A stretch of 20,000 bases of DNA, taken from the IMG/VR virus record IMGVR_UViG_3300035034_001389; one strand, written 5' to 3'. Under the pieces are notes generated by a model. That model was not told the origin of the DNA. It made no database searches and saw only the letters and a list, made by a program, of their open reading frames with translations. The translations under genes and the position numbers were made by a program. The DNA is from an uncultured virus (IMG/VR IMGVR_UViG_3300035034_001389). Its lineage: Duplodnaviria > Heunggongvirae > Uroviricota > Caudoviricetes. Each line of letters starts with the position of its first letter. The stretch's first letter is position 1. Of the stretch, positions 1 to 20,000 are shown piece after piece.

Positions 1-753
1 GATGGTGACTTCACAGAGAAGGTACCACATGACCCTGATTATTTCTTCCACGGTGAAGAAATATCTATAGCAGTTAGAGCATTCACACATGGATATGATC
101 TATTTCACCCCCACAAAGTTGTGGCTTGGCATGAATATACACGAAAGGGTAGAACTAAAGTCTGGGATGATCACACAACAACTAGTAAGAATGATGGTAA
201 TATCAAGCTAGATTGGGTTGAACGTAATAATCTTTGCCATAAGAGAAACCGAATACTATTTGGCATGGATGGTGAAGACCCAGCACAAATTGACTTTGGT
301 AAATTTGGATTTGGTGATGTTAGAACTGTCAGAGAATATGAAGAATATGCTGGCATTAGTTTTGAATACCGTGGTGTACAACAGCCAACATTGGATAGGA
401 AAGACCCACCCAACAATATCCCATATGATAATGAGAAACAGTGGAAGGTATTGTTTGCACGTTCTAATGATGTACACATATGCCTACATAAAAATGAATT
501 AATTGAGAGTGGTGAAGAACTATTGGATGATTATGACTTTTTCTATGTCGGTACACATGATGAAAATGGTGACGAAATACATCGGAAAGACATTACTAAA
601 GATGAAATATACCAATATATAAATAGTGATAACGGTTTCGTTGATTATCGACTAATTTTTCTTTCGACTAAACGCCCAACACATTACACGGTATGGGTAC
701 ATAGTGAAAGTAAAGAATGGATGAAAAAAATAACTAAGCCTATTGACTATTAG
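1..753 (+). CDS. GT60-like polypeptide/hydroxyproline N-acetylglucosaminyltransferase (GlcNAc family), 5'-truncated by the window edge
   Basis: Frame 1 is open from base 1: DGDFTEKVPHDPDYFFHGEEISIAVRAFTHGYDLFHPHKVVAWHEYTRKGR. This matches the VPxDP..F.GEE....R..T.GYD..P....H.Y signature of Gnt1/GT60-type enzymes. The GTG start at 121 in the ORF track is internal. TAG stop at 751-753. Confidence 0.75.
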   Translation, partial: DGDFTEKVPHDPDYFFHGEEISIAVRAFTHGYDLFHPHKVVAWHEYTRKGRTKVWDDHTTTSKNDGNIKLDWVERNNLCHKRNRILFGMDGEDPAQIDFGKFGFGDVRTVREYEEYAGISFEYRGVQQPTLDRKDPPNNIPYDNEKQWKVLFARSNDVHICLHKNELIESGEELLDDYDFFYVGTHDENGDEIHRKDITKDEIYQYINSDNGFVDYRLIFLSTKRPTHYTVWVHSESKEWMKKITKPIDY

Positions 754-761
754 GTGAAAAC

Positions 762-3080
762 ATGAAAAATGAATTAATAATAGCAAGTTATGGTTCCCAT
801 AATGCCGCTGTTGCAATGTTCTATAAAGGCACGTATACTGTAATTGAGGTAGAACGCTGGTTAAGTAAAAAAAATGCTGGCTTAATAACATACTTGCCAG
901 CATCAAATCCTAATATTATATTGGAAGAAATCACTGAGTTTTTACTTTCTAAAACTGATAGAAGTGAAGTAGATTTATATTTAACAAACTATGGTGATTT
1001 GTCAAAACTGAAACCATCCTTTAATTATGTTAAGAGTTTAACGTTTGATCACCATGAAGCACACGCAGCATGTGCATTTTATCAATCCCCTTTCGATAAA
1101 GCATTAACCTTCACATTTGATGGTGGTGGTGATGCCGGTTATTTTAATGTATACATGACAGATCGACAAAATGGCGTCACATTACTTAATAAATTTAACC
1201 AAGATTTAGGATTTGCATATATGATTCTTGGTGATCACCTTGATGAAATTACACGTGACCCACTAAACATTGGCAATCTTGTTTATGCCGGTAAACTAAT
1301 GGGACTGTGTTCATATGGAAATATTCGAGATGAATGGATTCCACACTTTACTGAATTCTATGAAACATTTACATATAGTGGGGACTCATACCTTGGTGGT
1401 GCAGAAGCAGCTAAAGATGCTCTCCCAAAATTGATGGAAGCCATACAGGTTAAGAATTATACTAAGGATACTAGAATAAGTGGTCAGATGTCATGGGACA
1501 TTGCGGCAACAACACAACATGTATTTGAAGAACAATTTTTTAAATTTGCACAACCTTATTTTGATCAATATCCAGATATCCCAGTGACCTTAGCTGGAGG
1601 GTGTGCATTGAATGTTATATTGAATACTAGAATATTAAGGGAACGTGGTAAGAATGTTTTTATACCACCTAACACCAGTGACTGTGGTATAGCTGTGGGT
1701 GGAATATTACTTAATCAGAAGCCAGAGTATCAGGTTGATTTAACATATGCAGGTGCGCCCGTTTTAGATGAACATATGTTCTCATCATATATTGAAAATG
1801 GCATGTTTAGTGTAGTGGAAGATGTATCTATTGAAAGTTTAGCTAACTATATAAACAATGGTCATATTGTAGGTATTATTAATGGGAACTCGGAACATGG
1901 CCCAAGAGCACTAGGCAATAGAAGTATAATATGTAATCCAGTTGGCGATATGAAAAACATACTTAATGATAAAGTTAAAAATAGAGAATGGTATAGACCA
2001 TTTGCACCATTAGTTCGTCTAGAGGACGCACCAACATATTTTGATTTCCCAGAAGGTGCACAATCTCGACATATGACGTATGTTGCTGAAGTACGAGAAG
2101 AATATAGAGATATTATACCAGCCGTAACACACGAAGATAATACTGGTAGATTGCAGACTGTGACCCGCCAGCAGAATAGCTTTATATATGATCTATTAAC
2201 CGAATTTGATAAGGTTTCTGATCATAGTGTATTATTGAACACATCATTCAATGTCAATGGAAAACCAATTTTGACCAGAATATCAGAAGCTCTTGAAATA
2301 TTAGAAACTTCAAAACTTGATGCCGTATTTTACAAGAACCGTCTAATATTTAGAAGGGGTGAAGAGAAAAAATTCGAGAAAAAATCAATCAATATTAACA
2401 TCAAGCCATTATCAAATGAAACTACTGTAAATATATTTGTAACACCCACAAATAATGATAATTTATTATCAGCATACATACCGAAGATTTCTAAAATTTG
2501 TCAAGATTCTAAAGTTGTATTGATAATAGAAGAGAAATATATTAAATATTGTCAACTTGCATTGTCTGACTTTGAAGTTGAGTATTTTCCCATTAATATA
2601 ACCAGCTTTTACTATCATGAATTAGTTCAAAAAAGTTTACCCAATTTAAATATGGTGATGTCTGAATATCTAAATATTATACGAATGTTGTGGGCCAAAA
2701 ATGTAATGCTTGAGAATTTACATAGAACACAAAATCACATATTTGTAACTTTAGGAAATGTTATGTATTCAATGGATATTGTTAATGATATTAAAACTAT
2801 ATCCGAAGCATGTAAAGAGGGTGATCAAATTATTACTACCTCTAGAACATACACAGGATCACCAGCAGAGGACATACTTGGCAAGCATCACATTGGTAAG
2901 GTTCCTACCAAAATCCCATCTATGGACATTGTAGCAGGCCATATATCACAGATAGATTGGTTATGTACAAACATAGAGGCACATCTACTGAGCATGTTAC
3001 GTTCTGGGGGGGTGTCATCAGATTATGATTATGTTGTGGTTCCTTTCATGGAAAGTAATCATAAGTTCAGGTTAATATAA
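762..3080 (+). CDS. NodU/CmcH/TobZ-family O-carbamoyltransferase with a C-terminal degenerate HtrL-like domain
   Basis: Motifs GSHNAA, EVERW, DHHEAHAACAF, FDGGGD, AGKLMGLCSYG, LAGGCALNV, SDCGIAVG, EHGPRALGNRSI, VKNREWYRPFAP, PAVTHEDNTGRLQTV and LLNTSFNVNGKPI cover both carbamoyltransferase domains. About 230 extra residues follow. Confidence 0.92.
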   Translation: MKNELIIASYGSHNAAVAMFYKGTYTVIEVERWLSKKNAGLITYLPASNPNIILEEITEFLLSKTDRSEVDLYLTNYGDLSKLKPSFNYVKSLTFDHHEAHAACAFYQSPFDKALTFTFDGGGDAGYFNVYMTDRQNGVTLLNKFNQDLGFAYMILGDHLDEITRDPLNIGNLVYAGKLMGLCSYGNIRDEWIPHFTEFYETFTYSGDSYLGGAEAAKDALPKLMEAIQVKNYTKDTRISGQMSWDIAATTQHVFEEQFFKFAQPYFDQYPDIPVTLAGGCALNVILNTRILRERGKNVFIPPNTSDCGIAVGGILLNQKPEYQVDLTYAGAPVLDEHMFSSYIENGMFSVVEDVSIESLANYINNGHIVGIINGNSEHGPRALGNRSIICNPVGDMKNILNDKVKNREWYRPFAPLVRLEDAPTYFDFPEGAQSRHMTYVAEVREEYRDIIPAVTHEDNTGRLQTVTRQQNSFIYDLLTEFDKVSDHSVLLNTSFNVNGKPILTRISEALEILETSKLDAVFYKNRLIFRRGEEKKFEKKSININIKPLSNETTVNIFVTPTNNDNLLSAYIPKISKICQDSKVVLIIEEKYIKYCQLALSDFEVEYFPINITSFYYHELVQKSLPNLNMVMSEYLNIIRMLWAKNVMLENLHRTQNHIFVTLGNVMYSMDIVNDIKTISEACKEGDQIITTSRTYTGSPAEDILGKHHIGKVPTKIPSMDIVAGHISQIDWLCTNIEAHLLSMLRSGGVSSDYDYVVVPFMESNHKFRLI

Positions 3081-4027
3081 TGAATATATCATTTGTAACA
3101 TCGGTATATGATGATTTATCTAATACTAAATTTGCTGGTAGACATAATCGGGGCACCCAGTATGCATTTTCGTTGGCTCAGATGCAACACATGGGTGTCC
3201 CAATTTATATCTTTACTGATAAGCGCAATATACAAAAGAACCTTCCAGCAATTTACAGCCATAGTTTAGATAATGCTAAATTCATAAACTATGAACTAGA
3301 TAAATATCCACTCTATAATGATATACAAAAAATTAAAGATAGTAACCCCGAAGTATATAGAAATGAAGCAGGGTGGTCAAGTCGGTGTGTTGAAATAATG
3401 TGGAGTAAATTTGATTTAGTTGAACATATTATTAATAAAGTTGGAATATCTGAAGATAATTTTGTATTTTGGATAGATGCTGGATTATCACATCCCGGAG
3501 TATTACCATACAAATATAATTCCATATATAACCCCGAAATGGAATATCCAAATCAATCAAAGGAATATCATGATGGTTTTTATTTTGACCAAATTTTTAA
3601 TAATGAATTTCCAGAGTATCTAGCAAATTATATAGGTAAAAATAAAATATTCCACATGATGTGTAATTCACCACAGCATAATGACCCATCTTTTATGGGT
3701 AATATTGAAACTGTAAAAACTGGCACGGTTGTGGGTGGATTATTTGGTGGAACTACTAATGTATTATTAGACTGGGTGCTTGAAGGTAAGGATATTTGTC
3801 AGCAATTAGTAGACCATAATCAATTGGTTAAAGAAGAAGACATATTGAGTTATATGGTAAACAAGCATATGGTGGAAGATGAATCGTTTATTGATGAAAA
3901 AATAAAACTTTATTTATTCGATACATGGTATCATGAAGATTGGTTAAAAAATTGGGATAAAACATTATATGACCCCAACACTGCAATATCATTTTCAGAT
4001 TTTTTTAAAGAATTCACAGGTAGATAA
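3080..4027 (+). CDS. HtrL/YibB-like putative glycosyltransferase
   Basis: N-terminal ISFVTSVYD, then IMWSKFDLV, FWIDAGL, VVGGLFGG and KEEDILS. Clearly paralogous to the N-terminal half of the next ORF. Coupled to the upstream gene by a TAATG stop/start overlap at 3078-3082. Confidence 0.65.
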   Translation: MNISFVTSVYDDLSNTKFAGRHNRGTQYAFSLAQMQHMGVPIYIFTDKRNIQKNLPAIYSHSLDNAKFINYELDKYPLYNDIQKIKDSNPEVYRNEAGWSSRCVEIMWSKFDLVEHIINKVGISEDNFVFWIDAGLSHPGVLPYKYNSIYNPEMEYPNQSKEYHDGFYFDQIFNNEFPEYLANYIGKNKIFHMMCNSPQHNDPSFMGNIETVKTGTVVGGLFGGTTNVLLDWVLEGKDICQQLVDHNQLVKEEDILSYMVNKHMVEDESFIDEKIKLYLFDTWYHEDWLKNWDKTLYDPNTAISFSDFFKEFTGR

Positions 4028-4056
4028 TTAAAATAAATAGATTTAAAGGTATTTAA

Positions 4057-5697
4057 ATGAACAACGATTTAACATTAGTTACAGCACTATTTGATATTAA
4101 ACGAGGTGATCTTAACCCCGGTTTCGCTAGAGGGTTCGATCATTATATTGAAACATTCAGACGCTTATTGAAGACGGAATTACCTATGGTTATATTCTGT
4201 GATAAAGAAGTTGAAAAGATAGTGTGGGAGGAAAGAATTCCAGATAATACTAGAATTGTATCTAAGACCCTTGCTGACTTAAAAAACTTTCCATTTTATG
4301 AACAGACTAATGAAATACGCAATCAACCTGAATGGAAAAATAGAAGTGGTTGGATTACAGATAGTCCACAATCGGAACTAGAGTTATATAACCCATTAGT
4401 TATGAGTAAACAATTCTTTTTGAATGATGCATCAATATTTAATTTCTTCGAAACTAAGTATTTTTTATGGATGGATGCGGGAATAGCTAACACGATTGGT
4501 GACCCATGTGCATATATGAATTTTGACTTTGCTAAAAAAATAACAGAACATATGCAGAGAATGATGTATGTGTGTTTCCCATATGATGGTGAAGTAGAAG
4601 TACATGGGTTTGAAAAAGAAGAATTTGATAAAATTGCAGGGTGTAAAACTGATAGAGTTGCCAGAGGTGGAATGTTTGGTGGTCCAGCCCATGTTATTCG
4701 TGAGATTAACGACATATATTATCAACTACTTGGAAATACGTTAAACTCTGGATATATGGGAACCGAAGAAAGTATTTTTACCTTGATAACATATCAGCGT
4801 CCAGACCTTTGTAATATTGTCAACATTGATAATAATGGTCTAATAATTAAGGCATTAAATGATATTCAAAATGACACTAAAGTATATACTCAAGAAAAGT
4901 TAGCTATATATGCCCTTACCTACAACCTACCTCAACAATTTGAACATTGGGTGAAATCATTTGTATCTGCATTTCCCAAGGAATTTGAAAGTATGAAAAA
5001 GTATGTAATTAATAATTCCAATGATCCAAAAGTTGATGCAACATATAAAGAATTGTTTGAACAATATGGATTTGAAGAATTCAAGTTTGACAATGTAGGT
5101 ATAAATGGTGGTAGACAATTTGCCGCAGAGCATTTTGATGCAAGTGATCATCAGTATATGGTATTCTTCGAAGATGACATGCTAATGCATCAGCCCAATG
5201 CAGGTCCATGCAAATCAGGATTCACAACATATCACCCTGAAATATTTGATAAGTGTATGGAAATCATGGCAACTGAAAAGCTTGATTATTTGAAAATGTG
5301 TTTTAGTGAATTTTATGGTGTTAATCATCATAACTGGGCATGGTTTAATGTACCACCTAGCAAAAAAGAATTATATTTCCCTGAACAGTCTGATACAGAA
5401 ATACGCCACCACACCAATATTAAGAGAACTAATACACTAAGAGGATTACCCTATGCTGTAGGAGAGTACCATTATTGTAATTGGCCACTAATGTTTAACA
5501 AGAGTGGAAGCTTTAAGGTATTTCTAGAAGATAAATATGAGCATCTATATGAACAGACATGGATGAGTCATACGATGAATCTTATACATGATAGGCGTAT
5601 AAATCCGGGATGCCTTTTAGCCTCAACTATTAATCATGACAGAAAGTTTCATTATGATGGTGACACACGCCGGGAGAATGAACACTATACTAATTAA
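4057..5697 (+). CDS. Two-domain putative glycosyltransferase: HtrL/YibB-like N-terminal domain plus GT-A (GT2-like) C-terminal domain
   Basis: N half: LTLVTALFDIKR, YNPLVMSKQFFL, FLWMDAGI, VARGGMFGG, MGTEESIFT. C half: YVINNSND, DNVGINGGRQFA, YMVFFEDDM (acidic DxD-like motif). Confidence 0.7.
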   Translation: MNNDLTLVTALFDIKRGDLNPGFARGFDHYIETFRRLLKTELPMVIFCDKEVEKIVWEERIPDNTRIVSKTLADLKNFPFYEQTNEIRNQPEWKNRSGWITDSPQSELELYNPLVMSKQFFLNDASIFNFFETKYFLWMDAGIANTIGDPCAYMNFDFAKKITEHMQRMMYVCFPYDGEVEVHGFEKEEFDKIAGCKTDRVARGGMFGGPAHVIREINDIYYQLLGNTLNSGYMGTEESIFTLITYQRPDLCNIVNIDNNGLIIKALNDIQNDTKVYTQEKLAIYALTYNLPQQFEHWVKSFVSAFPKEFESMKKYVINNSNDPKVDATYKELFEQYGFEEFKFDNVGINGGRQFAAEHFDASDHQYMVFFEDDMLMHQPNAGPCKSGFTTYHPEIFDKCMEIMATEKLDYLKMCFSEFYGVNHHNWAWFNVPPSKKELYFPEQSDTEIRHHTNIKRTNTLRGLPYAVGEYHYCNWPLMFNKSGSFKVFLEDKYEHLYEQTWMSHTMNLIHDRRINPGCLLASTINHDRKFHYDGDTRRENEHYTN

Positions 5698-6251
5698 ACT
5701 GATGGTGATGGTGTAGGTGTAGGTGTTACTGTTGGAGTAGCACTCTGTGTCAACTCTGGCTCTGATACTGTAACGGATGCTGTTAATGTTGGTGTAAGTG
5801 CTGGTGCTGTAAAGCACCCACCACCAGCCTGTATATTAAGATCAGGCTCTGGAATGGCATTCGGTGAATCAACCCTCTGCTCAATTTGCAACGCAACCCA
5901 TGATGTTTTAAATATTTCTTCAAATTTCGATTTTGTAGAAAAAGCATCCTTAAGTATTTCAAAGAATATATAATTAACGTCTTCTCTTCTAAATGTCTCA
6001 TATATCAAATTCATTGTGGTTATAATATCATTGGGTGTATTGAAATTCAGATTGTTATTCACAAATGCATCAATATCTACACCATCAAATTCCCTATTAG
6101 GTGAATTCAATATTGCAGTAATTGTTGATTTGGCAAGAGTAGGGTCAACAAATATCTGATCTGGACCTAGCCCATATCTAGTATCTGTACCATATTTTTC
6201 ATCATATAATGATCGCTCTAATGATGGCAATAATTTTGTTCTATCTGTCAT
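5694..6251 (-). CDS. Hypothetical protein, probably virion-associated, with a C-terminal Thr/Pro-rich tail
   Basis: 185 aa ORF, last gene of the - strand block. Ends in TAPALTPTLTASVTVSEPELTQSATPTVTPTPTPSPSV. Its stop overlaps the stop of the convergent gene. Confidence 0.7.
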   Translation of the reverse strand: MTDRTKLLPSLERSLYDEKYGTDTRYGLGPDQIFVDPTLAKSTITAILNSPNREFDGVDIDAFVNNNLNFNTPNDIITTMNLIYETFRREDVNYIFFEILKDAFSTKSKFEEIFKTSWVALQIEQRVDSPNAIPEPDLNIQAGGGCFTAPALTPTLTASVTVSEPELTQSATPTVTPTPTPSPSV

Positions 6252-6255
6252 TTCA

Positions 6256-7518
6256 TTATACCGTATCGTTTAGTATTATTTCTTGTGATATACACTCACC
6301 AGCCGAAACTGTTATAGAGTATGTTATTTTAATTCTACTTGTTGAATCTTTACTTTTTTCTGGAAATATTATATGTGTTAATAATCTCTCTCGTTCTTCG
6401 GTTGAATCATTAGAATTATTCACTATACCCCTATCATCACCACCTTTAATGTTACTATTTACATTCAACCAATCATGCCTAGCTAAGAAATAAATTAGAT
6501 TTTCTGAACCTAAAACTGTTTCTTCTTCTGGAAACGATATAGTTGACTGTGAACCAGTTGATTTACTTTGCACCGAAAAAAATCCTCTAGAATCCAAATT
6601 ATTAATAGATGGATATAATGCGGTTCCCGTATCAGATATAAAGAATAGTGCTCCACTATCACCACTAAAATCAAATGGACTTGCAGAATCTAACCATGCA
6701 CCAGTATTAATACCTTCACATAAATCACCATATGTAAACGCACCAGCCACACCAGTACCAGTACCAGCAGGTGGTGTTGTAATTAATGAATTAACCCTAA
6801 CACCATTTAACACTACAGGTATGGAAAATCGAGTACCACCGGGTAATGAAACAAACACATCACCCAATGGATTATCAACTAGACCCACTATCTGCGAATA
6901 TGAAGTTTTTATTATATTATCACCATCGGCCAGTAATCCTTCTTTATTAAGTTCAATATCTATCGATGAAATACCAGATGTACTTAATGCTGGTGCACCA
7001 GAACTATAAATGCCAACTTCATCAAATGTGAATGTTCTACTATCACCAAGTGGCTCTTCATCATTTATTACCATATCAATGATGACCTCAGATAATACAC
7101 CATTTTCACGAGAATATAACCCATCAGTTGGTTCGTCCCTAAATGCATAATCACCACCGTTAACTCTAACATTATCTAAACCAGAAGAACCTTCATCCAC
7201 GCCATAATTAGGTAATGAACTGTCAATTACTTCTGAATATATTTCATTATATAGTCTGGATTCCCACCCACGAGAATCATTAAATCCATTGTTGACCTGA
7301 CGTTCAACAACTTCACCACCATTAAGAAAGGTGCCACCATTTCCAAAAGCTAAACGATAGAATGATGAATTAGGTTCATTGGCTAATCCTCTAGAAATTA
7401 TTCTTGCAATATTTTGTGGATGTATTGCATTATAATCATCTAGTAGAATCTCACCAGTTGTGAGGTCTACGATCTTAACATGTCCCTCGAAATTAAATGA
7501 TTGAAAAATATTTTTCAT
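6256..7518 (-). CDS. Putative virion structural (baseplate/tail-associated) protein of large phages
   Basis: Blocks EGHVKIVD..TGEILLD.YNAIH, LAFGNGGT, FTFDEVGIYS and RLLTHIIF...KITYSITV resemble conserved structural proteins of large myophages. A Gly-rich middle segment lies between the last two blocks. Confidence 0.6.
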   Translation of the reverse strand: MKNIFQSFNFEGHVKIVDLTTGEILLDDYNAIHPQNIARIISRGLANEPNSSFYRLAFGNGGTFLNGGEVVERQVNNGFNDSRGWESRLYNEIYSEVIDSSLPNYGVDEGSSGLDNVRVNGGDYAFRDEPTDGLYSRENGVLSEVIIDMVINDEEPLGDSRTFTFDEVGIYSSGAPALSTSGISSIDIELNKEGLLADGDNIIKTSYSQIVGLVDNPLGDVFVSLPGGTRFSIPVVLNGVRVNSLITTPPAGTGTGVAGAFTYGDLCEGINTGAWLDSASPFDFSGDSGALFFISDTGTALYPSINNLDSRGFFSVQSKSTGSQSTISFPEEETVLGSENLIYFLARHDWLNVNSNIKGGDDRGIVNNSNDSTEERERLLTHIIFPEKSKDSTSRIKITYSITVSAGECISQEIILNDTV

Positions 7519-7531
7519 AGTATTATATTTA

Positions 7532-8608
7532 TTATGGTGCAGTGACCAAATTATCCCCTGTAAGCTGTTCTATTCTAGGATACGTCGATTCTATATTTGA
7601 ACTATCTAAGTAAATTGCTCCCGATATAATATAAAATCGACCTATATTTGTATTTGGTAAAGTTCCAATATCTACTAATTTATTTCTCACCTTATCTATA
7701 ACACCATATGGGGTTTCAGAATATAATAAGAATACCTGTCTAGGTTCGATTGGAATTAAATTCCCAATATATCCAGATGTTGTATTTTGATACTGAATTC
7801 CAAGTATCCGAAATGATGTATTTTCGGGTATATCAGCTAATGATGTAATATTAGGAAAGGCATCAGTCATGAAATCCAAAACATTTATATTTTTAGTTGA
7901 AAAACTTCTTCTTTTCCTTATTAATACTTGATCCCAACCCAACCAAGGTGATGATGACGGTAAAACATCTAACATATATTCACCCTCAATACCTTTTACT
8001 GGATTTGATGGTATTTGAATTTCTAAATCTATTGTGAAATTATCTTCATTCATATATTCTATTGTATTATTATCCCGCTCAATAATGGTGGGTATGGCAA
8101 ACACCATATTTCCATCATTTGATATATTAACTAATCCTTCAGGTGTAATGATACTTTGAATGTTTGCGGGAACACTAGATCGGGAAACTAAATGTATGAT
8201 CCCACGCTGTTGAGTTTCGAATGATATTTCTAAATTATTTGAATCTATTATACTTATGGTATATGAATCTGGTGATGCCTCAATGGGAACTCCACCAGTA
8301 CTTTCTATAAGATATACGGTTTCTGCTGGAGAAACCCCCAAATTGTGTTGTATTTTCCATTTACGTGAACTAATATTGATATCCTTAGCAAAAAATGCTC
8401 TTCTTGGAACATAATCTTCTAAACCCGCAACGGGAGGCGGAAAATCACCATCTTGCCGTACTACATTCTCATTCCTAACAATCTTATATAATTTACCCTT
8501 GCATCCATTAGTTATTATACATTTTGAAAACACCGTCATACCAGAAGCATTTTCAGCTAATGATATTTCTCGTTTACATGTGTCACAGTTATATTTAATA
8601 GTTGCCAT
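7532..8608 (-). CDS. Putative virion structural protein with an N-terminal 4-Cys motif
   Basis: ATG at 8608 (track start is TTG 8611). N-terminus has CDTC...CIITNGC. WKIQHNLGVSP...IIDSNNLEISF resembles a small beta module recurrent in phage tail proteins. Confidence 0.55.
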   Translation of the reverse strand: MATIKYNCDTCKREISLAENASGMTVFSKCIITNGCKGKLYKIVRNENVVRQDGDFPPPVAGLEDYVPRRAFFAKDINISSRKWKIQHNLGVSPAETVYLIESTGGVPIEASPDSYTISIIDSNNLEISFETQQRGIIHLVSRSSVPANIQSIITPEGLVNISNDGNMVFAIPTIIERDNNTIEYMNEDNFTIDLEIQIPSNPVKGIEGEYMLDVLPSSSPWLGWDQVLIRKRRSFSTKNINVLDFMTDAFPNITSLADIPENTSFRILGIQYQNTTSGYIGNLIPIEPRQVFLLYSETPYGVIDKVRNKLVDIGTLPNTNIGRFYIISGAIYLDSSNIESTYPRIEQLTGDNLVTAP

Positions 8609-8666
8609 CAATAATATCCAATTATATACTATTTATGGTAACATCCAATGGTTGGATATTAAGATA

Positions 8667-8957
8667 TTACTTAAGTGCTATTTTTTGAATGTGCTCAATA
8701 AGGTCTTCAGCTTCATTGATATTATCTTCAGCAAAACATCTGGGGCCACATCTAAGATCATGAAGAATCCAAGCGAATGATGTCTGGAATTTATGTATTG
8801 ATGTTCCACGAGAATTTTCACCGATACGCTCTTTTATAGCACGATTACTATCACGCTTTTTAAGTGCATCACGATAGGCATCACATGCATCTTCGAATGA
8901 CACTGTGAGTTTTGCGATATTTGTTTCTATTTCATTTATTGTATATTTAATTTTCAT
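8667..8957 (-). CDS. Hypothetical protein (helical, basic)
   Basis: Fills the gap in the - strand block. ATG at 8957 lies just after the upstream stop; alternative ATG at 8975. Confidence 0.6.
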   Translation of the reverse strand: MKIKYTINEIETNIAKLTVSFEDACDAYRDALKKRDSNRAIKERIGENSRGTSIHKFQTSFAWILHDLRCGPRCFAEDNINEAEDLIEHIQKIALK

Positions 8958-8959
8958 AA

Positions 8960-9631
8960 TTAATCTTGTTTCCAATATTTAGCTAAATTCGAATTTATTG
9001 TATGTGGTTTTGGTTTTCCATGAAAGCACACTATTTTTGCATCCTTGGGTAGAATAATATCACCTCCTACTTTACAATGTACCTTATATGATACTATTTG
9101 TTTTGGGTATGAATCCTGAAGAAATTCTTTTGGGTGGTGGAATTGCTGGCTAATATATGATTGATCACCACCTACTTCGTAAAGTTTCATAAATCTATTA
9201 GGATTACTCTTAAACATTTCATATATTTCGGTCATTGGATTTTTCCAATATAAAAGACCACTAGCAAAACTTTCCAGATTATAGAAATCTTGCAATCCCG
9301 AGAATTTTAAGGATTTTCTAGATAAATATTCATCAATATTATCAACAACAAATGTATCTAAATCGAAAAAGAATTTCGGAGTGTCATTATCCTCATGTAG
9401 ATCAGGGCGAAATAATTCGACTTTACCCCACCATTTTGGCCAATCATGGTTAAATAATACGATTTCATCGACATATTTATTGGATATACCACTTGGATCG
9501 TTTGTTAAACATACAATATTAGTATCAATTGAGGTGTTTTTCTTTATAGCCTCTGCTATGTTATTAACATACTTATAATCATATTCCCCACCAGTTCGTA
9601 AAACTAGGAATATCTTAGGGATTACATTCAT
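8960..9631 (-). CDS. GT-A fold, GT8-like glycosyltransferase
   Basis: FFFDLDTFVVDNID (DxD), GGDQSYI, IVCFHGKPKP. AGGAG Shine-Dalgarno precedes ATG 9631, which overlaps the upstream TGA. Confidence 0.75.
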   Translation of the reverse strand: MNVIPKIFLVLRTGGEYDYKYVNNIAEAIKKNTSIDTNIVCLTNDPSGISNKYVDEIVLFNHDWPKWWGKVELFRPDLHEDNDTPKFFFDLDTFVVDNIDEYLSRKSLKFSGLQDFYNLESFASGLLYWKNPMTEIYEMFKSNPNRFMKLYEVGGDQSYISQQFHHPKEFLQDSYPKQIVSYKVHCKVGGDIILPKDAKIVCFHGKPKPHTINSNLAKYWKQD

Positions 9632-10308
9632 CACTTCTCCTTTATAAAATCTCTATAGTCACAAAAATTAAAACACCTAACCGCACTGTCAGGGTTTGCA
9701 TTATATATATTTACACTTTTACCGGACTCCTTATACTCTTTTGCAAATTTGTTTATGGATGGTAAGAATAAAGTGGAATATACATCATCCGGTATGTGTG
9801 GTCGATATTCATCATGGTAATGAGTTCTCCCGGTATCACCTCTTCGCATATCATATCCTAATAATATAACATTAGATGGTGACATATTAACTACAAAATT
9901 TAAAGCCTGAACACCACTATTATTTCCACATACCGTATCGAAGTCAGGAGCATATCCAAAGTCACTTATTCTTTTTAGAATTATAGTATTCCCTAAAGTC
10001 CTTGGATCATTTTTAATATCATAATTAATATGAGATGCTGTTTTTGATGTAAATATATCCATATCCGTGTATTCTTTAAGTTTTTCATAACGCTCTGACA
10101 TCCATGTATCATCAACCCAATATAGCCCGACTGGTGTAATGATATCCATATATGAATCATTGATACAAAATACTAATTCATTCTGTAATAGGCTAAAATC
10201 AACCATTGATGATATACTGTCACCACCACCAACCATAAACACGGTCTTACCCTTAATTTTGTTCATAAAGTGTTGCAAAGATGGTCGCATAATGTTAAAA
10301 TACCTCAA
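9631..10308 (-). CDS. Maf/MptE-like (DUF115-type) protein, possible nucleotide-sugar-dependent transferase
   Basis: KGKTVFMVGGGDSI, VFCINDSY, GNNSGVQALNFVV, VILLGYDM, THYH and IYNANPDSAVRCF follow the G.GPS / NSG..A / I.L.G.D pattern. Start is TTG 10308 or ATG 10290. Confidence 0.6.
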   Translation of the reverse strand: MRYFNIMRPSLQHFMNKIKGKTVFMVGGGDSISSMVDFSLLQNELVFCINDSYMDIITPVGLYWVDDTWMSERYEKLKEYTDMDIFTSKTASHINYDIKNDPRTLGNTIILKRISDFGYAPDFDTVCGNNSGVQALNFVVNMSPSNVILLGYDMRRGDTGRTHYHDEYRPHIPDDVYSTLFLPSINKFAKEYKESGKSVNIYNANPDSAVRCFNFCDYRDFIKEK

Positions 10309-10324
10309 AACGGTTATATAATAA

Positions 10325-10855
10325 ATGGTAAATGAAATAAAAATAAATATCAGAAAAGAATGTCAGGATTTCCTTTCAGAGTCTAATGGTAACCCTATAC
10401 TTAAATGTCTCCCATCTGATGGTCATGATTCACGTAAGATTAAACTACGTAAACGAAAAACCAAAAATAAAATAGATAGTATATTCAATAATGTATTTAT
10501 AGAAACTCCTGACATACGACAACGTTCACTATATGTGCAGGGTATTAATAAAAATATTTTTGAAAATGATCATGACTTATTTTATGTTTTCCCTATAGAT
10601 GGATATAAATTTATATATAGTCCCGAAGTCAAAGATGCCAATGAATATGATCAGACACTAGAAACATTATTCCAGCATCATGATAATGACTATGCCATCG
10701 GAATGATTAAATCCGTTATCGGATATGACTATATCACAGAAGGTCTTAGTGACGCAATAGATAAAGATTGTGAGATACTATTTTATGGTATTCCATACTA
10801 TTATGCCGTTCGAGCATCAACCGTAAATAGTTACTCAACTCTATTTTCCTTATAA
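10325..10855 (+). CDS. Hypothetical phage protein
   Basis: 176 aa ORF with ATG start, divergent from the - strand block. Contains RQRSLY, FYVFPIDGYKFIYSPEVKD and CEILF. Function not assignable. Confidence 0.7.
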   Translation: MVNEIKINIRKECQDFLSESNGNPILKCLPSDGHDSRKIKLRKRKTKNKIDSIFNNVFIETPDIRQRSLYVQGINKNIFENDHDLFYVFPIDGYKFIYSPEVKDANEYDQTLETLFQHHDNDYAIGMIKSVIGYDYITEGLSDAIDKDCEILFYGIPYYYAVRASTVNSYSTLFSL

Positions 10856-10955
10856 TTTATAATAGGAATATAAGCTGTTGATTTTAAACCATAAGAATAT
10901 AGAAGTAATAATAATAGTAAATAATTCTCACATTAATGGAGTTCAATAATAATAT

Positions 10956-12428
10956 ATGGAATCAAATAACGCAAAGAAGTCAGAAAGTATAAAGATTGTT
11001 AAAAGAGATGGTGAGGTGGAATTTTTTGATATTGAAAAAATCCACAAGATGGTAGAAATTGCATGTGAAGATATTACTGGCGTTTTTGTATCAGATATTG
11101 AAATGGAGGCACATTTATCATTTTATGATGGAATGTCATCGGTAGATATCCATCGGGCATTGATAAAATCAGCAGCAAATTTAATATCTGAATCTACGCC
11201 CAACTATCAATTCCCCGCAGGTAGATTACTAATGTTCGATATGCGTAAGACCGCGTGGGGTGGTATGGAACCACCTAGATTATATGACCACATTATCAAA
11301 ATGGTTGAAAATAGGTATTATACCGAAGACCTACTAGACTATTACACTGAAGAAGAATGGGATAAAATGGATTCCTTTATAGATCATGATCGGGATTTAA
11401 AACTTGCTCATATTTCAGTTAAGGAATACATGACTAAATATGCAATTCGTGATAGATCATTGAATGGTGTTGAACCTCTTGAAACTCCACAATTAACATA
11501 TATGTTAATTTCATCATTGATGTGTTCCACTACTAGAAGTTTAAAAGAAATTAAATCATATTATAATGATATATCTCAAGGTAATATTAGTTTACCAACG
11601 CCAATTATGGCAGGTATGCGAACAAGAACTAAGCAATTTAGCTCATGTGTACTAATTGAGGCCGATGATACCTTAAACTCTATTGAGCAATCAAATGTAG
11701 CCATACAGGAGTATATCTCTAAGAAGGCTGGCATTGGTATAGGGGCATCAGCAATACGCGAAGCAGGTGCATCAGTAGCCGATAAGAGCATTAAACATAC
11801 CGGAGTTATACCATACTTTAAACAATATCAAGGAACCGTCAAAAGCTGCTCACAAGGTGGTGTGAGGGGTGGTGCTGCTACAGTATACGTATTGTTGTGG
11901 CATCCTGAAATAGAAGATATTTTGGTTCTTAAAAATAATAAAGGAACACAAGATAATCGAGTTAGGCAGTTAGATTATGCCATTATTATGAATGACTTTA
12001 TGTGTGATCTATTAGCCAAGCAGGGTGAAATTAATTTATTTTCACCACATGAAACTAGAGATATGTATCTTGCATATTTTAGTGATCCTGCAAAATTTGA
12101 AAGACTATATAAAAAGTATAGCAAGGCAGGGATGGCAAAGGGGACAGTATCAGCATTAGACCTATATGAATCATTTATGGGTGAACGTAAAGAAACTGGT
12201 AGAATATATAGTATGTTTATTGATAATGTTAACTCACACTCATCATTTATAGACCCAATCAGAATGAGTAATCTTTGTGTGGAAATAACATTGATAACAA
12301 ATCCAATGGGGTCAACTGAAAAATATACTATAACTGTAGATTTCGACAAATTAATTGAAACTGTCAATGACCTTGGTGGAAGTGATATAGTTAAAGGTTT
12401 TAAAATACTAAATAGGAGTGAATTATAA
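10956..12428 (+). CDS. nrdA: Class Ia ribonucleotide reductase alpha subunit, N-terminal fragment (NrdA-a)
   Basis: ATP-cone start IVKRDG, SLPTPIMAG, QFSSCVLI (E. coli C225 equivalent), SQGGVRGGAA and SNLCVEI (N437/C439/E441 equivalents; Cys codon 12276-12278). Ends 49 codons after this Cys. Confidence 0.95.
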   Translation: MESNNAKKSESIKIVKRDGEVEFFDIEKIHKMVEIACEDITGVFVSDIEMEAHLSFYDGMSSVDIHRALIKSAANLISESTPNYQFPAGRLLMFDMRKTAWGGMEPPRLYDHIIKMVENRYYTEDLLDYYTEEEWDKMDSFIDHDRDLKLAHISVKEYMTKYAIRDRSLNGVEPLETPQLTYMLISSLMCSTTRSLKEIKSYYNDISQGNISLPTPIMAGMRTRTKQFSSCVLIEADDTLNSIEQSNVAIQEYISKKAGIGIGASAIREAGASVADKSIKHTGVIPYFKQYQGTVKSCSQGGVRGGAATVYVLLWHPEIEDILVLKNNKGTQDNRVRQLDYAIIMNDFMCDLLAKQGEINLFSPHETRDMYLAYFSDPAKFERLYKKYSKAGMAKGTVSALDLYESFMGERKETGRIYSMFIDNVNSHSSFIDPIRMSNLCVEITLITNPMGSTEKYTITVDFDKLIETVNDLGGSDIVKGFKILNRSEL

Positions 12429-13483
12429 TGCCAAAATATACAGACTTTAGGGCGCTTAAAGAAAATCCAGAAAATAAGGACTCTTATATAATTGAAGTTG
12501 AAGAAGATACTTCCAGAATTGCATTATGCACGTTATCTGCAATCAATCTTGGTAATATTAAATCAATGGATGATATTGAAGGATGGATGCGTAATGCTGT
12601 CCGAGGATTGGACACACTGCTTGATTATCAGAATTATCTATTACCAGCAGCCAGAGAAGCCACACTGGACTATAGACCATTAGGTATAGGCATAATTAAC
12701 CTAGCGTATTATTTTGCAAAAAATAATGTAACATATGATGATCCCCGTGCACATGAACTTATACATGAAGTTATGGAAGCTATTCAATTTTACGGAATTA
12801 AGGCATCAGTTGAACTTGCAAAGGAACGTGGACCATGTAGATTATTTTCAAGAACAAAATATGCTCAAGGGTTACTCCCAATTGACCACTATAAGAAGAC
12901 AGTGGATGAGATTGTTAAACCTGAATATAACTTAGATTGGGAATGGTTACGTGCCGAAGTATTAGAACATGGAATGCGTAATGCCACCATCACAGCAGTT
13001 ATGCCAGCAGAAACAAGTGCAAAAATTGTGAACGCTACCAACGGTGTGGAACCTGTACGATCATTAGTTACAGTTAAGGGTAATAAATCTAACATATCAA
13101 AACAGGTAGTACCTGAAATTAATCGACTTAAGCGAAAGTACGATATGTTGTGGGATATGGAAAGTATGTCTGGAATAATTATGACAATGGCAACTATTCA
13201 AAAATTTGTTGACCAAAGTATTTCAACAAACCTATCATACAATCCAAATCATTTCCCTGAAGGTAAAGTTTCAATGGAAACAATGTTGCGCGATTTACTA
13301 CTATGTAACAAGTATGGAATAAAAACACTATATTATCACAATACCCCAGATGGCAGAGATGATGATCTACAGGATGTATCCGAAATGAAAATAGTGGGTG
13401 ATATAGTAACAAAAGCATTTGAAAATGATACCGAATCTGATCAGCTTGATGATCAAGAAGATTGTGATTCATGTTCAATATAA
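12428..13483 (+). CDS. nrdA: Class Ia ribonucleotide reductase alpha subunit, C-terminal fragment (NrdA-b)
   Basis: IALCTLSAINLG (C462 equivalent, Cys34), RPLGIGI, GMRNAT..AVMPAETS, NATNGVEP, DQSISTN, KTLYY (Y730/Y731 equivalents) and C-terminal CDSC. Has its own SD, AGGAG at 12414-12418. Confidence 0.95.
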   Translation: MPKYTDFRALKENPENKDSYIIEVEEDTSRIALCTLSAINLGNIKSMDDIEGWMRNAVRGLDTLLDYQNYLLPAAREATLDYRPLGIGIINLAYYFAKNNVTYDDPRAHELIHEVMEAIQFYGIKASVELAKERGPCRLFSRTKYAQGLLPIDHYKKTVDEIVKPEYNLDWEWLRAEVLEHGMRNATITAVMPAETSAKIVNATNGVEPVRSLVTVKGNKSNISKQVVPEINRLKRKYDMLWDMESMSGIIMTMATIQKFVDQSISTNLSYNPNHFPEGKVSMETMLRDLLLCNKYGIKTLYYHNTPDGRDDDLQDVSEMKIVGDIVTKAFENDTESDQLDDQEDCDSCSI

Positions 13484-13506
13484 TATTAATAACAGGGAAA
13501 TAATTT

Positions 13507-14640
13507 ATGTCAATGAAAGCGTTTAACCCAAATCCAAATGTGGATTTTACTAAACAATATATGTTTTTTGGTGAACAACCAAACGTAGCACGATATGATG
13601 TGCAGAGATTCGAAATATTCGAAAAAATTATACAGAAACATTTAGGGTATTTTTGGACCCCTGAAGAAGTTAATATCAGTAAAGATTCATATGACTTTAA
13701 GCAATTAGCCGATCATGAGAAATTTATTTTTATTGAAAATTTAAGCTATCAGACATTATTGGATAGTGTTCAGGGTCGTTCACCCAATCTTGCATTACTA
13801 CCACATGTATCATTACCCGAACTAGAAACTTTAATTGAAACATGGAGTTTTTCTGAAACTATTCACAGTAGAAGCTATACATATATTCTCAGAAATATAT
13901 TAACCAATCCATCAATTATCTTCGATAATATCATGAAAAATGAAAAAATTATGGATCGTGCTAATGCAGTGACATCATATTATGATGATCTTATGCAATA
14001 TTCTAACATGTTTCAAACCTTTGGTGAAGGTAAACATAAACTTGCTGGTAAAACATATAATCTTTCATTACGTGAATTGAAAAGAAAACTACTACTATGT
14101 GTAGCATCAATTAACATATTAGAGGGGATTCGTTTTTATGCATCGTTCGCATGTTCGTTCGCATTCGCAGAAAATGATCTAATGGAAGGTAATGCTAAAA
14201 TTATTGGCCTTATTGCACGTGATGAAACACTACATTTGGCAATCACTCAAAATATTTTGAAGAAGTGGTCTAATGGTGACGATGATCCTGTCATGCAAGA
14301 ATTATTCAATGAAGAAATTGGAACAATTACTGAAATGTATTACACCGCAGTTATGCAAGAAAAAGATTGGTCTTCACATTTATTTCGTGATGGGTCTATG
14401 ATGGGTCTCAATGATCGAATATTAAATGAATTTGTTGAATATATTGCTGGTAAACGTATGAGGGCAATTGGTATCAAAAATGAATATAGTAAAAAGAATC
14501 CTATTAGCTGGATAGATAAACATTTAGTATCATCTGATAACCAAGTGGCACCACAGGAAACTGAAATAATTTCGTATATTGTTGGTGGTGTTGTTCATGA
14601 TGTCAATGAAAACAGCTTTTCCAACATATCATTAGATTAA
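13507..14640 (+). CDS. nrdB: Class Ia ribonucleotide reductase beta subunit
   Basis: FWTPEEV, LDSVQGR, ETIHSRSY (radical Tyr), LEGIRFYASFACSFAF, IARDETLH, APQETEIISY. Confidence 0.97.
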   Translation: MSMKAFNPNPNVDFTKQYMFFGEQPNVARYDVQRFEIFEKIIQKHLGYFWTPEEVNISKDSYDFKQLADHEKFIFIENLSYQTLLDSVQGRSPNLALLPHVSLPELETLIETWSFSETIHSRSYTYILRNILTNPSIIFDNIMKNEKIMDRANAVTSYYDDLMQYSNMFQTFGEGKHKLAGKTYNLSLRELKRKLLLCVASINILEGIRFYASFACSFAFAENDLMEGNAKIIGLIARDETLHLAITQNILKKWSNGDDDPVMQELFNEEIGTITEMYYTAVMQEKDWSSHLFRDGSMMGLNDRILNEFVEYIAGKRMRAIGIKNEYSKKNPISWIDKHLVSSDNQVAPQETEIISYIVGGVVHDVNENSFSNISLD

Positions 14641-14684
14641 TATTTTTCTCTTGTATAATAAATACTTAAAAATGGATATTATTT

Positions 14685-15281
14685 ATGAAAGAATCTTTTA
14701 AAGAGTTTTACACCAATGCTAAATCTTCTAAGTTAGAAGAAAACTATGGTATACGTGCACAGATAACTGAGAATGTAAATTCGCAGGAGGGTATATTTAA
14801 TAATATATATCGTGTACATTCTGATAAGTTTATAGAACTTATACATGAAGCCAGAAAGATGATGGAAGATGGTGTTATAGAATTTGATGATGGTGATAAG
14901 GATATTCTTGAAAGTGATTTAGGTCAATATGTTGAATTTGAAGATACTATGGTTCCATTAGATTGCCCTATGGTTGATAATGAGATTGATGAGGCCGAAT
15001 ATCAGGGTGATGATGTTGAATTAAATAGTCCCAAGCGTGGTGGACCTAAAAAGTACTATGTTTATGTAAAGAATTCAAAAGGAAATGTGGTTAAAGTAAA
15101 TTTTGGTGATTCTGGTGATCTTAAATCTAAAATAAATGATCCTGAAGCTAGAAAGAATTTCGCATCACGCCATAAGTGTAGTGAGAAAAAAGATAAAACA
15201 ACTCCGGGTTACTGGTCATGTAACCTTCCAAGATATGCAAAGCAATTAGGATTATCGGGTGGTGGAAACTATTACTGGTAA
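14685..15281 (+). CDS. Hypothetical phage protein (acidic N half, basic Cys/Trp-containing C domain)
   Basis: 198 aa ORF. C-terminal KKYYVYVK...VKVNFGD...ARKNFASRHKC...PGYWSC pattern resembles uncharacterised large-virus proteins. Confidence 0.75.
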   Translation: MKESFKEFYTNAKSSKLEENYGIRAQITENVNSQEGIFNNIYRVHSDKFIELIHEARKMMEDGVIEFDDGDKDILESDLGQYVEFEDTMVPLDCPMVDNEIDEAEYQGDDVELNSPKRGGPKKYYVYVKNSKGNVVKVNFGDSGDLKSKINDPEARKNFASRHKCSEKKDKTTPGYWSCNLPRYAKQLGLSGGGNYYW

Positions 15282-15284
15282 TAT

Positions 15285-15551
15285 ATGCAAATCTTCAACG
15301 ACGAATCAATAAATAGTAATACAATTAGAAGAACAATTTTACATGATGTCAGTTATAATGAACTAGTTTGGCACCGTGACACAAAAACTAGAAATATAAC
15401 ACCCATTAAATGTGAGGGTTGGATGTTTCAAAGGGATAATGAATTGCCATTTGAACTTAAAGTTGGAGTGACTTTTTCAATTGAATCAGAGGTTTATCAC
15501 CGATTAATTAAGGGTGATTGTGATTTGATATTACAAATTAATGAGTATTAA
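15285..15551 (+). CDS. Small cupin-like hypothetical protein
   Basis: ELVWHRD...GWMFQRDNELP...YHRLIKG: two His-containing motifs with cupin-like spacing. Tightly packed between neighbours with 3-nt gaps. Confidence 0.6.
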   Translation: MQIFNDESINSNTIRRTILHDVSYNELVWHRDTKTRNITPIKCEGWMFQRDNELPFELKVGVTFSIESEVYHRLIKGDCDLILQINEY

Positions 15552-15554
15552 TAA

Positions 15555-16667
15555 ATGTTTACAATAGAATATAATTTTTCACCCGGTGATACTGTTTTTT
15601 CAGTAGACCCTCTTGATAATGCGATTATTGAAGCTATAGTAACACAGGTAGAAGGATCAATAACTAATAATGGTAGCGTTATTAGTTATTGGGTGCGTGA
15701 AGATGGTGCTATTAGTAACATAGCAATATCCGATGAACGTGTGTTTGGAACATTAATTGAGGCTGCTGAGTATGTAGAAGGACTGGTAATTACACCAACA
15801 CCAACATCTGGATTGACTCCAACCGCCACACCAACACCAGATGTTACTCCAACAGGTACCCCAGAAGTAACACCAACCATTAGTGTTACACCAACAATTA
15901 CACCAACCACAACAGTTACACCAACCGTTACACCAACTATCAGTGTAACACCAACCATTAGTGTTACACCAACAATTACACCAACCACAACAGTTACACC
16001 AACCGTTACACCATCAATCGATGTTTCACCTACATCAACACCTGCTGTAACATTGACAAGTACCCCAGAATCAACACCCGTGGTAACAGTAACACCAACA
16101 GAAACACCTGCCGTAACAGTAACACCGACTGAAACACCAACTGTAACACCAACGGACACACCTGCTATTACACCAACTACCACTAGTACCCCAGATGTTA
16201 CACCATCAATCGATGTTTCACCTACATCAACACCCGCTGTAACATTGACAAGTACCCCAGAATCAACACCTGCTGTAACAGTAACACCAACTGAAACATC
16301 TGCTGTAACAGTAACACCAACTGAAACACCAACTGTAACCCCAACGGACACACCTGCTATTACACCAACTGAGTCACCAACCGAAACGCCTGCTGTAACT
16401 GTAACACCAACTGAGACACCACCTGTAACGCCAACGGAAACCCTACCAGTAACCCCAACCGTAACCCCAACAGACACGCCTGCTGTAACAGTAACACCTA
16501 CTGAAACACCAACCGTAACCCCAACGGACACACCTGCTATTACACCAACTAATACAAACACACCGGATATTACCCCATCGATCAGTGTTACACCAACAGA
16601 TACACCTGCTGTAACACTAACCCCTACCTTAACAGGGACACCACCTGTTACACCAACTCCAGCATAA
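15555..16667 (+). CDS. Mucin-like Thr/Pro-repeat protein with a small N-terminal globular domain
   Basis: About 78 aa of unique N-terminus, then about 290 aa of TPT/VTPT/TETP/TDTP repeats. No obvious signal peptide or transmembrane segment. Confidence 0.85.
   Translation: MFTIEYNFSPGDTVFSVDPLDNAIIEAIVTQVEGSITNNGSVISYWVREDGAISNIAISDERVFGTLIEAAEYVEGLVITPTPTSGLTPTATPTPDVTPTGTPEVTPTISVTPTITPTTTVTPTVTPTISVTPTISVTPTITPTTTVTPTVTPSIDVSPTSTPAVTLTSTPESTPVVTVTPTETPAVTVTPTETPTVTPTDTPAITPTTTSTPDVTPSIDVSPTSTPAVTLTSTPESTPAVTVTPTETSAVTVTPTETPTVTPTDTPAITPTESPTETPAVTVTPTETPPVTPTETLPVTPTVTPTDTPAVTVTPTETPTVTPTDTPAITPTNTNTPDITPSISVTPTDTPAVTLTPTLTGTPPVTPTPA
15867..16013 (+). repeat. Exact 69-nt direct repeat (15867-15935 and 15945-16013, 78-nt period) inside the mucin-like gene
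   Basis: Both copies read gtaacaccaaccattagtgttacaccaacaattacaccaaccacaacagttacaccaaccgttacacca. Confidence 0.9.
16005..16370 (+). repeat. Near-identical 174-nt direct repeat (16005-16178 and 16197-16370, 192-nt period) inside the mucin-like gene
   Basis: Both copies begin gttacaccatcaatcgatgtttcacctacatcaacacc and end cctgctattacaccaact. The period is 64 codons, so frame is preserved. Confidence 0.85.
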
Positions 16668-16672
16668 TATTA

Positions 16673-16702
16673 TTGACATATATCCTATTTTTATGTTATT
16701 AT
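16673..16702 (+). promoter_or_regulatory. Sigma70-type promoter with extended -10
   Basis: TTGACA 16673-16678, 18-nt spacer, TG-n-TATTAT with the -10 at 16697-16702. Confidence 0.7.
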
Positions 16703-16720
16703 TCGAACATAAGAATAAAC

Positions 16721-17113
16721 ATGAATATGATAATAAATAATAAAACTAAAAAGCAATTGGCAGTAGACTTGTATAAATCTATCCATACTTTACCAAAGGA
16801 TAAAATTATTAGAGTTTTTGTTAAAGAACTCAACTTACCATCAGAAAATTCAGCAAGAACCTATATATCTGGTGCAAAAAAGGAATTACATCGCATAGGT
16901 ATTATAACTGTAGATTATAAGCCGAGAAATATTGATTATCGTAAAACCAAAAAGGGTAAAGCTATGATGTTGTTTAATTCTAATTTGGATATGAATAGAA
17001 GTCAAATTATTGATCTTTTTATACAAGAATTGGAAATGACTGAAAGTAGTGCAGCTACCCATTGCTCTATGTGCTGTCAAGAATATAGTGGCCCAAAGCA
17101 CAATGCAATATAG
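16721..17113 (+). CDS. Hypothetical protein with two internal helical (HTH-like) repeats
   Basis: Start moved to ATG 16721 because the track's TTG 16673 is the -35 box. Repeat 1: TKKQLAVDLY...IIRVFVKELNLPSENSARTY. Repeat 2: TKKGKAMMLF...IIDLFIQELEMTESSAATH. Confidence 0.75.
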   Translation: MNMIINNKTKKQLAVDLYKSIHTLPKDKIIRVFVKELNLPSENSARTYISGAKKELHRIGIITVDYKPRNIDYRKTKKGKAMMLFNSNLDMNRSQIIDLFIQELEMTESSAATHCSMCCQEYSGPKHNAI

Positions 17114-17210
17114 AACACTTACCTATGAATATACTGAAAGTACAGCCGCAGAGATTCACAATATAATATATGAAATCTATAAAAACTATAGAAAAGAGTT
17201 GAAAGTATAA
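17103..17210 (+). CDS. Possible 35-aa small protein (below the ORF track cutoff)
   Basis: ATG 17103 to TAA 17210 encodes MQYRTLTYEYTESTAAEIHNIIYEIYKNYRKELKV. It overlaps the upstream stop and fills the gap before the tRNA promoter. No clear SD. Confidence 0.35.
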   Translation: MQYRTLTYEYTESTAAEIHNIIYEIYKNYRKELKV

Positions 17211-17226
17211 ATACTTGTGATATAAT
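17199..17226 (+). promoter_or_regulatory. Promoter for the tRNA pair (sigma70 extended -10, with an overlapping TATAAATA)
   Basis: TTGAAA 17199-17204, TG-a-TATAAT with the -10 at 17221-17226, 9 nt before the first tRNA. TATAAATA (T4 late consensus) at 17206-17213. Confidence 0.6.
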
Positions 17227-17235
17227 ATAAAATAT

Positions 17236-17311
17236 GCGAAATTAGCTCATCTGGTAGAGCGCAACCTTGCCAAGGTTGAGGTAACGAGTTCGAACCTCGT
17301 ATTTCGCTCCA
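17236..17311 (+). tRNA. tRNA-Gly(GCC)
   Basis: GCGAAAT/ATTTCGC acceptor stem, GCTC/GAGC D stem, CAACC-TTGCCAA-GGTTG anticodon arm, ACGAG-TTCGAAC-CTCGT T arm, U73 and encoded CCA. 76 nt. Confidence 0.97.
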
Positions 17312-17313
17312 AT

Positions 17314-17389
17314 GCGTCTATAGTTTTTAACGGTAAAATAATAGCCTTCCAAGCTGAAGTTGTGGGTTCGAATCCCTCTAGACGCTCCA
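17314..17389 (+). tRNA. tRNA-Gly(TCC)
   Basis: GCGTCTA/TAGACGC acceptor stem, ATAGC-CTTCCAA-GCTGA anticodon arm (one A-A mismatch), GTGGG-TTCGAAT-CCCTC T arm (one U-U mismatch), U73 and encoded CCA. 76 nt. Confidence 0.92.
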
Positions 17390-17405
17390 ATAATAGGATA
17401 ATATC

Positions 17406-17831
17406 ATGCGCTTATTTGAAGCAAAAAAGTTAGGAACTAATGGAGCTAATAATAATGCAGTTAGAGAAGTCATATGTGATACACTATGCATGATTTCTCA
17501 AGTCCATCTATGGCACTGGCAAACAAAAAGCTATGCAGCTCATATGGCACTAGGTGACTATTACGCATTTTTACAGACGAATGTAGATTTAGTTGCTGAA
17601 TCATTTATGGGAATTGGAAATGATATATCAGTATCAGGTAATAAATCAATAGAAGATTTCAAGTCAATAGATGAAATAATTTCCAAAATAAAAGAATTCA
17701 ATACTAATCTTAAAGCAGTTCAATCAACTTTAATGGGGTCTAGTGGTGGAGAAATGGATACTGTTGCAGATTTAATACTTGCAATTTGTTCAGAAACTGA
17801 TAAACTATTATTTTTATTAACACTGGATTAA
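17406..17831 (+). CDS. Ferritin/Dps-like four-helix protein (DUF5856-like)
   Basis: SQVHLWHWQTKSYAAHMALGDYY...VDLVAESFMG resembles the Dps HW...H...D..AE pattern. C-terminal DKLLFLLTL. AGGA upstream of the ATG. Confidence 0.7.
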   Translation: MRLFEAKKLGTNGANNNAVREVICDTLCMISQVHLWHWQTKSYAAHMALGDYYAFLQTNVDLVAESFMGIGNDISVSGNKSIEDFKSIDEIISKIKEFNTNLKAVQSTLMGSSGGEMDTVADLILAICSETDKLLFLLTLD

Positions 17832-17838
17832 ATAAAAT

Positions 17839-18498
17839 ATGGTAAGTATATTCACCGATTATAGTGAATTAAAACTCGGCAACAACAATACTCCAACATT
17901 AGTAATACCCGGATTCGGTATGAGTAATGCATCCACATTTGTATTGAGAAAAATATTAATGGATAAGGGGCATAATGTTATTCCTTGGACTATTAACAGG
18001 AATTTGGGGTTTAATCCAGAAAATATTGATGAAACATTTATTCAGGTTGTAAAATTATCAGAATCATATGGTACAAAAATTAACATTATTGGTCAAAGTC
18101 TAGGTGGTTGTTACGCCAGAATGATTGGTAATAAAATCCCAGATCGTGTTACATCCGTTATAACTTTAGGATCACCTATAAATGGTGTTGACTTGGTATC
18201 CACCAATAGCATATCAAGATATAACAAAATGACAGGGATTATCGATGCTGCCGTTTTACATCACACTGAATACCTACATGAATTTAAACCCAACCCACCA
18301 GTATTCACAACCTCAATATTTAGTAAAAATGATGAAGTTGTGGCTTGGCCATTATCAATAATAGATGAAACAGAAATGTCGGAAAATGTTGAAGTTAATT
18401 CAAGTCATTTAAGTATGGGGTTTAATCTTAGAACAATTAAAATATTGGCAGATCGTTTATCCCAAAATCCAGAAGACTGGAAACCGTATAACAGTTGA
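17839..18498 (+). CDS. Alpha/beta-fold serine hydrolase (esterase/lipase-like)
   Basis: Oxyanion segment LVIPGF, nucleophile elbow IIGQSLGG, VITLGSP, SKNDEVV (Asp) and SSHLSM (His): full Ser-Asp-His triad. Confidence 0.88.
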   Translation: MVSIFTDYSELKLGNNNTPTLVIPGFGMSNASTFVLRKILMDKGHNVIPWTINRNLGFNPENIDETFIQVVKLSESYGTKINIIGQSLGGCYARMIGNKIPDRVTSVITLGSPINGVDLVSTNSISRYNKMTGIIDAAVLHHTEYLHEFKPNPPVFTTSIFSKNDEVVAWPLSIIDETEMSENVEVNSSHLSMGFNLRTIKILADRLSQNPEDWKPYNS

Positions 18499-18523
18499 CA
18501 TCTTTATACTTTTTTGTTATAAT
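18495..18523 (+). promoter_or_regulatory. Consensus sigma70 promoter with extended -10
   Basis: TTGACA 18495-18500, 17-nt spacer, TG-t-TATAAT with the -10 at 18518-18523. The -35 contains the TGA stop of the hydrolase. Confidence 0.88.
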
Positions 18524-18546
18524 TGTATAATTATAGGAGATTTGAA

Positions 18547-19059
18547 TTGATTGATCTGAAAAATTTAGTAAATTATAATAGAAGTATTAGTGAATTGGAA
18601 GAATTTTTAATTTTCTGCTTGGCTTCAGCAAATAAAAGTGATACTGCCATGCAAGTATACAAAGTTAACAAATTTTTAGAACCTGCCAGAATACACAACT
18701 TGACACCATTCCAATACATTAGCCTATTAGTTGAGAATGAAACATTGACTTCCAAACTCTATGAAGTTAGACTTGGGGAGTATTACAGGTTAACTAAATG
18801 CCTATCATCATGTGTATCCTTAGATTTAGTCAATATTGAGCTTGAAGAACTTGAAGCAGTAATTGGCATTGGCCCAAAGACTTCAAGATTATTCATGATT
18901 AATTGCCGAAAATCTAATAACTCTGTAATACTCGACATCAATACTCTAACTAAAATAAAAGAAAATAACCCCAATGTATTGGTTCCAAAATCAACACCCC
19001 AAGCAATAGAGCGATATAGAATGTTAGAACAGTTATATTTGAATATCCCATTGACTTAA
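18547..19059 (+). CDS. HhH-GPD-like DNA glycosylase/AP-lyase-like protein
   Basis: HhH motif LEAVIGIGPKTSR with the Lys, and downstream ILD with the Asp. Start placed at TTG 18547, after SD AGGAGA 18535-18540; the track start 18523 overlaps the -10 box. Confidence 0.65.
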   Translation: MIDLKNLVNYNRSISELEEFLIFCLASANKSDTAMQVYKVNKFLEPARIHNLTPFQYISLLVENETLTSKLYEVRLGEYYRLTKCLSSCVSLDLVNIELEELEAVIGIGPKTSRLFMINCRKSNNSVILDINTLTKIKENNPNVLVPKSTPQAIERYRMLEQLYLNIPLT

Positions 19060-19079
19060 TGATCTAAACGTTTTACAAT
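19051..19079 (+). promoter_or_regulatory. Sigma70-type promoter
   Basis: TTGACT 19051-19056, 17-nt spacer, TACAAT 19074-19079. Confidence 0.75.
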
Positions 19080-19112
19080 TAATAAATAAACATACTTAAT
19101 AGGAGAATAGTA

Positions 19113-19478
19113 ATGTCTAATCTATATTCAACATTGTGCGTCGTTCGAAACTCTTTACTTAATGCATTTGGTACAAAATATCTTGAAGGTGGTAAACCAT
19201 TGAATGTTAATAGGATTTTGAATCAAATTGCAGATGATTTAACCGCGTATATCGATATAGTTAATGACCTTGAGAATCTATCAATCGAAGAACTACATGA
19301 TCTTGGTTTTTCATATATTGATGATGATAGTGATCTTGTACTATTCCCCATTTGGATTTATCCTCTATTACCCGAAGGTACACAACTAATTAATTCAAAC
19401 AGGGAATTAGTTGTTGTTGGTATTGATACTGTAAATATTCATAATGATCACTGGTTGGATTTGGGGTTTATACATTAA
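19113..19478 (+). CDS. Hypothetical phage protein
   Basis: 121 aa ORF with SD AGGAGA at 19101-19106 and its own promoter. Confidence 0.8.
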   Translation: MSNLYSTLCVVRNSLLNAFGTKYLEGGKPLNVNRILNQIADDLTAYIDIVNDLENLSIEELHDLGFSYIDDDSDLVLFPIWIYPLLPEGTQLINSNRELVVVGIDTVNIHNDHWLDLGFIH

Positions 19479-19481
19479 AAC

Positions 19482-19510
19482 TTGACAGTCTGTTGACACC
19501 TTGTTATAAT
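19482..19510 (+). promoter_or_regulatory. Consensus sigma70 promoter with extended -10
   Basis: TTGACA 19482-19487, 17-nt spacer, TG-t-TATAAT with the -10 at 19505-19510. A second TTGACA lies in the spacer at 19493-19498. Confidence 0.88.
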
Positions 19511-19557
19511 GGCGACCTATAGAAACAAAAATTCATAACATAGGAGAAATATAAATT

Positions 19558-19908
19558 ATGAACTTAAACAAACGATCTTCACAGTCAAGCCTAACACCAT
19601 CAGATGTTCTAGATATTCGACGTTTGGTATCTGAAGGTAATACTCAGACATCTACAGCTAGTCGCTTTAATATTACACGTAAAGCGGTATATGATATTAT
19701 CAATGGTAATAGCTGGTCAGATATTCCTAATCCGGTTACATTACGAGGTTATTCAAATTATCAGATTTATCCTGATGGTCGAGTTTTTTCAAATAACTCT
19801 GGTAACTTTATGAAGCGTAAATCAACCTCTAGTGTTCGATTACGTGACAACAAAGGAACACAGAAAACAGTCGCAATTAATGATTTAATGCGAAAGGCAT
19901 TTAAGTAA
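19558..19908 (+). CDS. HTH + NUMOD4-like DNA-binding protein lacking an HNH nuclease domain
   Basis: SLTPSDVLDIR...TASRFNITRKAVYDIINGNSW is the HTH type seen at the C-terminus of phage HNH endonucleases. GYSNYQIYPDGRVFS...VRLRD...INDLMRKAF is NUMOD4-like. SD AGGAGA at 19542-19547. Confidence 0.7.
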   Translation: MNLNKRSSQSSLTPSDVLDIRRLVSEGNTQTSTASRFNITRKAVYDIINGNSWSDIPNPVTLRGYSNYQIYPDGRVFSNNSGNFMKRKSTSSVRLRDNKGTQKTVAINDLMRKAFK

Positions 19909-19917
19909 AACTAATAA

Positions 19918-19981
19918 ACCATCGGGTGGTGTGGAAGGTGTTTGTGGTGAACTTGGTGCCACATCATTCGATGGTATTTTT
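19918..19981 (+). terminator. Long hairpin followed by a U-tract: terminator or small structured RNA
   Basis: ACCATCGGGTGGTGTGG (19918-19934) pairs with CCACATCATTCGATGGT (19959-19975): 17 bp including three G-U pairs, 24-nt loop, then ATTTTT. Confidence 0.5.
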
Positions 19982-20000
19982 AATTAAACATTCTAAAAAT

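Follow-up and report, generated by a model that had tools for sequence, protein, structure and literature searches.

Within the 20,000-nt stretch of DNA analysed here (the window), three genes follow one another closely on the + strand: nrdA-a (10956..12428, 490 aa), nrdA-b (12428..13483, 351 aa) and nrdB (13507..14640), the last of which encodes a 377-aa small subunit (PF00268) and begins 23 nt 3' of nrdA-b. In Pfam, the first ORF matches PF03477, PF00317 and positions 1-221 of PF02867, so that NrdA-a holds the ATP-cone, the all-alpha domain and the first half of the barrel, while the second ORF matches PF02867 positions 219-523 and provides the other barrel half. The two PF02867 matches thus share out a single barrel domain between the ORFs. 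The catalytic residues are divided in the same way. NrdA-a carries C231 (in FSSCVLIE) and the finger-loop motif SNLCVE with N439, C441 and E443, all invariant in 27 family rows, and NrdA-b carries C34 (IALCTL), the pair Y302-Y303 (LYYHN) and the C-terminal C346-x-x-C349 (CDSC), all invariant in 30 family rows. Their equivalence to C225, N437, C439, E441, C462, Y730 and Y731 of the E. coli enzyme is read from motif position and from the numbering in the available text of PMC3045599. An earlier note on this DNA had assigned the C225, N437, C439 and E441 equivalents to the first ORF and C462, the tyrosine pair and the CxxC motif to the second, which agrees with the motifs as located here. Its count of residues between the two cysteines on either side of the junction also holds, at 49 + 33 = 82 compared with 22 in E. 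coli (439 to 462). With the domain set, the catalytic and radical-transfer residues, the C-terminal cysteine pair and a partner NrdB gene all present, the gene pair is confirmed as the two halves of a class Ia nrdA from an uncultured lake phage.

The two genes meet in a TAATG stop/start overlap (12426..12430), in which the TAA of nrdA-a occupies 12426-12428 and the ATG of nrdA-b 12428-12430. A Shine-Dalgarno-like AGGAG lies at 12414..12418, inside the end of nrdA-a; the junction is therefore a 1-nt overlap with a 9-nt spacer between AGGAG and ATG, at the positions that the earlier note had given. The second gene is in frame +2 relative to the first, and just 4 nt are open in both frames. Terminator-like sites are absent from the + strand between 10200 and 14900, and promoter-like sites occur at chance level (37 found against 31.4 +/- 5.4 expected). 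The three genes would form one operon, and nrdA-b would probably be translated by coupling or re-initiation.

A junction of this kind in one metagenomic genome could be an assembly or sequencing indel, or mark a decaying pseudogene. The one Logan contig that spans it shows no differences at a depth of about 8 and may itself, among the assembled contigs to which this comparison extends, come from the source sample, which leaves some room for such an error. Three other runs contribute Logan contigs of 151-156 nt, none of which reaches 31 nt on both sides of 12428. The relatives speak far more clearly. Of 15 related loci examined, 13 contain both genes, and the split is present in every one of them. 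Their junctions comprise 8 distinct sequences at roughly 70-80% protein identity, three geometries (1-nt overlap, 2-nt gap and 14-nt overlap) and two frame relations (+2 in 10 loci, +1 in 3). Every one of these 13 junctions has an ATG or GTG start and a GGAG-like site at the same distance as in the window. At 90% identity the proteins form 27 NrdA-a clusters (482-498 aa, 62-72% identical to the NrdA-a of the window) and 31 NrdA-b clusters (P0121-P0151), with conserved tails in both sets. The split is by far beyond chance. Since the catalytic residues are invariant and the tails conserved, we give an artefact or a decaying gene hardly any credence, and the claim that nrdA-b is a genuine second gene rather than an assembly frameshift stands, as does that of a fixed two-gene nrdA, for which an own start codon and Shine-Dalgarno site are found clade-wide. 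NrdA can stay split through its active site, stably and across an entire clade, with no mobile element in place. In the phage collection, searches at the DNA and protein levels turned up no close cultured relative; the best protein match there is the unsplit enzyme of Xanthomonas phage XacN1, at 56%, and P0203, which represents another type of split, likewise returned only unsplit jumbo-phage NrdAs from that collection.

It could also be asked whether the two ORFs are joined into one polypeptide by programmed frameshifting, bypassing, RNA splicing or protein trans-splicing. Such devices do occur in phages, for example the bypassing of T4 gene 60 and the split inteins of metagenomic nrdA (in the available text of PMC3653736), and some relatives of the gene in the window have split inteins at the C439 equivalent. 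However, the clade uses both the +2 and the +1 frame, the doubly open stretch of the window is only 4 nt long, and the NrdA-a C-terminus is variable in both length and sequence. The ORFs leave no gap between them, Rfam reports no intron or other RNA family in 10000-15000, and Pfam reports no intein in either ORF. Comparison of the tails and of the related insert described below with the N- and C-intein halves of relatives gave nothing significant (best Prob 7.5, E 0.0047, over 14 non-colinear columns), so that a view of the tails as intein remnants finds no support in Pfam or in these profiles. A single joined product is accordingly very improbable. Among the sequencing runs listed as containing sequence of the window, none is an RNA run.

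What, then, are the tails that flank the cut? The earlier note had taken them to be novel, and this part of it has to be given up. Many unsplit phage NrdAs of 805-820 aa, such as that of Xanthomonas phage Xoo-sp13, carry an insert of 46-50 aa in the same loop. A profile of the C-tail aligns with a profile of these inserts over 44 colinear columns (hhalign Prob 93.9, E 1.6e-7), and the C-tail of the window scores 21.1 bits against the insert HMM, a value reached by 0 of 2000 shuffles. On this evidence from profiles, the core of the C-tail (NrdA-a residues 452-485, 12309..12410) is a homolog of the first three elements of the insert, namely a strand, a helix and a second strand. For the N-tail the assignment leans on position. 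SYIIEVEED (NrdA-b residues 19-27, 12482..12508) stands where the third strand of the insert would be and continues into the barrel strand that bears C34. Taken alone, the last 10 residues of the N-tail resemble that strand weakly (hhalign E 0.053; 26 of 2000 shuffles as high), and it is their place beside the conserved D-x-S-R-I-A-L-C that suggests that about 10 residues replace the last strand of the insert. The truly new material at the cut would then amount to about 21 residues: the C-terminal extension NRSEL (NrdA-a residues 486-490, 12411..12425), variable in sequence and length across the family with 20% mean pairwise identity, and some 16-18 residues beginning MPKYTDFRAL, within the N-terminal peptide of NrdA-b (residues 1-18, MPKYTDFRALKENPENKD, 12428..12481) that lacks a counterpart in unsplit inserts.

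The fold of the insert is taken from an AlphaFold2 model of the unsplit metagenomic P0048, a homolog about 56% identical, rather than from the proteins of the window themselves. With a mean pLDDT of 80.2 overall and 87-93 in the insert blocks, this model has a strand (451-459), a helix (460-472), a strand (476-484) and a further strand (488-496) that leads into the cysteine-bearing barrel strand. The cut of the window aligns to the turn at 485-487. Because the C-tail covers the first three elements and the N-tail the last strand, the cut falls in the hairpin between the last two strands. Alignment and modelling together show it to lie after the finger loop and ahead of the barrel strand that follows, where the two five-stranded halves of the RNR barrel meet, and more exactly in the predicted turn between strands 2 and 3 of a strand-helix-strand-strand insert. 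The beta-like stretches KYTITVDF and SYIIEVEE picked out by the earlier note correspond to strands 1 and 3 of the insert as modelled in this unsplit homolog. The unsplit NrdAs of Xoo-sp13 (P0092), XacN1 and P0048 are in other respects the same enzyme as that of the window (55-60% identity), with the same module in the same place and common flanks, P-M-G before the insert and D-x-S-x-I-A-L-C after it. They differ in being one polypeptide: at the point where the window has stop and start codons and about 21 additional residues, they have a three-residue hairpin. In the alignment to the solved NrdA 8vhp the insert (query 451-491) is unmatched, and for each of the 13 remaining closest solved NrdAs the initial matched stretch likewise stops at query 450. 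The available parts of the literature searched gave no description of this loop insert. Docking tails, on the reading given here, can be the pieces of an ordinary small domain that is severed at a hairpin; they need not be new charged peptides.

Judged from the family alignments, both tails are under constraint. NrdA-b residues 1-10 have a mean pairwise identity of 76%, compared with 82% for the NrdA-b core, and follow the family consensus M-x-x-Y-N-D-F-R-D-L with D6, F7 and R8 invariant. The NrdA-a tail is at 54%, with Y457, S476, D477, V479 and F482 invariant. Several positions that are nearly invariant in the family are altered in the tails of the window (T5 for N, A9 for D, T460 for Y and D462 for P). 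Their net charges are -2 (C-tail) and -3 (N-tail), compared with family means of -3.9 and -4.1.

Given that the cut lies inside an extra domain which uncut relatives also carry, each half probably contributes a part of that domain and the parts dock. A model of the complex of both halves scored 0.92, with the best control at 0.35, and cleared a mark that 116 of 157 solved complexes reached, as did 2 of 215 mismatched pairs. Between runs, contacts agree to at least 87%, and the partner pLDDT is at least 83. The confident interface comprises NrdA-a 441-463 and 476-485 together with NrdA-b 6-8, 10-11, 13-15 and 18-40. The model thereby bears out the suggestion of the earlier note that the tails form the contact, both being within the confident interface, although it speaks of likeness and not of binding, and the pass may reflect memory because intact NrdA structures have already been solved. 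In the mechanism that we favour, the halves would join through the native intra-subunit interface of the barrel. From the insert, NrdA-a would supply strands 1 and 2 together with the helix, and NrdA-b would set strand 3 beside strand 2, so that strand complementation restores the mini-domain. At the N-terminus of NrdA-b, the new and conserved Y-N-D-F-R-D-L peptide could act as an extra clamp on NrdA-a, and the heterodimer would then behave as one alpha subunit in an Aeh1-like (alpha-a/alpha-b)2 beta2 enzyme. Overall, we consider it likely, on comparative and modelling grounds, that the locus encodes a functional and evolutionarily fixed class Ia NrdA made of two polypeptides whose halves dock. 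Strand complementation at the seam of the barrel halves offers a testable model for how an essential enzyme survives fission, and the tails could be seen as a natural pair of small docking tags.

The known precedent is Aeromonas phage Aeh1, the only split class Ia NrdA found in the literature searched. According to the available text of Crona et al. (2011, PMC3045599), its NrdA-a/NrdA-b enzyme is fully active and requires its tails, biochemistry having established that they are needed for activity and for the dimerisation of heterodimers, and the (alpha-a/alpha-b)2 beta2 assembly was measured; in the same text the split is described as a singular case in which tails borne on the element rescued an endonuclease insertion. 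Comparison with the record NC_005260 and with the accessible portions of that paper upholds the point made by the earlier note that the same C439-C462 interval is cut in both phages, so that in each the active site is built from two polypeptides. In both, too, the first half ends in a tail, the second begins with one, and nrdB comes directly downstream. The window differs from Aeh1 in that it has neither an endonuclease nor wholly unique tails nor tails of opposite charge. The gap in Aeh1 holds mobE (714 nt, overlapping nrdA-B; NC_005260), whereas that of the window has no endonuclease gene. The tails of Aeh1 carry +6 and -8, and an Aeh1-style pairing of a basic C-tail with an acidic N-tail does not hold for the window, where both are acidic. 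The split is common to a whole clade in the family of the window and confined to one phage in the case of Aeh1, whose closest relatives (for example phage Ah1) are unsplit and match its NrdA-a only up to the start of the tail. The host genes of the two systems are only 46% identical. The last ~11 residues of the Aeh1 N-tail nevertheless resemble strand 3 of the family of the window (hhalign E 3.2e-4; 6 of 2000 shuffles as high), while comparison of the Aeh1 C-tail with the insert is not significant (hhalign E 0.12; 138 of 2000 shuffles as high). The question raised is whether the Aeh1 tails have the same ancestry.

Other RNR genes in pieces provide further comparison. In the 'fractured genes' of Dassa et al. 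(2009, PMC2677866; cited in PMC3653736), as far as the available text goes, nrdA is divided by split inteins, and a free-standing endonuclease gene occupies the space between the two pieces. Like the window, these are metagenomic phage nrdA genes in pieces near the catalytic cysteine, and relatives of the gene in the window show exactly such an arrangement at the C439 equivalent (P0029, P0079, P0113, P0115, P0154-P0173 and L038). The window differs in having no intein motifs, junction nucleophile or endonuclease, and its product must remain two chains. The split class II enzyme NrdJa/NrdJb, for which the accessible portion of Burnim et al. (2022, PMC9669993) proposes that an extra folded piece helps the chains to interact, resembles the window in its adjacent RNR genes with no mobile element between them; in Thermus phage phiYS40, nrdJ-a and nrdJ-b are 12 nt apart (available text of PMC3653736). 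It belongs to another RNR class, and since NrdJa, in the part of PMC9669993 at hand, retains the entire catalytic barrel, the NrdJ split leaves the active site undivided.

The split may have arisen by fission within an insert already in place, or a tail cassette may have come in by recombination, whether or not a homing endonuclease took part and then disappeared. In the version with an invader, a homing endonuclease gene would have inserted into the loop and divided nrdA, would have carried in or generated the tails, and would later have been cleanly deleted. Aeh1 demonstrates that the mechanism exists, and mobile elements abound in the RNR genes of these phages: four loci (L001, L002, L014 and L015) have a HINT-domain split and a 294-aa ORF inside nrdA-a, and in two (L038 and L006) an ORF separates split-intein halves. 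A tree in which the 31 split rows form one clade is rejected (p-AU 3e-70), and the split P0091 and the unsplit, insert-bearing P0081 are 98-100% identical over most of the N-terminal part and 18% identical in the tail or insert, which fits cassette exchange. Cuts in this same insert occur at more than one position and in multiple host lineages. Further split types include P0057, P0091, P0117/P0118 with P0162/P0164/P0168, P0152 and P0153; viral-contig scans for the junctions of such types, made with the P0091 tail and P0168 as queries, yielded nothing but unsplit genes and genes split by inteins. The ~21 residues at the cut that unsplit inserts lack could also be read as a trace of an invader. 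Against this, none of the 13 junctions of the clade has an intervening ORF or space for one, no remnant was found among them, and the split in the window shows no trace of an endonuclease, intein or intron. At 0.295, the GC content of the stretch that encodes the tail is on the low side without standing out, since 8 of 94 windows of 200 nt across the gene are equally low. Moreover, the pre-existing insert accounts for most of the tail sequence, so that an invader is unnecessary to explain the tails. We therefore regard a lost invader as possible but doubtful.

The direction of change could even be the reverse, with the 46-50 aa insert as the healed scar of two re-fused tails and the split as the older state of the module. 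Some pairs of proteins differ by a clean gain or lack of the insert while both of its flanks are 84-100% identical per 50-column window (P0042 or P0046 against P0051, P0032 against P0033, and P0036 against P0040), the presence of the insert needs at least 13 changes on the tree, 7 of them forced by starred branches, and inserts differ greatly between otherwise similar hosts. At the DNA level, a scan with P0042 for such pairs with and without the insert returned one locus only above 60% identity. However, the insert is modelled as a compact and confident mini-domain with a tight three-residue hairpin, unlike joined tails, and the extra residues at the cut are absent from unsplit forms. A search with NrdA-b 1-45 among proteins of 616-2000 aa had none scoring at E <= 0.001, and thus gave no fused form with the Y-N-D-F-R-D-L peptide, which counts only lightly against a scar. 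P0241, the sole match of a 50-aa query among the representatives, is a repeat protein and spurious as a fused form. A healed scar is, in our view, quite improbable.

A broader and more speculative picture might embrace these observations. The insert could be an in-frame mobile cassette that near-identical nrdA genes acquire or shed without a scar and that lineages exchange, and that serves as a favoured site for nrdA to break, with or without an endonuclease, the pieces of which may later fuse again. The tails of Aeh1 and those of the clade would then be one recurring module for tolerating or resisting endonuclease attack, an idea that we think unlikely.

The two-gene NrdA of this virus is genuine, conserved and endonuclease-free. 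The first gene, nrdA-a (10956-12428, + strand, 490 aa in the ORF listing), encodes the ATP-cone, the all-alpha domain and barrel profile positions 1-221, and the second, nrdA-b (12428-13483, + strand, 351 aa in the same listing), encodes barrel profile positions 219-523 (Pfam). The catalytic residues lie where an earlier note had placed them, with C231, N439, C441 and E443 in NrdA-a and C34, Y302, Y303, C346 and C349 in NrdA-b, and each is invariant in the family alignments of the two proteins. AGGAG (12414-12418) precedes the nrdA-a stop TAA (12426-12428) and the nrdA-b start ATG (12428-12430); nrdB follows downstream at 13507-14640, and no terminator-like site was seen on the + strand between the three genes. 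The window is AT-rich and phage-like (33.6% GC). A 176-aa ORF (10325-10855) adjoins nrdA-a upstream, and its sole family match is a weak PHROG, function unassigned there; ORFs upstream of nrdA in three related loci (L003, L006, L037) have, by eye, a similar N-terminus. Further upstream (121-10308) is a sugar-modifying cluster with glycosyltransferases, a Nol-like carbamoyltransferase (772 aa) and a sialyltransferase-like ORF.

Comparison with related proteins and contigs shows the split to be real and old. Of the 8000 candidates that were scored with NrdA-a as query, the best 120 were listed, and every one of the top 27 clusters (P0001-P0027; 482-498 aa, 62-72% identity to the window) ends in the same kind of C-tail, the extension from residue 452. 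Among the best 120 of 2024 matches to NrdA-b, at least 31 clusters (P0121-P0151) start with the same kind of N-tail, the residues before the barrel; the NrdA-b alignment comprises 30 of these 31, the truncated P0150 being left out. The junction was surveyed in 15 loci on viral and metagenomic contigs, with the partial or distant L023-L029 left out, yet L026 is listed among the loci with a 1-nt overlap. L021 is an unsplit gene bearing the insert discussed below, and L018 starts 75 nt upstream of nrdA-b, so that the nrdA-a end is not covered. The gene is split in all 13 loci holding both parts, with 8 distinct junction sequences in three geometries, namely a 1-nt TAATG overlap (the window, L012, L017, L019, L020, L026), a 2-nt gap (L001, L002, L014, L015) and a 14-nt overlap (L013, L016, L022). 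An ATG or GTG start and an upstream GGAG-like site are present in all 13, and the frame of nrdA-b relative to nrdA-a is +2 in 10 loci and +1 in 3. Given such consistency of the split and such variety of junctions and frames, an assembly error is ruled out at the level of the clade, which bears out the earlier view of nrdA-b as a real second gene rather than an assembly frameshift. The same variety makes a conserved recoding device across the junction appear very unlikely; in the window, only 4 nt of the junction are open in both frames. For the window's own copy, one assembled contig, possibly from the source sample itself, crosses the junction unchanged (contigs, not reads); L012, from a different contig, is identical to it but perhaps not independent of the window.

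The origin of the tails is illuminated by unsplit NrdAs, which come in two lengths among the best 120 NrdA-a matches. In the shorter ones (760-790 aa) the loop resembles that of E. coli, and those of 805-820 aa, including that of Xanthomonas phage Xoo-sp13 (P0092), have an insert of 46-50 extra residues between P-M-G and D-x-S-x-I-A-L-C. The window C-tail aligns to the first part of this insert and SYIIEVEED to the last. A profile-profile comparison of 27 C-tails with 32 inserts gave Prob 93.9 and E 1.6e-7 over 44 colinear columns, and the insert HMM gives the window C-tail 21.1 bits, a value reached by 0 of 2000 shuffles. The match of the N-tail is weaker than that of the C-tail and confined to its last 10 residues (E 0.053; 26/2000 shuffles as high). 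The tails had been taken as novel; the C-tail is instead homologous to the old insert, and the first 16-18 residues of NrdA-b have no counterpart in it. To judge by these alignments, the tails are mostly the old insert, and the predicted docking tails consist of a pre-existing mini-domain, divided in two, along with one conserved peptide that is new. No fusion carrying this peptide turned up in two weak searches. Residues 1-10 of NrdA-b have a mean pairwise identity of 76%, against 82% in the core, with D6, F7 and R8 invariant; the corresponding values are 33% for the linker (11-19) and 53% for strand 3. The NrdA-a tail averages 54% with five invariant residues, and its final 5-10 residues, variable in length, 20%. 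Both tails are acidic, with net charges of -2 and -3 in the window and family means of -3.9 and -4.1.

An AlphaFold2 model of the unsplit P0048 (mean pLDDT 80.2; 87-93 over the insert) predicts a strand (451-459), a helix (460-472) and two further strands (476-484 and 488-496), followed by the cysteine-bearing barrel strand. The alignment places the cut in the turn (485-487) that links strands 2 and 3. The insert is not covered by solved NrdAs: the best match, 8vhp, leaves query 451-491 unmatched, and in the other 13 closest structures the first matched stretch also stops at 450. A passage of Burnim et al. (PMC9669993) describes the finger loop as linking the barrel's two five-stranded halves, which puts the cut at the seam between them. 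The modelled NrdA-a/NrdA-b complex scored 0.92 against 0.35 for the best control, where the benchmark mark was reached by 116/157 solved complexes and 2/215 mismatched pairs; at least 87% of contacts agree between runs, with partner pLDDT of at least 83. The confident interface comprises NrdA-a 441-463 and 476-485 and NrdA-b 6-8, 10-11, 13-15 and 18-40. The high score may derive from structures already known to the predictor, since the intact form of the same protein is solved, and the predicted complex shows likeness, not binding.

A rapid LG+G4 phylogeny of the region preceding the insert was built from 118 rows, being 116 of the best 120 matches with Aeh1 and Aswh_1 (P0028, P0063, P0076 and P0102, fragments or lacking the motif, were left out). 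The window sits in a 28-row clade of 27 split forms and P0029 (SH-aLRT 99); P0029 has, at C439, the N-terminal half of a split intein in place of the tail ending. The label 'split' changes at least 6 times on the tree and 'insert' 13 times, and forcing together 31 split rows (without Aeh1), a group chosen after the tree was seen, cost 785 log-likelihood units (p-AU 3e-70). Clusters P0057, P0091 and P0117/P0118 represent other split types, ending after strand 2, with P0153 and P0162/P0164/P0168 as candidate partners, such as P0168 for P0118, pairings we infer from longest contigs of equal length. Other NrdA lineages are cut in the same insert, most after strand 2, and P0152 seemingly between the helix and strand 2 because it starts before that strand. 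Further, P0042/P0046 versus P0051, P0032 versus P0033 and P0036 versus P0040 differ by the clean presence or absence of a 40-42 residue insert, with 84-100% identity per 50-column window on both sides, and similar hosts carry inserts that bear very little likeness to one another. P0091 and P0081 share 98-100% identity across most of the N-part, against 18% in the tail/insert. The insert behaves, in these comparisons, like an exchangeable cassette, and its clean presence or absence and the P0091/P0081 contrast show that the module is gained, lost and exchanged.

The window's NrdA is a variant of the kind known from Aeromonas phage Aeh1, the only split class Ia NrdA in print in the literature searched, aside from intein-split metagenomic genes. 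The Aeh1 record lists nrdA-A (473 aa), mobE and nrdA-B (323 aa). Passages of PMC3045599 assign Cys-431 to the first protein and Cys-31 to the second, which upholds the earlier claim of a cut interval common to both; the same paper shows the Aeh1 tails to be essential for activity and for heterodimers to dimerise, and proposes that they arrived with mobE. The tail charges differ, being +6 and -8 in Aeh1 and -2 and -3 in the window. The Aeh1 C-tail has no detectable likeness to the insert (138/2000 shuffles as high), and its N-tail weakly resembles strand 3 of the window's family (6/2000 shuffles; hhalign E 3.2e-4, 11 columns). The closest Aeh1 relatives match the NrdA-a query no further than residue 88-90 of 120, where the tail starts, and in the one relative checked, phage Ah1, nrdA is unsplit (2235 nt).

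The absence of an intervening mobile element, also proposed earlier, holds across the tight junctions of all 13 loci. Neither Pfam nor profile comparison of the tails with intein halves showed an intein in the split, and an Rfam search of 10000-15000 for introns and other known RNAs found none. In L001 (1187-5086), as in L002, L014 and L015, nrdA is broken into three. The N-part (320 aa) stops 16 residues beyond the K-S-C of KSCSQGG and precedes an ORF of 294 aa (Pfam DUF7487; GIY-YIG-like by eye only). A HINT/intein domain occupies residues 62-193 of the next ORF (382 aa), ahead of the remainder of NrdA-a, which has its usual tail, and NrdA-b begins 2 nt later. This arrangement resembles an intein split in an atypical way, its N part short and its C part long, besides the tail-type split. 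Split-intein 'fractured' nrdA genes are found in L038 (1466-4939; intein at the C439 site, 234-aa ORF between the halves) and L006 (1728-5809; intein near the C-terminal part, 433-aa ORF between the halves). In the window itself, a 116-aa ORF (19558-19908), about 6 kb downstream of nrdA, weakly matches HNH endonucleases in PHROG (E about 2e-8) and, again weakly, helix-turn-helix families in Pfam, and may be a free-standing endonuclease or an endonuclease remnant.
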